This document shows positions 1-64,000 of a DNA stretch of 64,000 bases, piece by piece (the first letter of the stretch is position 1; every line of letters starts with the position of its first letter). The position numbers and the translations under genes are program-made. The notes beneath the pieces were generated by a model. The model did no database searches. It saw nothing but the letters and a program-made list of their open reading frames with translations, and was not told the DNA's origin. Where the stretch lies: contig JAXHMG010000003.1 of NCBI GenBank assembly GCA_034521595.1, forward strand, positions 736,001-800,000. The letters run 5' to 3'. Origin of the DNA: Gemmatimonadota bacterium. GTDB taxonomy: Bacteria > Gemmatimonadota > Gemmatimonadetes > Longimicrobiales > Gaopeijiaceae.

Positions 1-1
1 C

Positions 2-358
2 TATATCCACGCCGAAGGGTATCCCGCGGCGGAGATGAAGCATGGGCCGATCGCACTGATCGACGAGGACATGCCGGTCGTTGCGCTCGCTCCTCGTGAT
101 CCCGTGTATCACAAGGTCGTGTCCAACATCGAGGAGGTGAAAGCACGCCAGGGCCGGATTATCGCCGTCGTGAGCGACGATGCGCCGGAGCTCGAGGGCA
201 AGGTGGACCACATGATCCGGGTGCCGCAGACGATTCCGAGCCTGCTCCCCGTGCTGACGACCATCCCGCTCCAGCTGTTGGCCTACCATATGGCCGTGCT
301 GAAGGGCGCCGACGTCGACCAGCCCCGAAATCTGGCCAAGTCCGTCACGGTCGAGTGA
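2..358 (+). CDS. glmS: Glutamine--fructose-6-phosphate aminotransferase, C-terminal part (5' truncated by window)
   Basis: [21 protein letters not shown]...[15 protein letters not shown], the characteristic GlmS C-terminus. Confidence 0.97.
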
Positions 359-792
359 GGGTTCTGCTCCAACGGGTGTCCCACGCCGAGGTGCGGGTCG
401 ACGGGGAGGCCGCGGGTGCCATCGGACGCGGTCTCCTTCTCCTGGTGGGATTCACCGACGGGGACGGCGAGGACGAGTTGGTGTGGATGGCCGACAAGGT
501 CGTCGGGCTCAGGGTCTTCCCCGACGACGAAGGGCGAATGAACCGCTCCGTGGCGGACATCGGAGGGGGGCTCCTGATCGTGAGCCAGTTCACGCTGTAC
601 GGTGATACACGGAAGGGTCGGCGGCCGAGCTTCGTGCACGCCGCGGACCCCGACCGGGCCGTGCCGCTGTACGAGCGCTTTGTCGCGCTCCTGAAGGAGC
701 GTGCGTCCAAGGTCGAGACCGGGGAATTCGGAGCGATGATGGATGTCGAGCTCGTGAACGAGGGACCGGTCACGCTGATGCTCGAGCGATGA
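355..792 (+). CDS. dtd: D-aminoacyl-tRNA deacylase
   Basis: MRVLLQRV start, [21 protein letters not shown] motifs; GTGA overlap with glmS. Confidence 0.96.
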
Positions 793-1397
793 CGGCGCCT
801 CGCCTCGTGCTCGCCTCGGCGTCCCCGCGCCGCTTGGACATCCTCCGCCAGCTGGGTCTGGATCCGGAAGTGCGCCCGGCCGACGTCGATGAAAGCATGG
901 CTCCGGCGGAGGCTCCCAGCACCCACGTGCGCCGGCTCGCGCGAGAAAAGGCCGAGCGGATAGGCAGGGAGGCACCCGAAGCCCTCGTCCTCGCGGGCGA
1001 TACCGTGGTGGTGCGGGACGGAACCGTGCTCGGCAAGCCGACGACGCCGGAGGAAGCCACGGCCATGCTCGAGTCCTTGGCCGGCCGCACCCACGAGGTT
1101 CTGAGCGGCCTCGCCATTACCGGTCCGGCCGGCACGGTGGACGCGGTTACACGGACGACGGTGCGGTTCCGTGGCTTCGACCCGGAGCTGGCCATGCGGT
1201 ACGTGGGCACCGGCGAGCCGATGGACAAGGCGGGGGCTTACGGCATTCAAGGATTCGGGGCCGCCCTGGTCGAAGAGGTGTCGGGTGACTACTACTCGAT
1301 CGTGGGGTTGCCCGTCCCGGCGCTGATCCGCCTCCTGGAACGGTGCGGATGGCGCTACGCGTTCGGGACACTCGAACGGATCGATCCGGTGGGTTGA
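789..1397 (+). CDS. maf: Maf family nucleotide pyrophosphatase
   Basis: [38 protein letters not shown]. Confidence 0.95.
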
Positions 1398-1449
1398 TCC
1401 GCGTCCATCCGCACGTTCAGCATGTTCCCACCGAACCCGGGAAGCGCAC

Positions 1450-2949
1450 ATGAGCACGTCCGCCATTCTCGCCATCGATCAGGGGACCACCGGCACCACG
1501 TGCATGGTGGTCGGACAGGAAGGCAACGTGCTGGCGCGGGCCTATTCGGAGTTCAGGCAGCACTTTCCGAAGTCCGGCTGGGTCGAGCACGACGCCTCGG
1601 AGATCTGGGAGGTGACCCGCACGGTCGCACGGGAGGCGCTGGCCGAAGGCCGCGAGGCGGATGTGCGGGGGATCGGCATCACCAATCAGCGTGAAACCGT
1701 GGTCGTGTGGGACCGCGAGACTCTCGAGCCGGTCCACAACGCGATCGTGTGGCAGGACCGACGGACCACGCCGATCTGTCGGGAGCTCGAGCGGGGCGGG
1801 CATGCGGCCGAGCTCCGGGAGCGGACCGGCCTGATCATCGATCCCTACTTCTCGGGCACGAAGGTGACGTGGCTGTTGCGGGAGCGCCCGGAGCTCAGGG
1901 TGCGTGCCGAAGCCGGTGAGCTCGCGCTCGGGACGGTCGACGCCTGGCTCATCGCACGGCTCACCGGGGGGCGCGTGCACGCCACGGACCCGACCAACGC
2001 CTCCCGCACGATGCTCTACGACCTGCGTGAGCACCGGTGGGATCCCTGGGCTCTCGACCTGCTGGAGGTGCCATCGGCCATGCTCCCCGAGGTCCGGGCG
2101 AGCGCCGGGAAGTTCGGGGTGGCCGGTGGCGATCACCTCGGGATCGAGGCCCCGATCGCCGGTGTGGCCGGCGATCAACAGGCGGCGCTCTTCGGGCAGG
2201 GGTGCTGGGAACCCGGAGCGGCCAAGAATACCTACGGGACCGGGTCGTTCCTCCTGCAACACACCGGGCAGGAGCGGGTCGTTTCCCGCCACGGCTTGCT
2301 CACCACCGTCGCGTGTGATGCCGAGGGCAAGTCCGCGTATGCCCTCGAGGGATCGATCTTCATCGCCGGCGCGGCGATTCAATGGATCCGGGACGGCCTC
2401 GGATTGCTCGCGGAGGCCGCCGAGTCGGAGGAGCTCGCGCGTTCGGTGTCCGACAACGGAGACGTGTACTTCGTGCCGGCGTTCGTGGGAATCGGAGCCC
2501 CCCACTGGGAGCCCGACGCGCGCGGCATGATCGTGGGCCTCTCGCGGGGAGCGACACGGGCGCACCTGGTGCGGGCCGCCCTGGAGGCGATGACGTACGG
2601 GACGGCCGAGGTTTTGGAGGCGATGGAAGCCGATTCGGGTGTCGTCGCTCCCGAGTTGCGGGTCGATGGAGGTGCCGCGACCAACGACTGGATGATGGAG
2701 TACCAGGCGGGGATCCTCGACCGGCCGGTGCGTCGCCCCGCCATGCCCGAAACCACGGCCCTGGGCGCGGCGGGCTTGGCGGGCATCGCTACCGGAGTGT
2801 GGTCGGACGCCGCCGAGTTTCTGGAGGCGCAAGCCGAACCCGATCGGTTCGAGCCCCGGCTCGCACCCGCGCAGCGACGCCACGCCATGGCACAGTGGCG
2901 TCGAGCCGTGCGGGCGGCGGTTCGCTGGGCCAACGACGTCCCGTCATGA
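1450..2949 (+). CDS. glpK: Glycerol kinase
   Basis: AIDQGTTGT, GITNQRET, AIVWQDRRT, DPYFSGTK, GDQQAALFGQ, KNTYGTG, VDGGA. Confidence 0.97.
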   Translation: MSTSAILAIDQGTTGTTCMVVGQEGNVLARAYSEFRQHFPKSGWVEHDASEIWEVTRTVAREALAEGREADVRGIGITNQRETVVVWDRETLEPVHNAIVWQDRRTTPICRELERGGHAAELRERTGLIIDPYFSGTKVTWLLRERPELRVRAEAGELALGTVDAWLIARLTGGRVHATDPTNASRTMLYDLREHRWDPWALDLLEVPSAMLPEVRASAGKFGVAGGDHLGIEAPIAGVAGDQQAALFGQGCWEPGAAKNTYGTGSFLLQHTGQERVVSRHGLLTTVACDAEGKSAYALEGSIFIAGAAIQWIRDGLGLLAEAAESEELARSVSDNGDVYFVPAFVGIGAPHWEPDARGMIVGLSRGATRAHLVRAALEAMTYGTAEVLEAMEADSGVVAPELRVDGGAATNDWMMEYQAGILDRPVRRPAMPETTALGAAGLAGIATGVWSDAAEFLEAQAEPDRFEPRLAPAQRRHAMAQWRRAVRAAVRWANDVPS

Positions 2950-3112
2950 GGCTCGGCACGGATCGACCGGAGGTCTCGGGGTTATCAATACACGAGGTGA
3001 GTTCGAGCCGTCAGGGGCCGGCCGTAGGGGATTTCCCGGACTGGTTCCTCGGAACGATGAGTCGCTAGATTTCACCCACGTTCGAGTTCGACCCTTCGGG
3101 GAGGAAGCAGAT

Positions 3113-3532
3113 ATGAAGCACGGTCGTTTCATGGTGGGCCTGGTCGGTGTCGCCGCCGTCGTGACGTACCTGGTCTGGACGGGGGTGAGTAGCACGATGG
3201 TCTACTACTTGACCCCGGTCGAGCTCGCCGAGCGCATCGAAGAGGATCCGAGCTTCCGCGAGCTGGGCGTGAAGATCAGCGGCAAGGTCGTGCCCGGTAC
3301 GTACGAACGGGTGGAAGGGGAATTGTTGCACCGGTTCACGATCCATGACCTCGAGGACGAGTCCGTGCGCTTTCCGGTGGAGTGGCGGGACGCCCTTCCC
3401 GACACCTTTTCGGAAGACGTGGAAGTCGTCGTCGAGGGCCGTCTCAACGAGGACGGCGTCTTCGAAGCCACCACGCTCCTGACGAAGTGCGGTAGCCGGT
3501 ACGAAGCGGCACCGGAGGATCTGGCAAGGTGA
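3113..3532 (+). CDS. ccmE: Cytochrome c maturation heme chaperone CcmE (CxxxY type)
   Basis: N-terminal TM, YYLTP, LPDTF..VVVEG, LLTKCGSRY; SD GAGGA upstream. Confidence 0.92.
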   Translation: MKHGRFMVGLVGVAAVVTYLVWTGVSSTMVYYLTPVELAERIEEDPSFRELGVKISGKVVPGTYERVEGELLHRFTIHDLEDESVRFPVEWRDALPDTFSEDVEVVVEGRLNEDGVFEATTLLTKCGSRYEAAPEDLAR

Positions 3533-5604
3533 CGGTCCTCGGCGAGTTCGCGCTGTGGATCTCCCTCCCGGTGGCGCTGTGGGGGATGTTCCTGGGCTTC
3601 GCCGGAGGACGGACACAGCGCGGTGACCTGGTCCTCAGCGCCGAGCGAAGCATCTATGCGGTGTTTCTGCTCCACGTCGTGGCGTCCATCGGCATCATCG
3701 CCGCCTTCGTAGGCGACAAGTTCCAGTACTGGTACGTCGCGAGCTATTCGAACCGGCAGCTCGAGCTCTTCTACAAGGTGACCGGCCTCTGGGCCGGACA
3801 GAGGGGCTCGCTCCTGTTCTGGGCCCTCTTGCTCGGGTTCTTCGCCTGCGTTGCGGTGTTCACCAACCGCAAGAAGAACCGTGAGTTCATGCCGTACGTC
3901 GCGGGCGTGCTGCAGACGATCCTCGCGTTCTTCATCGTCGTGCTGCTGTTCGCCAACGTGAATCCCTTCGAGCAGCTCGACTTTGTCCCCGCGAACGGCC
4001 AGGGGCTGAATCCGCAGCTCCAGAACTACTGGATGACGATCCACCCGCCCACCCTCTATCTTGGCTTCACGGCGTTCGCGATTCCGTTCGCTTTCGCGGT
4101 GTCGGCCTTGTTGAGCGGCCGGCTGGATGCTCGGTGGATCCAACTCACCCGAAGGTGGATCCTGACGAGTTGGCTGTTCCTGTCCGTGGGCATCGTCTTC
4201 GGTATGCGCTGGGCGTACGAGGAGCTCGGCTGGGGCGGTTATTGGTTCTGGGATCCGGTGGAGAACGCGTCGCTCCTTCCGTGGCTGACGGCCACCGCGT
4301 TCCTGCATTCGATCCAGATCCAGGAAAAGCGGGGCATGTTGAAGGTCTGGAACATGTCCCTCGTGCTCCTGACGTTTTTGCTCACCCTCTTCGCGACGTT
4401 CCTGACGCGGGCCGGGCTCATCGAGTCGGTGCATACCTTCGCCGAGAACCTGAGGATTGCTACCATCTTCCTCGGGGGGATGACGGCGGTGCTCGGGGCG
4501 TGCATCGTGCTCATCATCTACCGGCTGCCTCAACTTCGCAGTGACAATCAGATCGAGTCGTTCTTCTCACGAGAGTCGGCGTTCCTCTTCAACAACTTGA
4601 TGCTCGTGGGCGCGGCCTTCGCGGTCATGTGGGGAACCATGTTCCCTCTCATCAGCGAGGGGATTACCGGCCAGGAGATCAGCGTCGGACCGCCCTTCTT
4701 CGAGCGCGTCAACTTCCCGATCGGCCTTGCATTGCTGACTCTCGTGGGCATCGGGCCGGTCATCGCGTGGCGGCGGGCGACGAAGAAGAACCTGCAGCGA
4801 AACTTCATGACGCCCGTCATCGTGGGCTTGGTCGTCGCGGCCGGGTTGTGGCTCGCCGGGGCTCGACACGGTTTGGCGCTGGTCACGTGGAGCATCAGCG
4901 CGTTCGTCCTGACGATCATCGCGACGGAGTTCTGGAAGGGGACGAAGGCGAGGGCGCGCATCGAGGGCGAGGGTCTGCTGAACGCTTTCTTCCACCTCGT
5001 GACCCGGAATCGCCGCCGGTGGGGCGGCTACATCGTCCACGTCGGATTCGTGGTCATGGTCATGGGATTCGCCGGAGCCGGCTACAACGTCGATACTCGG
5101 CACCACGTCATGCCCGGGGACGTCGTCGAGGTCGATTCACCGCTGGGTCACACGTACGAGTTGACGTACGAGGGGCTCTCGGTTTCACGTGCCAATGGAC
5201 AGCGTAACCTCCTGTGGCAGATGATCGCCACCGTTTCGGTGCGGCGGGACGGCCAGGCGGCCGGGATCCTCAACACCGAGAAGCGTCAGTACGTGACGAG
5301 CGAGCAGATGATGACCGAGGTCGGCATCCGTTCCACGCCGATGGAAGATCTCTACCTGATCCTTTCCGCGGTCGACGACCCCCAGGCTGCGCTGAGCGCC
5401 GACTCCTCCGCGCAGGGAATCGACTTGCAGGTGCTCATCAAGCCGCTGGTGGGGTGGATCTGGTTCGGAACGCTGCTGCTCGTCATCGGGACGGTGATCG
5501 CGCTCTGGCCGAACGCGGCCCGGGGACGCCCGGCGGAGACGACCACGACCGGGTCGGCTCCACGGCCCGATCCGGCTCCGGAGCCGGTCGGCTCCACGGG
5601 CTGA
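3529..5604 (+). CDS. ccmF: Heme lyase CcmF/NrfE family
   Basis: GLNPQLQN, IHPPTLYLG, WAYEELGWGGYWFWDPVENAS (WWD domain), SVHTF. Confidence 0.96.
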   Translation: MTVLGEFALWISLPVALWGMFLGFAGGRTQRGDLVLSAERSIYAVFLLHVVASIGIIAAFVGDKFQYWYVASYSNRQLELFYKVTGLWAGQRGSLLFWALLLGFFACVAVFTNRKKNREFMPYVAGVLQTILAFFIVVLLFANVNPFEQLDFVPANGQGLNPQLQNYWMTIHPPTLYLGFTAFAIPFAFAVSALLSGRLDARWIQLTRRWILTSWLFLSVGIVFGMRWAYEELGWGGYWFWDPVENASLLPWLTATAFLHSIQIQEKRGMLKVWNMSLVLLTFLLTLFATFLTRAGLIESVHTFAENLRIATIFLGGMTAVLGACIVLIIYRLPQLRSDNQIESFFSRESAFLFNNLMLVGAAFAVMWGTMFPLISEGITGQEISVGPPFFERVNFPIGLALLTLVGIGPVIAWRRATKKNLQRNFMTPVIVGLVVAAGLWLAGARHGLALVTWSISAFVLTIIATEFWKGTKARARIEGEGLLNAFFHLVTRNRRRWGGYIVHVGFVVMVMGFAGAGYNVDTRHHVMPGDVVEVDSPLGHTYELTYEGLSVSRANGQRNLLWQMIATVSVRRDGQAAGILNTEKRQYVTSEQMMTEVGIRSTPMEDLYLILSAVDDPQAALSADSSAQGIDLQVLIKPLVGWIWFGTLLLVIGTVIALWPNAARGRPAETTTTGSAPRPDPAPEPVGSTG

Positions 5605-5617
5605 CGCCGACCGTCCG

Positions 5618-6076
5618 GTGGGTTCCGTGACCTTGTTGATCGGAGTTGCGCTGGTGAGCGCGGCCGTGATCCTCTTCATCATCCAGCCGGTGGTGAAGGG
5701 GCTTCACGCTTCGCTCGAACGCGAGGACGACGAGCTGACCGACACGGAGGCCCGCAAGCGCGTCGCGCTTCTGGCCCTGCGTGACGTGGAGTACGACTAC
5801 CTTGCCGGGAAGCTCGACGAAGAGGATTACCGGTCCATGAAGAGCGAGCTCACCGCGGAGGCGTTGGCGGCCCTCGAAGAGGACGAGAAGGCACGTTCCG
5901 CGGGGACGGGGACCGCGACTGCTTCGTCGGCCGACGATCTGGAAGCCGAGATCGCCCGGATCCGTGAGCACATCAGGAGTGGGCTCGTGTGCGACGCGTG
6001 CGGCTACGAGAACGAGGAGGGGAGCCGGTTCTGCTCTTCGTGCGGCTCGGCGCTCGGCGGTCGGGCCGTCGGCTGA
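5618..6076 (+). CDS. CcmI-N-terminal-like membrane protein with C-terminal zinc ribbon
   Basis: N-terminal TM, LRDVEYDYLAGKLDEEDY helix resembling CcmI/CycH N-domain, CDAC-x10-CSSC; start may be 5627. Confidence 0.7.
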   Translation: MGSVTLLIGVALVSAAVILFIIQPVVKGLHASLEREDDELTDTEARKRVALLALRDVEYDYLAGKLDEEDYRSMKSELTAEALAALEEDEKARSAGTGTATASSADDLEAEIARIREHIRSGLVCDACGYENEEGSRFCSSCGSALGGRAVG

Positions 6077-6087
6077 GCGCTCGCTCC

Positions 6088-6858
6088 GTGGCGGAATCTC
6101 TTCGAACCTCGGACCCCGCTACCGTGGACCGGCCGAACGGCTCTCCGGCGCCGGTGTTGGAGGCGTCGGGGCTCGTCCGGGAATACGGTCCCGTCGTGGC
6201 CGTGGCAGGGATCGACGTCTCGCTCGTGCCGGGTGAGTTCCTCACCATCTTCGGTCCCAATGGAGCGGGGAAGTCGTCGTTGCTCGGGATGTTGGCGGGC
6301 GCGCTCCGTCCGACGGCGGGGACGGTCCGCATTCGGGGGGACGCGATCGATGCGGGGGGAACGGAGTGGCGTCGGCATGTCGGCGTGCTTTCGCATCGGG
6401 GCTTCCTCTACCACCAGCTTACCGTCCACGAGAACCTCCGCTTCTACGGCATGCTCTTCGGCGTCCCCGACCTCGACCACCGTATCGATGCACGGCTCCG
6501 GCAAGTGGGGTTGGACCGGCGCGCCGCCGTCCGGGTGCAAGCGCTCTCGCACGGCATGCGTCAGCGGCTTTCGCTCGCGCGTGCGTTGCTCCACGACCCG
6601 GCCCTGGTCTTGCTCGACGAGCCGTACACGGGCTTGGACCCCTCCGCCGCGGCCCTGCTACGCGACGTGCTGATGGAGCTGCGGGACGGACATCGCACGG
6701 TGGTCATGGTCACGCACAACCTGCGGGAAGGGCTCGAGCTGGCGACGCGTGTGGCGATCCAGGTCGGGGGGCGTTTCGCCTGGGAGGGATCGGTGGAGGG
6801 GTTGATCCGCTCGGACTTCGAACGTTTCTACCACGAGGTCGTGGAGGAGCGGTCGTGA
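6088..6858 (+). CDS. ccmA: Heme ABC exporter ATP-binding protein CcmA
   Basis: Walker A GPNGAGKS, LSHGMRQR signature, LLDEP; position before ccmBC; start uncertain (6088 or 6124). Confidence 0.88.
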   Translation: MAESLRTSDPATVDRPNGSPAPVLEASGLVREYGPVVAVAGIDVSLVPGEFLTIFGPNGAGKSSLLGMLAGALRPTAGTVRIRGDAIDAGGTEWRRHVGVLSHRGFLYHQLTVHENLRFYGMLFGVPDLDHRIDARLRQVGLDRRAAVRVQALSHGMRQRLSLARALLHDPALVLLDEPYTGLDPSAAALLRDVLMELRDGHRTVVMVTHNLREGLELATRVAIQVGGRFAWEGSVEGLIRSDFERFYHEVVEERS

Positions 6859-7535
6859 GCCTGTACATGCGTCAGGTCTGGGCCGTCGTTTGGAAGGATG
6901 CTCTCCTGGAGCTTCGCACTCGGGAGCGGCTGGTGGCCATGGGCGCGTTCGCCGTCCTCGCCGCGGTGCTGTTCAATTACTCGATCGACACCGCCGTGGT
7001 GCGCCCGCAAGATGTCGCAGCGGGACTGGTCTGGATGACCATCGTCTTTGGAGGGTTGCTCGGCATCGGACGCACGTTCCATTTGGAGGCGCAGGACGAC
7101 GCCCTGCAGGGTGTGCTGACGTCGCCCGCTCCGAAGGACGCGGTCTTTCTCGGGAAGGCCTTCGCCAACTTCGTGTTGCTCTATCTCGTGTCGCTTCTGG
7201 TGCTCGGTGTCTTCACGCTCTTCTTTGGACTCGATCTGGGCTCCAACCTCGGGGGCCTCACGCTGTCCCTGGGTCTGGGCGCGCTCGGCTTCGTCTCGTT
7301 GGGCACGCTCTTTTCCGCTGTGACGGCGGGTACGCGGATGGGGGAGACGCTATTGCCGATCCTCGTTTTTCCGCTACTTGTTCCCGTGGTTATCTATGGT
7401 GTCGGGGCAACGAGCCGACTGCTCGCGAGCCGACCGTTGTCGGAGGTCGCGGGGAGCCTGAGGATGTTGGCCGCCTTCGCGGTCGCGTCCCTGGCGGTGG
7501 GTGCGGTGCTCTTTCGTTTCGTGGTGGAGGATTGA
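6855..7535 (+). CDS. ccmB: Heme exporter membrane protein CcmB
   Basis: WKDALLELRTRE, multiple TMs, LLPILVFPLLVPVVI; GTGA overlap with ccmA. Confidence 0.9.
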   Translation: MSLYMRQVWAVVWKDALLELRTRERLVAMGAFAVLAAVLFNYSIDTAVVRPQDVAAGLVWMTIVFGGLLGIGRTFHLEAQDDALQGVLTSPAPKDAVFLGKAFANFVLLYLVSLLVLGVFTLFFGLDLGSNLGGLTLSLGLGALGFVSLGTLFSAVTAGTRMGETLLPILVFPLLVPVVIYGVGATSRLLASRPLSEVAGSLRMLAAFAVASLAVGAVLFRFVVED

Positions 7536-8236
7536 TGTCGATTTCCGGTATGAGACGGGCGGGAACCACGCTGGCCGTGCTCGGATTGCTCGGTCTCGTC
7601 GGAGTGTACTGGCTGTCGTTCTTCTGGGTGCCGACGGAAGCCACGCAGGGAATAGCCCAGCGGATCTTTTACGTGCACGTCCCGGCGGCCTGGACGGCTT
7701 TTCTCGCGTTCGGCTTGTCCGCTCTGACGAGCGGAATGTACCTGTGGCTGCGGGACGAGCGGCTCGATCGTGCCGCGCTCGCGGCCGCGGAAGGGGGGAT
7801 GGTCTTCGCGACCATCATGCTCATGACCGGTCCACTCTGGGGGAAGATCGCGTGGGGCACCTTCTGGACCTGGGAGCCGCGTCTGACGCTGACCCTACTC
7901 CTGTGGTTCATCTTTCTCGGGTACTTCATGGTAAGGAGCTCGACCGAGAACCCGGAGAAGGGAAAACGTTTCGCGGCCGTGGTGGCGATCGTCGGTGCGT
8001 TGGACATTCCGTTCATCCATCTGAGCGTGCTCTGGTTCCGCTCGTTGCACCCGCAGCCCGTGGTCGTAAAGCCCGAGGGACCCACTCTGCCCGGGGACAT
8101 GCTGACTCTTCTGCTCACGAGCTTGGCCGTGTTCACCGTGCTGTTCTTCGGCCTCTTTCTCCTGCGCTATGCGCTCGAGGGCCTGCGCGCCGGTCTCGAC
8201 GAGCGCACGCGCCGCGTTTCCGCACTCAGCACATGA
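7535..8236 (+). CDS. ccmC: Heme exporter protein CcmC
   Basis: RIFYVHVPAAW, GPLWGKIAWGTFWTWEPRLT, SVLWFRSLHP. Confidence 0.94.
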   Translation: MSISGMRRAGTTLAVLGLLGLVGVYWLSFFWVPTEATQGIAQRIFYVHVPAAWTAFLAFGLSALTSGMYLWLRDERLDRAALAAAEGGMVFATIMLMTGPLWGKIAWGTFWTWEPRLTLTLLLWFIFLGYFMVRSSTENPEKGKRFAAVVAIVGALDIPFIHLSVLWFRSLHPQPVVVKPEGPTLPGDMLTLLLTSLAVFTVLFFGLFLLRYALEGLRAGLDERTRRVSALST

Positions 8237-8487
8237 TGATTCCCATGACGACCCGTCCCTACGCCTTGCTCCAACTGGTGGCCGTGACTCTTCTCGTCCT
8301 GGCCACGTCCGAGCCGGCCTGGGCTCAGGAAATGCCGGGATTGCCGTCGAGTGGTCTCGCGCAGCAGAGCCTCCGACCGTACTGGCACGTGTTCATCGCC
8401 TATGCCATCGCGATCGTCCTCGTGCTCGGCTGGGTAGTGTCGATCTCGCGACGCCTCAAGGACGTTGAAGAACGCTTGAAGGAATAG
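8233..8487 (+). CDS. ccmD: CcmD-family small membrane protein
   Basis: Directly after ccmC; VFIAYAIAIVLVLGWVVSISRRLKDVEERLK (TM plus charged tail); N-terminal signal-like extension. Confidence 0.7.
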   Translation: MMIPMTTRPYALLQLVAVTLLVLATSEPAWAQEMPGLPSSGLAQQSLRPYWHVFIAYAIAIVLVLGWVVSISRRLKDVEERLKE

Positions 8488-8493
8488 CGAGGC

Positions 8494-10032
8494 ATGTCGC
8501 GGTCGCGTGTTCTTGCCTTGGCGCTGGCCGGGTTCGTCGTGTGTGTGCCGATGCCCCCGACACTGGTGGCTCAAGCGCCCACGATGGGGAGCACGCTGCG
8601 GTACGGATCCGGGCTCCTCGACAACCCGGTGTCCTCGGTTCTCCCCCACCTGACGATCAGGGGCACGTACTCCGGATTCTGGGCCGACTTGGACCGCCGA
8701 ATGCGGATCGACGATGAGGGCGGTGTCGCGGGTTTCGATCCGGGTGGGCGCGAGTACCACGCCGACGCGGCGCTCACCGTGGGCCTGTTCGACAGAGCCG
8801 AGATGGGGCTTTCGGTTCAATCGTTGGGCGCTCCGTCCTCGGGTGGGGACGTGTGGGGACTCTTCGGCCGGATGCGGCTCTTCCATCCCGTCGACCAGGG
8901 AATCGGCTTGGCCGTCGGCGGCCGTTATCTGACACGGCCGGACTTCGGGGACGGAAGCAGCCGGGCCCCCGGGCGATTGGGTCTCGCCGACCCCCGTCTG
9001 CGGAAGACATACGCGGAGTCGGACCGTCCGATGCGGACCCGCACGACTCTGTACGGAGTCGCGACGGCGTACCTGAGGGGCTTCGACGGGGGGCGTCTCC
9101 CCGAGAACGATCTTACCCTCTCGCTCGGTTGGGGGAGCGGGCTGTTCCGGGAGAACGCGAGCGAAGCGTTGTATGGTGAAAGCTCGAACGGTTGGTTCGC
9201 AGGGGCGTCCTCACATTGGAGCCTCGGTTCTTCCTCCGTCCTCATCCTCATGGCCGAGCACAACGGCTTCGATGTCAACGTCGGGGCTCAAGTCGACGTG
9301 AGCGGCGTCCGTGTCGGAGTGCACTACCTCGGTGCCAACCACCCACGTCCGACCGGTGGGTACGCGTCGCCCTACAAGGCGCCGAAGCTCGGAGTGCTGG
9401 CTTCGATCTCCGTGTGTCCGGAGGCTACCGGGCTGCGGTGCGGTCCGCGCACGATGGAGCGTGTGGAGCCCGACACGGTGCGGATTCCCCCGCCGCCCCC
9501 GGATACCGTGCGCGTCGGGACCGCTGCCCTTCCGAGCCTTCGGGGCCAGCCGGACCGGGTGTGCCTCTCCACCGGCCAGAGCGTGCCGATCCGCGTGACG
9601 GCCACCGCCGACACCCTCGTGGGCGCGGCCGCGACGCCCATCGGGGAACTCCGACCCACGGTCGAGTTCGCCGGGACGTACGCTGGCGGAGCGGGGTGGT
9701 TCGTCTCGGGAGAGGACGTCGTGTTCGAGGACCGGGTGTTCCGGAAGAGCGAGGACGCGTTCCCGATCGACTGCGGGGAAATCCTCCGTGTCGGCACGCA
9801 CGAGGGTGTTCCCGTCTTCGCGGACCGTGCGGCGATCCGGCCTCTCGAGGTGTTGTTCATACCGGTTCGCGTCGGCCTTTGGCAGCGCTACGAATGGGCT
9901 CCCGGTCGGGACGTGAGCTATTCACGAGCAGGTGAAGGGTTCCGCGCGATTCCCTCCGCGCCCGGTCGTCACTATCGTGGGCGCTTCTCCCCGAATGGCT
10001 TCGTTCGTCCGGTACGCGCCGATGGCGGGTAA
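8494..10032 (+). CDS. Secreted/outer-membrane hypothetical protein (beta-strand-rich N-domain, Pro linker, small C-domain)
   Basis: Signal peptide ending ..LVAQ; amphipathic strands ending AEHNGFDVNVGAQV (YjbH-like); PPPPPDT linker. Confidence 0.65.
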   Translation: MSRSRVLALALAGFVVCVPMPPTLVAQAPTMGSTLRYGSGLLDNPVSSVLPHLTIRGTYSGFWADLDRRMRIDDEGGVAGFDPGGREYHADAALTVGLFDRAEMGLSVQSLGAPSSGGDVWGLFGRMRLFHPVDQGIGLAVGGRYLTRPDFGDGSSRAPGRLGLADPRLRKTYAESDRPMRTRTTLYGVATAYLRGFDGGRLPENDLTLSLGWGSGLFRENASEALYGESSNGWFAGASSHWSLGSSSVLILMAEHNGFDVNVGAQVDVSGVRVGVHYLGANHPRPTGGYASPYKAPKLGVLASISVCPEATGLRCGPRTMERVEPDTVRIPPPPPDTVRVGTAALPSLRGQPDRVCLSTGQSVPIRVTATADTLVGAAATPIGELRPTVEFAGTYAGGAGWFVSGEDVVFEDRVFRKSEDAFPIDCGEILRVGTHEGVPVFADRAAIRPLEVLFIPVRVGLWQRYEWAPGRDVSYSRAGEGFRAIPSAPGRHYRGRFSPNGFVRPVRADGG

Positions 10033-10084
10033 GTCCCGCGCACGACCCGGCGCCCCTTCAGCATCGAACCCGAGGATCCGATTC

Positions 10085-10939
10085 ATGAGCCGCTTCCTGT
10101 CAGCCGGGACGGTCGCCTTCGCCCTCCTTTCCGCGCCGGTCGTCGTTGGCGCCCAGGACTCGGAGGGATTCACCTGGAACACTACCACCGAGGTGAGCTA
10201 CGTTTCGACTTCCGGCAACGCCTCATCCCGGACCTTGGGCGTCAAGGGTTCGTTGGAGGGCGAGCACGCACCCCACGAGGTCCAGTTCGCGGTTGGAGGC
10301 GTGCGCGCGTCATCGGACGTGACGAGTCGACGGGCGGTGGGGACGGAGGACGATTTCACGGTCGTCGAGACGGTTCGCTCGGAGACGACCGCCGAAAGCT
10401 ACCATGCCCGGACCCGATACGACCGGGAGTTCGGTCGAGGCTTCGGCTTCGCCGGCGCCGGATGGGAGCGCAATACCTTCGCCGGCGTCCAGAACCGGTT
10501 CCAGATCGTCGGGGGGCTGGGCCGCACGTTCGTGCGGAGTGAAACGGCCCGCTTCAGCTTGGATGCGGGGCTGACCTATACGATTCAAAAGGACGTGGAT
10601 CCGACGCCCGGTAGCGACGACGGCTTCAGTGGGTGGAGGTTGTCCGTCGACGCGATGAAGTCGGTGTCCGAGACGTCCGAGCTCAGCACCGAGTTGGTGG
10701 TGAACAACAGCTTCAAGGATGTCGAAGACGTGCGGGCGGACTGGCTGAGCTCCCTCTCCGTGTCGATCAATTCGGCGCTGGCGCTCAAGTCCTCGCTTCA
10801 GCTGTTGTGGGACAATGTCCCCGCGCGTGTCGGAGTCCCTCTCGAAACCCCGGACGGCGAGCCGACCGGGGTGGAAGTGCTCACACCGACGGCCGAGCTC
10901 GACAGCGTGCTCACCGTCACGCTGGTCGTGAGGATCTGA
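10085..10939 (+). CDS. DUF481-like outer membrane beta-barrel protein
   Basis: Signal peptide; SYVSTSGNAS, WERNTFAGV...GLG, terminal strand LTVTLVVRI. Confidence 0.75.
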   Translation: MSRFLSAGTVAFALLSAPVVVGAQDSEGFTWNTTTEVSYVSTSGNASSRTLGVKGSLEGEHAPHEVQFAVGGVRASSDVTSRRAVGTEDDFTVVETVRSETTAESYHARTRYDREFGRGFGFAGAGWERNTFAGVQNRFQIVGGLGRTFVRSETARFSLDAGLTYTIQKDVDPTPGSDDGFSGWRLSVDAMKSVSETSELSTELVVNNSFKDVEDVRADWLSSLSVSINSALALKSSLQLLWDNVPARVGVPLETPDGEPTGVEVLTPTAELDSVLTVTLVVRI

Positions 10940-11006
10940 CGTCACGGGCATCACATCGCCCACGACCCGTGCGCGACCGGTTTCCGTCGTCGGCCCGGGG
11001 CCGGAC

Positions 11007-11870
11007 TCACTCTTCCCGGATCCTGACCACGCCTTCCTGCGCGACCGACGCCACGAGCTTGCCTTCCCGGGTGAAGAACGTGCCGCGGGAGAATCCCCGT
11101 CCGGCGCCCGACGACGGGCTTTCGACCACGTACAGCAACCATTCGTCGAAGCGAAACGGGCGGTGGAACCAGATGGCGTGGTCGAGGCTGGCGACCATCA
11201 CACCGGGGTCGCGGAAGGTGACGCCGTGGGGCCGTAGGGCGGCGCCCAACAGACCGTAGTCCGAGGCGTAGGCGAGGACGGCCTGATGGATGAGGGGGTC
11301 GTCGGGAAGACCGCTCACGGTCTTCATCCAATAACGCTGCTTCGGTGAACGTCGTTCGGGGCGAAATGGATCCTCCGCCTCCACGGGCCGAATGTCGAGC
11401 ACCCGATCCTGCGTCAGGACACCGCGCTTGGGCTTCGGAATCTGCTCCGCGTGCTCTCGAATCACGTCGAGCTCGTCGCGAAGGCTCTCCGGCCCGACCG
11501 TGTCCCGCATTGCCATCGCGTGCTCCAGGCCGTCCTCACGACGGTGAAACGAGCTCGACATGTTGAAGATGGCTTCACCGTGTTGGATGGCGGTGACCCG
11601 TCTGGTGCAGTAGCTGCGCCCGTCTCTCAGTCGGTCGACGAAGTACACGACGGGCGCGCCCAGGTCGCCCTCCAGGATGAAGTATCCGTGCATGGAGTGC
11701 GCGGGACGATCTCCGTCCACCGTGCGTCGAGAGGCCACCAAGGACTGAGCCAATACCTGGCCGCCGAAGATGCGGCCGGTCCCGATATCCCGGTTGCGTC
11801 CCCGGTAGATGTTGTGCTCGATGACTTCGAGATCGAGGAGGTCGAGGAGCTTCTGAATGGTCGCGGGCAT
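11007..11870 (-). CDS. tesB: Acyl-CoA thioesterase II
   Basis: RIFGGQVLAQSL, HSMHGYF, RDGRSY, LAYASDY, ASLDHAIWFH, VAQEG. Confidence 0.95.
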   Translation of the reverse strand: MPATIQKLLDLLDLEVIEHNIYRGRNRDIGTGRIFGGQVLAQSLVASRRTVDGDRPAHSMHGYFILEGDLGAPVVYFVDRLRDGRSYCTRRVTAIQHGEAIFNMSSSFHRREDGLEHAMAMRDTVGPESLRDELDVIREHAEQIPKPKRGVLTQDRVLDIRPVEAEDPFRPERRSPKQRYWMKTVSGLPDDPLIHQAVLAYASDYGLLGAALRPHGVTFRDPGVMVASLDHAIWFHRPFRFDEWLLYVVESPSSGAGRGFSRGTFFTREGKLVASVAQEGVVRIREE

Positions 11871-11875
11871 CGCGG

Positions 11876-13003
11876 TCAGAACCAGCCTTTCCGTTTGAAG
11901 TAGCCGAGCATGCCGAGGGCACTCGCGAGCATGAACGCCAGAAGTGCCGGATAGGCCCAGGGAATCGCGAGCTCGGGCATGTGCTCGAAGTTCATGCCGT
12001 ATACGCCCGCGAAAAAGGACAAGGGGATGAAGATGGTCGCGATCATGGTGAGCACCTTCATGACCTCGTTCATGCGGGTGCTGACGCTGGACAGGTGCAG
12101 GTCCATGGTGGCGGACAGCACTTCCCGGAGCGATTCGACCGTATCGATGACCTGCACGGCGTGATCGTGCACGTCACGGACGAACACGCGGGTCTCCGGT
12201 GTGATCTGCTCCACGTCTCCCCGGTACATCGGTCCCAGCGCGTCCCGGAGGGGCCAGACCGCGCGTCTCAGGATCAGCACCTCGCGTCTGAGCGCGTGGA
12301 TGGCTTGCATCGTGTCGGAAGAGACGTCCCGTATGGCCTGTTCCTCGAGCTCCTCGATGCGATCGCCCACCCGCTCGAGCACCGAGAAGTAGCTGTCGAC
12401 GATGGCGTCGATCAGCGCGTACGCCAGGTAGTCCGCCGCTCCGGCGCGGATCCGTCCTTTGCCCGTGCGTAGTCGTTGCCGAACCGGCTCGAAGACGTCG
12501 CCGGGGCGTTCTTGGAACGACAGCAGCAGACCCTCCGTCACGATCAGGCTCACCTGCTCGGCATGAACGGCGTGGGCCTGCTCATCGTAGGAGAGCATCT
12601 TCATGACGACGAAGAAGTACGTGCCGTGATCTTCCGTCTTGGGTCGCTGATGAGTGCTCAGGACGTCTTCCAGGACGAGCCTGTGAAAGTCGTAGTGCGC
12701 GCCGATGTACTCGAGCACGGAAGGATCGTGCAATCCGTCCACGTTGATCCAGTGCACGGCGCCGACGCCGGGGGGAGGCAGGACATCTTCGATGCGCTCG
12801 GCCGAGGTCTCCGCGAGGTCGTCCGGGTCGTACCTCAGCCTCTGAATACGGACCGATTCGACCTTTCTCGGGCCGGTGTGCACGAGTGTCCCGGGGGCGG
12901 ACCCCGCGGGCTTGCGCACGGGGCTCACGACGCGTCCGATCAGTCGGCGAGCGGCGTGTAGGCCCACGAAGTTCGGGACATGGGGCCGGATCGATTTCGT
13001 CAT
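11876..13003 (-). CDS. corA: Magnesium/cobalt transporter CorA
   Basis: HQRPK, MNEVMKVLT, YGMNFEHMPEL signature; two C-terminal TMs. Confidence 0.95.
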   Translation of the reverse strand: MTKSIRPHVPNFVGLHAARRLIGRVVSPVRKPAGSAPGTLVHTGPRKVESVRIQRLRYDPDDLAETSAERIEDVLPPPGVGAVHWINVDGLHDPSVLEYIGAHYDFHRLVLEDVLSTHQRPKTEDHGTYFFVVMKMLSYDEQAHAVHAEQVSLIVTEGLLLSFQERPGDVFEPVRQRLRTGKGRIRAGAADYLAYALIDAIVDSYFSVLERVGDRIEELEEQAIRDVSSDTMQAIHALRREVLILRRAVWPLRDALGPMYRGDVEQITPETRVFVRDVHDHAVQVIDTVESLREVLSATMDLHLSSVSTRMNEVMKVLTMIATIFIPLSFFAGVYGMNFEHMPELAIPWAYPALLAFMLASALGMLGYFKRKGWF

Positions 13004-13062
13004 GGTTCCTCGCGGCGTGGGTGCGTCGGGTGGAGCTGACGAGCTCGTGCGCCCGAAGGAAC

Positions 13063-13494
13063 CTACCTCGCGACCCTCTGTTCCAGGATGCGGTTGCTGG
13101 CGTTCAGCGCCGCCTTGACGGCCGCGGCCGGAAGATCCTCCTCCCGCTCGCACGGAGCGGCTCCAAGCAGTCGATACGTCTCGTTGCCGGCGGCTCCATT
13201 GATGCGTGTGACGACGACCCAACCGTCGAACGCCCGAACGGCCTTCACGCCGAGCACCTCCAAGGTGATATCGGCTCCTTGGGCGTCCTGCGTCGAGGCC
13301 ACCGTGGCTACGATGGTCGACTGTGCCGCGGCCCGCAGGATGCCCTGCTGAGTCTGGAGGCAGGGCACTTCGCCCTCGTACATCTCACCTCCCCACTCGA
13401 GACGCACCGCTACTCGACCGGATCCGTCCGGTGTCGTGACCTGCTCGAGACTATCGAAACGGAGTCGGGATCGTCCGTTCGTGGGGTTGCTCAT
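13063..13494 (-). CDS. Hypothetical protein resembling a stand-alone LeuA allosteric (dimerisation) domain
   Basis: Duplicated beta-beta-beta-alpha pattern ending EDLPAAAVKAALNASNRIL; fold call is inference. Confidence 0.55.
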   Translation of the reverse strand: MSNPTNGRSRLRFDSLEQVTTPDGSGRVAVRLEWGGEMYEGEVPCLQTQQGILRAAAQSTIVATVASTQDAQGADITLEVLGVKAVRAFDGWVVVTRINGAAGNETYRLLGAAPCEREEDLPAAAVKAALNASNRILEQRVAR

Positions 13495-13717
13495 GTCGGA
13501 GAGTACCGGCGAGGGCCATTGGACGGCTGAATCAAGACTAAGGCAGCCATCAGCAGTCGCAAGGGGCGTGCCATCCTCTTCCGGCATTCCGCCGTCCCGT
13601 CACCGGGGATAGCTTGCCAATGAGTCAGGCAACAATACGAAGGCTTTCGCTTTATCTTCGGGTCGTCTACCTTGTGGTATGAGGGTCCGAACAGCGGAAC
13701 CCGGTGACGGAGGTGAC

Positions 13718-14791
13718 ATGGCGACGGCGCAGATGACCGAGAAGGGCAACGACCAGAAGCAGAAGGCGCTCGATACGGCGCTCACCCAAATCGAACGTTC
13801 GCATGGAAAGGGCGCGATCATGCGGATGGGCGCCGACGGTGGACCGATCGCGATCGAAGCGATCTCCACAGGGGCCCTCAACCTCGACGCTGCGATCGGC
13901 GTGGGCGGAATTCCAAGGGGGCGCATCAGTGAGATCTACGGCCCCGAATCTTCCGGTAAGACGACGATCTGCTTGCAGATCATAGCCAACGCCCAGAAAA
14001 AAGGGGGGATCGCCGCCTTCATCGATGCTGAGCATGCGCTCGACATCACCTACGCGGGCAAGCTCGGCGTCGACGTCGATAACCTCCTCGTATCCCAGCC
14101 CGATACCGGAGAGCAGGCGCTCGAGATCGCGGAGGTGCTCATCCGTAGCAACGCGATCGACGTCGTGGTCGTGGATTCCGTGGCGGCGCTCGTCCCTCGC
14201 GCCGAGATCGAGGGTGAGATGGGCGATTCACATGTGGGCCTCCAGGCGCGTCTCATGAGCCAGGCGCTCCGAAAGCTCGCCGGAGCGGTGAATCGGTCCC
14301 GGACCTCCGTCGTCTTCACCAATCAGATTCGGGAAAAAGTCGGCGTGATGTTCGGAAGCCCGGAGACCACCTCCGGAGGACGAGCCCTGAAATTCTATGC
14401 TTCCGTTCGGCTCGACATCCGGCGGATCGGGGCGGTCAAGGACGGACAGGACGTGGTCGGGAACCGCACGCGCGTGAAGGTCGTGAAGAACAAGTGCGCC
14501 CCGCCCTTCAAGCAGGCCGAGTTCGACATTCAGTACAACGAGGGGATCAGTCACACCGGCCTGCTCGTCGATCTGGGCGTTGATCACGGCGTAGTGGACA
14601 AGTCCGGCTCGTGGTTCTCCTACGGGGATCTCCGCCTGGGGCAAGGCAAGGAGAACTCGAAGGCGTTTCTGGCGGAAAACGAGGATATCGCGAGCGAGAT
14701 CGAGGCGAAGGTTCGTGAGGCGCTCGGACTTCCAGGGGGACTTCCCGCTGCCGACGAGGACGAAAGCGAAAGCCAGAGTGGGGAGGAGTAG
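13718..14791 (+). CDS. recA: Recombinase A
   Basis: [56 protein letters not shown]. Confidence 0.99.
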
Positions 14792-15032
14792 GGCCCGTCG
14801 CTCATCTCCGTCCCCCACGCGGCCGTGAGCACTTCCGATGCACCGCGCCGGGGGCTCTCGCGGGTGGTGCAATAGGGGTTATCGTTACTCCTACGAGCAT
14901 GGGGCCGTGATCGCCCGGGGAACCAGTTCCGGTGCACGCGCGTAGCGCACACCGGAAGTGGGAGCTGTCCGGGTGCCGTCGCCTCACCTCCCTCCGAAGA
15001 TCCGCAGACCAGCGCCTCCCGTAGTGAACGCC

Positions 15033-17678
15033 ATGCAGACCGCTCAGATCCGAAGCCGCTTCCTCGAATACTTCAGGGACCGGGGCCACACGGTGTGTCC
15101 TAGCTCCCCCTTGGTGCCGGCGGACGATCCGACGCTGTTGTTCACCAATGCGGGGATGGTGCAGTTCAAGCGCGTATTCCTCGGCCAGCATGATCCCGGC
15201 TTCACCCGAGCGGCTACCGCGCAGAAATGCGTGAGAGCCGGAGGCAAGCACAACGACCTTGAAGAGGTGGGCCGCACGGCACGACATCACACGTTCTTCG
15301 AGATGCTCGGCAACTTTTCGTTCGGGGACTACTTCAAGCGCGATGCGATCTGGTTCGCGTGGGAGTTGATGACGGACGTGTATGGCCTGGATCCGGAGCG
15401 GTTCTACGCGACCGTCCACCACTCGGACGACGAAGCCGCCGAGCTCTGGGCCCGTGAGATCGGCCTTCCGGACAACCGGATCTACCGTCTGGGAGACAAG
15501 GACAACTTTTGGCAGATGGCCGAGACGGGACCGTGTGGCCCGTGCTCCGAGCTGCACTACGATCTCCGCGAGAATCCCACGCCGGTCACGAGCACGGACG
15601 AGTTCGTCGAACTGAACGACGCGGGCACGATCATCGAGCTCTGGAACCTCGTCTTCATGCAGTTCGATCGTGACGAGGCGGGGACACTCACGCCTCTGCC
15701 CGCCCCCTGCGTCGATACGGGCGCCGGCTTGGAACGGATCGCCGCGGTCTTGCAGGAGGCGGACTCGAACTACCACACCGATGCGTTCCTCCCTCTCATC
15801 GAGAGAGTGGGAACGCTGGTTGGACGCGCCTACGAGGCCGAGTCGGAGGAAGGGGTCAGCTATCGTGTGTTGGCGGATCACGCGCGCGCTGTCGCATTTC
15901 TCTTGGCGGACGGCGTGTTCCCGTCGAGCGAAGGACGTGGGTACGTGCTCCGCAGGATTCTGCGGCGAGCCGTACGCCATGCGTGGCTGCTCGGGCGGCG
16001 AGAAGCCACGCTGGTCGGGGTCGTGGAGGCCGTGATCGACGGCATGGGGGTGGCCTACCCCGAGCTGGTGGAGAGGCGTGACCACCTGCTGCGCATCACC
16101 CGGACGGAAGAGGACCGCTTCCTGCAAACGATCGAAGGTGGCTTGGACCGTTTCTCGGAGCTGGCTGCCGGGGAGGGTGGTACGATCCCCGGAGACGAAG
16201 TTTTCAAGCTGTACGACACCTTCGGCTTCCCGTTGGACCTCACACAGGTGATGGCCGAGGAACGGGGGTATGTCGTGGATGTCGCGGGGTTCGAGTCCGC
16301 TCTCGAAGCACAGCGGGAACGGTCGCGCGCGGATCGGGCCATGTCGGATACCGGCCTCGCGGCCCATGAGGATCCGGATGCGTGGACCGAGCTCGCGAAC
16401 GAGCCGCAAACGTTCGTGGGGTACGATCACCTCCGGGTTCGGAGCCGGGTGCTGGCCTACCGCCTCGACGGGGACACGGGCGGTGTCGTGTTGGAGGAGA
16501 ACCCGTTCTACCTGGAGAGCGGCGGGCAGGTCTCGGATCGTGGCACGGTGCGTGGGGATGACTGGACGCTCGAGGTCTCGCACGTGGTGAGCATCGACGG
16601 ACGCACGGGCGTCGTCGGCACGCTGAGCGGGACGTTCCCTGCGGGCGCCACCGAGATCTGGGCGGAGGCGGAGGTGCCCGAAGACGTGCGACACGATACG
16701 GTGCGAAACCACACCGCGACCCACCTGCTCCACGCCGCCCTTCGCGAGGTATTGGGCGATCACGTGGTGCAGCGCGGATCGTTGGTCGCACCCGATCGCT
16801 TGCGCTTCGACTTCGCCCACCCCGCGCGACTGACCGAGGACGAGCGACGCCGTGTCGAGGACATCGTGAACCGACGGATCTGGGAGGATCATCCGGTCTC
16901 GATCGACTATCGCTCTTATCAAGACGCGGTGGCCGCGGGTGCGATGGCGCTGTTCGGGGAGAAGTACGGGGACGAGGTCCGGGTCGTCGACATTCCGAGT
17001 GTGAGCCTCGAGCTCTGCGGCGGAACCCATGCGCGGCACACGGGCGAGGTCGGCCTGTTCCGGATCGTGGGCGAGTCCGGTGTGGCTGCGGGCGTGCGTC
17101 GTATCGAGGCGCTCACGGGTCCCCAGGCCTTCCGACACCTCACCGAGCGTGAGCGAACCTTGGCTGCGGCGGCCGATCTCCTGCGAACGTCGCCGGACAA
17201 TATCACCGAGCGGGCGGAGGGACTGCTCGCGGAGAAGTCGGAGCTCGAGACCCTGTTGGCCGAGCTGAGGAGCGGAAGCGGTGGTGGCGCGGAGGACATG
17301 GTGAGAGCGTCCGTCGAGCTCGACGGTGGCGAGACGACCACGTATCGCGGGGTCCGCATGCGAGCACGGGACGCCGACGATGCCAGGAGTTGGGGCGACG
17401 CCTTCCTGGAAGCCGGCGAAAGCGGCGTCGCCGTCGTGGTCGCCGAGTTGCCGGAGGGGAAGCAAGCCCTGTTCGCGTTCGTTACCGATGACCTCATCTC
17501 GCGCGGTGTCCGCGCGGACGCCGTCGTCCGGGAGGTCGCGGCCGTCGTGGGGGGGCGGGGTGGTGGGCGCCCGCACATGGCGCAGGGCGGCGTGAACGAT
17601 CCTTCGAGGGTGGACGAGGCGCTCCGAACGGGGGGCGAGAAGGTCCAGGAATGGCTTCTCGGAACCACGGTGGAATGA
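15033..17678 (+). CDS. alaS: Alanine--tRNA ligase
   Basis: DPTLLFTNAGMVQFK, HHTFFEMLGNFSFGDYFK, editing motifs NHTATHLLH and ELCGGTH, GGRGGGRPHMAQGG. Confidence 0.99.
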   Translation: MQTAQIRSRFLEYFRDRGHTVCPSSPLVPADDPTLLFTNAGMVQFKRVFLGQHDPGFTRAATAQKCVRAGGKHNDLEEVGRTARHHTFFEMLGNFSFGDYFKRDAIWFAWELMTDVYGLDPERFYATVHHSDDEAAELWAREIGLPDNRIYRLGDKDNFWQMAETGPCGPCSELHYDLRENPTPVTSTDEFVELNDAGTIIELWNLVFMQFDRDEAGTLTPLPAPCVDTGAGLERIAAVLQEADSNYHTDAFLPLIERVGTLVGRAYEAESEEGVSYRVLADHARAVAFLLADGVFPSSEGRGYVLRRILRRAVRHAWLLGRREATLVGVVEAVIDGMGVAYPELVERRDHLLRITRTEEDRFLQTIEGGLDRFSELAAGEGGTIPGDEVFKLYDTFGFPLDLTQVMAEERGYVVDVAGFESALEAQRERSRADRAMSDTGLAAHEDPDAWTELANEPQTFVGYDHLRVRSRVLAYRLDGDTGGVVLEENPFYLESGGQVSDRGTVRGDDWTLEVSHVVSIDGRTGVVGTLSGTFPAGATEIWAEAEVPEDVRHDTVRNHTATHLLHAALREVLGDHVVQRGSLVAPDRLRFDFAHPARLTEDERRRVEDIVNRRIWEDHPVSIDYRSYQDAVAAGAMALFGEKYGDEVRVVDIPSVSLELCGGTHARHTGEVGLFRIVGESGVAAGVRRIEALTGPQAFRHLTERERTLAAAADLLRTSPDNITERAEGLLAEKSELETLLAELRSGSGGGAEDMVRASVELDGGETTTYRGVRMRARDADDARSWGDAFLEAGESGVAVVVAELPEGKQALFAFVTDDLISRGVRADAVVREVAAVVGGRGGGRPHMAQGGVNDPSRVDEALRTGGEKVQEWLLGTTVE

Positions 17679-17968
17679 CGGAAGATCTGGAGGGCTGGAT
17701 CGCGGCTCGGACGCCGCCGGCCGTCATGCCGTTGGGTCGGTGGGTCTCGCGATCGCCCGACGCGGCGAGCGATCGCGTAGGCGTGCTGACGGAGCTCGCG
17801 GTGGGCGCGCTCCAGACGGCGCGTGCCCATCCCGGTCGGGTCCGAGAGAGTGCGTTCGACCTCTTGGCCGCCGACGCCTTGCTGACGTACGCCTGCGAGG
17901 CGGCGCTGGAGTCCGCGGATGCCGAAGGCTCTCTTCTACGTATCTTGCGAAGGGCGTGCGCGGGGTGA
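17675..17968 (+). CDS. Small hypothetical helical protein
   Basis: ATGA overlap with alaS and GTGA overlap with next gene; RESAFDLLAADALLTYACE. Confidence 0.65.
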   Translation: MTEDLEGWIAARTPPAVMPLGRWVSRSPDAASDRVGVLTELAVGALQTARAHPGRVRESAFDLLAADALLTYACEAALESADAEGSLLRILRRACAG

Positions 17969-18795
17969 ATGACCGGGATCTCACGTCGCTCGTCGATCTC
18001 CACAACCACCTCGTGCCGGGTGTAGACGACGGAGCCCGCGACCTGCCCGCGGTGCTGGAGTCCGTGGAGCGGATGGCGCGAGCCGGCATTCGCAAGATCG
18101 TTGCCACGCCGCACATTCGCGCAGGGTTGACCCTCGACCCCCCCGGGCTCAGACACCGCCTGGACGAAGTGCAACGGGCGTGGGAGCAAGCGGCCGAGGC
18201 GATCGGCCGGGCCTTCCCCGAGATCGAGTATCGGCAGGGGCACGAGGTGATGTTGGACGTCCCGGATCCGACGTTCTCCGATCCCCGCATCCGGATGGCG
18301 GGCACCGACTTCGTGCTGGTCGAGTGGCCGCGGATGCACATCCCTCCGGCGACGACGCGTGTGCTCGAGAACATCGTGGCCGCGGGGTACCGACCGATCG
18401 TCGCGCACCCGGAGCGGTACGCGGGCATGGGCGAGGCGACGGAACTCGTCGGCTCGTGGCGCCAGGCCGGGGCCGCGCTTCAAGTGAACTACGGCTCTTT
18501 CGTGGGACGGTACGGCTCGGACGCACGGACGAACGCGTTCCGCCTCCTTCGGCGGGGTTGGGCGGACTATCTTTCGACGGACTTCCACGGGCGTTCGAAT
18601 CTGAAGCTTTACAAGGACGAGGCGTGGGCGGTGCTCGAGGAGCTCGGCGCTCGGGAAGCGCTGACCACGCTCTGTGTGACCAATCCCGAACGGCTCCTCC
18701 GAAACGAGGCTCCATTGCCCGTGCAACCCTTACCGGCCGAGCGTGGTATCTGGAGCCGTATCAAGGACGCGATGCGTTCGGAGGGGGCCTCGTGA
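17965..18795 (+). CDS. CpsB/CapC/YwqE-type PHP tyrosine-protein phosphatase
   Basis: [40 protein letters not shown]. Confidence 0.9.
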
Positions 18796-19373
18796 ACGCC
18801 GACGCGCATCCCCTGATCCGGGCGGCGCTCGACGCGCACGCCGAGCTTGCGCGGCTCGTCGCCCATGAACTGGCGGACGAGATCGAACGCCTGGCCGCAT
18901 GGAGCGAGGAGACGTTGGAGCAGGGAGGAACGCTCCTCTTCTGTGGAAACGGAGGCTCGGCCGCGGACGCGCAGCACCTGGCCGCCGAGTACGTTGTCCG
19001 GTTCGAGCGCGAGCGCCGGGCGCTGGCGGCCCTGGCCCTGACGACCGACACATCGGTCCTGACCGCGGGTGGAAACGACTACGGTTTCGACTCGGTCTTC
19101 GAGCGGCAGGTTCGCGGGTTGGCGAAGGCGGGGGATTTGCTGGTGCTCCACTCGACGAGCGGCGGCTCGGAGAATTTGATCAGGGCCGCGCGCGCCGCGC
19201 GTGAGAAGGACGTGCGTACCGTCGGCTTGCTGGCGAAGGGAGGGGGACGGTTGAAGGACGAAGTGGATCTCGCCCTGGTGATCCCCACCGATTCGACGGC
19301 ACGGGCACAGGAGATCCACCTGACCATCGGGCACATCGTGTGCGACCTGGTGGAGTCGGCCTTCACGGGGTGA
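18792..19373 (+). CDS. gmhA: D-sedoheptulose 7-phosphate isomerase
   Basis: [43 protein letters not shown]. Confidence 0.95.
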
Positions 19374-19377
19374 GCGC

Positions 19378-20742
19378 GTGAGCGGCGGGAACGGAGACAC
19401 GGGTGACCGCGCCAAGGGCGTGCTCGGAGAGTACCGCGACGCTTCCCAGCGCATGGCGCTCGAGGCACCTGCCGCGGTCCGTTGGATCGCCCGGACCCTG
19501 GAGGCCGAGGGGTTCGAAACGTGGGCGGTCGGAGGCGCCGTCCGTGACGCGTTGCTCGGACATCCCTCCGGAGACTGGGACCTCGCCACGAGGGCTCGTC
19601 CCGAGGACATGGTTCGAATCTTCAAGCGCACCGTACCGATCGGAATCGATCACGGCACGGTCGGCGTGTTGGCCCGGGACGGGCAGATGTACGAGGTGAC
19701 CACCTTCCGGCACGACGTCGAGACCGACGGGAGGCATGCGGTCGTCTCGTTCGCGGACCGAATCGAAGACGACTTGGCACGGCGTGACTTCACCATCAAC
19801 GCGATCGCTTGGCATCCCGGCTCGGAGCACCTGCTCGATCCGTTCGGGGGACGACGAGATCTGGCCAGCCGGGTGTTGCGAACCGTCGGCGATCCGGCGG
19901 AGCGCTTCCGTGAGGACCACCTTCGCGTATTGCGCGCTTTCCGTTTCGCGGGACGGTTCGGCTTGCGGGTCGAAACGGGCACGTGGACGGCGTTACGGTC
20001 CGTGACCGAAGAGCTGCGGCATCTTTCCGCGGAGCGGATCCGTGACGAGCTGTTGAAGGTGCTCGAGGCCGATCCATGTCCCTCCACGGCGCTCGAGCTC
20101 TACCGGACGTCGGGCGCGCTCGCCGTTCTCTACCCGGAGCTCGCGATGCTCACGGGCTCGCATGAGGTCGGCACGTCAACGAGCCCGTGGGACCGCGCAT
20201 GCGCTACCGTGGACGCTCTTCCACGGGGGCGTCCGATCCTGAGGCTGGCTGGCTTGCTGAGTGGTATGGAGCCGGAGCGGGTGGCCGCCGTGCTCATCCG
20301 GCTGCGCCTTTCGAATCAACAGGTGGAACGGGTGTCCCGTGTCGCCTCAGCGCCTCATCTTCCCCCTTCGGATGCGCCGGACGCCGACTTTCGGCGTTGG
20401 CTCAGTCGCACGGGGCGTGACTTCTGGAACGGCGCGGTGCGGGTGCAACTCGCTCGGGCGCGGGCCGGCAACCAGGAGGGGGCGGCTCGACACACCCGGC
20501 CGGCAGAACTGCTGGAGGCGTGGCGGCGTGCGCGTCGCGTCCGGGACCAGGAACCTCCGCTCGAGGTCGGGGATCTCGCTCTGGACGGAAGGAGCTTGAT
20601 CGCTCTGGGCTTGAAACCGGGGCCGCGGTTCGGGGCCATCCTCGACGATCTCCTCGAGTGGGTACTCGAAGATCCCGAGCGGAACCGAGAGGAGCGACTG
20701 GTGGAGCGGGTATTGGCGTCGGGAGGGGGGCACGGTGCGTGA
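19378..20742 (+). CDS. cca: CCA tRNA nucleotidyltransferase (class II)
   Basis: VGGAVRD..GDWDLAT, DDLARRDFTINA, FREDHLRVLRAFRF, GLKPGPRFG. Confidence 0.9.
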   Translation: MSGGNGDTGDRAKGVLGEYRDASQRMALEAPAAVRWIARTLEAEGFETWAVGGAVRDALLGHPSGDWDLATRARPEDMVRIFKRTVPIGIDHGTVGVLARDGQMYEVTTFRHDVETDGRHAVVSFADRIEDDLARRDFTINAIAWHPGSEHLLDPFGGRRDLASRVLRTVGDPAERFREDHLRVLRAFRFAGRFGLRVETGTWTALRSVTEELRHLSAERIRDELLKVLEADPCPSTALELYRTSGALAVLYPELAMLTGSHEVGTSTSPWDRACATVDALPRGRPILRLAGLLSGMEPERVAAVLIRLRLSNQQVERVSRVASAPHLPPSDAPDADFRRWLSRTGRDFWNGAVRVQLARARAGNQEGAARHTRPAELLEAWRRARRVRDQEPPLEVGDLALDGRSLIALGLKPGPRFGAILDDLLEWVLEDPERNREERLVERVLASGGGHGA

Positions 20743-22102
20743 GCCCGATCTGTTCGGCGGCGGCGCCGCAGGTGAAAGCGAACGGAGCGAGCTCGGGAAC
20801 GTGGATCCCTCCGCACCGCTCGCGGCCCGGATGCGCCCGCGCACGATCGACGAGTTCCGCGGGCAGAGCCACCTCCTGGGTGAGGGTCGGGCGATTCGGT
20901 CGATGCTGGAGAGCGGTCAACCCGGGAGCATGATACTGTGGGGGCCTCCGGGGAGCGGAAAGACCACGCTTGCCCGGATCGTCGCCGCCGAGACGGGGAT
21001 GACCTTCGTTCCCCTGAGCGCGGTCTCCGAGGGAATAACGCGCGTTCGCCAGATCATGACCGAAGCGAGCGAGCGTCTGCGAGCGACCGGACGGCGCACG
21101 GTCCTCTTCTGCGACGAGATCCATCGATTCAACAAGGCCCAGCAGGACGCGTTTCTTCCTCACGTGGAGGCAGGCACCGTCGTTCTTGTCGGGGCGACCA
21201 CGGAAAACCCGTCGTTCGAAGTCGTTCGGCCGCTCCTTTCCCGGGCACCGGTCTATGTGCTCGAGCCCCTCTCGGGCGAAGACATCCGGGCGATCCTGGA
21301 CGAGGCCCTGTTCGACGAGGAACGCGGCTTGGGGATGATCGGGATCGACGCTGATGCGGCGGCTCTCGACTTTCTCGCCGAAGCCGCGGACGGAGACGCT
21401 CGCCGCGCCCTGGGGGCTCTCGAGGCGGCCGCGAGGCTAGCGGAGCAGGAGGGAACGATCGATGCGGAGAGCGCCCGTGAAGCCCTGCAATACCGGTTCG
21501 CGGCGTACGACAAGACCGGCGAAGAGCACTACAACCTCGTCTCCGCCCTACACAAGGCGATTCGCGGCAGCGACCCCGACGGAGCGCTCTATTGGCTCGC
21601 CCGGATGATGGAAGGCGGGGAAGATCCGCTCTACGTAAGTCGCAGGCTGGTCCGCATGGCAGCAGAGGATATCGGGCTCGCGGATCCGGCGGCCTTGGAG
21701 GTGACCGTAGCAGCACGTGACGCTTACCAGTTCTTGGGATCTCCCGAAGGGGACCTGGGGCTCGCCGAAGCGGTGATCTACCTGGCGACCGCGCCGAAGT
21801 CCAACGCTCTCTACGAGGCTTGGGGAGCGGCACTGGAGGCCGCGCGCGCCACGCCGGCGGCACCTGTGCCCCTGCACATCCGCAACGCGCCGACCGGCCT
21901 CATGAAGGATTTGGGATATGGCCAGGGGTACGTATACGACCCCGCCACCGAGCACGGCGTGGCCGACCAAGGCTACCTACCGTCGGGATTGGAGGAGGTA
22001 CGTTTCTACCGGCCCGGACGCTTCGGTTTCGAGAAGACGATCGGCAAGCGGCTCGAGTGGTGGGCACGGCACCGGCAATCGGGTGATCAAGGGGACGAGT
22101 GA
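20735..22102 (+). CDS. rarA: Replication-associated recombination protein A
   Basis: PLAARMRP, WGPPGSGKTT, DEIHRFNKAQQD, GATTENPSF, SALHKAIRGSDPD, VPLHIRNAPT. Confidence 0.96.
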   Translation: MREPDLFGGGAAGESERSELGNVDPSAPLAARMRPRTIDEFRGQSHLLGEGRAIRSMLESGQPGSMILWGPPGSGKTTLARIVAAETGMTFVPLSAVSEGITRVRQIMTEASERLRATGRRTVLFCDEIHRFNKAQQDAFLPHVEAGTVVLVGATTENPSFEVVRPLLSRAPVYVLEPLSGEDIRAILDEALFDEERGLGMIGIDADAAALDFLAEAADGDARRALGALEAAARLAEQEGTIDAESAREALQYRFAAYDKTGEEHYNLVSALHKAIRGSDPDGALYWLARMMEGGEDPLYVSRRLVRMAAEDIGLADPAALEVTVAARDAYQFLGSPEGDLGLAEAVIYLATAPKSNALYEAWGAALEAARATPAAPVPLHIRNAPTGLMKDLGYGQGYVYDPATEHGVADQGYLPSGLEEVRFYRPGRFGFEKTIGKRLEWWARHRQSGDQGDE

Positions 22103-22198
22103 CGCCCACGGGTTCCCAACCGCGGTGGGCGTCGGAATCGGGTTCTGCCCGGAGGAACGGTTGGCTATGCTTGTGAAGCGGTGGCCAGCACAGTCGTT

Positions 22199-23533
22199 AT
22201 GCCGCCACGTGTCCTTCGAGAGGTACTTCGGATTCCCACTCAGCTGATCGATCTCCGCACCCCCGTGGACCGAGCCGTCTTGGTCGGCGCGCCCGTGCAG
22301 GAAACGGATGCGCGCTTCGTGGACGAGCATCTGGCGGAGCTCGGGCACCTGACCGACACGGCCGGGGGCGAGGTCGTCGCGACCCTCGTGCAACGGCTCG
22401 ACCACCCTCAGCCGCGCTATTACATCGGGACGGGTAAGGCGCGGCAGTTGGCGCAGATCGTGCGTGAACGGGAAGCCAACCTCGTCATCTTCGACGAGGA
22501 GTTGAGCCCGGCCCAGGGGAAGAACTTGGAAGAGTTGCTGGAGGTCCGCGTCATGGACCGGTCCGAGCTTATCCTCGACATCTTCGCGACCCGGGCACGC
22601 TCCAAAGAAGCCCGCATGCAAGTCGAGCTGGCGCAGCTCCAGTACCTCCTCCCGAGGCTTCGACGGATGTGGAACCACCTATCACGCATTCGCGGCGGGA
22701 TCGGGCTGCGTGGGCCGGGAGAGACACAGCTCGAGACCGACCGCCGGCTGATCGGCACCCGGATCGCGGACCTTCGGAACAAGCTGCGAACGGTCGGGAA
22801 GGCCCGGGAGACGCAACGCAAGGCACGCGAAGGACAGTTCCGCGCTGCGCTGGTAGGCTATACGAATGCCGGGAAGTCTTCGTTGCTCCGGGCTCTCTCG
22901 GGCTCGAAGCTCTTCGTTGAAGACCGCCTTTTCGCGACCCTGGATTCGGCCACGCGCTCGGTCGATATCGGGAGCGGATACGAGGTCCTCGTTACGGACA
23001 CGGTGGGGTTCATTCGGAAGCTCCCCCACCACCTCGTGGCGTCGTTCCGTTCGACCTTGGAGGAGGCGCGCGAAGCGGACGTGCTCCTCCACGTCATCGA
23101 TGCGTCGCACTCCGACTGGGAGGAGCAACGAGCCGTGGTGGACAGCGTGCTCGAGGAGCTCGGGCTCGAGCATCGGGCCGATATCCTCGTGTTCAACAAG
23201 ATGGATCTCGTCCCCCCTGCGGAGGAGGACGCGCTGCGGGCGAGGATCCGGGCCCTGGAATCCACGCCGGCGGTGTTCGTTTCCGCGCGAGAGGAGGAGT
23301 CGCTGGACGATCTTCGGGAAACGCTGAGGGCCCGCGCACGGGCCGCCCTTTCCCGTGTACGCGTCGAGCTCGGGGCCGGAGACGGGGAGGCCATCGCCGC
23401 GCTCCACCGGGAGGCGGAGGTCATCGAGCATTCGGGTGAGGGTGCGCGCATGCGATTCGAGGCGCGGGTGCCGGAATCGCTTCTCGGATGGCTTTCCTCG
23501 CGTGCCGACGTCACCGTCGAGGTCATGGATTGA
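22199..23533 (+). CDS. hflX: Ribosome-splitting GTPase HflX
   Basis: LILDIFATRA, GIGLRGPGETQLETDRR, GYTNAGKS, LFATLD, DTVGFI, NKMD; start uncertain (22181, 22199 or ATT 22232). Confidence 0.95.
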   Translation: MPPRVLREVLRIPTQLIDLRTPVDRAVLVGAPVQETDARFVDEHLAELGHLTDTAGGEVVATLVQRLDHPQPRYYIGTGKARQLAQIVREREANLVIFDEELSPAQGKNLEELLEVRVMDRSELILDIFATRARSKEARMQVELAQLQYLLPRLRRMWNHLSRIRGGIGLRGPGETQLETDRRLIGTRIADLRNKLRTVGKARETQRKAREGQFRAALVGYTNAGKSSLLRALSGSKLFVEDRLFATLDSATRSVDIGSGYEVLVTDTVGFIRKLPHHLVASFRSTLEEAREADVLLHVIDASHSDWEEQRAVVDSVLEELGLEHRADILVFNKMDLVPPAEEDALRARIRALESTPAVFVSAREEESLDDLRETLRARARAALSRVRVELGAGDGEAIAALHREAEVIEHSGEGARMRFEARVPESLLGWLSSRADVTVEVMD

Positions 23534-24402
23534 TGTCGTCGGTGACGATCGTCGGACCGGGCCGCATGGGGCTGGCGCTCGCCACGGCGCTGAGTCAGAG
23601 CGACCACCTCTCGGGCGTCACGGTGTTCGGGCGCCACCCCGATCCGCCGGAGCATCCGGTGTTCGCTGCCGAAGAGGTCCGGTACGCGTTCGGCATGGAA
23701 GAGATCGCCGGAGACTGCATCGCCGTGTTTCTGGCCGTTCCGGATGCAGCCGTGCCGGAAGTAGCGCATCAGGTCGCCGTTCAGGGAGCCGCGCCCGACG
23801 GCTGCGCCGCTTTTCACCTTTCCGGAGCCCTTCCGACCGACGTGCTGGCGCCGCTTCATGCGGCGGGCTACACGGTCGGCACGTTCCATCCTTGGATCGT
23901 CGTGGGACGCTCGTCGCCGAGGGCGGACGCTTTCGTCGATGCGAGGGTGAGCGTGACAGCGTCCCTCGAAGCGACGAGGATCGCTCGGGATGTCGCGTCG
24001 TCCGTGGGCGCCCAGGTCCTCACGGTGCCCGCCGCTCGCCGCCCGATGTCCGACGCGGCGGTGGCCATGATGTCGGCCTACCTTCCCGTGATGCTCGACG
24101 TGGTGGTACCCCTGTTCGAAGAGGCCGGAATCCCCACCGAGGAGGTGCTGCCGGCGCTCCTTCCATTGTGGCGGAGCGTGCTACTGGAGGTAGAGCGCGC
24201 GGGTGTGGCCGAGACGCTCGCGACCGTCCTCGAAAGGACGGATCCCGAGGCTGTCGGCGTTCATCTCAGGGTGTTGGAAGGTGAGGACCGCAGGCTCTAT
24301 ACGTGGCTGGGACGGCGGGCCCTGACGCGAGCCGTAGCGGGGTTGAATCAGGACGAGCGAAGTGCGCTCCTGTCACATTTTGAAAAAGCTTTCGGGGAGT
24401 GA
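23533..24402 (+). CDS. Rossmann-like plus DUF2520 domain protein (PanG-like oxidoreductase)
   Basis: [24 protein letters not shown]. Confidence 0.75.
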
Positions 24403-24403
24403 G

Positions 24404-25138
24404 ATGAGAGTTTGCGTGAACATCGACCACGTTGCGACCGTGCGGCAGGCGCGGCGCACGGACGAGCCCGACCCGGTGAGGGCCGCCGTCCTGGTGGAGT
24501 TGGGAGGTGCGGACGGGATCACCGTTCACCTGCGCGAGGATCGGAGGCACATGCAGGACCGCGATGTCCGCCTCCTGATGGAGACCGTGCGCACCGGCGT
24601 CAACCTCGAGCTCGCGGCGGCGTCCGAGATCCTGGAGATCGCCTGTGAGTTACGGCCGTACCAGGCCACGCTCGTCCCCGAGAAGCGTGAGGAGGTCACG
24701 ACGGAAGGGGGGCTGGACCTGACGACGGAGGCAGCCCGCGAGGGGCCGCGTCGGGCCCTCCGCCGCCTGAGCGATGCGGGTGTGCGCACCTCGCTTTTCG
24801 TGGATCCGGATGAAGACTCCGTGCGCGCTTCGGCCGATCTCGGCCCGGATGCCGTCGAGCTGCATACGGGAGAGTACGCGAACGCCGCTACCGGCGACGA
24901 CCGCGAGGCTCAGCTCGAGCGCCTGACCGCGGCCGCCGCGCTGGCACGGGAGCTCGGACTCGGTGTTAACGCCGGCCACGGCCTCACGTACGAGAACGTG
25001 GGACCCGTGGCGGAGATCGAAGAGATCGGAGAGCTGAACATCGGCCACAGCATCGTGTCCCGTGCGATGTTCTGCGGCATCGAGCAGGCGGTGCGCGAGA
25101 TGCTGGAGCGGGTGCGTCGGAGCCGACGGATCCGGTGA
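24404..25138 (+). CDS. pdxJ: Pyridoxine 5'-phosphate synthase
   Basis: [57 protein letters not shown]. Confidence 0.97.
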
Positions 25139-26235
25139 AGCACTGGGGCAAAGCCCTGCTGGGGCTGGTCATCACGGTGCTGCTCCTCTGGTGGGCGCTC
25201 TCCGGGGTGGCTTTCGGCGAAGTCTGGGCGAACATCCGACGGGGAAACTTGTGGCTCCTCGGCGCCTCGGTCGTCGTGGCGACGTCCGGGTTCTTCATCC
25301 GCGCGCTGCGCTGGCACGTGTTGCTGGTGCCGGTGAAAGCCGATACCAGGCTGCGGTCGCGCTTCGCCGGTGTGTCGATCGGCTTCATGGCCAACAACAT
25401 CTTTCCGGCGAGGGTGGGGGAGTTCGCTAGGGCGTATACGTTCAGTCGCATGGAGCCGGTGAGCGCTTCGGCCGCGTTCGGATCGCTCGTCATCGAGCGG
25501 CTCATGGACGGCATCATCCTCCTCGCCTTTCTCGTGTGGCCGGTGCTCACCCCGGGCTTCCCCGTGGCCGGGGCGCTTTCGGAAGGGTGGGGAAGCGCGC
25601 TCCTCCGAGCCGGCTTCATCGGCATCGCGGCCGTGCTCGGGGTCATGATATGGCTTTCCGTCTGGCCCCGGCCTTTCGTTCGGACCGTCGAGTGGGTGGC
25701 GAAATTCCTGCCGCACGCGGTCGCGCGTCCGCTCGTGGATTCCCTCGAGGCGTTCCTCGACTCGGTGGCGATCCTGCGACGCCCGCGCCTGCTCCTCGCG
25801 GGCGCGCTGTGGTCCCTGTTCTTTTGGACCTGGCACGGGCTTTCGTTCTGGCTCGGCCTGCTCGCCTTCGGCATCGATACGGGCTTCGTGTCGGCGATCT
25901 TTACCGAGGCGGTGGTCGGCTTCGGCGTCGCGATCCCGTCCGCTCCGGGCTTCTTCGGCACGTTCCACGCCGCGGCGAAGTTCGCGCTCAGCGACATCTA
26001 CGCCGTCCCCGAAGCCCAGGCCCTGGCCTTTGCGTTCGGGTATCATTTCGGTGGTTGGCTTCCGATCACTCTGATCGGGCTGTGGTACGCGTGGCGCCTC
26101 GGGCTCTCCATCGGGGAGGTGGGCACGGCCGCCGAACGGGTCGAGGAAGAGGTCGAGGGGGCTCACCCCGGAGCTTTGAACGGGGAGATGCGCCATGTGG
26201 GGACGGGGGGAGAGCCCCCCCATTCGGGAGGCTGA
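25135..26235 (+). CDS. Lysylphosphatidylglycerol-synthase TM / flippase-like (UPF0104) membrane protein
   Basis: [35 protein letters not shown]. Confidence 0.85.
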
Positions 26236-26236
26236 A

Positions 26237-27169
26237 ATGCGCGCTCGGACGGCCGCGCCCGCCAAGGTCAATCTGTTCCTTCGGGTGCTTGGCAAGCGGC
26301 ACGACGGGTTCCATGAGATTCGGACGGTCTTTCAGGCCATCGACCTCGTGGACGAGGTGGTGGTGGAGCGCGGGGGTCGTGGTGTGACCCTGGACGTTCG
26401 CGGGGCGGAGCTCGGTCCCGAGGAGGAGAATCTGGCGTACCGGGCCGCGGAGTCGTTCCTGGCCCATGGCGACGACGGCGAGGGGGCTCGTATCGAGCTG
26501 GTGAAGCGCATTCCCGCGGGTGCCGGTCTCGGTGGAGGGTCTTCGGATGCGGCGGCGGTGCTTCGCTGCCTTGCCGCTACCACGTCCCCTGCTCCGTCGG
26601 CAGGCGATCTCGCTCGGATGGGGGCCGCCCTCGGATCCGACGTGCCGTTCTTTCTCAGCCCCGGTCCGCTCGCTCTCGCTGAAGGGCGCGGAGACGTGTT
26701 GGTGAGCGTGCCACCCTTACCCGAAGCGGATCTCGTCGTCGCGTTGCCGCCGGTGCACGTGGCGACGGCGGCGGCGTACGGCGCCTTGAGGAGAGAAGCG
26801 TGGGTCGGGGATGATTCGGATACGGTCGGTGATCCCACCTTGGAGGAAACCGACCCCACGGCCTTTGGTCGGGCTGGGACGTTGGATGTGCCGCGACGGT
26901 GGGAGGACGTGGCCTCGTGGATGGCGAACGACTTCCAACCGGTCGTGGCGGGCATGCACGAAGCGGTCGGACACTCGTTGGCCGCGCTCGAGCGCGCGGG
27001 GGCGCGTGCCACCCTCCTGTCCGGGAGCGGCGGGGCTTCGTTCGGCCTGTTCGGCACGCGTGACGCGGCGAAGCGGGTGGCCTCGGAGCTGACGCGACGC
27101 CTCGGTTGGCGCTTCGTTGCGACGCGTACCTTGAGCGCTTGGCCCGACGTGACCGTGTCCGGCCCTTGA
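26237..27169 (+). CDS. ispE: 4-diphosphocytidyl-2-C-methyl-D-erythritol kinase
   Basis: APAKVNLFL, KRIPAGAGLGGGSSDAA, LGSDVPFF, LSGSG. Confidence 0.96.
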   Translation: MRARTAAPAKVNLFLRVLGKRHDGFHEIRTVFQAIDLVDEVVVERGGRGVTLDVRGAELGPEEENLAYRAAESFLAHGDDGEGARIELVKRIPAGAGLGGGSSDAAAVLRCLAATTSPAPSAGDLARMGAALGSDVPFFLSPGPLALAEGRGDVLVSVPPLPEADLVVALPPVHVATAAAYGALRREAWVGDDSDTVGDPTLEETDPTAFGRAGTLDVPRRWEDVASWMANDFQPVVAGMHEAVGHSLAALERAGARATLLSGSGGASFGLFGTRDAAKRVASELTRRLGWRFVATRTLSAWPDVTVSGP

Positions 27170-27195
27170 ACGGATCGCTCGTTCGGAGGTAGGAT
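27166..27195 (+). promoter_or_regulatory. Putative sigma70 promoter of tRNA-Gln
   Basis: TTGAAC-N18-TAGGAT ending 7 nt before the tRNA. Confidence 0.4.
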
Positions 27196-27202
27196 GTCGT
27201 GC

Positions 27203-27273
27203 TGGCCCGTGGTCTAATGGCAGGACACCGGTCTTTGGAACCGGCGGTGGTGGTTCGAATCCACCCGGGCCAA
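27203..27273 (+). tRNA. tRNA-Gln (anticodon TTG), CCA not encoded
   Basis: Acceptor stem TGGCCCG/CGGGCCA; anticodon arm CCGGT-CTTTGGA-ACCGG; T arm GGTGG-TTCGAAT-CCACC; usual position after ispE. Confidence 0.97.
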
Positions 27274-27394
27274 TCTCAGGACCCGTTGAGCCGCGGAACT
27301 GGTGCGGTTGGGTTGTTCGGAGCACCGGGTGGCGTCGCGCCGGGGGCCGGCCCCAACATGCGGTGTCGACGCCTCGCCGAGTCCGACCGAACCC

Positions 27395-29191
27395 ATGCTT
27401 CCTCTCCTCACCCTGACCCTGGTCGTGCTCTGGGCGCCCACCCCTTCGAGCGCCCAGGCCGTTTCGGAGCCCGGCGACACCGCGGTGGTCACGGAGGATG
27501 CCGACGATGTGAGAGGGGCGGCCCGGGCGGCGCAGGGCCGGTACGAGAGGCGCAGGGCGCGGCACTTTCCGCGGACGCTCCGAGGCTCGGGCGGGCCGTG
27601 TGACGAAACGGTCGGACGCTTCTGCACCTGGTATGGGGAAGGGAACTGGGTGCCTGAGCCCGAGGCGCCGGAGATCGCCGAGCTCCGGACGGCGCTCCTC
27701 GTCGAGCTCGATACGCTGCAGCCGCACGCCCCCGGGGATCCATGGATTCTCGGTCAGCGGGTGTGGTACCGGGCCGAGCGTGGCGATTGGGACGAGGCCT
27801 TGGACGTGGCCCGGACGTGCCCGGCCCCACAGCGAGCCTGGTGGTGTGCCGCGCTCGACGGCTTCGCCCTGCACGGGCTGGAACGCTTCCCGGAGGCCGA
27901 GCGGGCGTTCGCCGCAGCGTTGTGGGAGATGGACCTGGAGCGGGCGTGGTCCTGGCGCGTGCCGGAGCGTGCGGTCGACGGAGAGGGCCGGGACGTGCTG
28001 ACGGCACTCCGCTCGGCCACCACGGATTCGGTCGAGCTCGTGCTGGACCGATTGTGGGCCCTGGCCGACCCACTGTACCTGATCGACGGCAACGACCGGA
28101 AGACGGCTCACTTCGCACGGTGGACCGTGGCCACCCTCCGGGAGGATGCGCGCACCCCCTATGGAATCCCGTGGGGTGGCGACCTGGAGGAGCTGCTGGT
28201 TCGGCACGGATGGGAGTTGGGGTGGGAGCGGGAACCGGGCGTGCGCATCACGGACCGGGATCGCGTGATCGGACACAAGCATCCGGCGGGTCGCGACTTC
28301 CTGCCGGGTGGTGCCGCTTTGCGAGCTCCCGCGCGGACGGAGCCGGCCGACCACGTCCCGACCCGAGTCCGTCCCCGCAGTCTGTACGCCCCTCCCTACG
28401 CCCCCGTGCTGCTCCCGATGGACGTGCAGGTGGCCGTGTTCCCTCGGGGCCGAGCGTTTCGGGTCGTCGCGACACATGACCTACCAAGGGACACGACGCG
28501 TCGGGCGCGCGAGGACATTCCTCGTCCGTGGATGGAGCCCGGCAACCAAGCGGGGCTCGCCGACCGGGCGGGACTGTTCCTGCTCGATGCCGTGACCGGA
28601 GAAGTCACGGCGCGGACGACGCAGGACACCACGGTCGGTGCGCTCGTGTTGGAAGGCGCCGAGGGAGAGCACGTGCTGTCCGTGGAAAGCTGGAGCCCGG
28701 AGCAACGCAGAGCCGGTCGGCTCCGCCTCGGAATCACGCATGTCGAGATCCCCGACGACATTCCGGTCCTCTCCGACATCCTCTTGGTCGCGCCGGGTGA
28801 GGAACCCGTCGAGGGCCTCGAGGAGGCGGCCGGTCGGGCCCTCACGGCTCCCGCCATCCAGGAAGGCGCGTCGGTCGGGATCGTTTGGGAGGTCACCGGG
28901 CTCGGTTTCCGTCGCGAGACTCTGACGTTCGACCTCACCATCGAGCGTACGGACCCGGGCTTGTTGCAGCGGGTCGGGTCTTTTCTCGGACTCGCGGACC
29001 CCGACCGGCCGCTCGCACTCCAATGGGAGGAAGCGGGGCCGGACGAGCCGGGGCCGATGCTCCGTCATCTCGATCTCGACCTTCCGGAGCTGGACCCGGG
29101 CCAATACGAGATTCGATTGGAGTTGCGCACGGCAGGGCGCGATCCCGTGACCCGCTCGCGGGCGTTCGACGTACGGCCCACGCCGAGATGA
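27395..29191 (+). CDS. Secreted hypothetical protein, divergent GWxTD-domain-like with C-terminal beta-sandwich
   Basis: Signal peptide ..SSAQ; LWALADPLYLIDGNDRKTAHFARW...LLVRHGW; LSDILL..LDPGQYEIRLEL. Confidence 0.65.
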   Translation: MLPLLTLTLVVLWAPTPSSAQAVSEPGDTAVVTEDADDVRGAARAAQGRYERRRARHFPRTLRGSGGPCDETVGRFCTWYGEGNWVPEPEAPEIAELRTALLVELDTLQPHAPGDPWILGQRVWYRAERGDWDEALDVARTCPAPQRAWWCAALDGFALHGLERFPEAERAFAAALWEMDLERAWSWRVPERAVDGEGRDVLTALRSATTDSVELVLDRLWALADPLYLIDGNDRKTAHFARWTVATLREDARTPYGIPWGGDLEELLVRHGWELGWEREPGVRITDRDRVIGHKHPAGRDFLPGGAALRAPARTEPADHVPTRVRPRSLYAPPYAPVLLPMDVQVAVFPRGRAFRVVATHDLPRDTTRRAREDIPRPWMEPGNQAGLADRAGLFLLDAVTGEVTARTTQDTTVGALVLEGAEGEHVLSVESWSPEQRRAGRLRLGITHVEIPDDIPVLSDILLVAPGEEPVEGLEEAAGRALTAPAIQEGASVGIVWEVTGLGFRRETLTFDLTIERTDPGLLQRVGSFLGLADPDRPLALQWEEAGPDEPGPMLRHLDLDLPELDPGQYEIRLELRTAGRDPVTRSRAFDVRPTPR

Positions 29192-29227
29192 CCGTAGACT
29201 CGACGGGGTGCCCTTCCGCGCCGCGCG

Positions 29228-29256
29228 TTGACCGGCTCCCCCGCCTCTTCTAGCTT
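29228..29256 (+). promoter_or_regulatory. Putative sigma70 promoter of prs-rplY-pth
   Basis: TTGACC-N17-TAGCTT, near-identical to the promoter before ffs. Confidence 0.6.
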
Positions 29257-29300
29257 CCCGGGCTCTAATCTCCTGATCCGCACCTGCAAGCATCGGACCT

Positions 29301-30266
29301 ATGGACGACACGTACGGGAGAGGCCCGCTTCTCCTGCTCAGCGGCCGCGCGAATCACCCCCTGTCCGTGGAGATCGGTGAGCGGATCGGCAAGTCACCGG
29401 ACGGGGCCACGATCAAGAAGTTCGCGGACGGGGAGATCTTCGTCCGTATCGACCGCAACGCACGCGGCCGCGACGTGTTCATCATCCAGGCGATGAACTC
29501 TCCGGCCGAGAACATCCTGGAGCTGGTGCTCCTGATCGATGCGGCCAAGCGAGCGTCGGCAGCCAGGGTCACGGCGGTGATTCCCTACTTCGGCTACGGT
29601 CGGCAGGACCGTAAGGATCAGCCGCGGGTGGCGATCGGAGCCAAGCTCGTGGCGAATCTGATCGTGGCAGCCGGTGCGGATCGAGTGATCGCGATCGACT
29701 TCCACCAGCACCAGATTCAGGGCTTCTTCGATATCCCGGTGGACCATCTGTACGCGGCTCCGGTCATCACCCGATACTTCAAGGACCTGGGCCTGGAGAA
29801 CCTCGTCGTGGTCGCACCCGACGTGGGGTCTGCGAAGATGGCCCGGGGCTATGCCCGCCGACTCGGGGCGACCTTCGCGATCATCGACAAGCGGCGGCCG
29901 AAGCCGAACATGTCGGAGGTGTTGAACGTGGTCGGTGAGGTGGACGGGATGAACTGCCTCGTCGTCGACGATATGGTGGATACCGCCGGGACCCTGACCA
30001 ACGCGGTCCACGCGCTCAAGGATCGGGGCGCGGCTCGGGTGTACGCCGCCACGACACACCCGGTGTTGTCCGGTCCGGCGGTCGAGCGGTTGAGCCAAGC
30101 GCCACTCGAGGAGATGGTCGTGACCAACACGATCCACATCCCGGAGGAAAAGAGGTTCGAGAAGCTCAAGGTCCTCTCCGTGGCCGATCTCCTGTCGAAA
30201 GCCATCAATCACGTCCACCTGAACGAATCCGTAAGCCAGCTGTTCGAGGCGATTCCAGATAACTGA
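29301..30266 (+). CDS. prs: Ribose-phosphate pyrophosphokinase
   Basis: FADGEI, PYFGYGRQDRK, VAPDVG, IIDKRR, VDDMVDTAGT. Confidence 0.97.
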   Translation: MDDTYGRGPLLLLSGRANHPLSVEIGERIGKSPDGATIKKFADGEIFVRIDRNARGRDVFIIQAMNSPAENILELVLLIDAAKRASAARVTAVIPYFGYGRQDRKDQPRVAIGAKLVANLIVAAGADRVIAIDFHQHQIQGFFDIPVDHLYAAPVITRYFKDLGLENLVVVAPDVGSAKMARGYARRLGATFAIIDKRRPKPNMSEVLNVVGEVDGMNCLVVDDMVDTAGTLTNAVHALKDRGAARVYAATTHPVLSGPAVERLSQAPLEEMVVTNTIHIPEEKRFEKLKVLSVADLLSKAINHVHLNESVSQLFEAIPDN

Positions 30267-30316
30267 GGGAAAGGGCCTCGGGATGCCCGAGGGCCGACAA
30301 TCAGAGGAAGACACAC

Positions 30317-30997
30317 ATGAAGAACGTGAAGTTGAGCGCCGAGCGGCGCGACGAGACCGGGAAGAAGGTCGCGCGCAAGTTGCGCCAGAACGGAAAGATT
30401 CCGGCCGTGCTCTACGGGCGTGAGATGGACGCGCTCCATCTGGCCGTCGATGGTCACGAGGCCGAGCTCCTGTTTTACTCGATTCCCGTCGACAACACGA
30501 TCATCGAGCTGAAGGTCGAGGGAGAGAAGGAAACCTTTCAGACGCTGGTTCGTGAGATCCAGACCCATCCGTACCGGGACGATCTCGTGCACGTCGACTT
30601 CCTACGCATCCAGGCGGGCGTGATGGTCGACGTGAACGTGCCGCTCCACCTGGTCGGTGAGCCGTACGGGGTTCGGGAAAACGGCGGCGTGCTCGAACAG
30701 ACGATTCACGACCTGCCCATCAAGTGCATCCCGTCGGCGATTCCCGAGTCGATCGAGCTCGACGTCACGGAGCTCGATCTTCACGACGTGCTCCACGTTT
30801 CTGACCTGAAGGTCGGCGAGGGCGTCGAGATCCAGCTTCCGGCCGAGCGCACCGTCTGCTCCGTCGCCGTGCCGCGTGCGATCATCGAGGAAGAGGAGGA
30901 AGAGGAAGTCGACGAGGAGCTGCTCGAGCTGGAGGAAGGCGAAGAGCCGCCTGAAGGAGCCGAAGAGCCTGCCGACGACGAGCAAGACGAGGAGTAG
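30317..30997 (+). CDS. rplY: 50S ribosomal protein L25/Ctc
   Basis: GKIPAVLYG, EIQTHP, HVDFLRI, C-terminal CTC domain, acidic tail. Confidence 0.96.
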   Translation: MKNVKLSAERRDETGKKVARKLRQNGKIPAVLYGREMDALHLAVDGHEAELLFYSIPVDNTIIELKVEGEKETFQTLVREIQTHPYRDDLVHVDFLRIQAGVMVDVNVPLHLVGEPYGVRENGGVLEQTIHDLPIKCIPSAIPESIELDVTELDLHDVLHVSDLKVGEGVEIQLPAERTVCSVAVPRAIIEEEEEEEVDEELLELEEGEEPPEGAEEPADDEQDEE

Positions 30998-31033
30998 GGG
31001 TCGGGCTGCGCTCGACTCACTACCGCTCGCGGC

Positions 31034-31597
31034 GTGAAGGTCGTGCTCGGGTTGGGCAATCCCGGCCCGCGATACGATGCGACCCGGCACAACGTCGGGT
31101 GGTGGTTGGCCGACCGGCTGGCGTATGATTGGGACCTGCCGCCGTTCGAGCGCTCCGGTCCCGCGCTGGTGACGGAAGGGCGTGTCGGCGAGGTGTCGGT
31201 GCGACTCGTGAAGCCCACGACATACATGAACCGGAGCGGAGCGGCCATGCGCGCGTTGGACGACTTGGAGGACTTCGAGCCGTCGCGGGATCTCCTGGTC
31301 GTGGTGGACGACGCGGCGCTCGATGTGGGACGCGTGCGCTTGCGGCCCTCGGGGAGCACCGGAGGACACAATGGGCTGAAGTCGGTCTCGGGCGCGCTCG
31401 GATCGGACGCCTACGCCCGGCTCCGGATCGGGATCGGCAAGCGCCCCAGTGGCGTGGAGCTGGCCGATTGGGTGCTCGCGCCGATGCCCGAGGAAGACGA
31501 AGATGTCGTGCTGGCGCTGCTCCCGGACTTGACACGAGCCGTGGAAGCGTGGATGACGGAGGGAGTCGAAGCGGCCATGAACCGCTTCAACCGCTGA
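31034..31597 (+). CDS. pth: Peptidyl-tRNA hydrolase
   Basis: [38 protein letters not shown]. Confidence 0.97.
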
Positions 31598-31682
31598 CGG
31601 GACGAGCGGATGTGTCGGCGTCCCGGCAGGATTGTCGAACCATCGATTCCAACACCCGGACGAACAGGGGAAGACTGATCCC

Positions 31683-33809
31683 ATGATCGACCTCGTCGCA
31701 ATCACCAACTGGGCCTGGGTTCTCGGTGCCGTCGGCTTGGCCGTGGCCCTCGTGATCTACAGGTACGTGAAGAAGCAGCCGTCCGGATCGGAGCTCATGG
31801 TCGATCTCGGTGACCAGATCCACGACGGTGCCATGGCGTTCCTCCGCCGCGAGTACTCCGCGTTGGCCGTGTTCGTGGCCGTGGTGGCGGTGCTTCTCAG
31901 CTTGGCGATCGGCACGTTGCCGGCCATCGCCTACGTCTTCGGTTCGTTCGCATCGGTCGCGGCCGGGTTCATCGGGATGAAGGCCGCGACCCGCGCGAAT
32001 TCCCGCACCTCCGCGGCGGCGAACACCGAGGGCCAGGGAAAGGCGCTGCGGATCGCGTTCTTCGGGGGTGCGGTCATGGGCCTCGCCGTCGCGGCCCTCG
32101 GGCTCCTGGGGCTGGGTGTGCTCTACGTCCTCTACGCATCCAACGCGACCGTCGGCGCGGACTTCGAGAACTTCGCCGAGATCGTCTCCGGCTTCGCGAT
32201 GGGGGCGAGCACGATCGCGCTGTTCGCCCGTGTCGGCGGCGGGATCTACACCAAGGCGGCGGATGTCGGGGCGGACCTCGTCGGGAAGGTCGAAGCCGGC
32301 ATTCCGGAGGACGATCCCCGCAACCCCGCGACCATCGCCGACAACGTCGGAGACAACGTGGGCGACGTGGCCGGCATGGGCGCCGACATCTTCGAGTCCT
32401 ACGTGGGGTCCATCGTGGCGACGATCGCGATCGCGGCCACCGCGCCGGTTCTCGTGTCGCACCGCGCGGAGGCCGTCGCGCTTCCGATCCTCACGGTCTT
32501 GTTCGGCCTCCTGGCTTCGCTCCTGGCCATCGGGATGATGAAGCTCTTCGAGCGAAGCAACCCGGCGGCAGCGCTCCGCAACGTGACCTTCATCGCAGCG
32601 GGCCTGTTTCTCGCCGTCATGTTCCTCGTCGTGCAGTCGCTCGGCATCACGTTCACCGACACGGAGACCGGCCGTAGTTACGCGACGATCGGTCCATGGA
32701 TCGCCATCCTCGCCGGCACGTTGGTGGGCATCATGATCGGGTTGGCCACCGAGTACTACACCGCGTTCGGCCCGATCAAGAAGATCGCGGATTCGAGTGA
32801 GACGGGCGCGGCGACCAACATCATCACCGGGCTCGCCGTCGGGATGGAATCCACCGTCATTCCCGTCATCCTCATCTGTGTCGCCATCGGCGTATCGTTC
32901 TTCTTCGCCGGGTTGTACGGGATCGGTATCGCCGCCGTGGGAATGCTGGCCACGGTGGGTGTGACGATGTCGGTGGACGCGTACGGCCCGATCGCCGACA
33001 ACGCGGGCGGTATCAGCGAGATGGCCGGCCTCGGGCCGGAGACCCGCGAGATCACGGACTCCCTCGACGCCATCGGGAACACCACCGCGGCCATCGGAAA
33101 GGGCTTCGCGATCGGCTCGGCCGCGCTGACGGCGCTCGCCCTCTTCTCGGCCTACTCGTCGAAGGTGGGCTTGCAGGCGGCCGGGATCGATATCGTCGAT
33201 CCGGTCGTGGTGGTCGGGCTGTTCCTCGGAGGCGCGTTGCCGTTCTTCGTGGCCGCGCTCACGATGACGGCGGTCGGTCGGGCCGCGGCGGGCATGGTGG
33301 ACGAGGTCCGTCGGCAGTTCCGGGAGGTCCCGGGCATCATGGACGGCTCGGTCAAGCCGGATTCGGCCCGGTGCGTGGATATCTCGACTCGGGCGGCGCT
33401 GCGCGAGATGATCCTTCCGGGGGTCACGGCGGTGTTCGCCCCCGTGGTCGTCGGCTACGTGCTGGGTGTGGAGGCGCTGGGCGGCCTGCTGGCCGGCGCC
33501 ACGGTGACGGGCGTGCTCATGGCGCTCTTCATGGCGAACTCCGGGGGGGCGTGGGACAACGCCAAGAAGTACATCGAGGGAGGTGCGCACGGCGGTAAGG
33601 GCTCCGAGGCCCACAAGGCCGCCGTGGTCGGGGATACCGTCGGAGACCCGTTCAAGGACACGTCGGGGCCGTCCCTGAATATCCTGATCAAGCTCATGAG
33701 CGTGGTGTCGCTCGTGCTGGCGCCGTGGTTCGCACGGGTTCACGGTATCGAAGTGGACCCGGACGCCACGTCCTGGCTGACTCACCTCGTCGACACCCTC
33801 TTCGGCTAA
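31683..33809 (+). CDS. hppA: Membrane-bound cation-translocating pyrophosphatase (K+-dependent type)
   Basis: [52 protein letters not shown]. Confidence 0.97.
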
Positions 33810-33849
33810 GAGGGGTGCTCACGGCCGGCACGGTACGGATGGACGTCGC

Positions 33850-35055
33850 ATGACACGGAAAGAGCCGTCCTTCGAGAACGCCCTGACGTTCGCCGCGGAC
33901 CTCATCCGAACCCCGGGCCTGTCCGGGGACGAAGGACGCGTCGCCGAGCGCGTGGAGAATGAGATGCGGGCGCTCGGCCTCGAGCGGGTGCGGATCGACG
34001 ATGTCGGAAACGTCATCGGCGTCGTGCCGGGCTCGGGGGCGGGACCTCCCATTCTCCTGGCGAGCCATCTCGACGTGGTCGCCGAAGGGGACCATGCCGA
34101 GTGGGAGGTCCCGCCGTTCTCGGGGACCGTGGAAGGCGGGTACCTGCACGGCCGAGGCGCGATGGACATCAAGGGGCCTCTCGCGGTTCAGACCTATGCT
34201 GCCGCATCCATGATCGGACGGGCGGCGGGGGACGTTGTGGTGGCCCATACCGTGCTCGAAGAGCAGGGTGGCCTGGGGATGAAAGCGTTGCTGGAGTCGG
34301 AAACCGTCGATCCCGCGTGGGTGGTGATCGGCGAAGCGACGCATGGCGACATCTGCATCGGACACCGGGGCCGGGCGGAGGTCGAAGTCCACATCCGTGG
34401 GAAGGCAGGGCACGCGAGCGAGCCGTCGCGCGCGCGAAACGCCCTGGACCTCCTCGGGGATGTCTTGGCGGCGATCCGGGCTCTGGACGAAGATCAGCCG
34501 GCGGATCCGGTGTTGGGCTCGTCCACGGCCGTCGCCACGACCGTCGATGTCGCGCCGGAGACGCGCAACGTGATCCCGGACCGTGTGCTCGTCGCAGTGG
34601 ACTGGCGGATCTTGCCCGGCGATTCCTCGGAGAGCCTGATCGAGCGTCTCGGGGCCGCGATCCGACGCCGCATGCCCGAGGTGCCGGACGGGTGGTCGGT
34701 CGACGTGAGGATCGCGTCCGTGCATCAGCGCACGTATACGGGTTTCGAGCGCGCCCGGGAGATGTACAGCCCGGGCTTCCTGATGGACCCCGAAGATCCG
34801 GCCGTGCAGGCAGCTGCTGCCGCGGTCGGTCGGCGTGACGGGTCCGATGTCCCCGCACGGGTCCGCCCATGGCGCTTCGCCACGGACGGGGGTTGGACGC
34901 GTGGCGTCCACGGAATCCCCACCATCGGCTTCGCACCCGGCGAAGAACACTTCGCCCATACCAACCGGGAACGTATCTCGGTGGACGAGTTCCGGTGGGC
35001 CCTCGAGCGCTATCCACGTCTCGTGGAGGCACTCCAGGGAGCGGGGTCGCCCTGA
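33850..35055 (+). CDS. M20/M25/M40 family metallo-hydrolase (ArgE/DapE/YgeY-like)
   Basis: SHLDVV, GRGAMDIKG, LEEQGG, IGEAT, AHTNRE. Confidence 0.88.
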   Translation: MTRKEPSFENALTFAADLIRTPGLSGDEGRVAERVENEMRALGLERVRIDDVGNVIGVVPGSGAGPPILLASHLDVVAEGDHAEWEVPPFSGTVEGGYLHGRGAMDIKGPLAVQTYAAASMIGRAAGDVVVAHTVLEEQGGLGMKALLESETVDPAWVVIGEATHGDICIGHRGRAEVEVHIRGKAGHASEPSRARNALDLLGDVLAAIRALDEDQPADPVLGSSTAVATTVDVAPETRNVIPDRVLVAVDWRILPGDSSESLIERLGAAIRRRMPEVPDGWSVDVRIASVHQRTYTGFERAREMYSPGFLMDPEDPAVQAAAAAVGRRDGSDVPARVRPWRFATDGGWTRGVHGIPTIGFAPGEEHFAHTNRERISVDEFRWALERYPRLVEALQGAGSP

Positions 35056-35138
35056 CCGGAGGACCGTGGCGCCTACCGAACCGGACGTCGTTCCGCTAGC
35101 TTGGCATGCACGCGCATTCGCGTGAAATCATTGTCCCG

Positions 35139-35217
35139 CCCCGTCCGGTCGCCTCCGCCGCAGGAGGAACCTGTGATGACGGGGCCCGTCACTCAATCAC
35201 GGACCGAGGGAACGAAG
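35139..35217 (+). promoter_or_regulatory. Structured leader of rpsF, candidate S6:S18 autoregulatory element
   Basis: Nested pairings CGGTC/GACCG, CCTCC/GGAGG, GTGA/TCAC, TGACGG/CCGTCA immediately before the RBS. Confidence 0.45.
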
Positions 35218-35838
35218 ATGCGGCTCTACGAGGTTGTGTACATCCTCGACCCGGCGCTCGACGAGAGCGCCGTAACCGCTAAGCTCGACAAGTTTCACGA
35301 GCTCGCGACGGCCCGCGGCGGAGAGTTGGAATCCGTCGATCACTGGGGTGTTCGCCAGTTGGCGTATCCGGTGAGCAACCTGAACCAGGGTTACTACGTC
35401 GTTGCGCAGTTCAAGGCGGAGCCGGAGGCCCTTCCCGAGTTCGAGCGGATCGTCAAGCTCGACGGGGAAGTGCTCCGTTACCTGTTGGTCCTCAACGAAG
35501 GGGAGCCGACGAACGGTCAGTCGATCATGGCGGAAGTGCATCACGCCGCTGGCGAAGAGGACGAGGACGAGGAGGAGGGCGAGGAGGAAGACGACGACGG
35601 TACGGCACCGCCCGAGTTCCAGGGTGGCGGTGGCCGCCGCCGCATGGAGGGACCGCCGGTTCTGCTCCTGAACTACAAGGACGTCGGGACGCTGTCTCGC
35701 TTTCTCACGGAACAAGGCAAGATCCTGCCCAAGCGGACCACCAAGGTGACGGCGCAGTTCCAGCGGCAGCTCGGACGCGCGGTCAAGCGCGCCCGGTATC
35801 TGGCCCTGATTCCTTACACACGGCGACAAGAGGGCTGA
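35218..35838 (+). CDS. rpsF-rpsR: Fused 30S ribosomal proteins S6 and S18 (single ORF)
   Basis: S6: [29 protein letters not shown]; acidic linker; S18: [43 protein letters not shown]; no stop between; alternative upstream start 35173/35176. Confidence 0.93.
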
Positions 35839-35842
35839 CTTC

Positions 35843-36787
35843 GTGGACCGGCCGCTTCCGACGGAGTCGGATGAGCGCACGGGTCGGGGGTGGCCACGTG
35901 TGGCCGGGCTTTTCGGTGTCACGATGGCGGCGTCGGTCGTGCAGCCGAGCGTGCTCATCGCCGTGCCGTTTCTCCTCCTCGCCGCGGTACGCGGCTTGAA
36001 GGGAGCCGGACTCTTCGTCGGGGCCGTGGTTGCGATGATTCTCGCGATCTCGGGCCCCCAGGACGGCTTCTGGTTCTTGGAGCGTGCGTGGGCCGTGCTC
36101 CTGGGTGGTTGGTTCGTGGCCGTCAGCATGGCGATGCCCCGGTGGCCGCTGTCGACCAAGCTGTTGACTTCGGTCGCGGGCGCGTTCGTGGTGACCGCCG
36201 CGATGCTGGCGGCCCGCAGCGGGGCATGGGAGACGGTCGATTGGGCCATCACCAACGCGGTGGAGGGCGGTATCGCGACCACGCTCCAGGCGTTGGAGTT
36301 GCTCCGGGGCGGAGACGCGATCTCTCCGGCGTTGGCCACGGCGATTCACCAGACGGCCCGTGCCCAGACCAGCGTGTTCCCCGCGTTGATGGGGATCGCG
36401 TCGATGGCTGGCCTCGCCGTGGCATGGTGGGTTTACACCAGGCTACGGGGTGAGGGGGACCAGGCCATCGGGCCGGTCCGGAATTTTCGGTTCAACGACC
36501 ACTTGGTGTGGCTCATGATCGTGGGCCTACTCCTGGTGGTCACACGTTGGGGTGACGCGCTGGCGCGCGTCGGTTCGAACGCCGTCGTGTTCATGGGGGC
36601 GTTGTACGCGCTCCGGGGCTCAGCGGTGTTCATGTTCATTAGTGGAGGCCTGTCATTGTTCGGTTACGTGCTCCTCGCTTTGGCCCTCGTCCTTGCGGCT
36701 CCCGTCGTCGTGGGTGTTGCCATGGTCGTGGGAATAGGGGATACGTGGCTGGACGTGCGCGCACGTCTGCGCGAAACGGCCGCTTGA
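35843..36787 (+). CDS. DUF2232/YybS-family membrane protein
   Basis: Multi-TM, FRFNDHLVW, GIGDTWLDVR; usual position between rpsR and rplI. Confidence 0.8.
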   Translation: MDRPLPTESDERTGRGWPRVAGLFGVTMAASVVQPSVLIAVPFLLLAAVRGLKGAGLFVGAVVAMILAISGPQDGFWFLERAWAVLLGGWFVAVSMAMPRWPLSTKLLTSVAGAFVVTAAMLAARSGAWETVDWAITNAVEGGIATTLQALELLRGGDAISPALATAIHQTARAQTSVFPALMGIASMAGLAVAWWVYTRLRGEGDQAIGPVRNFRFNDHLVWLMIVGLLLVVTRWGDALARVGSNAVVFMGALYALRGSAVFMFISGGLSLFGYVLLALALVLAAPVVVGVAMVVGIGDTWLDVRARLRETAA

Positions 36788-36809
36788 CGGATCCATGGTC
36801 GGAGGAACG

Positions 36810-37265
36810 ATGAAGCTCATTCTGAAGGAAGACGTCCCGAACCTGGGCGAAACCGGTGAAGTAGTGGAGGTCAAGCCGGGCTACGGACGCAACTATCTGA
36901 TTCCGCAGGACCTGGCCTACGTGGCCAGCGAGGTCAACATGAAGCGGCTCGAGGAGGAACGAGCACGCGCCGAGGAACGGGCGCGTCGCGATTTCCTCGA
37001 AGCCCGCCGCCGCGCTTCGCAGATCGAGGGAATGTCCCTGACGTTCGGAGAACGGGCGAGCGAAGACGGGAAGCTGTTCGGCTCGGTCTCCGTTGCCGAC
37101 GTCGTGGAGCGCGCGAACGTGAGCGGACTCGACTTCGAGCTGGAGAAGCGCAATATCCTTCTCGACGAGCCGCTCAAGTCCGTGGGGGTGTTTCCCGTCG
37201 GCGTGCGCCTTCACCCCGAAGTCGAGGTGGAGCTCGAGGTCCGCGTGGAGCGGGAGAACGACTGA
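36810..37265 (+). CDS. rplI: 50S ribosomal protein L9
   Basis: MKLILKEDV.NLG..G.VVEVKPGYGRNYLIP, GKLFGSV, RLHPEV; SD GGAGG. Confidence 0.97.
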   Translation: MKLILKEDVPNLGETGEVVEVKPGYGRNYLIPQDLAYVASEVNMKRLEEERARAEERARRDFLEARRRASQIEGMSLTFGERASEDGKLFGSVSVADVVERANVSGLDFELEKRNILLDEPLKSVGVFPVGVRLHPEVEVELEVRVEREND

Positions 37266-37291
37266 TCGGTAACAAGGACGCCGCGGGGGCG

Positions 37292-37645
37292 ATGCCGTCC
37301 GACTTTCCCCGCGAGGTCGGTCGGTCGGTCGCACTGGCCCTCGAACGGAGAGCGCAGGACGTCACGGTCTTGGACCTCCAGGGCATCTCGTCCGCTACGG
37401 ACTATTTCGTCATCGCCAGCGGCACCTCCGACGTTCAGGTCAAGGCGATCGCGGAGCACGTGGTCGAAGAGCTCAAAAAGGACGGTGTACGCGTGGAGCA
37501 TGCCGAAGGCATGAACGGCGGACGCTGGGTGCTACTCGACTACATCGACTTCGTGGTGCACGTTTTCCATCCACAGGCGCGTGCCTTCTACCAGTTGGAA
37601 AATCTCTGGGGCGACGCGCCCCGCTGGGACGCACCGGCCGCCTGA
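37292..37645 (+). CDS. rsfS: Ribosome silencing factor
   Basis: DYFVIASG, WVLLDYIDFVVHVF, RAFYQLENLW. Confidence 0.95.
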   Translation: MPSDFPREVGRSVALALERRAQDVTVLDLQGISSATDYFVIASGTSDVQVKAIAEHVVEELKKDGVRVEHAEGMNGGRWVLLDYIDFVVHVFHPQARAFYQLENLWGDAPRWDAPAA

Positions 37646-37727
37646 GCGCGACTTCGGCGGTGGGTCGTTTGCCCGACCCGACTCACCGGCCTAATGTTAG
37701 CCCGTTTCCTCCAGCCATCGTCGAGCT

Positions 37728-38747
37728 TTGATCGTCGAACTTCCTGAATGGCAAGCGTTCGCGCACGGAGCGGACTTCTGGCACCCGGACGCGTCCGAGG
37801 CGGGCCGAGTCGTCACCGTCGTGGCTCCATCCGTGACGGATCGTGACCGGTGGTCCGCGGAGCTTCTCCTGGACCTTCTCGACGAATGGAGCGAGGGGGG
37901 ACACAAGGTGATGCTGGTCGACGGCGTCTTCGAGCATCCCGCCTTGCATCGCGCGGTAGCCCTGACCAACGAGGAAGGGGCTTCGGACGCGGTCCTTTTC
38001 GGCGCGTCCGTCTCTCGAGTCGCGCGGGCCGTCCCGGACAGATCGTTCTATTTCATGGGTACCGGATCCCCGACCGGCGACCCCGGAGCGATCGCGGCGA
38101 GCCCGCGGTGGAGTCGATTGCAGCAGGGTTTCCGCGACGCCGGGGTGACCTTCGTGGTCTTCATGCGGGAGGGGTGTGCCGGTGAGGCGGAGTTCATCCG
38201 TGAGGCGGACGACATCGTGGTGTTGGCCGAGAGCCGTGACGCAGTGCCGGCGAGCGTGTCGGCGGTCGCGACGAAGGTGCGTTCGCTGGTCGGGCCGGCG
38301 TCGGACGGGACGACCTCGGACGGGCACGAAAGTGAGGTGCTGACCGAGCCGGGTGAGGCGACGTACGAGGAATTGCTCGACCCCCTCGACGACTTGTCTG
38401 GACGCGAGGGTGACGGGGTGGGGAGTTATGGACGCCACGAAGGGGCTCTCGAGGAGGCTCATGCCGTCCAGGAGCAGCCCGTGATGGACTTGAGTGGTGA
38501 GATGCCCGCCGGCACGCAAGCTGCGGCGCCCGAGGCGGCCGAGATGGAGGGCGGTGCAGGAGAAAGCGAGAATGAGCACGGCGGGAGGGCCCACCAAAGC
38601 GAGCGCGAGCCCCGCGCGGTAGGCGCCGGGCGCGCCGTGCAGGGCGCGGGGGCGGACCCCAACGCCCGCAAGAAGCTGCTTTGGGTGGCGCTCGGCGTGG
38701 TCGTGCTGGTGCTCATCGTGGTGTTGGGGGCGCTGCGGCCGGAATGA
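37728..38747 (+). CDS. Hypothetical protein: degenerate MinD/BY-kinase-like domain, acidic linker, C-terminal TM anchor
   Basis: GHKVMLVDG...PALH...EGASDAV...FYFMGTG; no GxGK[ST]; KKLLWVALGVVVLVLIVVLG; ATGA overlap with smc; TTG start uncertain. Confidence 0.65.
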   Translation: MIVELPEWQAFAHGADFWHPDASEAGRVVTVVAPSVTDRDRWSAELLLDLLDEWSEGGHKVMLVDGVFEHPALHRAVALTNEEGASDAVLFGASVSRVARAVPDRSFYFMGTGSPTGDPGAIAASPRWSRLQQGFRDAGVTFVVFMREGCAGEAEFIREADDIVVLAESRDAVPASVSAVATKVRSLVGPASDGTTSDGHESEVLTEPGEATYEELLDPLDDLSGREGDGVGSYGRHEGALEEAHAVQEQPVMDLSGEMPAGTQAAAPEAAEMEGGAGESENEHGGRAHQSEREPRAVGAGRAVQGAGADPNARKKLLWVALGVVVLVLIVVLGALRPE

Positions 38748-41700
38748 AGCTCCGTGCCCTGAAGGTACACGGATTCAAGTCCTTCGCCGACAGCACCACC
38801 GTGGAGTTCCACGACGGGATCACGGCTGTCGTGGGACCGAACGGCTGTGGCAAGTCCAACATCGGAGATGCCATTCGGTGGGTGCTCGGTGAGCAGCGGG
38901 CGTCCGCCATCCGCGGCACCCGCATGGAAGAGGCCATCTTCCAAGGGACGGTCGGACGCCGTCCCGTCAACCGCGGCTCGGTGTCGCTCATCGTGAGTAA
39001 CGACGACGGATCCCTTCCGGTTCCCTTCGAGGAAGTGGAGGTGGGTCGACAGGTGTTCCGGGACGGCGGCTCCGAATACTCCATCAATCGCTCGGCGTGC
39101 CGCCTCAAGGATGTCGTGGAGCTCTGTCGCGACACCGGTCTGGGCGCGAACGCCTACTCCGTCATCGAGAACAAGATGATCGACGCGATTCTTTCGGACC
39201 GTGCCGAGGAGCGTCGGGGACTGTTCGAGGAAGCGTCCGGAATCGGGAAGTACAAGGACCGGCGTAAGGCGGCGAATAGACGGCTCGAGCGGGCGGAGAT
39301 GGACCTCCAGCGGCTGGAGGACGTAATCTCCGAGGTCGAGACCAAGGTGCGTTCTCTGGCTCGTCAGAAAGGGAAGGCACAACGGTACATGGAGCTGCGT
39401 CAACGCCGGCTCGACGTGGAAGCGACCGTGGTCCGACGCGAGATGTCGTCCCTCACGGACCGGCTGAGCCAGGTGGACCAAGAGCTCCAGGGCGATAGCT
39501 GGACGGCCGAAGGCATGCGCGCCGAGCTCCGAAAGGCGGAGGCCGAGGTCGAGTCTCTCCGGCTCAAGGAGGTGGAAGCTCAGAAGGCGCGGACCGAAGC
39601 GGCGGACGTGTTGGAGCGGACCCGCGAGAAGCTGGTCGAATGGGAGCGGGATTTAGCCGTCGCAAATGAGCGCGAGGCATATGCGGAGCGCAGGCTGGCC
39701 CGGATCGACGAGGAGCGTCGAGAGGCCCTCGAGCGGGCGGAAGCGATGGAGCGGGAGGCGGAGGAGCTCGAAGAGGAGCGGGCGAAGTGTGAAACGGAGC
39801 TTCAGGAAGCTCGCCGGAGCGCGGACGCGAAGGCGGGCGAAGCCGAGGGGGTGCGGAACGAGCTAGCCGAGGCTCGCTCGCGGGTCGAGACGGCGCAGGA
39901 ACGCACCAGGGAGATCGCACGGCGCACCGCCCAGCTACAGGGAGACGCGGAGGCGGCGGACGCGCAGGCCGAAGAGTTGGAGCGGAGGCTGGAGAAAACC
40001 CGCGAAGAGCTCGAGACCGCGACCGAGCAGCTTTCCGATCTGGCCTCCCAGGGGGACCTCTTCTCCGGCCGCCTCGATGAGCTGGCCCGGGACGTGGAAG
40101 AGGCCCACCGGGAATTCGAACGGCAGCGGTCCGAGGTCGACGAGGCCAGGGAGGCGCTCGAGAAGGCGCGGGAGGGGGAGCGCGAAGCGGTGGACCGTGC
40201 GGCGGAAATCGGTGCCCGCGTGGAGGCGCTCGAACGGTTGGAGCGGGACCAGGAAGGGGTCGAGCCCGTCGTTCGGGCCGCCTTGGATCTCGGAGACGAC
40301 GGGGTTTGGGGAACCCTCGCGGACTTCATCGCCGGTCCACCCGAGACGGTGGCGGCGGCCGAGGCCTATCTCGGCTCGGTGGCGCGTGCGCTCGTCGTCG
40401 AGGACGATGCGACGGTTCACAGGCTCGTGGACTGGTTCGCTGCGTCGTGGACGGAGGGGGGCGGCTTGACCTTGCTTCCCCTCGATCGTGTGCCGGTCGA
40501 GGAACCGGGTGGTGGCGTGCTGTTGGATGGATTGACCGTGGAGGAGCCGGCCGCGGCGTGGGTGAGGGCGCTTCTCACGGGTGTCGAGCTCGAGGGCTCG
40601 ACGGCTGGAGGTGTACCGGTCACGAGCTACCGCGGTGTCGTGCGGATGGGTAATCCAACGGGCGCATCCGGGATTCTGGAACGGAAGGAACGGTTGCGTC
40701 TGTTGCGAGCCGAGCACAACGAGGCGCTGGATGTGGCGTCCGGAGCTAGCGCGACACGGATGAGCTCCCAGGAAACCCTTTCGAAGGCCGAGGAGGAGCT
40801 CGAGAGGCTCCGGACGGCCTGGCGGAAGGCCGAAGATGGTCACCGTAAGGCCGAGGCGGAGCTCGAGGCGCAATCCGATCAGCATGGGCGTATGGATCGC
40901 CGGCGCGACGACCTGTCTCGGCAGCTCGAGGGGACGCGAGCAACGCGCGAGCGGGCCATCGAGCGTGCCCGGGAGGCCCGAGCGGAGCGGGAGACGCTCA
41001 TCGAGCAGGAATCGGGCGTCGAGGAGGAACGGGAAGCCGCGGGGAAGGCTCTCGAGGCCGTGCAGGAGCGTTGGGAAGCCGTCCGCGCCGAGGAAGCCCG
41101 CCTGGCGGTGGATGTCGCCCGCCTGGAAGGGGATTTGCGGCGACTGACCGAGAAGCTCCAGAGCTCCACCCGGGTTCGGGAGGAGGCCGGTGAACGAGCC
41201 GGCTCCCTCGACGAGGAGGAAGGGGCCTTGCGCCGCGAGCGCGAGGATCTGCGCACCCGTAGGGCGGAAGGGGAAGCCGCGATCGAACGTTTGTTCGAGG
41301 AGCGGACGGCTGCCGAGGAAGCGTTGCGAAAGCGGGAAGAAGCGTTACAGGGCGTCAGCGATGCACTCGCTGCCGCGGAACGACACGCGCGGGAAGCGCG
41401 CACCGCCGAGCGAGAGTCTTCCGATCGGCGGCACGAGCTGGAGCTCGAGCGCCAGGAGTTGACCGGGCGCGTCGAGCGGATCCGTGAGCGTCTAGAAGGG
41501 GAATGGGGTCGAGCCCTGGAATCCCTGATGGAGGAGGCGAACGAGGTCGCGGGTGACACTGAGGCGCTCCAAGAGGAGCTGACCGAGATCGTCGAGGCGC
41601 TGGAGCGCATCGGGCCGGTGAACATGCTCGCGGTCGAAGAGCACGCGGAAGAAACCGAGCGGCTCGACTTCCTCCAGGGGCAGCGGGATGACCTGATCGA

Positions 41701-42229
41701 AGCTCGCAACGACCTGCGGTCGGCCATCCGGGAGATCAATCGGACGGCGACGGACCTCTTCACGGGGACCTTCGAGGAGATTCGGCAGCACTTCCGCGAC
41801 ACGTTCGTGCGTCTCTTCGAAGGGGGCGATGCCGACATCAAGCTCGAGGATCCGGACGATCCGCTCGAGAGCCCCGTGGAGATCCATGCATCGCCGCGTG
41901 GCAAGAGGACGCAGCGCATCGACCTGCTCTCCGGCGGTGAGCGTGCGCTCACCGCTCTTTCTCTTCTGTTCGGCATCTATCTGGTGAAGCCGAGTCCCTT
42001 CTGTGTGCTCGACGAGGTCGACGCGCCTCTCGACGAGAACAACATCGGGCGGTTCATCCGACTCCTTCAGGACTTCAAGGAGCAGACGCAGTTCGTCGTC
42101 ATCACGCACAATCCGCGCACGATCGAGGCCGCGGATTGGATCTATGGGGTGACGATGGAGGAGCCTGGCGTCAGCACGATCGTGGGCGTGAAGCTCGAGG
42201 AAGCGCTCGAGGCCGCCGGCATCGCCTGA
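38744..42229 (+). CDS. smc: Chromosome segregation protein SMC
   Basis: GFKSF, GPNGCGKSN, long coiled coils, hinge, LSGGE, PFCVLDEVDAPLD. Confidence 0.98.
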   Translation: MKLRALKVHGFKSFADSTTVEFHDGITAVVGPNGCGKSNIGDAIRWVLGEQRASAIRGTRMEEAIFQGTVGRRPVNRGSVSLIVSNDDGSLPVPFEEVEVGRQVFRDGGSEYSINRSACRLKDVVELCRDTGLGANAYSVIENKMIDAILSDRAEERRGLFEEASGIGKYKDRRKAANRRLERAEMDLQRLEDVISEVETKVRSLARQKGKAQRYMELRQRRLDVEATVVRREMSSLTDRLSQVDQELQGDSWTAEGMRAELRKAEAEVESLRLKEVEAQKARTEAADVLERTREKLVEWERDLAVANEREAYAERRLARIDEERREALERAEAMEREAEELEEERAKCETELQEARRSADAKAGEAEGVRNELAEARSRVETAQERTREIARRTAQLQGDAEAADAQAEELERRLEKTREELETATEQLSDLASQGDLFSGRLDELARDVEEAHREFERQRSEVDEAREALEKAREGEREAVDRAAEIGARVEALERLERDQEGVEPVVRAALDLGDDGVWGTLADFIAGPPETVAAAEAYLGSVARALVVEDDATVHRLVDWFAASWTEGGGLTLLPLDRVPVEEPGGGVLLDGLTVEEPAAAWVRALLTGVELEGSTAGGVPVTSYRGVVRMGNPTGASGILERKERLRLLRAEHNEALDVASGASATRMSSQETLSKAEEELERLRTAWRKAEDGHRKAEAELEAQSDQHGRMDRRRDDLSRQLEGTRATRERAIERAREARAERETLIEQESGVEEEREAAGKALEAVQERWEAVRAEEARLAVDVARLEGDLRRLTEKLQSSTRVREEAGERAGSLDEEEGALRREREDLRTRRAEGEAAIERLFEERTAAEEALRKREEALQGVSDALAAAERHAREARTAERESSDRRHELELERQELTGRVERIRERLEGEWGRALESLMEEANEVAGDTEALQEELTEIVEALERIGPVNMLAVEEHAEETERLDFLQGQRDDLIEARNDLRSAIREINRTATDLFTGTFEEIRQHFRDTFVRLFEGGDADIKLEDPDDPLESPVEIHASPRGKRTQRIDLLSGGERALTALSLLFGIYLVKPSPFCVLDEVDAPLDENNIGRFIRLLQDFKEQTQFVVITHNPRTIEAADWIYGVTMEEPGVSTIVGVKLEEALEAAGIA

Positions 42230-42249
42230 CGGGCCGCGGCCGCACGACG

Positions 42250-43053
42250 ATGCAGATCACCGTCCTCGGATCCGGAACGCTCCTGCCGAGCGCGACCCGA
42301 AGCTCTTCAGCGTACCACGTCGACGTGGCCGGCGCCTCGGTGCTGTTGGACTGTGGTGCCGGAACCCTCCACGGGATGGCGCGACACGATGTGGCGTGGT
42401 CCGCGATCACCCATCTGGCGGTGACGCACTTTCACCCCGACCACGTGGGCGACCTCACGGCCTTCCTTTTCGCGGTTCGAAACGGTATGGAACGGACGCG
42501 AACCGATCCGCTCACCCTGCTCGGGCCCCCCGGTTTCGAAACCTTTCTCGAACGGCTCGCCGCTGCCATGGGCGCGTGGGTCCTGGATCCGGGATATCCG
42601 CTCCACGTGAGGGAGATCTCCCAAGCCACCCCGTTCGAGGATCGTCGCTTCGGTCTCCGCATCGAAGCGTGTTCCACTCCGCACACCCAGGAGTCGGTGG
42701 CGTACCGGCTGACCGAAGGGACGGAGAGTCTGGGCTATACGGGCGATACGGGGCCGTCGAAGCGGGTGGCGTCCTTTCTGGAAGGCTGCGGGCTTCTGCT
42801 GAGCGAGTGCGCTTGGCCGGACGAGAGCCCCGGAGATGGGCACCTCACTCCGAGAAGCGTTTCGAAGCTGGCCCGCCGCGTCCGTCCGAGCCTTCTCGTG
42901 CTGACGCACGTGTACCCGCCGATGACACCGTCCGAGGCGGAGCGCCGGGTCCGTGAGATGTACGAGGGCCGCACCCGAGCGGCCGAGGACGGCATGCGGA
43001 TCATGTCCGGAGCCGCCGGGTGGGTCGTGGACCCTTCCGAGAGCGCGGTGTAG
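42250..43053 (+). CDS. MBL-fold metallo-hydrolase (RNase Z/AtsA-like)
   Basis: VLGSG, LLDCGAG, THFHPDH, YTGDTG, GHLT, LTHVY. Confidence 0.88.
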   Translation: MQITVLGSGTLLPSATRSSSAYHVDVAGASVLLDCGAGTLHGMARHDVAWSAITHLAVTHFHPDHVGDLTAFLFAVRNGMERTRTDPLTLLGPPGFETFLERLAAAMGAWVLDPGYPLHVREISQATPFEDRRFGLRIEACSTPHTQESVAYRLTEGTESLGYTGDTGPSKRVASFLEGCGLLLSECAWPDESPGDGHLTPRSVSKLARRVRPSLLVLTHVYPPMTPSEAERRVREMYEGRTRAAEDGMRIMSGAAGWVVDPSESAV

Positions 43054-43104
43054 ACTTCAGGACGGCCCATCCGGCCATTCATTCCCACTGCCAGTGACGG
43101 TGCC

Positions 43105-44157
43105 ATGCTCGTCGTGATGAAGCACAATGCGACCTCGACCCAGATCGATACGGTGGTCGACGCCATCAAGGAAATGGGGTACGATGCCCGCCCGATTCCC
43201 GGGGAGCAGCGTACCGCCGTGGGCCTCATCGGGAACGACGGTCGGGTCGACTCCGCACGTCTCGAGGGGCTCGAGGGCGTGCTCGAGGTCATCCCGGTGA
43301 CCCAGCCGTATAAGCAAGTTTCCCGCGAGTGGCGGGAAGACGACACCCTCATCACCCTACCGAACGGGACCGTCATCGGCGGCACGGACATCGCCGTCAT
43401 GGCCGGGCCTTGCGCCGTCGAGAGCGAGCACCAGATCCTGGGTGTCGCCCGCCAGCTCCGGGAGATGGGGGCGACCGTCTTGAGGGGAGGGGCGTTCAAG
43501 CCTCGCACGTCTCCCTATGCATTCCAGGGGCTGGGAGAGGAGGGATTGAGGCTCCTGGCAAGGGCTCGAGCGGAGACCGGCATGGCCGTGGTCACCGAGG
43601 CTCTGGACGTGGCCGGCGTCGATCTCGTCGCGGAGTACGCCGATGTCATCCAGATCGGGGCCCGTAACATGCAGAACTACCCACTGCTCCGACGAGCGGG
43701 CGAGGTTGGCAAGCCCGTTTTGCTGAAGCGGGGAATGTCGGCGACCATCGACGAGTTGCTCCTTGCCGCCGAGTATATTCTGGCGGAAGGGAACGACGAC
43801 GTGATGTTGTGTGAGCGAGGGGTGCGCAGCTTCGACAGTCATACGCGCAACCTCATGGATCTCGCCGCAATCCCTGTGGTGAAGGGGCTATCGCACTTGC
43901 CCGTCGTGGCGGACCCGAGTCACGGGACTGGCGTGCGCTCGAAGGTGATCCCGATGGCCCGCGCGGCCGTGGCCGCCGGGGCGGACGCACTCATGATCGA
44001 GGTCCATCCGGATCCACCGCACGCCATGTCGGACGGAGCGCAATCCCTCTATCCCGAGGAGTTCGCGGAGCTGATGGAGCAAATCCGGGTGATCGCTCGG
44101 TCCATCGGGCGTGACCTCACCCCGGCTCTGGCTGCTGCCACCGCGCCGAGCACCTAG
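43105..44157 (+). CDS. aroF: 3-deoxy-7-phosphoheptulonate synthase (type I-beta, N-terminal regulatory domain)
   Basis: [48 protein letters not shown]. Confidence 0.96.
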
Positions 44158-44211
44158 CAGCCAGTCCCGTCCGGACATGTCTTCGCCCCGGGGCCGTACT
44201 CAGGTTGGAGT

Positions 44212-44601
44212 ATGGCACCGGAATCCACGTACCCGCCCCATCGCTTGGGACGCAGAGGCGAAGCGCTCGCGGCCCACCTCTTCGCGGCCCGAGGCTGGCG
44301 GGTCTTGGCGCGCAATTATCGGGCCGGCCGGCGGGAAGTCGACATCGTCGTCCGCCAGGGAAGACTGCTGGTCTTCGTCGAGGTCAAGACGCGCACGGGA
44401 CGCGGCTTCGGAGGGCCCCAAGCGGCGGTCACGCGTCTGAAGCGCCGCGAGATCGAGGCGGTCGCTCTGGATTACTTGACCCGACACGTGCGGTGGGACG
44501 CAGAGGTCCGCTTCGATGTCGTCGCCATCCGTTTCGATGCGTCCGGGCGGGTCGGTCGGGTCGAGCACATCGAGGACGCTTGGCGCCCCGGCTGGACCTG
44601 A
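44212..44601 (+). CDS. yraN: YraN family (UPF0102) putative endonuclease
   Basis: LGRRGEALA, ARNYR..REVDIV, VFVEVKTR, RFDVVAI, HIEDAW. Confidence 0.92.
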   Translation: MAPESTYPPHRLGRRGEALAAHLFAARGWRVLARNYRAGRREVDIVVRQGRLLVFVEVKTRTGRGFGGPQAAVTRLKRREIEAVALDYLTRHVRWDAEVRFDVVAIRFDASGRVGRVEHIEDAWRPGWT

Positions 44602-44631
44602 CGGAGGTGCTCGAGCCGGAGTGGGCACGCG

Positions 44632-44660
44632 TTGACCCGATCCGGGCGGGCGGGTACCTT
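44632..44660 (+). promoter_or_regulatory. Putative sigma70 promoter of ffs
   Basis: TTGACC-N17-TACCTT ending 6 nt before the SRP RNA 5' end. Confidence 0.65.
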
Positions 44661-44666
44661 GAAGCG

Positions 44667-44764
44667 TGCCCCAGGTCCGCAGGGCGAGAGCCCGCGAATC
44701 CCGTCAGGACCCCGCAGGTAGCAGCGGTAAGTGCGGTGATCGTCGCTGCGGGTAGCCTGGGGCA
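44667..44764 (+). ncRNA. ffs: Signal recognition particle RNA (small, 4.5S type)
   Basis: Terminal stem TGCCCCAGG/CCTGGGGCA; core CCGTCAGG-ACC..GGT-AGCAGCGGTAAG; T-rich run after; directly upstream of dnaX. Confidence 0.9.
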
Positions 44765-44802
44765 TCTTCTTTTCCCGGTGATGAGCTCAAGGCCGCAACC
44801 AC

Positions 44803-46494
44803 TTGACGCACACAGCGTTAGCTCGGAGATACAGGCCGAGGTCGTTCGCCGACGTGGCGACGCAGGAGCACGTTTCCGAGACCCTCCGGAAGGCGGTCGC
44901 CGGAAACCGGGTCAGTCACGCCTACCTGTTTTGCGGTCCCCGGGGCGTGGGAAAGACGACGCTCGCCCGCGTGCTCGCGATGGCCTTGAACTGTCCCAAC
45001 CGGGACGAGACAGGGGAACCTTGCGGCGCGTGTGATAGCTGCGACCGCATCTGGGGCGGGCAGACGGCCCTTGATGTCGTCGAGATCGACGCAGCCTCGA
45101 ACCGTGGGGTGGAGGACGCCCGGGAGCTGCGCGAGCGGGCCATGTACGCGCCTTCGGAGGACGGGCGCTACAAGGTGTACATCGTCGACGAAGCCCACAT
45201 GCTCACCCGCGAGGCATGGAACGCGCTCCTGAAGATCCTCGAGGAGCCCCCCTCGAGGGTCATCTTCGTCTTCGCGACGACCGAGCCACAGAAGATCCAA
45301 CAGGCAGCTGCGCCCATCCTGTCGCGTTGCCAGCGCTTCGATTTCCGCCGCTTCGGGGTGTCCGACATCGTGAGGCGCCTCGGCGGCGTGCTCGAAGGGG
45401 AGGACACCGAGGCGTCGGAAGAAGCGCTGCGAATCCTGGCGCGGAAGGCCGACGGGGGCATGCGGGACGCCCTGTCTCTGTTGGATCAGGTCCTCGCACT
45501 CACGGGGGGATCGGTCGATCCGGCCTCGGTTCGCCGTGTGCTGGGGCTCGTGGAGGAAGAGCGGTATCTGGAGCTGCTCCAGATCATCGCCGAGCGTCGC
45601 CATGCGGACGTGTTCACGTTCGTCGGCGAGCTCGTGGACGAAGGGTACGACCTCGTGGAGTTCTACCACGGCCTGCTCGACACGTTGCGGATGCTCCTGC
45701 GTCTCCGTCTCGATCCGGATACGGAGCTCGATCTTCCGGAGGGCTCGAAGCGGGACCTCGCACAACACGCCGAGGTCTTCGAGCCCGGTGATCTGGTGCG
45801 GATGCTGGCATCGGCGGCCGAGCTGGAGGGGCAGGGGAGCCTCCGGCGCAGCGTCAACCCGAGGATTCTCATCGAGATGCTGCTTCTCCGTATGAGCTAC
45901 ATGGATCGTACGGTACAGTTGGAGGAGCTGCTCGGCGCGCTGGGTGGAGCGCCGCCTGCCGGTGGAGTGGCCGGGGGGACGGACGAAGGCTCGAAGCCGA
46001 CTACCGACCGGTCCGAGTCGGTCGCGACGGGAACGGACGCCGCCCCTCCCACCAGGGCCGTGTCCGTGGCTTCGGATGAAGCCGGTCCCGGGCCCCTTCG
46101 GCCGGAACGGGCGTCCGCACCGGCGAGGTCGGGGGCCGAAGCGTGGAAGCGTTGGCTTGACGACGGAACGGGCGTGCCCGTGGGTTTCGCGGCGTTTCTC
46201 CGATCTTCCACCGTCGAGGACCGCGGTGACGGCGGCATCTCGATCTCACCGCTGCCGGGCCCCGGAGCGGAGCGGTTGCGCGACCCGGACGTTCAGGAGG
46301 CGATTCGCCAAGGATTGGCGGAGCACCTGGGACGAACGCCGGACCTGCACATCGGAGCGGCTTCAGAGGCCCCTCCGGGGACATCGCGGGTGACGGAATC
46401 CGAGGTCCGAGAAGATACGCTCCGCGCGCTCTTCCGGGAGGAACCCCGCTTGCGGCGGGCGGTAGAAGAACTCGATCTCGAGCTCATGGACTGA
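44803..46494 (+). CDS. dnaX: DNA polymerase III subunit gamma/tau
   Basis: LARRYRP, GPRGVGKTT, EIDAASNRGV, DEAHML, LLKILEEPP, SRCQRF; TTG start. Confidence 0.97.
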   Translation: MTHTALARRYRPRSFADVATQEHVSETLRKAVAGNRVSHAYLFCGPRGVGKTTLARVLAMALNCPNRDETGEPCGACDSCDRIWGGQTALDVVEIDAASNRGVEDARELRERAMYAPSEDGRYKVYIVDEAHMLTREAWNALLKILEEPPSRVIFVFATTEPQKIQQAAAPILSRCQRFDFRRFGVSDIVRRLGGVLEGEDTEASEEALRILARKADGGMRDALSLLDQVLALTGGSVDPASVRRVLGLVEEERYLELLQIIAERRHADVFTFVGELVDEGYDLVEFYHGLLDTLRMLLRLRLDPDTELDLPEGSKRDLAQHAEVFEPGDLVRMLASAAELEGQGSLRRSVNPRILIEMLLLRMSYMDRTVQLEELLGALGGAPPAGGVAGGTDEGSKPTTDRSESVATGTDAAPPTRAVSVASDEAGPGPLRPERASAPARSGAEAWKRWLDDGTGVPVGFAAFLRSSTVEDRGDGGISISPLPGPGAERLRDPDVQEAIRQGLAEHLGRTPDLHIGAASEAPPGTSRVTESEVREDTLRALFREEPRLRRAVEELDLELMD

Positions 46495-46501
46495 TTCCAT
46501 A

Positions 46502-46831
46502 ATGAACAACAACCTGCAACAGCTCATGCAGCTCGGCCAGGAGCTGCAATCCAAGATGACGAAGCTCCAGGAGTCGCTGGAGGAGAAGGAGGTTTCGGCG
46601 ACTTCCGGAGGTGGGATGGTCACGGCGACCGTCGATGGAAAGGGTAAGATCAAGCAGGTCCAGATCGATCCCACGTGCGTTGACCCACGAGACGTCGAGA
46701 TGCTCGAGGACTTGGTGTTGGCCGCCGTTTCCGAGGCTCAGACGAAGGCACTCGGCGAGTACGAAGAGGAGATGCGGAAGGCGACGGGGGGATTGCCGGG
46801 CAACCTTCCGGGGCTTCAGGGGCTGCTCTGA
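46502..46831 (+). CDS. ybaB: YbaB/EbfC nucleoid-associated protein
   Basis: SGGGMVTATVDGKG, DVEMLEDLVLAA; between dnaX and recR. Confidence 0.95.
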   Translation: MNNNLQQLMQLGQELQSKMTKLQESLEEKEVSATSGGGMVTATVDGKGKIKQVQIDPTCVDPRDVEMLEDLVLAAVSEAQTKALGEYEEEMRKATGGLPGNLPGLQGLL

Positions 46832-46856
46832 GCGTTCCCACTTGGAGGGCGCATCC

Positions 46857-47450
46857 ATGTCGGTGATCGATCGCCTCACCGACGACTTCGCGCGCCTCCC
46901 CGGGATTGGACGCAAGACGGCGCTGCGTCTCGTCCATCACCTCATGAAGGCACCCAAGGAGCAGCCGCGGCGGCTCGCCGGTTCCCTGGTGGAGCTCGCC
47001 GAGCGCATTCGACGGTGTGAGGAATGCGGCAACTTCAGCGAGCACGAGCTCTGTGAGATTTGCTCGAACCCGCGACGAGATCCCACGCTGCTCTGCATCG
47101 TGGAAGAAGCGTATCAGGTCAGCGCGATCGAACGGACGGGACAGTTCCGTGGGCTTTTCCACGTGCTGGGGGGACACTTGTCGCCGCTCGACGGCATCGG
47201 ACCGGAGGAGCTGAAGATCTCCGACCTGTTGGGACGAATCGAGCGCCGCGGCACCATCGAAGAGGTGATCATCGCCACGAACGCGAGTGTCGAAGGAGAG
47301 GCGACCGCGGTCTACATCGAGGAAGAGATCCGGCCCTTGGGTCCTCGGGTCACGCGGCTGGCGAGGGGCATTCCGGTGGGCAGTGATCTCGAATACGTAG
47401 ACGGTACAACGATCGCCCAGGCACTGGCCGGGCGCCGGGAAATGACATGA
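46857..47450 (+). CDS. recR: Recombination mediator RecR
   Basis: LPGIGRKTA, C4 zinc finger, HVLGG.LSPLDGIGP, EGEATA, RLARGIPVGSDLEYVD. Confidence 0.97.
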   Translation: MSVIDRLTDDFARLPGIGRKTALRLVHHLMKAPKEQPRRLAGSLVELAERIRRCEECGNFSEHELCEICSNPRRDPTLLCIVEEAYQVSAIERTGQFRGLFHVLGGHLSPLDGIGPEELKISDLLGRIERRGTIEEVIIATNASVEGEATAVYIEEEIRPLGPRVTRLARGIPVGSDLEYVDGTTIAQALAGRREMT

Positions 47451-47761
47451 GTCAAAGGCTGAGAACGGCAGGCATCACCATCCTCGCCGCGGCGGCTGCC
47501 GGGGCGGTCGCGGCCCTCGTCGTCCGTGATCAGATCACACGACACCAACGGAACCTGTTCAGCCCACGCGCCTTCAAGAGGCTGGCCGCGCTGGGTCACA
47601 TGGGACGGGAGCCGGCTTCCGTCGCACACATCCACCTGTTGCGGGACTTCCTCTCCTGGGAGCCGCGCAAGCTCCTCCGCGACCGCGCCCGGAGCATCGT
47701 GGAGCGGATGGAGCGGGAAGTCGGGCACACGGACTTCGGGGACGAGGACATTCCGGGTTGA
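47447..47761 (+). CDS. Small hypothetical protein with N-terminal hydrophobic segment
   Basis: ATGA overlap with recR; HQRNLFSPRAFKRLAALG..LLRDFLSWE. Confidence 0.7.
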   Translation: MSQRLRTAGITILAAAAAGAVAALVVRDQITRHQRNLFSPRAFKRLAALGHMGREPASVAHIHLLRDFLSWEPRKLLRDRARSIVERMEREVGHTDFGDEDIPG

Positions 47762-47945
47762 CGGAGGCAGGGATGCATCCCCGATCCCTTGCCCCTGGCG
47801 GGCCCGCCACCGAGTTTAGGAGCCGCTCGCCGTACGCACCCCGTCCCAATACCCTGTTCGGCTCGGGCGTCCCACCCCACCTGCCCGGCCTGCGAGGAGT
47901 TCCGGTGATCTTCAACTCGAACGCCCCGGGAGGTCACGTCGATTC

Positions 47946-48524
47946 ATGTCGATGATCAACTACGCCTCCCGTGAGATCAACTGCAAGATCGTCTATTACG
48001 GGACTGGGCTCGGGGGAAAGACCACGAACCTGGAGTACATCTACTCCAAGGTGAATCCGGAAACCAAGGGGAAGATGATCTCCTTGGCGACGGAGACGGA
48101 GCGAACCCTCTTCTTCGACTTCCTTCCGATCGACCTCGGTGAGGTTCGGGGGTTCAAGACCCGGTTCCACCTGTATACGGTTCCGGGACAGGTGTATTAC
48201 AACGCGAGCCGGCGCCTCATCTTGAAAGGTGTGGATGGTATCGTGTTCGTGGCCGACTCGCAGGCGAGCCGGGCCGAAGCGAACATCGAGTCGATGCACA
48301 ACCTCTACGAAAACCTCGAGACGTACGGGTACGACCTCCAGACGATCCCGTTCGCCATGCAGTACAACAAGCGGGATCTGCCGGATATCCTTCCGGTCGA
48401 AGAACTGCGGGCACAGATCAACCCGATGGAGGTGCCCGACTTCGAAGCGACGGCGATCGAAGGCAAGGGAGTGTTCGAAACCCTTTCCTGCGTGAGCAAG
48501 CTCGTCGTCAAGACACTTTCCTGA
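47946..48524 (+). CDS. mglA: MglA-family small Ras-like GTPase
   Basis: [58 protein letters not shown]. Confidence 0.95.
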
Positions 48525-48532
48525 GGTGCTCC

Positions 48533-49177
48533 GTGCCGGGGAGCCCGCTTACCCTTCCGAACGTAATCACCCTGGCTCGGATCGCGGCCTGTCCGGTGAT
48601 CTTCTTTCTGGCGCTCTCGCCCGACACCGGTCTGCGGAGCTGGGCCTTCGTGCTTTTCGTCGTCGCGGCCGTATCGGACATCTGGGACGGATATCTCGCT
48701 CGCCGGTACGGGCTCGTCACGAACATGGGGAAGCTGCTCGACCCGTTCGCCGACAAGTTGCTTCTCGTGGCGAGCTACGTGCCCATCTACATGGTGTCGC
48801 AGCGGGGGGGGACGCTCGACTCCCTTCCCTGGTGGGGGGCGATGCCTCTGTGGGTGATGGTCGTGATCTTCGGGCGGGAGGTCTTCATTACCCTCTTCCG
48901 GAGCTTCGCGGCGCGGCGGGGAGTCGTGATCGCGGCCGGCGCCGCTGGTAAGCGTAAGGCCCTCTTCCAGGCGATCTTCGCCGGTGCCGCTTTGCTCTGG
49001 TACCCGTTGCGGGCGTTCGGGGCCGAGCGCGGCTTCGACAGCGCGATCTGGGACGCCTGGTTCGCCTTTCACGGCGCCGTTGTCGCCATCTCGCTGGGGA
49101 TCGCCGTCGTGCTGACGGTCTATTCCCTCATCGATTATCTCTGGTCGTACCGCACGCTCGTGGGAATCCGGGACTGA
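48533..49177 (+). CDS. pgsA: CDP-alcohol phosphatidyltransferase (PgsA-like)
   Basis: LPNVITLAR, SDIWDGYLAR..GKLLDPFADK. Confidence 0.88.
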   Translation: MPGSPLTLPNVITLARIAACPVIFFLALSPDTGLRSWAFVLFVVAAVSDIWDGYLARRYGLVTNMGKLLDPFADKLLLVASYVPIYMVSQRGGTLDSLPWWGAMPLWVMVVIFGREVFITLFRSFAARRGVVIAAGAAGKRKALFQAIFAGAALLWYPLRAFGAERGFDSAIWDAWFAFHGAVVAISLGIAVVLTVYSLIDYLWSYRTLVGIRD

Positions 49178-49188
49178 CGCGCCTGGCC

Positions 49189-50481
49189 ATGACGGATCAT
49201 ACCTCGACCGACCCCGGCCAACCGTCCGCCGCGATCGTCACGGTCGGCGACGAGCTCTTGTACGGAGAAACGGTCGATACGAATGGCGCATGGCTGGGGC
49301 GGGAGTTGACGAGCCTCGGCTTCGCGGTGATCAAGCGGTATGCCGTGAGCGATGACGATGCGGCGATTCGAACCACCGTCGGGTCGGCGATGGGTGAGGC
49401 GGAAATCGTGTTGGTCACTGGTGGCCTGGGTCCGACGAGGGACGACATCACACGTGATGCGGTCGCCGGCCTGCTGGCTCTCGATGTGCACGAAGATCCG
49501 GAGCTGCGGACGGCGTTGGAGCAGTGGTTCCGCGCGTACGGATACGACCGTTTGCCCGAACCCAATCGGAGCCAGGCCCGAGTTCCCGACGGGGCACGGA
49601 TCCTGCCGAACCGTCATGGAACCGCTCCCGGACTGGCCCTCGAGCGGGACGGAGGGCTGGTCGTGCTCCTCCCCGGCGTGCCACGGGAGATGAAAGGGAT
49701 CTTCGAGGAGGTGATCCGGCCGCTCGTGCGTTCACGTTTCGGGAATCGCCTCGTGCCATACCACCACCGGGTCCTGCATACCTCGGGGGTCCCGGAGTCG
49801 CGCCTCGCCGAGCTGGTGGACGAGGCCCTCCCGAGCGACCTCGAGGGGGTACGCGTCGCGTTTCTGCCGGATCCGCTCGGAGTCGATCTGCGCTTGACCT
49901 CCCAAGGGAGTCCGGAGGACGCCGAGCGTCGGCTCGACGCCGTGGAGGCGATCCTCGCCCCCGTCATCGAGCCGTGGCATTTCGAGGGAGCGCTCGGAGA
50001 TCTGGCCGAGGCCGTCGTGGGAAGCCTGCGAGCGGGCTCGGCCACGCTCGCCGTGGCGGAGAGCTGTACCGGAGGGCTCATGGCGCACAGGATCACGAGC
50101 TTCGCCGGTGTGTCGGACGTATTCCTCGGGGGCGTCGTCACCTACGCGAATCGGGCGAAGGTGTCGCTGTGTGGCGTGTCCCCGGAAGACCTCGAAAGAC
50201 ACGGGGCCGTCTCGGAGGCGGTCGCGCGCGGGATGGCGCTGGGAGTTGCTCGTGCCCTGGGCGCGGACTACGGCGTCGGGATCACCGGCGTGGCCGGACC
50301 GACCGGGGGCACCGAGGAGAAGCCCGTTGGCACGGTGTGGACGGCGATCGCGAGCCGCGGCGACGTCGTGGCCCGGCGCCGACGTTTTCCGGGAGATCGG
50401 CACGACGTCCAGGCCCGCGCTGTGCAGGATGCGTTCCGGCTCCTACGGGACCGAATTCGTGGGCTCGGGAACGGGAACTGA
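49189..50481 (+). CDS. cinA: Competence/damage-inducible protein CinA (MoCF-biosynth plus PncC domains)
   Basis: VGDELL.G..DTN, TGGLGPT.DD, LPGVPREM, AESCTGG, GITGVAGP.GG..KPVG. Confidence 0.95.
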   Translation: MTDHTSTDPGQPSAAIVTVGDELLYGETVDTNGAWLGRELTSLGFAVIKRYAVSDDDAAIRTTVGSAMGEAEIVLVTGGLGPTRDDITRDAVAGLLALDVHEDPELRTALEQWFRAYGYDRLPEPNRSQARVPDGARILPNRHGTAPGLALERDGGLVVLLPGVPREMKGIFEEVIRPLVRSRFGNRLVPYHHRVLHTSGVPESRLAELVDEALPSDLEGVRVAFLPDPLGVDLRLTSQGSPEDAERRLDAVEAILAPVIEPWHFEGALGDLAEAVVGSLRAGSATLAVAESCTGGLMAHRITSFAGVSDVFLGGVVTYANRAKVSLCGVSPEDLERHGAVSEAVARGMALGVARALGADYGVGITGVAGPTGGTEEKPVGTVWTAIASRGDVVARRRRFPGDRHDVQARAVQDAFRLLRDRIRGLGNGN

Positions 50482-50563
50482 ACCCGAATCGGGCTCGGTG
50501 GTATCTTTCACGACCGGGGCAGGGTTGTGCCTCCCCTCGTTGCGAACAACAAAGGCTTGAGGA

Positions 50564-51172
50564 ATGAAGGAACGTTCAAGGAAGCACGACCGACCCGAGG
50601 ACGCCGTGGAGGCGAGCGCGAGCGACGAGCTGCCGGAGGGCGAGGTTCGGAGCGAGCGGGAAGAAGGCGCCAGGGTCGAAACGGAGACGGAAGGGGCCGA
50701 AGAAGAAGGCGATGAAGACGAGCTGACCACGCTTCGGGCCGAGTTCGACGAGCTGAACGATCGCCACCTGAGACTCGCGGCCGAGTTCAACAACTTCCGC
50801 CGCAGAAGCGAGCAGGAGCGGCAGGAATCCTGGTCCCGAGCCCAAGCAGACCTCCTCGCGCAACTTCTCGACGTGCTCGATGACCTACAACGAGTGGCCG
50901 GGCTCGATGCTTCGAGCACGACCGTCGAATCGGTCGTCGAGGGTGTGGACTTGGTCGAGCGCAAGTTCGGCCGCGTGCTGGAGGACGCCGGCGTGGAGAT
51001 CATCGATCCGCAGGAGGAGTTGTTCGATCCGGAGCGCATGGAGGCGATCATGCGGGTTCCAGCCGAGTCCGACGAGATGGACGACCACGTCGCGGAAGTC
51101 TTTCAGAAGGGTTATGCGCTGAAGGGAGTGCTCGTGCGCCCCGCTCGGGTCAGCGTATACAAACACGGTTGA
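50564..51172 (+). CDS. grpE: Nucleotide exchange factor GrpE
   Basis: [30 protein letters not shown]. Confidence 0.95.
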
Positions 51173-51179
51173 GGCGAGT

Positions 51180-52310
51180 ATGGCCGGGCAGAGCAAAGAC
51201 TTCTACAAGATTCTCGGGGTCGACGAGAAGGCATCCCAGGACGAGATCAAGAAGGCTTACCGGAAGCTGGCGAAGAGCCATCACCCGGATGCGAATCCTG
51301 GTGATGCTCAGGCGGCCGAGCGGTTCAAGGAGATCGGTGAGGCCTACGCCGTTCTGCGGGACCCGGAGAAGCGCAAGCAGTACGACGAGATGCGCAGGCT
51401 CGGGGCTTTCAGCGGTGGAGCCCGTGGGGCGCCCGGCGGAGCGTCACAGCCGAGGGCTGGGGCGGATGAAAGCTTCTCTTTCGAAGACCTCGGGGGTGGT
51501 TTCGGCAATATCTCCGACCTCTTCAGCTCGCTCTTCGATATGGGGGAACGCCGGGGTGGTGCTCGGGGCCCGCGAACGGCCGGCCGGGAACGAGGTCAGG
51601 ATGTCGAGTACGTGGTCGAGATCCCGTTTCTCACCGCGGTGCGTGGTGGAAAGGTTTCGGTCGATGTCGGCATCACCGAGGAGTGCGCGACCTGTGGGGG
51701 CGACGGAGCCCAACCAGGGACCGGCCGACGTCGGTGTGGAGAGTGTGGGGGTAGCGGAACCGTTTCGTTCGGTCAGGGGGGCTTCGCGGTAAATCGTCCT
51801 TGCCCCGCATGCTTCGGAAGAGGCCAGATTCCGGAGTCACCTTGCCCGTCGTGCAAGGGGCGGGGAAGTGTCCGTCAGCGTCGCACGATCCAGATCACCG
51901 TGCCGGAGGGCGTCGATACGGGATCCAAGGTCCGGCTCTCGGGACAGGGAGAGCGTGGCCGTGACGGCGGCCCACCCGGAGACCTGATCGTCTCGTTCAA
52001 GGTTCAGCCGCACCGGTTCTTTCGGCGCGAGGGCCTGGACATCCACGTGACCGTTCCCATCAACGTCGTGCAGGCGACGCTAGGGTCGAAGCTCCGAGTC
52101 CGAACCGTCAGCGGGAAGAAGGTCGTGCTCCGGATTCCTCCGGGCACACAACCGGGTACGAAGTTCCGCATTCCGGGTCAGGGCGTGCGTAAGGGCGACC
52201 GCGTGGGCGACCAATTGGTCGAAGTGACGGTGTCCGTGCCCGACGAGCTGTCCGAAGAGGAGCAAGAGGCGATGGAGAACTTTGCGGAAACCACCGGGCT
52301 CAAGCACTGA
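51180..52310 (+). CDS. dnaJ: Chaperone DnaJ
   Basis: J-domain HPD, G/F region, four CxxCxGxG repeats. Confidence 0.96.
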
Positions 52311-53409
52311 GGTGCCCGGGAGTCAGCGCCGCACCGACCTCCGCTTTCACGATCCGGCCTCCTCCCAAGACCCGATCTCCGTCGAACACGACGGCGGACT
52401 GTCCCGGAGTGATCGCCCGGTAGGGCTCGTCGAGGGCGAGCACGAGTCGGTCCTCGCATGTGACGACCGTGGCTGAAACCGCGGGGGCGCGGTAACGCAT
52501 TTGCACCGCCACGCGGTCGCCGGGCGTCGGTGCGTTCGTGAGCCAGTTCAACTCACCGACGTGCACATGATCCCTGTGCAGCTCGTCTCGCGTTCCGACC
52601 ACCACCTCTCTGGATTCGGGGCGAACCTCGAGCACGAACAGAGGCTCGTCAAAGCCACCTCCGAGGCCGCGTCGTTGCCCGACCGTGAATCCGGCGTACC
52701 CGTCGTGCTCGCCCACCACCGTGCCGTCCACCCGCACGATGGGGCCACGCTGCAGCGCCGGGTGGAGGTCGGGGAGCTTTTTCGACAGGAGATCCCGGTA
52801 GTTCCCGGTCGGCACGAAGCAGATCTCCTGGGATTCCGGCTTCTCCGCGGTTGCGAGCTCGAGCTGGCGGGCGCGATCACGGACCTCGTCCTTCGTCAGC
52901 TCCCCCAAGGGAAAGAGAAGACGCGGAAGCATGTCCCGCGGGAGCCCCCAGAGGAAGTACGATTGATCCTTATCGGTGTCTCGTCCGCGGAGGAGCGACG
53001 ATTCCCGCTGGCCGTGATCGATCCGGACGTAATGCCCGGAAGCGATCTGGTCGCATCCCAGTGCCTCACCCCGCTCGAGCAGGTCTCGAAACTTGGTGTT
53101 GCTGTTGCAGCGAACGCAGGGATTCGGCGTCCGCCCGTGAGCGTATTCATCGACGAAGTCGTCGATCACGTCCCGGGTGAAGTCCTCCTCGACGTCGAAG
53201 ACGTAGTGCGGAGTTCCCAACGCGGTCGCGACCCTGCGTGCATCGACGATCCCGTCCAGGCCACAGCAGGTCTTTCCGGAGTCGGGCGTCTCCGAATAGC
53301 AGAACGTCTTCATGGTGACCCCGACCACCTCGTGTCCGGCTTCCACGAGGAGCGCTGCGGCGACCGACGAGTCGACGCCGCCGGACATCGCGACGAGTAC
53401 CCGGCTCAT
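52300..53409 (-). CDS. mnmA: tRNA 2-thiouridine(34) synthase
   Basis: [48 protein letters not shown]. Confidence 0.97.
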
Positions 53410-54560
53410 GCGGTATCCCTGAGCCGCCGAACCACATCCACGGTGGTGTCGACGGCCTGCCGTATCCCGTCGTCGTCACTCAACCGTCCGAGCGAATAGC
53501 GCACATGCGCTCGCGTCGATCCGGGTCCGTAGAGCGCTTCGATGACGTGACTCCCTCGGCTACTTCCGCTCTGACACGCGGATGCGCCCGAGACGGCGAT
53601 TCCTTCGAGGTCCAGATTGATCAATAGCATGCTGGTATCGACCCCTTCGAAGCCGATGTTCGCGACGTGAGGTGCGCGGACGGCCTCGTCGCCAGCCACG
53701 ACGACGCCGTCCAACTCGGAGGTGAGTCGACGCTCCAGGAGGGTACGCAGCTCCGACAGCCGCTCGGCCTCCCGGGTTCGCTCTTCCACCGCCAAACGTA
53801 GCGCGGTGGCGAGCCCGACCGCGCCGCCCACGTCTTCCGTCCCGGGCCGGAGCCTGCGTTCTTGCCCTCCTCCGTACAGGAGGGGCGTCAGCGCAGTGCC
53901 TCCTCGGACGAATAACAGCCCCGTGCCCTTGGGGCCATAGATCTTGTGTCCGGAGACGGTCAGCAGGTCGATGCCGTCGAGTCGCGAGAGATCGACGTCC
54001 AGCTTTCCGACGGCCTGCACCGCATCGGTGTGGAAGATCACGTCGGTGTCCCGCGTAAGCTCCGAAAGCGCTTCGACGGGAAGCACGATGCCGGTTTCGT
54101 TGTTGACCCACATACACGAGAGGACCGCCGGATCGGGTCCCAGGGCGCTGCCGAGCGCGTCCAGATCGACCGAGCCGTCCGGACGCACGGGAAAGACGTT
54201 CAGCCGGGCGCTGCCGGTGTCCGCCAGGTGCTCCGCCAGATGCAGGACCGCGTGGTGCTCGATAGCGCTCACCCACAAGGACGCGGGACCGGCGGTTTCC
54301 CGGGTGGCGTGACATGCGCCGCCCAGAGCGAGATTGTCTCCTTCGGTTCCGCCCCGCACGAAACAGATTTCACCGTTACGGACTCCGAGCGCCGCCGCCG
54401 CTTCGGCCCGTGCGTCTTCGAGGGCGGCCGAGGCTTCGCGGCCCCACCGATGTTGGCTGGACGGATTCCCGAAGTTCTCTTCGGCGAACGGGATCATCGC
54501 CTCCTGTACTTCGGGGCGCACCGGCGTGGTTGCGGCGTGGTCGAGATACACGGGGTTCAT
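53406..54560 (-). CDS. iscS: Cysteine desulfurase (IscS/NifS family)
   Basis: YLDHAATTP, GNPSS, VNNETG, HTDAVQ, SGHKIYGPKG, SGASACQSG. Confidence 0.93.
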   Translation of the reverse strand: MNPVYLDHAATTPVRPEVQEAMIPFAEENFGNPSSQHRWGREASAALEDARAEAAAALGVRNGEICFVRGGTEGDNLALGGACHATRETAGPASLWVSAIEHHAVLHLAEHLADTGSARLNVFPVRPDGSVDLDALGSALGPDPAVLSCMWVNNETGIVLPVEALSELTRDTDVIFHTDAVQAVGKLDVDLSRLDGIDLLTVSGHKIYGPKGTGLLFVRGGTALTPLLYGGGQERRLRPGTEDVGGAVGLATALRLAVEERTREAERLSELRTLLERRLTSELDGVVVAGDEAVRAPHVANIGFEGVDTSMLLINLDLEGIAVSGASACQSGSSRGSHVIEALYGPGSTRAHVRYSLGRLSDDDGIRQAVDTTVDVVRRLRDTA

Positions 54561-54618
54561 GAATCGGGCTCTGGTGCGTTGGCTCGGGGTTCGACGGAAA
54601 GTAACTTAACGGCGACGG

Positions 54619-55017
54619 GTGGGCCTGCCGTGCCCCCGCTCCGACCGCTCCGTTCAGCGAGGCAGCTTCATCGAGTCGCAAGCGAGTCATCCGTCGTTCC
54701 CGGAAGGACGGCCCCGGTGTTTCCGGGCTACGGTTCACGGTACGGTTTTCGGCGATCGGGAGCGGCACTTCCATACCCTGAAGGCGGGCGACTCGGTCCG
54801 GCTGGTGCCCGATCCTCCGGTGCAGGATCACCCCGAGGTATGGGTGCACCTGCCCTCCGGTGAGCCGGTGGGACATCTTCCCCCCGATATCGCCGACTGG
54901 CTCTGGCCGTGGATGGCGTATGGAGGGGCGGCCGAAGCGCGCGCGGTTCGCGTCGAAGGTCCCGACGCTCCGTCGTGGCGCCGGCTCTTGGTGGAAGTGT
55001 CCTGTCGGGACTCGTAG
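54619..55017 (+). CDS. Stand-alone HIRAN-like domain protein
   Basis: FRATVHGTVF..R...LKAGDSVRLVPDP...VWVH..GEPVGHLP; start uncertain. Confidence 0.65.
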   Translation: MGLPCPRSDRSVQRGSFIESQASHPSFPEGRPRCFRATVHGTVFGDRERHFHTLKAGDSVRLVPDPPVQDHPEVWVHLPSGEPVGHLPPDIADWLWPWMAYGGAAEARAVRVEGPDAPSWRRLLVEVSCRDS

Positions 55018-55081
55018 TCGCCCGTCCATCCGCGGTGCTGCCCGACGAAGGCTACCGGAGTGCCGCCCCGGTGCTGCTCGA

Positions 55082-55807
55082 TCAGAACGTGGCGACCGCG
55101 AGGTCGGACAGATCGTCGACCCGGAGCGCCTCGTCCGTCGTGAACGGCTCACCGAAAGGCACCCGGATCAACGACCCGTAGTGCGCGAGGTGCGCGCGGA
55201 TCTGTTCGAAGAGCGGGCGGTCTCCGCCCGGATAGACTTCACCGATGCCGCTCACCCCCTCGAACTGGGAGCGATACGCGGAGAGTGCTTCGAATTTCCG
55301 GTCCACGTGCTCGGTGATATCCACGACGAAGTCCGGTGGAGGCGCGTCTTCGCGGTAGGCCGTGGCGTACACGAGCTTGTGGGGTCGGAAGGGGGCTCCC
55401 TCGACGTCCAGCTTCCGCAGGCCGCTCAGGAAGCTGGCGTCCCTGACCAACTCCGCGGCGATCCTGTGGTCACGATGCCGTCCGGCCTTCCAGTGGGTCA
55501 CGACGATGGACGGGCGGAGTGCTCTCAAGTGCTGGGCTACGACGTGGCGCGATTCGCTGTCGTTTTCGAGTCCCGAGTCGGGGAGCATCGCACAGTGGCG
55601 CTCGACCACACCCAGGATCCGGGCCGCTTCCGCCGCCTCTGCGGCTCTCTCCTCCGGGGTGCCCGAGCTCCCCATCTCGCCGGCCGTGAGGTCGAGAATT
55701 CCGACCCGGCGTCCGAGCGCCGCACACTTGCTCAGGGTGCCGCCGCAGAGAAGCTCCGCGTCGTCGGGATGGGCCATGATGGCCAGGATGTCCAGCGGGT
55801 TCGTCAT
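55082..55807 (-). CDS. bshB1: Bacillithiol biosynthesis deacetylase BshB1 (PIG-L family)
   Basis: DILAIMAHPDDAELLCGGT, DLTAGEMGS.GT..R..EA, RHRDH, FVVDIT, AYRSQF, GEPF. Confidence 0.88.
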   Translation of the reverse strand: MTNPLDILAIMAHPDDAELLCGGTLSKCAALGRRVGILDLTAGEMGSSGTPEERAAEAAEAARILGVVERHCAMLPDSGLENDSESRHVVAQHLRALRPSIVVTHWKAGRHRDHRIAAELVRDASFLSGLRKLDVEGAPFRPHKLVYATAYREDAPPPDFVVDITEHVDRKFEALSAYRSQFEGVSGIGEVYPGGDRPLFEQIRAHLAHYGSLIRVPFGEPFTTDEALRVDDLSDLAVATF

Positions 55808-55811
55808 GGGG

Positions 55812-57107
55812 TCACTCGAATCTGAGGGCGTCGACCGGGTTCAATCGACTGGCGCGATAGGCCGGAAGGAGCCCGAAGAGCATACCGGTCACCACGGCCA
55901 TGGCCAAGGACGCGGCCACTGCCCAGATGGGTACCGCTGCCGGTATAGGGGTCCACGTCGCGACCGTCGCGGCCAGGGCCCATCCGCCGACCATACCCAC
56001 GGACGCCCCGGCGAGCGTCAGTAATGAGGCCTCGGCCAAGAACTGCCACAGGATGGCGCCTCGCGTGGCCCCCACCGCCTTCCGGATTCCGATCTCCCGT
56101 GTTCGTTCCGTGACGGAGATCAACATGATGCCGATCACCCCGATCCCTCCCACCAGGAGCCCGGCGGAAGCGAGCAGAAGAATCACGAGGAAGAACACTC
56201 CGGTCAAACGGTTGAACAGATCCAGGACCTGAGCCGATGCGAGCAGGGCGAAGTCGTTCTCTTCCCGTGGCCCGAGGCCCCTCATGCTCCGGAGTGAGGT
56301 GATCACTTCGTCCTGGGCCGGGCTCATTCCGACCGAGTCGTTCGGCACGACCAGCACCTGCGCTTGCCACCGTGATTGCCGGAGCCTGCGGTTCGCGGCC
56401 GTCCAAGGAAAGACCGCCCAGTACGGCGTCGCCGCCGTGAAGATGTTCTCTGCGGCCTCGAAGACGCCCAGGACCGCGAACGACTCCTGGTGTTGCCCGG
56501 AACCCGCCGACACCCTCACGAAGCGACCGATGGGGTTGCGTTGCCCGAAAAGCTCTCGGGCCAGATCCACCGACAGGACCACGACAGGGCGGTTCTGGTT
56601 GACCTCCGTCGGCGTGAAGTCCCGCCCGGCGACGAAATCGCCGGGCTGGTAGCGCGGCCAGCCGGACGAGTACGCCTGGGACGGAACCCCCTCGACCCGG
56701 TGTCCCTCGAAGGAGACGCTCGCGTTGAATGAGAAGTTGTAGAGCGCTTCATCGATGCTCGGGAGCGTCCCCAGCGTCCGGGCTTCCTCGGGCTCGATTT
56801 CCGGCGTGTTCCACCACGGTGGACGCCCGCTCCCGTCACTGGTCAGCCGGACTGCGGTGAAGTCGAAGCGGGTGACCATGAAATTGTTCGGGCCGGCCGA
56901 CTCGAAGGCTTCCATGACACTCGATCGGACTCCGGTGATGAGCGCGGCGATCGCCATGACGACCGCCACCCCGACCGCGACGCCGAGGACCGTGAGCGCG
57001 GAGCGGGTCCGATTGCTCACGATCGCGTCCCAAGCGATGCCGATACCGTCGGTCAGCCTGCTCGCGAAAGCAGACCGTCCGGAACGGGGGGAGCGCGCCT
57101 CATTCAT
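55812..57107 (-). CDS. MacB/FtsX-family ABC transporter permease
   Basis: RSALTVLGVAVGV, VGGIGVIGIMLISVTERTREIGIRKAVGA, PAYRASRLNPVDALRFE. Confidence 0.92.
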   Translation of the reverse strand: MNEARSPRSGRSAFASRLTDGIGIAWDAIVSNRTRSALTVLGVAVGVAVVMAIAALITGVRSSVMEAFESAGPNNFMVTRFDFTAVRLTSDGSGRPPWWNTPEIEPEEARTLGTLPSIDEALYNFSFNASVSFEGHRVEGVPSQAYSSGWPRYQPGDFVAGRDFTPTEVNQNRPVVVLSVDLARELFGQRNPIGRFVRVSAGSGQHQESFAVLGVFEAAENIFTAATPYWAVFPWTAANRRLRQSRWQAQVLVVPNDSVGMSPAQDEVITSLRSMRGLGPREENDFALLASAQVLDLFNRLTGVFFLVILLLASAGLLVGGIGVIGIMLISVTERTREIGIRKAVGATRGAILWQFLAEASLLTLAGASVGMVGGWALAATVATWTPIPAAVPIWAVAASLAMAVVTGMLFGLLPAYRASRLNPVDALRFE

Positions 57108-58341
57108 GCCGGAGCGCGTCCACCGGATCGAGGCGCGCGGCGCGCGAGGCCGGGTAGACTCCGGCGGCGATTCCGACCGAGACGCCCAGACCGATGCCGA
57201 GGGCGATCCAATGGGGGGCCACGGCGGCGGGAAGCGGAGATGCGCTCGCCACGAGGGCGGCGATCCCCAATCCGGCCCCGACCCCGAGCACCGCACCGAA
57301 CGCCGAGAGCGTCGTCGATTCGATGAGCACCTGGACCAGGATGTCTCTCCGGCGGGCGCCGAGCGCTTTGCGCAAGCCGATCTCCCTCGTCCGCTCCATC
57401 ACGGACACGAGCATGATGTTCATGATCACGATGCCCCCGACCACGAGCGAGATCGAGACGAGCATCGGGAGCGCGAGGAAGAGGATCCGGGAAATGTCGT
57501 CCCAGAAGCTGATCGCTTCATCGGCGGTTTCGAGGGCGAAGTCGGCTTCTTCGGTCGGGCGCAGGCCACGCCTGACGCGCATGATGCCCTCGACCTCGAG
57601 TTGGGCTTCCCGAAGCCGTGAAGGGTCGATGGTCTGGACGATGATCTCGTCGACGGCGCCTCTCGGATTCGTGATCGCCTGAATGGCTGAGCGCGCCGGA
57701 GCAATCGCGAGGTTGTCGAGCGACTGTCCAAACAGTGAGCCCCGCTCATCGAGCACTCCCACCACACGGTAGGGGAAGCCCCTGATGCGCACGCTGCGGT
57801 CAATGGGGTCGAGATCCTCGAAGATGACGTCGGCCGTCTCCCACCCGAGGACGATGACCGGTGTCCCGGCCTGTGCTTCCTGGGGGGTGAAAGCGCGCCC
57901 CCGTGCGAGCTCGAGGTTCCGGATCGCGAAGATCTCGGGTGAAGCCCCCGTAATGCGGACACCGGTGGCGGCGCGGCCGTTCTCTCCGACGGCATCCGCG
58001 CTCGTGCTGCTTTCGACGGCGACCCGGGACGGGACTGCGAGAGTCCGCCGGATGGCGTCGGCGTCCTCGTATCGGAGGCGGGGACGCCGGCGGCGTGCGC
58101 GCCATTCTTCGGCACTGGTATTGATGTTGACGCTCTCCCACCTACGGAGCGTCACCGTGTTGATTCCGAAGACCTGTGACGTGAAGTCTTCGCGCACGTA
58201 ACGATCGAGGCCCTCGACGACCGTGACGACCAGAATCAAGAACGTCACACCGAGGATGACGCCGAGGACGCTGAAAAAGCTCTTCAGCTTCTCGGTTCGA
58301 ATCTGGAGAAACGCCAGCGCTACGCCTTCCCGGAAGACCAT
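57100..58341 (-). CDS. MacB/FtsX-family ABC transporter permease
   Basis: VGGIVIMNIMLVSVMERTREIGLRKALGA, PASRAARLDPVDALRHE. Confidence 0.92.
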   Translation of the reverse strand: MVFREGVALAFLQIRTEKLKSFFSVLGVILGVTFLILVVTVVEGLDRYVREDFTSQVFGINTVTLRRWESVNINTSAEEWRARRRRPRLRYEDADAIRRTLAVPSRVAVESSTSADAVGENGRAATGVRITGASPEIFAIRNLELARGRAFTPQEAQAGTPVIVLGWETADVIFEDLDPIDRSVRIRGFPYRVVGVLDERGSLFGQSLDNLAIAPARSAIQAITNPRGAVDEIIVQTIDPSRLREAQLEVEGIMRVRRGLRPTEEADFALETADEAISFWDDISRILFLALPMLVSISLVVGGIVIMNIMLVSVMERTREIGLRKALGARRRDILVQVLIESTTLSAFGAVLGVGAGLGIAALVASASPLPAAVAPHWIALGIGLGVSVGIAAGVYPASRAARLDPVDALRHE

Positions 58342-58347
58342 CTCGAT

Positions 58348-59607
58348 CTATTCGTCGTCCGGAGGAAAGCCTTGCCCGTTCGTCCGCCGGATGGGGTCGT
58401 CGTGCTCGAGCGCGCGGATCGCCTGATACGGTCCGGCCACCACCGTGTCCCCCACCTCCACGCCGCTCGAGACCTCGAAGTGCTCCCGTCCTGCGATTCC
58501 GACTTCGACCGGGGTGAAGCGCGCCCTCGCGTCGGAGACCAGAAACACGCCCTCCACGTCTTCGCCGGGCGTGCTTTCGCCTTCACCTCCGCCTTCCGCG
58601 GTCCCGGCCGTCCCAGCCGGACGGACCGTCAGGGCGATGATCGGTATGGACACCGCGTCGCGACGCGTCGCGACGACGATGTCGGCCGTGGCCGACAGGT
58701 CGGGTCGGAGCGCGACCTCGGTTTCGTCCAGCGTCAGGACGACCTCGAAGTCGATCGCGGCTTCCTGGCCTCCGGTCTGTTGATCCGGTGGAGTGATCGC
58801 GGAGTTGCCGATCTCCGTAACGCTCCCGGTAAAGGTCCGATTCGGAAAAGCGTCGATGCGGATCGACGCGGTGTCACCGAGTGAGATTCGCGGCACGTCG
58901 GTTTCGTCCACGCGGATCACGGCCTCCATGACGGACAGGTCCGAAATGGTCAGAACGAGGCTGCCCGGGTTGTTCATCGTACCGATCATGACGGTCTCGC
59001 CTTCCTCCACGTTGAGTCGCGTGACGCGCCCGGTCATCGGTGCGGTGAATACCGTCTTGGAAAGGCGGTCCGCGGCTTCCTCGACGGCCGCTTCGGCCTG
59101 GGCGACCCCGTGTTGCGCCGACTCGAAGGTTGCCTGTGCCACCTCGACATTGGTGCGCGCGTCGTCGAGCTGTTGCGGGCTCACGAGCAGGGAGTCGCGC
59201 TGACGCATCCGCTCCAGCCGGTCCATGTCCCGTTCGGCCCGGATCAGGTTCGCGCGCTGTTGTGCCTCTTGCGAGCGTGCTTGAGCGAGTTGGGCCTCGG
59301 CGCTCGACAAAGCCGCACGATATTGATCCGGCTCGAGCCGGAGGAGGGTCTGCCCGGCGACGACGTCTTCACCCTCGCGGACCAGGAGCTCGGCCACCTT
59401 GGCTGAAACGTCCGAGCTCATGTCGACCGTGCGCCGGGCGCGGACATTGCCCGACGCCGTGACCAGCTCTACGAGGTCACGACGCTCCACGACCTCCGTG
59501 CGTACTTGGGCTCCCTGGTCACGGCTGCGCGCGACCGCTGTCGCGGCGATGGCGCCGCCCACCAGCATGACCACGCCCACGCCTACGACCTTAGAACGAC
59601 GCTGCAT
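58348..59607 (-). CDS. Efflux periplasmic adaptor subunit (MacA/HlyD-like)
   Basis: TASG.V, V.EGEDV..GQ.LL, helical hairpin, APMTGRV, VDETDV. Confidence 0.92.
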   Translation of the reverse strand: MQRRSKVVGVGVVMLVGGAIAATAVARSRDQGAQVRTEVVERRDLVELVTASGNVRARRTVDMSSDVSAKVAELLVREGEDVVAGQTLLRLEPDQYRAALSSAEAQLAQARSQEAQQRANLIRAERDMDRLERMRQRDSLLVSPQQLDDARTNVEVAQATFESAQHGVAQAEAAVEEAADRLSKTVFTAPMTGRVTRLNVEEGETVMIGTMNNPGSLVLTISDLSVMEAVIRVDETDVPRISLGDTASIRIDAFPNRTFTGSVTEIGNSAITPPDQQTGGQEAAIDFEVVLTLDETEVALRPDLSATADIVVATRRDAVSIPIIALTVRPAGTAGTAEGGGEGESTPGEDVEGVFLVSDARARFTPVEVGIAGREHFEVSSGVEVGDTVVAGPYQAIRALEHDDPIRRTNGQGFPPDDE

Positions 59608-59619
59608 GTCGAGCTCCCG

Positions 59620-61119
59620 TCAGTCTCTGAGTGAAGCGCCGACCAGCGCCTCGAGTGCGGTCACGGCGTCGTGGTATGCGAACGCTGCCACGATGCTGTC
59701 GCTTTCAGCCCCTGAGAGGACCGTCTGTGCGTCCATCAGCTCCACGAAAGTGATGGCGCCCACCTGGTATCGCTCCCGGGCGAGTGTGAGTTGGCGTTCG
59801 GCTAGCTCACGGTTTCGCTCCTCCAGGAGCGCGCTCTCGTAGGCCGTACGTACCTCCGCGAGGGCGATGCGGAGATCCGCTTCCAACGCCAGCTCGAGCT
59901 CTCTGGCTTCGTGCACCAGATCGTCTCGTTGGACTCGAGCGGCCTCGAGGTTCCGCTGCCGGCTGAGACCCTGGAAGATCGGGATGCTGATGCCGAGGGA
60001 GATGCTGGGCGAGGACCGCTGAAAGCCGAAGGGGAATTGGTCGTTGGACTCGATGATCGCGCGGCGCTGGTCGTCGGTGAAGGCGAGCTGTGAGCAATCC
60101 GTCGTTGGCAAGGGGTCCGCCAGGCGGCTGTAGATTTCGTTCGTTCGCACGCAGCTCGCGATGTTCGAAGCCACTCTCGTCCGGGCTTGGGAGACGAGGA
60201 AATCCGGATCGCTGGCTTCCCGGGCGAAGCCTCCCCAGCCGGTCGAGATGGACAGGGTCGGTAGGTATGGAGAACGCGCGGCGCTCACTCCGAGGTCCGC
60301 TGCTTCGCGCGCGGCACGGGTGGCCCGCAAGTCCGGGTTTCGTTCCACGGCCAGCGAGCGGAGCGAGTCGAGGCTCCAGCGCGGCTCGTACAGCGTGAAG
60401 CGCGTCACCGGCTCCACGGGTTGATGGACGCGCACACCCATGCGCTGGAGGAGGCGCATGCGCGCGGTTTCCACCGCGTTCGCCGCTTGTAGAACCTGGA
60501 CCTCACTGCGTCCCACCTGGATCTCCGCCTGACCGACGTCGATCGGCGTGACCGTGCCGACCTCCAGCTGTCCCTCGGCGAGCCGAAGGTTGATGCGTGA
60601 GTTCTCGAGCTGCTGCTCGGCCGTGCGGTGCAGCTCTACCTGCCGGAGCATGTCTACATAGGCCGAAGTGACCGCGGCGGTGAGGTCGGTGGCCGCGACG
60701 TCGATCCGGGCCCGGGTCGTCTTCCGGTCCGCCCTCGCGCGCTCCGGCTCCCGGATCGTGGCCCAGTCGAGGGAGTAGTTGACGCCCAGGTTATAGCTCG
60801 AGAAGTAGTATGACGGCTGGTTCGTGAACCCGAGATCACCGGTGGTGAGGTTCCCGAGTTGCTGTTCTCCGGGGCCCTGCCAACTCACCTGACCGCCCAC
60901 GCTCGCCGAAGGTAGGAGCCCGCCGTACGCCTGCCGCACATTCCAGTCGGCGAGGCTCTCGTCATTACGAGCCCGCTGGTACGCGGGGCTGTTCCGCCGA
61001 GCGATCTCGAGGGCCTCATCCAGCGAGAGGCGTTCGGGGATCGGTTCCTGGGCGAGGGCGTCGGTGGTCAGGAGCGTGCACGCCAACCCGAGACCGAGCC
61101 CCCATCGCGAGATCCTCAT
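59620..61119 (-). CDS. TolC family outer membrane protein
   Basis: Signal peptide; LSLDEALEIARRNSP; ISIPIFQG; ERYQVG..TFVELMDAQ. Confidence 0.92.
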   Translation of the reverse strand: MRISRWGLGLGLACTLLTTDALAQEPIPERLSLDEALEIARRNSPAYQRARNDESLADWNVRQAYGGLLPSASVGGQVSWQGPGEQQLGNLTTGDLGFTNQPSYYFSSYNLGVNYSLDWATIREPERARADRKTTRARIDVAATDLTAAVTSAYVDMLRQVELHRTAEQQLENSRINLRLAEGQLEVGTVTPIDVGQAEIQVGRSEVQVLQAANAVETARMRLLQRMGVRVHQPVEPVTRFTLYEPRWSLDSLRSLAVERNPDLRATRAAREAADLGVSAARSPYLPTLSISTGWGGFAREASDPDFLVSQARTRVASNIASCVRTNEIYSRLADPLPTTDCSQLAFTDDQRRAIIESNDQFPFGFQRSSPSISLGISIPIFQGLSRQRNLEAARVQRDDLVHEARELELALEADLRIALAEVRTAYESALLEERNRELAERQLTLARERYQVGAITFVELMDAQTVLSGAESDSIVAAFAYHDAVTALEALVGASLRD

Positions 61120-61169
61120 GCGCTTGGTGCTTTCCCCTTTCCGCACGTGGAACCAATCGAGCGCGCCGA

Positions 61170-61185
61170 GAGTCCGTACGGACTC
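61170..61185. promoter_or_regulatory. Perfect 16-bp palindrome upstream of tolC (candidate operator)
   Basis: GAGTCCGTACGGACTC, about 50 bp before the tolC ATG. Confidence 0.4.
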
Positions 61186-61198
61186 CACTCGCCTTCGG

Positions 61199-61230
61199 TT
61201 TCGCGCAACTCGCGCGGGAGTTGCGCGAAA
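61199..61230. repeat. 13-bp perfect inverted repeat (hairpin; possible terminator or stabiliser)
   Basis: TTTCGCGCAACTC-N6-GAGTTGCGCGAAA. Confidence 0.6.
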
Positions 61231-61270
61231 GGCGCTCTCCGGAGTCCATGTGGCCCGCCGGAAAGCGGGC

Positions 61271-61966
61271 TCATCCGACGAGGTCCAGCCTCTCGGCGGT
61301 GTAGCCGAGCGCGGGAATCTCGACCCGGAGGACGCGTCCGAGGCGATCGTACCATACGATTCTCGTCTCCTCCGGGGCGTGGAGCTCGATGCGGCGAGCG
61401 GGGGTCGTGCGTCCGGCGAGTTGGATCTCGTCCTCGGTTCGGCGCTCAACGGAGAATGTTATCTGGGACCGCGTCCGGGGCTCGATCACGTGGACCTTCT
61501 CGCCCTCGCGCACATCCCGCAGGAAGTAGTAGTGGTGGGCCACGTCCCGGTCGAGGACGCGAGTTCCCTCGTGGGCCGCGAACTCCCGCTCCTCGTCGCC
61601 CCGAGGCGAACGCGCTACCGCCACGTAGCGCCGCCCGACCAGGGTCATCTGGAAGTCGAGGGAGTCCCGCCCGGTCACCTTCACCTGATAGCTGGCGGCC
61701 ACGCCCTCGGGCGGGGAAGCTCGGAGCAGGGGCCTGATCTCCTGACGGTCGACCGAGCTGCCTCTAGTGATGACTCCGGTGGCGAAGAACGCGTCTTCCC
61801 GACCGATCCCGGCCCGCCGGATGGAGAACTCCTCGGAGCCGACCTCTCGCCCGGCCACGCTCACCTGGAAGCGCCCCTCGTCGACTACGATGCCTTGCGC
61901 TCGGGTGTGGGTCGCCAAAACGAGCGTGGCGACGAGCAAGCAGAGACTACCGCATAGGGTGCGCAT
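61271..61966 (-). CDS. Secreted beta-rich hypothetical protein
   Basis: Signal peptide ..TRAQ; GREVGSEEFSI...WYDRLGRVLRVEIP. Confidence 0.7.
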   Translation of the reverse strand: MRTLCGSLCLLVATLVLATHTRAQGIVVDEGRFQVSVAGREVGSEEFSIRRAGIGREDAFFATGVITRGSSVDRQEIRPLLRASPPEGVAASYQVKVTGRDSLDFQMTLVGRRYVAVARSPRGDEEREFAAHEGTRVLDRDVAHHYYFLRDVREGEKVHVIEPRTRSQITFSVERRTEDEIQLAGRTTPARRIELHAPEETRIVWYDRLGRVLRVEIPALGYTAERLDLVG

Positions 61967-62050
61967 GACCCGCCGTTACCCCGTATCCGTGTCCATGGGT
62001 CCGGTCCGTCGGCATGGTGCCTCGAGCCGTCGCTCGAAGGCCACACCCGA

Positions 62051-62776
62051 TCAATCCGGAGAGGTCGGCGGGCGCTCCATGGCCGCGCTCAGCGCTGAGA
62101 CATATCGTTGGAAGATGGCCGCACCCTTGTTGGCTTCGCCCCTGCTCGGAGCACCCAGTGTGCCACCCGACTCGAGCGGGGGTGTCGGTGCCCGCCGGCG
62201 CGTGTATCTTCGGAGCGCTTGGTCGGTGGGGCGGAAGTCCGCGATCCGGTCGGTGTGGACGAGGTGGGGAGCGAGATGCAGCATGAGCGAGGTTTCGAGC
62301 TCACCCGCGTGCTCTACCCCGGGATCGCCGTCGAGGAGGTCCGACACGTCGACGCGATACAGGTCGTACACGGCGCTCACCGCAGTGCTCGTCAGCGCCA
62401 TGAGCAGTGCCTCGAGGTGAGGCTCGTACCGGTGGGCCGAGATGATGAGAAACTCGGCGATGCCGTGGTCCTCCCACAGGCCGAGAAGCTCGTTGATGGC
62501 ACGGTGAAGCGTCTTCCGCCGGAGGCCGACCGCTCCGGCGTACGGACCTCGGTCACCGATCGCTCCGTAGGAGAAGCACGGCGCACGCAGAATGCCGACT
62601 CGTTCGGAGAGGGCGCGGGCGACGTGTACCGCGATGTGACTGTTCGTCCCCAGTGGGAGGTGAGGCCCGTGTTGCTCCAAAGCGCCCACGGGGAGAATGA
62701 GTCGAGGGTCCCGGTCGATCGCATCTCGAATGTCGGGCCACGTGAGCTCGTCGAGCGCCCATGATGTTGCCGTCAC
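62051..62776 (-). CDS. Creatininase-family amidohydrolase (divergent)
   Basis: LTWPD, PVGALEQHGPHLPLGTN, HAGELETSLML; SD GAGGGGAG before GTG. Confidence 0.88.
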   Translation of the reverse strand: MTATSWALDELTWPDIRDAIDRDPRLILPVGALEQHGPHLPLGTNSHIAVHVARALSERVGILRAPCFSYGAIGDRGPYAGAVGLRRKTLHRAINELLGLWEDHGIAEFLIISAHRYEPHLEALLMALTSTAVSAVYDLYRVDVSDLLDGDPGVEHAGELETSLMLHLAPHLVHTDRIADFRPTDQALRRYTRRRAPTPPLESGGTLGAPSRGEANKGAAIFQRYVSALSAAMERPPTSPD

Positions 62777-64000
62777 CGTCGCAGCTCCCCTCTCGTTGGG
62801 TATCGGTCGCTTCGTGGCTCGGTCCTTGGCTCGCCACGGGTCTGCTTTCCATCTGGATTTCTTCTCCCACCCCGTGGCTTCTCGTGTCGGCCGCCCTCGC
62901 GATCGGCCCCGCCCTCTTCCGAGTCCGACGGACTGCGAAATACGGGCGGTCCGCGGCGCTCACGATTCTGGTGCTCACCGTCGTGACCGGATTCGTGGCG
63001 CACCACCGGGTCGACGGTCTGCTGAGCGGTTGGGACGCGTACTGGACGGAGCGTGAAGCACGGGTGGGTGAGGTTCTCGTGGAGCGGCTCGAGCAGCGCC
63101 AGACGCAAGCCGAGACGGCAGCCGACGCCCTCGCGGACAAGGCGATCGATCCGACCGACCAAGTCGACATCGAATTCGTGCGCAGGCTCCGAGCGCGGCA
63201 TCAGATCTCGGCCCTCGCCCTCTACGACGCCGAAGGTGGGCTCATACTCTGGGATGGCACCCACTGGGGCAAGGTCCCCGAGAGCGTTCAAGGTGGCTTC
63301 CTTCGGCATACGTACTACGACCGGCCCCTTTTCGGTTATCTGTACGTCACGGCCCTCACGGAGGATGGCAGGGTGGCCATGGCGGCCGATCTCCTCCGTG
63401 CCGATCTCCCCGAAGTGCTCGAGGCCGGGGTCGAAGACTTCGCCAGCCGCTTCCACTCCGAGCTCGGGGAGGAAGTCCGGGTCACGCAATACGATCCGGG
63501 TGCCAGGGAAGGCGTGTGGGACCTGGCGCTTCCGGACCGTAGGCTCATGAGCGTGGTGGTGGACCGTCCGGAACCCGAGCTGCGGGCCGCGGAGGTCATG
63601 GACCGATGGCGGAGCCGTATGGCCGCTTTGGTCCTGGTCTCTTGGGGTCTCCTCGCGATGGCGGCTCCTCCGCGCCGCCTCGTGGCGGGCGTTGGCGCTG
63701 TCGTTCTCCTCGCGATGGCCGCCGTGCTTCCCGTGGATGCCTTACCGGAAATGGAGCGTCTGTTCCGGGTCACGCTCTTCACGATGCCGGGCGGTCTCTC
63801 GCTGTCGCTGGGGCGGTGGGTGCTCGTGGCTCTCGCTTCGTGCACCGTGATGGCGGTCGTGCGGTTGCCCCGACGCAAACCGACGGCGTGGCTTTCCGGA
63901 CTCGTGGGTGGATTGGTCTACGCTGGCTTGCTCGCTTGGACGCGGACGGGAGGTGCTCCGTCATTCTTGGCGGAGGGGCGGCTCGAGTGGATCACGTACG
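62761..64000 (+). CDS. Large polytopic membrane protein, 3' truncated by window (possibly N-terminal sensor region of a histidine kinase)
   Basis: Open frame from ATG 62761 to window end, absent from the ORF track; TMs flank a periplasmic-like domain (ISALALYDAEGGLILWDG..YYDRPLFGYLYV); no kinase domain visible within the window. Confidence 0.6.
   Translation, partial: MMLPSPSQLPSRWVSVASWLGPWLATGLLSIWISSPTPWLLVSAALAIGPALFRVRRTAKYGRSAALTILVLTVVTGFVAHHRVDGLLSGWDAYWTEREARVGEVLVERLEQRQTQAETAADALADKAIDPTDQVDIEFVRRLRARHQISALALYDAEGGLILWDGTHWGKVPESVQGGFLRHTYYDRPLFGYLYVTALTEDGRVAMAADLLRADLPEVLEAGVEDFASRFHSELGEEVRVTQYDPGAREGVWDLALPDRRLMSVVVDRPEPELRAAEVMDRWRSRMAALVLVSWGLLAMAAPPRRLVAGVGAVVLLAMAAVLPVDALPEMERLFRVTLFTMPGGLSLSLGRWVLVALASCTVMAVVRLPRRKPTAWLSGLVGGLVYAGLLAWTRTGGAPSFLAEGRLEWITY

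Follow-up and report, generated by a model that had tools for sequence, protein, structure and literature searches.

The window analysed here is a stretch of 64,000 nucleotides from the genome of a Gemmatimonadota bacterium. Near its middle, bS6 and bS18 are encoded as one polypeptide, as the original prediction had proposed: both Pfam domains lie in a single frame, uninterrupted by a stop. Translation of the window shows that 35218-35838 (+) encodes 206 residues and a single terminal stop. The coding features of the locus are the following.

35218..35838, + strand: fused rpsF-rpsR open reading frame (ORF), 206 codons with a TGA stop; ATG at 35218, Shine-Dalgarno (SD) sequence GAGGGA 6 nt upstream
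35227..35490, + strand: bS6 domain, residues 4-91 (Pfam PF01250; AF2 pLDDT ~94; S6 chains found by Foldseek)
35518..35607, + strand: acidic linker, residues ~101-130 (15 of 29 residues, flanked by G100 and A130, are D or E; predicted disordered)
35608..35655, + strand: junction PPEF-x-GG-(R/G)-G-RRR(R)-x-EGP, residues 131-146 (conservation in 66 fused proteins)
35668..35811, + strand: bS18 core of the cysteine-free (C-) type, residues 151-198 (Pfam PF01084; pLDDT 78-90; S18 chains in the PDB matching residues 147-204)
35843..36787, + strand: DUF2232 membrane protein gene, 4 nt 3' of the fused gene (Pfam PF09991, 37.6 bits)
36795..37265, + strand: rplI, coding for bL9 (Pfam PF01281 and PF03948)
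37292..37645, + strand: rsfS, coding for a ribosomal silencing factor (Pfam PF02410, 113.6 bits)

Residues 4-91 match the Ribosomal_S6 profile (PF01250) with 95.8 bits for a cut-off of 27, over profile positions 2-89 of 90, and residues 151-198 match Ribosomal_S18 (PF01084) with 71.2 bits for a cut-off of 21, over positions 5-52 of 52. The protein begins with MRLYE, the common start of the homologues of the fused ORF. A short conserved extension of S6, an acidic tract and a Gly/Arg junction follow one another between the two domains; the linker is present as it had initially been quoted. Similarly, neither ssb nor priB lies between S6 and S18, since the gap consists of only 59 linker residues. 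Pfam profile searches of the 3.49-Mb genome, which is 93% complete, yielded a single S6 match and a single S18 match, both in the fused ORF. The two domains are thus in one frame devoid of stops and frameshifts, and neither a second rpsR nor a separate rpsF was found in this assembly. The spacing of the DUF2232 gene suggests that it probably shares a transcription unit with the fused gene. A promoter scan of positions 34950-37800 gave no sigma-70 promoter-like site; the same interval contains five terminator-like sites, none of them within 35218-35842, i.e. the fused gene and the 4-nt gap that separates it from the DUF2232 gene. On the other side, the upstream neighbour of the fused gene codes for an M20 peptidase.

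We determined how widespread the fusion is among relatives. We call f1 the GTDB family of the window (Longimicrobiales, Gemmatimonadota), and f2 and f3 its two sister families. A sample of relatives comprised 41 genomes, 25 of them from f1. In 20 of these 25, a single full-length match without stop was found, and a script showed that the two matches obtained in each of four others are in the same frame, with no stop between them. In the last one (G005), the gene is split over two contig ends and was classed as neither fused nor unfused. In an order-level sample of 151 genomes, searched with the S18 part alone as the query, all 51 f1 genomes (that of the window included) have exactly one S18 match, and the open frame around it is 221-1249 aa long. 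The fusion is found in none of the 96 f2 and f3 genomes with an S18 match in this sample, and the open frames that contain S18 there are 61-120 aa long as a rule. Eight are larger (153-385 aa). In seven of those genomes (G088, G123, G064, G084, G061, G099 and G058), S18 is two bases out of the S6 frame, and hence they are unfused; the fetched locus of G107 also has distinct S6 and S18 genes. Four f2 or f3 genomes of the order-level sample, 72-83% complete, gave no S18 match.

A phylum-level sample of 141 genomes, 15 from f1 and 126 from 11 other families, gave the same picture, with 15/15 fused genes in f1 and 0/126 elsewhere. The nine longest S18 frames outside of f1 in that sample (164-244 aa) come from unfused genes, S18 being in the +2 frame. 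Altogether, ten genomes outside f1 whose S18 lies in such a long frame (163-244 aa) turned out to be unfused on this check, S18 being two bases out of frame. The unfused tallies include six genomes flagged as unpublished (G025, G052, G103, G116, G166 and G225), on which no claim depends. Thus, the survey of relatives shows that the fusion is fixed in the sampled f1 family and absent from its sister families.

The 41 fused loci that we fetched encode 38 distinct proteins of 206-285 aa. In a collection of 5.8 billion proteins, 1902 matches were obtained at E values up to 1e-5, and the best 120 of these 1902 all harbour both Pfam domains. Such proteins are called '30S ribosomal protein S6' at NCBI and sometimes 'ribosomal protein S6/ribosomal protein S18' at JGI; because of the NCBI name, counts of S18 based on product names could miss the S18 half. 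Several loci, from Calditrichota and others, that apparently cover residues 1-200 of the query turned out to contain two adjacent genes rather than fusions.

To describe the region between the domains, we used an alignment (A2) of 66 fused proteins, made up of that of the window, 37 translations of fetched loci, three representatives of clusters and 25 taken from the remaining 119 homologues listed. The acidic tract, bounded by G100 and A130, is very heterogeneous in length, with 27 distinct lengths from 26 to 120 aa. All versions are in frame, all are acidic and they contain at most seven basic residues. The acidic linker is a continuation of the acidic C-terminal tail found on S6 in the sister families.

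An open frame alone is weak evidence for a fusion, because GC-rich DNA carries long chance frames; the DNA here is GC-rich, and on the antisense strand a 380-aa ORF overlaps the fused gene. One might thus suppose that a sequencing or assembly indel has deleted a stop codon, or that gene calling has merged two genes. However, a Logan contig of the public run X1 (2254 nt) covers positions 34900-35852 and one of run X2 (539 nt) covers positions 35472-36010, both without a single differing letter or gap. These contigs of a salt-pan metagenome agree with the window base for base, with neither stop nor indel in the linker; they represent a separate assembly rather than an independent sample, since they possibly come from the sample that was the source of the window. 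In addition, the fusion is present in 51/51 genomes of the family, many of which are closed single contigs, and in the best 120 of the 1902 database proteins, whose sources are NCBI, JGI, ENA and Logan. An artefact is thus refuted, and we give it practically no weight. The arrangement is also beyond chance: both domains are in one frame, they are the sole copies, the frame is kept in all 51 genomes of the family and the linkers of 27 different lengths all preserve it.

The junction that follows the acidic tract is, by contrast with this tract of variable length, strongly conserved among the 66 fused proteins of A2. P131 is found in 65/66, P132 in 63/66, F134 in 62/66, G136 in 65/66, G139 in 65/66, R140 in 64/66, R141 and R142 each in 65/66, and G145 and P146 each in 64/66, so that the motif residues are at least 94% conserved. 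The motif is specific to the fused family and is not present at the N-termini of the S18 proteins of the sister families, in which ~14 junction residues have no counterpart. The junction takes the place of the short basic N-terminus and the CxxC motif of sister S18 proteins.

It had been suggested that free S18 might also be made from in-frame ATG codons at 35527 and 35644, which correspond to Met104 and Met143. Both codons are indeed in frame, and they lack a clear SD as first noted, with no SD-like 4-mer 5-13 nt upstream of either. Neither codon is conserved, however. Residue 104 is a Met in 15/66 fused proteins. Residue 143 is a Met in 39/66, H in 11, V in nine, I in three, L in two, F in one and T in one; hence, 18 of the 66 relatives have a residue other than Met or Val at that position. 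Codons for Met or Val (ATG or GTG) are found nine codons before the S18 core in 24/38 loci and may be the relic of an old S18 start, but none of the 24 is preceded by an SD-like 4-mer at 5-13 nt. Only five of the 38 loci have some in-frame start with an SD-like 4-mer within the last 60 codons before the core, and in seven of the 38 there is no in-frame ATG, GTG or TTG in those 60 codons. As 51/51 genomes of the family have a single S18 match, at least these seven genomes can make S18 solely as part of the long chain. Moreover, the SD-plus-start arrangement found in the genes of the sister families is gone from the fused gene. The production of free S18 from an internal start is thus unlikely, and a gene yielding both the long chain and free S18 seems to us a very improbable explanation of the locus.

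We predicted the structure of the fused protein with AF2, using the A2 alignment. The model has a mean pLDDT of 78 and a pTM of 0.70, with values of ~94 for S6 and 78-90 for S18. Residues 106-130 and 132-146 have pLDDT values below 50, and the linker and junction are thus predicted to be disordered. The top 50 matches of a Foldseek search of the PDB are S6 chains only, including 1g1x_A, 4ybb_AF and 7k00_F, with TM-scores normalized to the target of up to 0.92. In sequence searches of the PDB, matches cover either residues 1-125 (S6) or residues 144-206 (S18), the S18 chains with E values of ~1e-16. No chain spanning both halves was found among the best 60 of 131 matches.

Both folds and both sequence families are thus those of the canonical bS6:bS18 heterodimer, as found in PDB entry 1G1X (S15, S6, S18 and a 16S rRNA fragment) and in the Escherichia coli entries 4YBB and 7K00, and the fused protein also keeps the acidic tail of S6 as well as the basic N-terminus of S18. 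In contrast to the heterodimer, it forms one covalent chain, with neither a free S6 C-terminus nor a free S18 N-terminus. In E. coli, these termini are the sites of glutamylation by RimK and of acetylation by RimI, respectively.

The fused protein differs from its closest unfused relatives by its lack of cysteines. A CxxC...CxxH motif, which binds zinc, is present in 22/22 S18 proteins of Gemmatimonadota outside the family that were scored by pattern. It is also visible by eye in the S18 of one further locus (L067) that the pattern missed, and it is found in 11/12 S18 proteins from other phyla. The fused protein of the window has no Cys at all, which bears out the earlier observation that its S18 core lacks the zinc-binding cysteines. 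The same is true of 66/66 aligned fused proteins; hence, their S18 is not of the C+ type. Makarova in 2001 and Prisic in 2015 reportedly described C+ and C- forms of ribosomal proteins, S18 among them, i.e. paralogues with a zinc motif and zinc-free ones. As in that system, the fused S18 is a C- form that has arisen in a lineage with C+ relatives. In contrast, it is the sole copy rather than an additional paralogue expressed when zinc is limiting, and the loss of its cysteines coincides with the fusion. The fusion and the C+ to C- change of S18 map to the same branch; no statistic is applicable to this coincidence, because it is a single event. Hypothetically, the tether or the new junction could compensate for the lost knuckle of S18.

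The unfused genes of the sister families indicate how the fusion might have arisen. In these families and in other Gemmatimonadota, S6 ends in a tail of D and E residues, whose last codons, GAGGAG, act as the SD for S18. The start codon of S18 is found 1-5 nt after the S6 stop or overlaps it. In 17 of the 96 f2 and f3 genomes, rpsF and rpsR are even in one frame with exactly one stop (single matches spanning residues ~2-203), and S18 opens right after this stop in frames of 73-74 aa. Loss of the stop would be a short path to a fusion, since the two genes nearly abut in the sister families and in some cases share a frame with one stop. In the ancestor of a single Longimicrobiales family, the stop codon of S6 may thus have disappeared together with the S18 start next to it.

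The fused gene has retained the gene order of the unfused Gemmatimonadota rpsF-rpsR pairs, the lack of ssb or priB between the two coding regions, the acidic S6 tail and a homologous leader (see below). Identity with these relatives is 47-57% for S6 and 53-71% for S18. Unlike the fused gene, the pairs have a stop and a separate S18 start, their S18 proteins harbour CxxC...CxxH and they lack the PPEF-GGRG junction.

We also searched 1.84 billion cluster representatives for fusions in other lineages. From the 150 matches listed, we picked 29 on the basis of coverage and length; among the listed matches, there are many other proteins of 155-266 aa that cover both halves. Both Pfam domains were found in 28 of the 29, the exception (P0136) being a truncated protein of the family type. 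Three more are of the family type and 25 are distant. The latter resemble the fused protein of the window in that S6 is followed by S18 in one chain, but they are only 26-48% identical to it, i.e. less than are the unfused Gemmatimonadota relatives. They lack the PPEF-GGRGRRRR junction, and they mostly have short linkers. Several of these distant fused clusters are single-contig clusters. The low identities, the missing junction and the mostly short linkers indicate that the S6-S18 architecture most likely arose several times, the distant fusions looking like separate origins. A full-text search of the literature yielded no paper on a natural S6-S18 fusion. The words 'fusion' and 'fused' have no occurrence in the main texts of Matelska 2013 (PMC3854524) and Fu 2014 (PMC3895269), whose supplementary alignments and tables might list Gemmatimonadota or fused examples.

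These comparisons also bear on the fate of the chain. The fused protein could be a precursor that is cut by a protease in or beside the junction, in which case the ribosome would carry ordinary, separate S6 and S18 proteins. The junction, PPEF-x-GGRGRRRR-x-EGP, is conserved far beyond the needs of a passive tether, and it could equally be a processing site; moreover, its predicted disorder would make it accessible. However, the Arg run matches the basic N-terminus that is also present in sister S18 proteins, and its conservation can thus be explained by contacts with RNA. In addition, the distant S6-S18 fusions do not have the motif, so that no shared cleavage signal goes with the architecture, and in-frame linkers of 26-120 aa are more simply explained as tethers. 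We have not encountered a precedent of this kind for a ribosomal protein. Processing of the chain into two proteins therefore appears improbable to us.

Upstream of the fused gene, we identified an RNA structure of the rpsF_leader type, also called S6S18CBM. Its elements, all on the forward strand, are the following.

35134..35211, + strand: 5' UTR structure of the rpsF_leader/S6S18CBM type (alignment of 36 family loci, covariation, covariance model)
35134-35137 with 35208-35211, + strand: helix H1, its 3' strand within the SD GAGGGA at 35206-35211
35138-35145 with 35178-35185, + strand: helix H2, capped by a variable hairpin
35186-35189 with 35199-35202, + strand: helix H3, a family-specific mini-hairpin (36-locus alignment)
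35204-35206, + strand: unpaired CCG (36-locus alignment)

The leader alignment comprises 36 loci of the family; L028, which has no such motif, and L032, in which it is present, were left out. The 36 leaders share the layout CCCGCUCC, variable hairpin, GG(G/A)GCCCGU, loop, CGG(A/U)CC(G/A), SD GGGA and start codon. H1 pairs UCCC with the GGGA of the SD, H2 consists of eight basal pairs under its variable cap, and H3 pairs CCGU with ACGG. Standard pairs make up 95.1% of the pair cells, compared with 31-52% when the partners are slid by one to three columns. Five pairs show changes of both partners, and the covariation score was reached by none of 500 shuffles. Four of these changes are in H2, whose basal pairs are 94.8% paired and whose cap varies in length. 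In H1, column pairs 77/171 and 78/170 are C-G in 36/36 rows, and pair 79/169 has 35 C-G rows and one U-A row (L058), a single compensatory change. H3 and most of H1 are invariant over the 36 rows, and covariation thus neither supports nor contradicts them. In 36/36 rows, the unpaired CC is invariant and the next base is G or A. The minimum free energy fold of the leader has the same three helices but is no more stable than those of shuffled sequences, with a z-score of only -1.05 and 31 of 200 shuffles folding equally well.

A covariance model of the family leader has one match in the window (35106-35220, 53.1 bits, E 6e-12), which is also the only one in the whole genome. At E values up to 1, the model also matches 12 of the 23 loci from other Gemmatimonadota, directly upstream of unfused rpsF genes; it gave no match in L028, the f1 locus outside its alignment, or in 13 loci of other phyla. 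Two differences distinguish the families. The H3 region has 14 model positions in the fused family versus 4-5 nt in the sister families, and H1 is UCCC/GGGA in f1 versus CUCCU/AGGAG in the sisters. A search with Rfam 15 at E values up to 1 found no rpsF leader in 34900-35900, nor in 19 loci taken from this phylum and others; as the motif is short, this is weak evidence against membership. The sole Rfam match, FtrB with an E value of 0.25, was taken as a chance hit. Since Rfam gave no match, the name given to the leader is based on our alignment and on the description of the motif in published texts.

That description, as given for S6S18CBM by Matelska 2013 (PMC3854524), comprises a stem with the SD at its 3' end, a hairpin whose length varies and a conserved CCR in a bulge 2-3 nt before the SD; Fu 2014 (PMC3895269) and Babina 2015 (PMC4647458) describe the rpsF leader likewise. 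The f1 leader conforms to it: it immediately precedes rpsF, its basal stem holds the SD in the 3' strand, H2 is variable and CC(G/A) is unpaired. It differs from the published leader by an added 4-bp mini-hairpin in the 3' bulge and by its presumed ligand, which is a single chain. By structure and position, we thus regard it as an S6S18CBM-type leader; it is homologous to that of unfused rpsF in the sister families. According to Matelska 2013 (PMC3854524), the motif tends to be missing from operons in which rpsR immediately follows rpsF; Gemmatimonadota are an exception, having this gene order and the motif as well. Four features set f1 apart among the sequences compared here: its S18 has lost the cysteine motif along with the fusion, its junction is conserved, its acidic tether is expandable and its leader is modified.

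For S6S18CBM and rpsF_leader, binding of S6:S18 in vitro and repression of translation in E. coli have been described (Matelska 2013, PMC3854524; Fu 2014, PMC3895269; Babina 2015, PMC4647458). Because the 5' UTR of the fused gene keeps a structure of this type, it is likely, by analogy, that the single chain binds the leader and represses its own translation. The idea of an operon repressed by its own S6 and S18 products thus gains support at this locus from the leader in front of the fused gene.

The reading that we favour, with a probability of roughly 80%, is that the rpsF-rpsR fusion encodes a single-chain bS6-bS18 that serves the organism as its sole S6 and sole S18, together with the origin, function and autoregulation proposed for it. 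The natural single chain that was originally envisaged is supported by the gene being the sole source of both proteins, by its fixation in the sampled family and by linker lengths that preserve the frame. [quoted passage not shown] In the fused protein, the acidic S6 tail would now serve as a disordered tether leading via the Pro/Phe/Gly/Arg junction into a C- S18 core. The fusion would fix the S6:S18 ratio at 1:1 and remove the dimerization step, and the tether would be long enough for both domains to occupy their usual places on the 30S platform. The leader would bury the SD and display the CCG bulge, and a single chain in excess over 16S rRNA would repress its own translation. Most likely, then, the product works as S6 and S18 tethered to each other, controlled by the feedback RNA that is usual for this pair.

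A more speculative reading connects these features further. The covalent tether and the PPEF-GGRGRRRR junction might replace the cysteine-motif knuckle that holds the N-terminus of S18 in all relatives, and the gene with its H3-bearing leader might form a self-contained feedback loop of one gene and one protein. The acidic tether, being close to the mRNA exit and the anti-SD on the 30S platform, could tune initiation, a role that may be likened to that of variable S6 tails or of bS21/bS18/bS6 in related bacteria of the FCB group. We consider that all these proposals holding together is unlikely.

The fusion is a real and modestly surprising variant of a known system rather than a new kind of system. 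Its interest is limited by the facts that the architecture recurs elsewhere, that it is already in public protein sets and that it calls for no new mechanism. S6 and S18 are a textbook pair of proteins, which must meet before binding rRNA and which act together as repressors of their own mRNA. For studies of central-domain assembly and of the rpsF leader, the family may offer a single-chain S6:S18 reagent that is ready to use. It also represents a natural experiment on whether heterodimer formation is a needed assembly checkpoint, on the linkers that the platform tolerates (26-120 residues in f1) and on whether the cysteine motif of S18 is dispensable once its partner is tethered.

The surroundings of the fused rpsF-rpsR gene in the window comprise the following features:

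31632-33809: 725-aa ORF upstream of the fused gene, putative membrane pyrophosphatase
33850-35055: M20 peptidase gene, between the 725-aa ORF and rpsF
35097-35102: TAnnnTT element, identified by alignment
35197-36339, minus strand: antisense ORF of 380 aa, overlapping the fused gene and the next gene
35843-36787: DUF2232 membrane protein gene, between rpsF-rpsR and rplI

The assignment of the 725-aa ORF was made by eye, from its likeness to membrane pyrophosphatases. In Calditrichota-type loci, and also in one locus of the family, its C-terminal coding sequence is found directly 5' of rpsF (upstream flanks of L020 and L049-L053). On the other side, the DUF2232 gene is separated from its two neighbours, rpsF-rpsR and rplI, by gaps of only 4 and 7 nt; Bacillus likewise has a DUF2232 gene near rplI (yybS). 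The long antisense ORF is typical of high-GC coding DNA.

Alignment of the family loci indicated that most of them share the TAnnnTT element approximately 30 nt 5' of the leader, the predicted RNA structure that precedes the fused gene. Across L004-L059 these copies lie at the corresponding place, with the variants TATACTT, TATATTT and TAGCTT and an alignment consensus of TAnAnTT. This element could serve the rpsF promoter as its -10 or -7 box, and it resembles the Bacteroidetes-type TAnnTTTG element. A scan of window positions 34950-37800 with the sigma-70 consensus yielded no promoter-like sites.

The leader is not confined to fused genes. Using our own covariance model on upstream regions (L060-L081), with matches accepted at E values up to 1, we found an S6S18CBM-type leader before rpsF in 12 of the 23 Gemmatimonadota loci in which rpsR directly follows rpsF. 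Matelska 2013 (PMC3854524) reports that this gene order tends to go with absence of the S6S18CBM motif, yet in these 12 Gemmatimonadota loci the two occur together.

In some family members (L038, P0122 and P0123), the tether between the S6 and S18 domains has expanded to 100-120 residues of low-complexity sequence rich in Gly, Ala, Glu and Asp, giving fused proteins of 275-295 aa. In the sister families f2 and f3, whose genes are unfused, every S6 tail observed is far shorter than these tethers. In 17 of 96 genomes of those families (G076, G126, G079, G087, G055 and 12 more), rpsR is in frame with rpsF and exactly one stop codon separates the two genes; S18 opens immediately downstream of that single stop, with frames of 73-74 aa. 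Read-through of the stop in these 17 genomes would already yield a fused S6-S18 chain.
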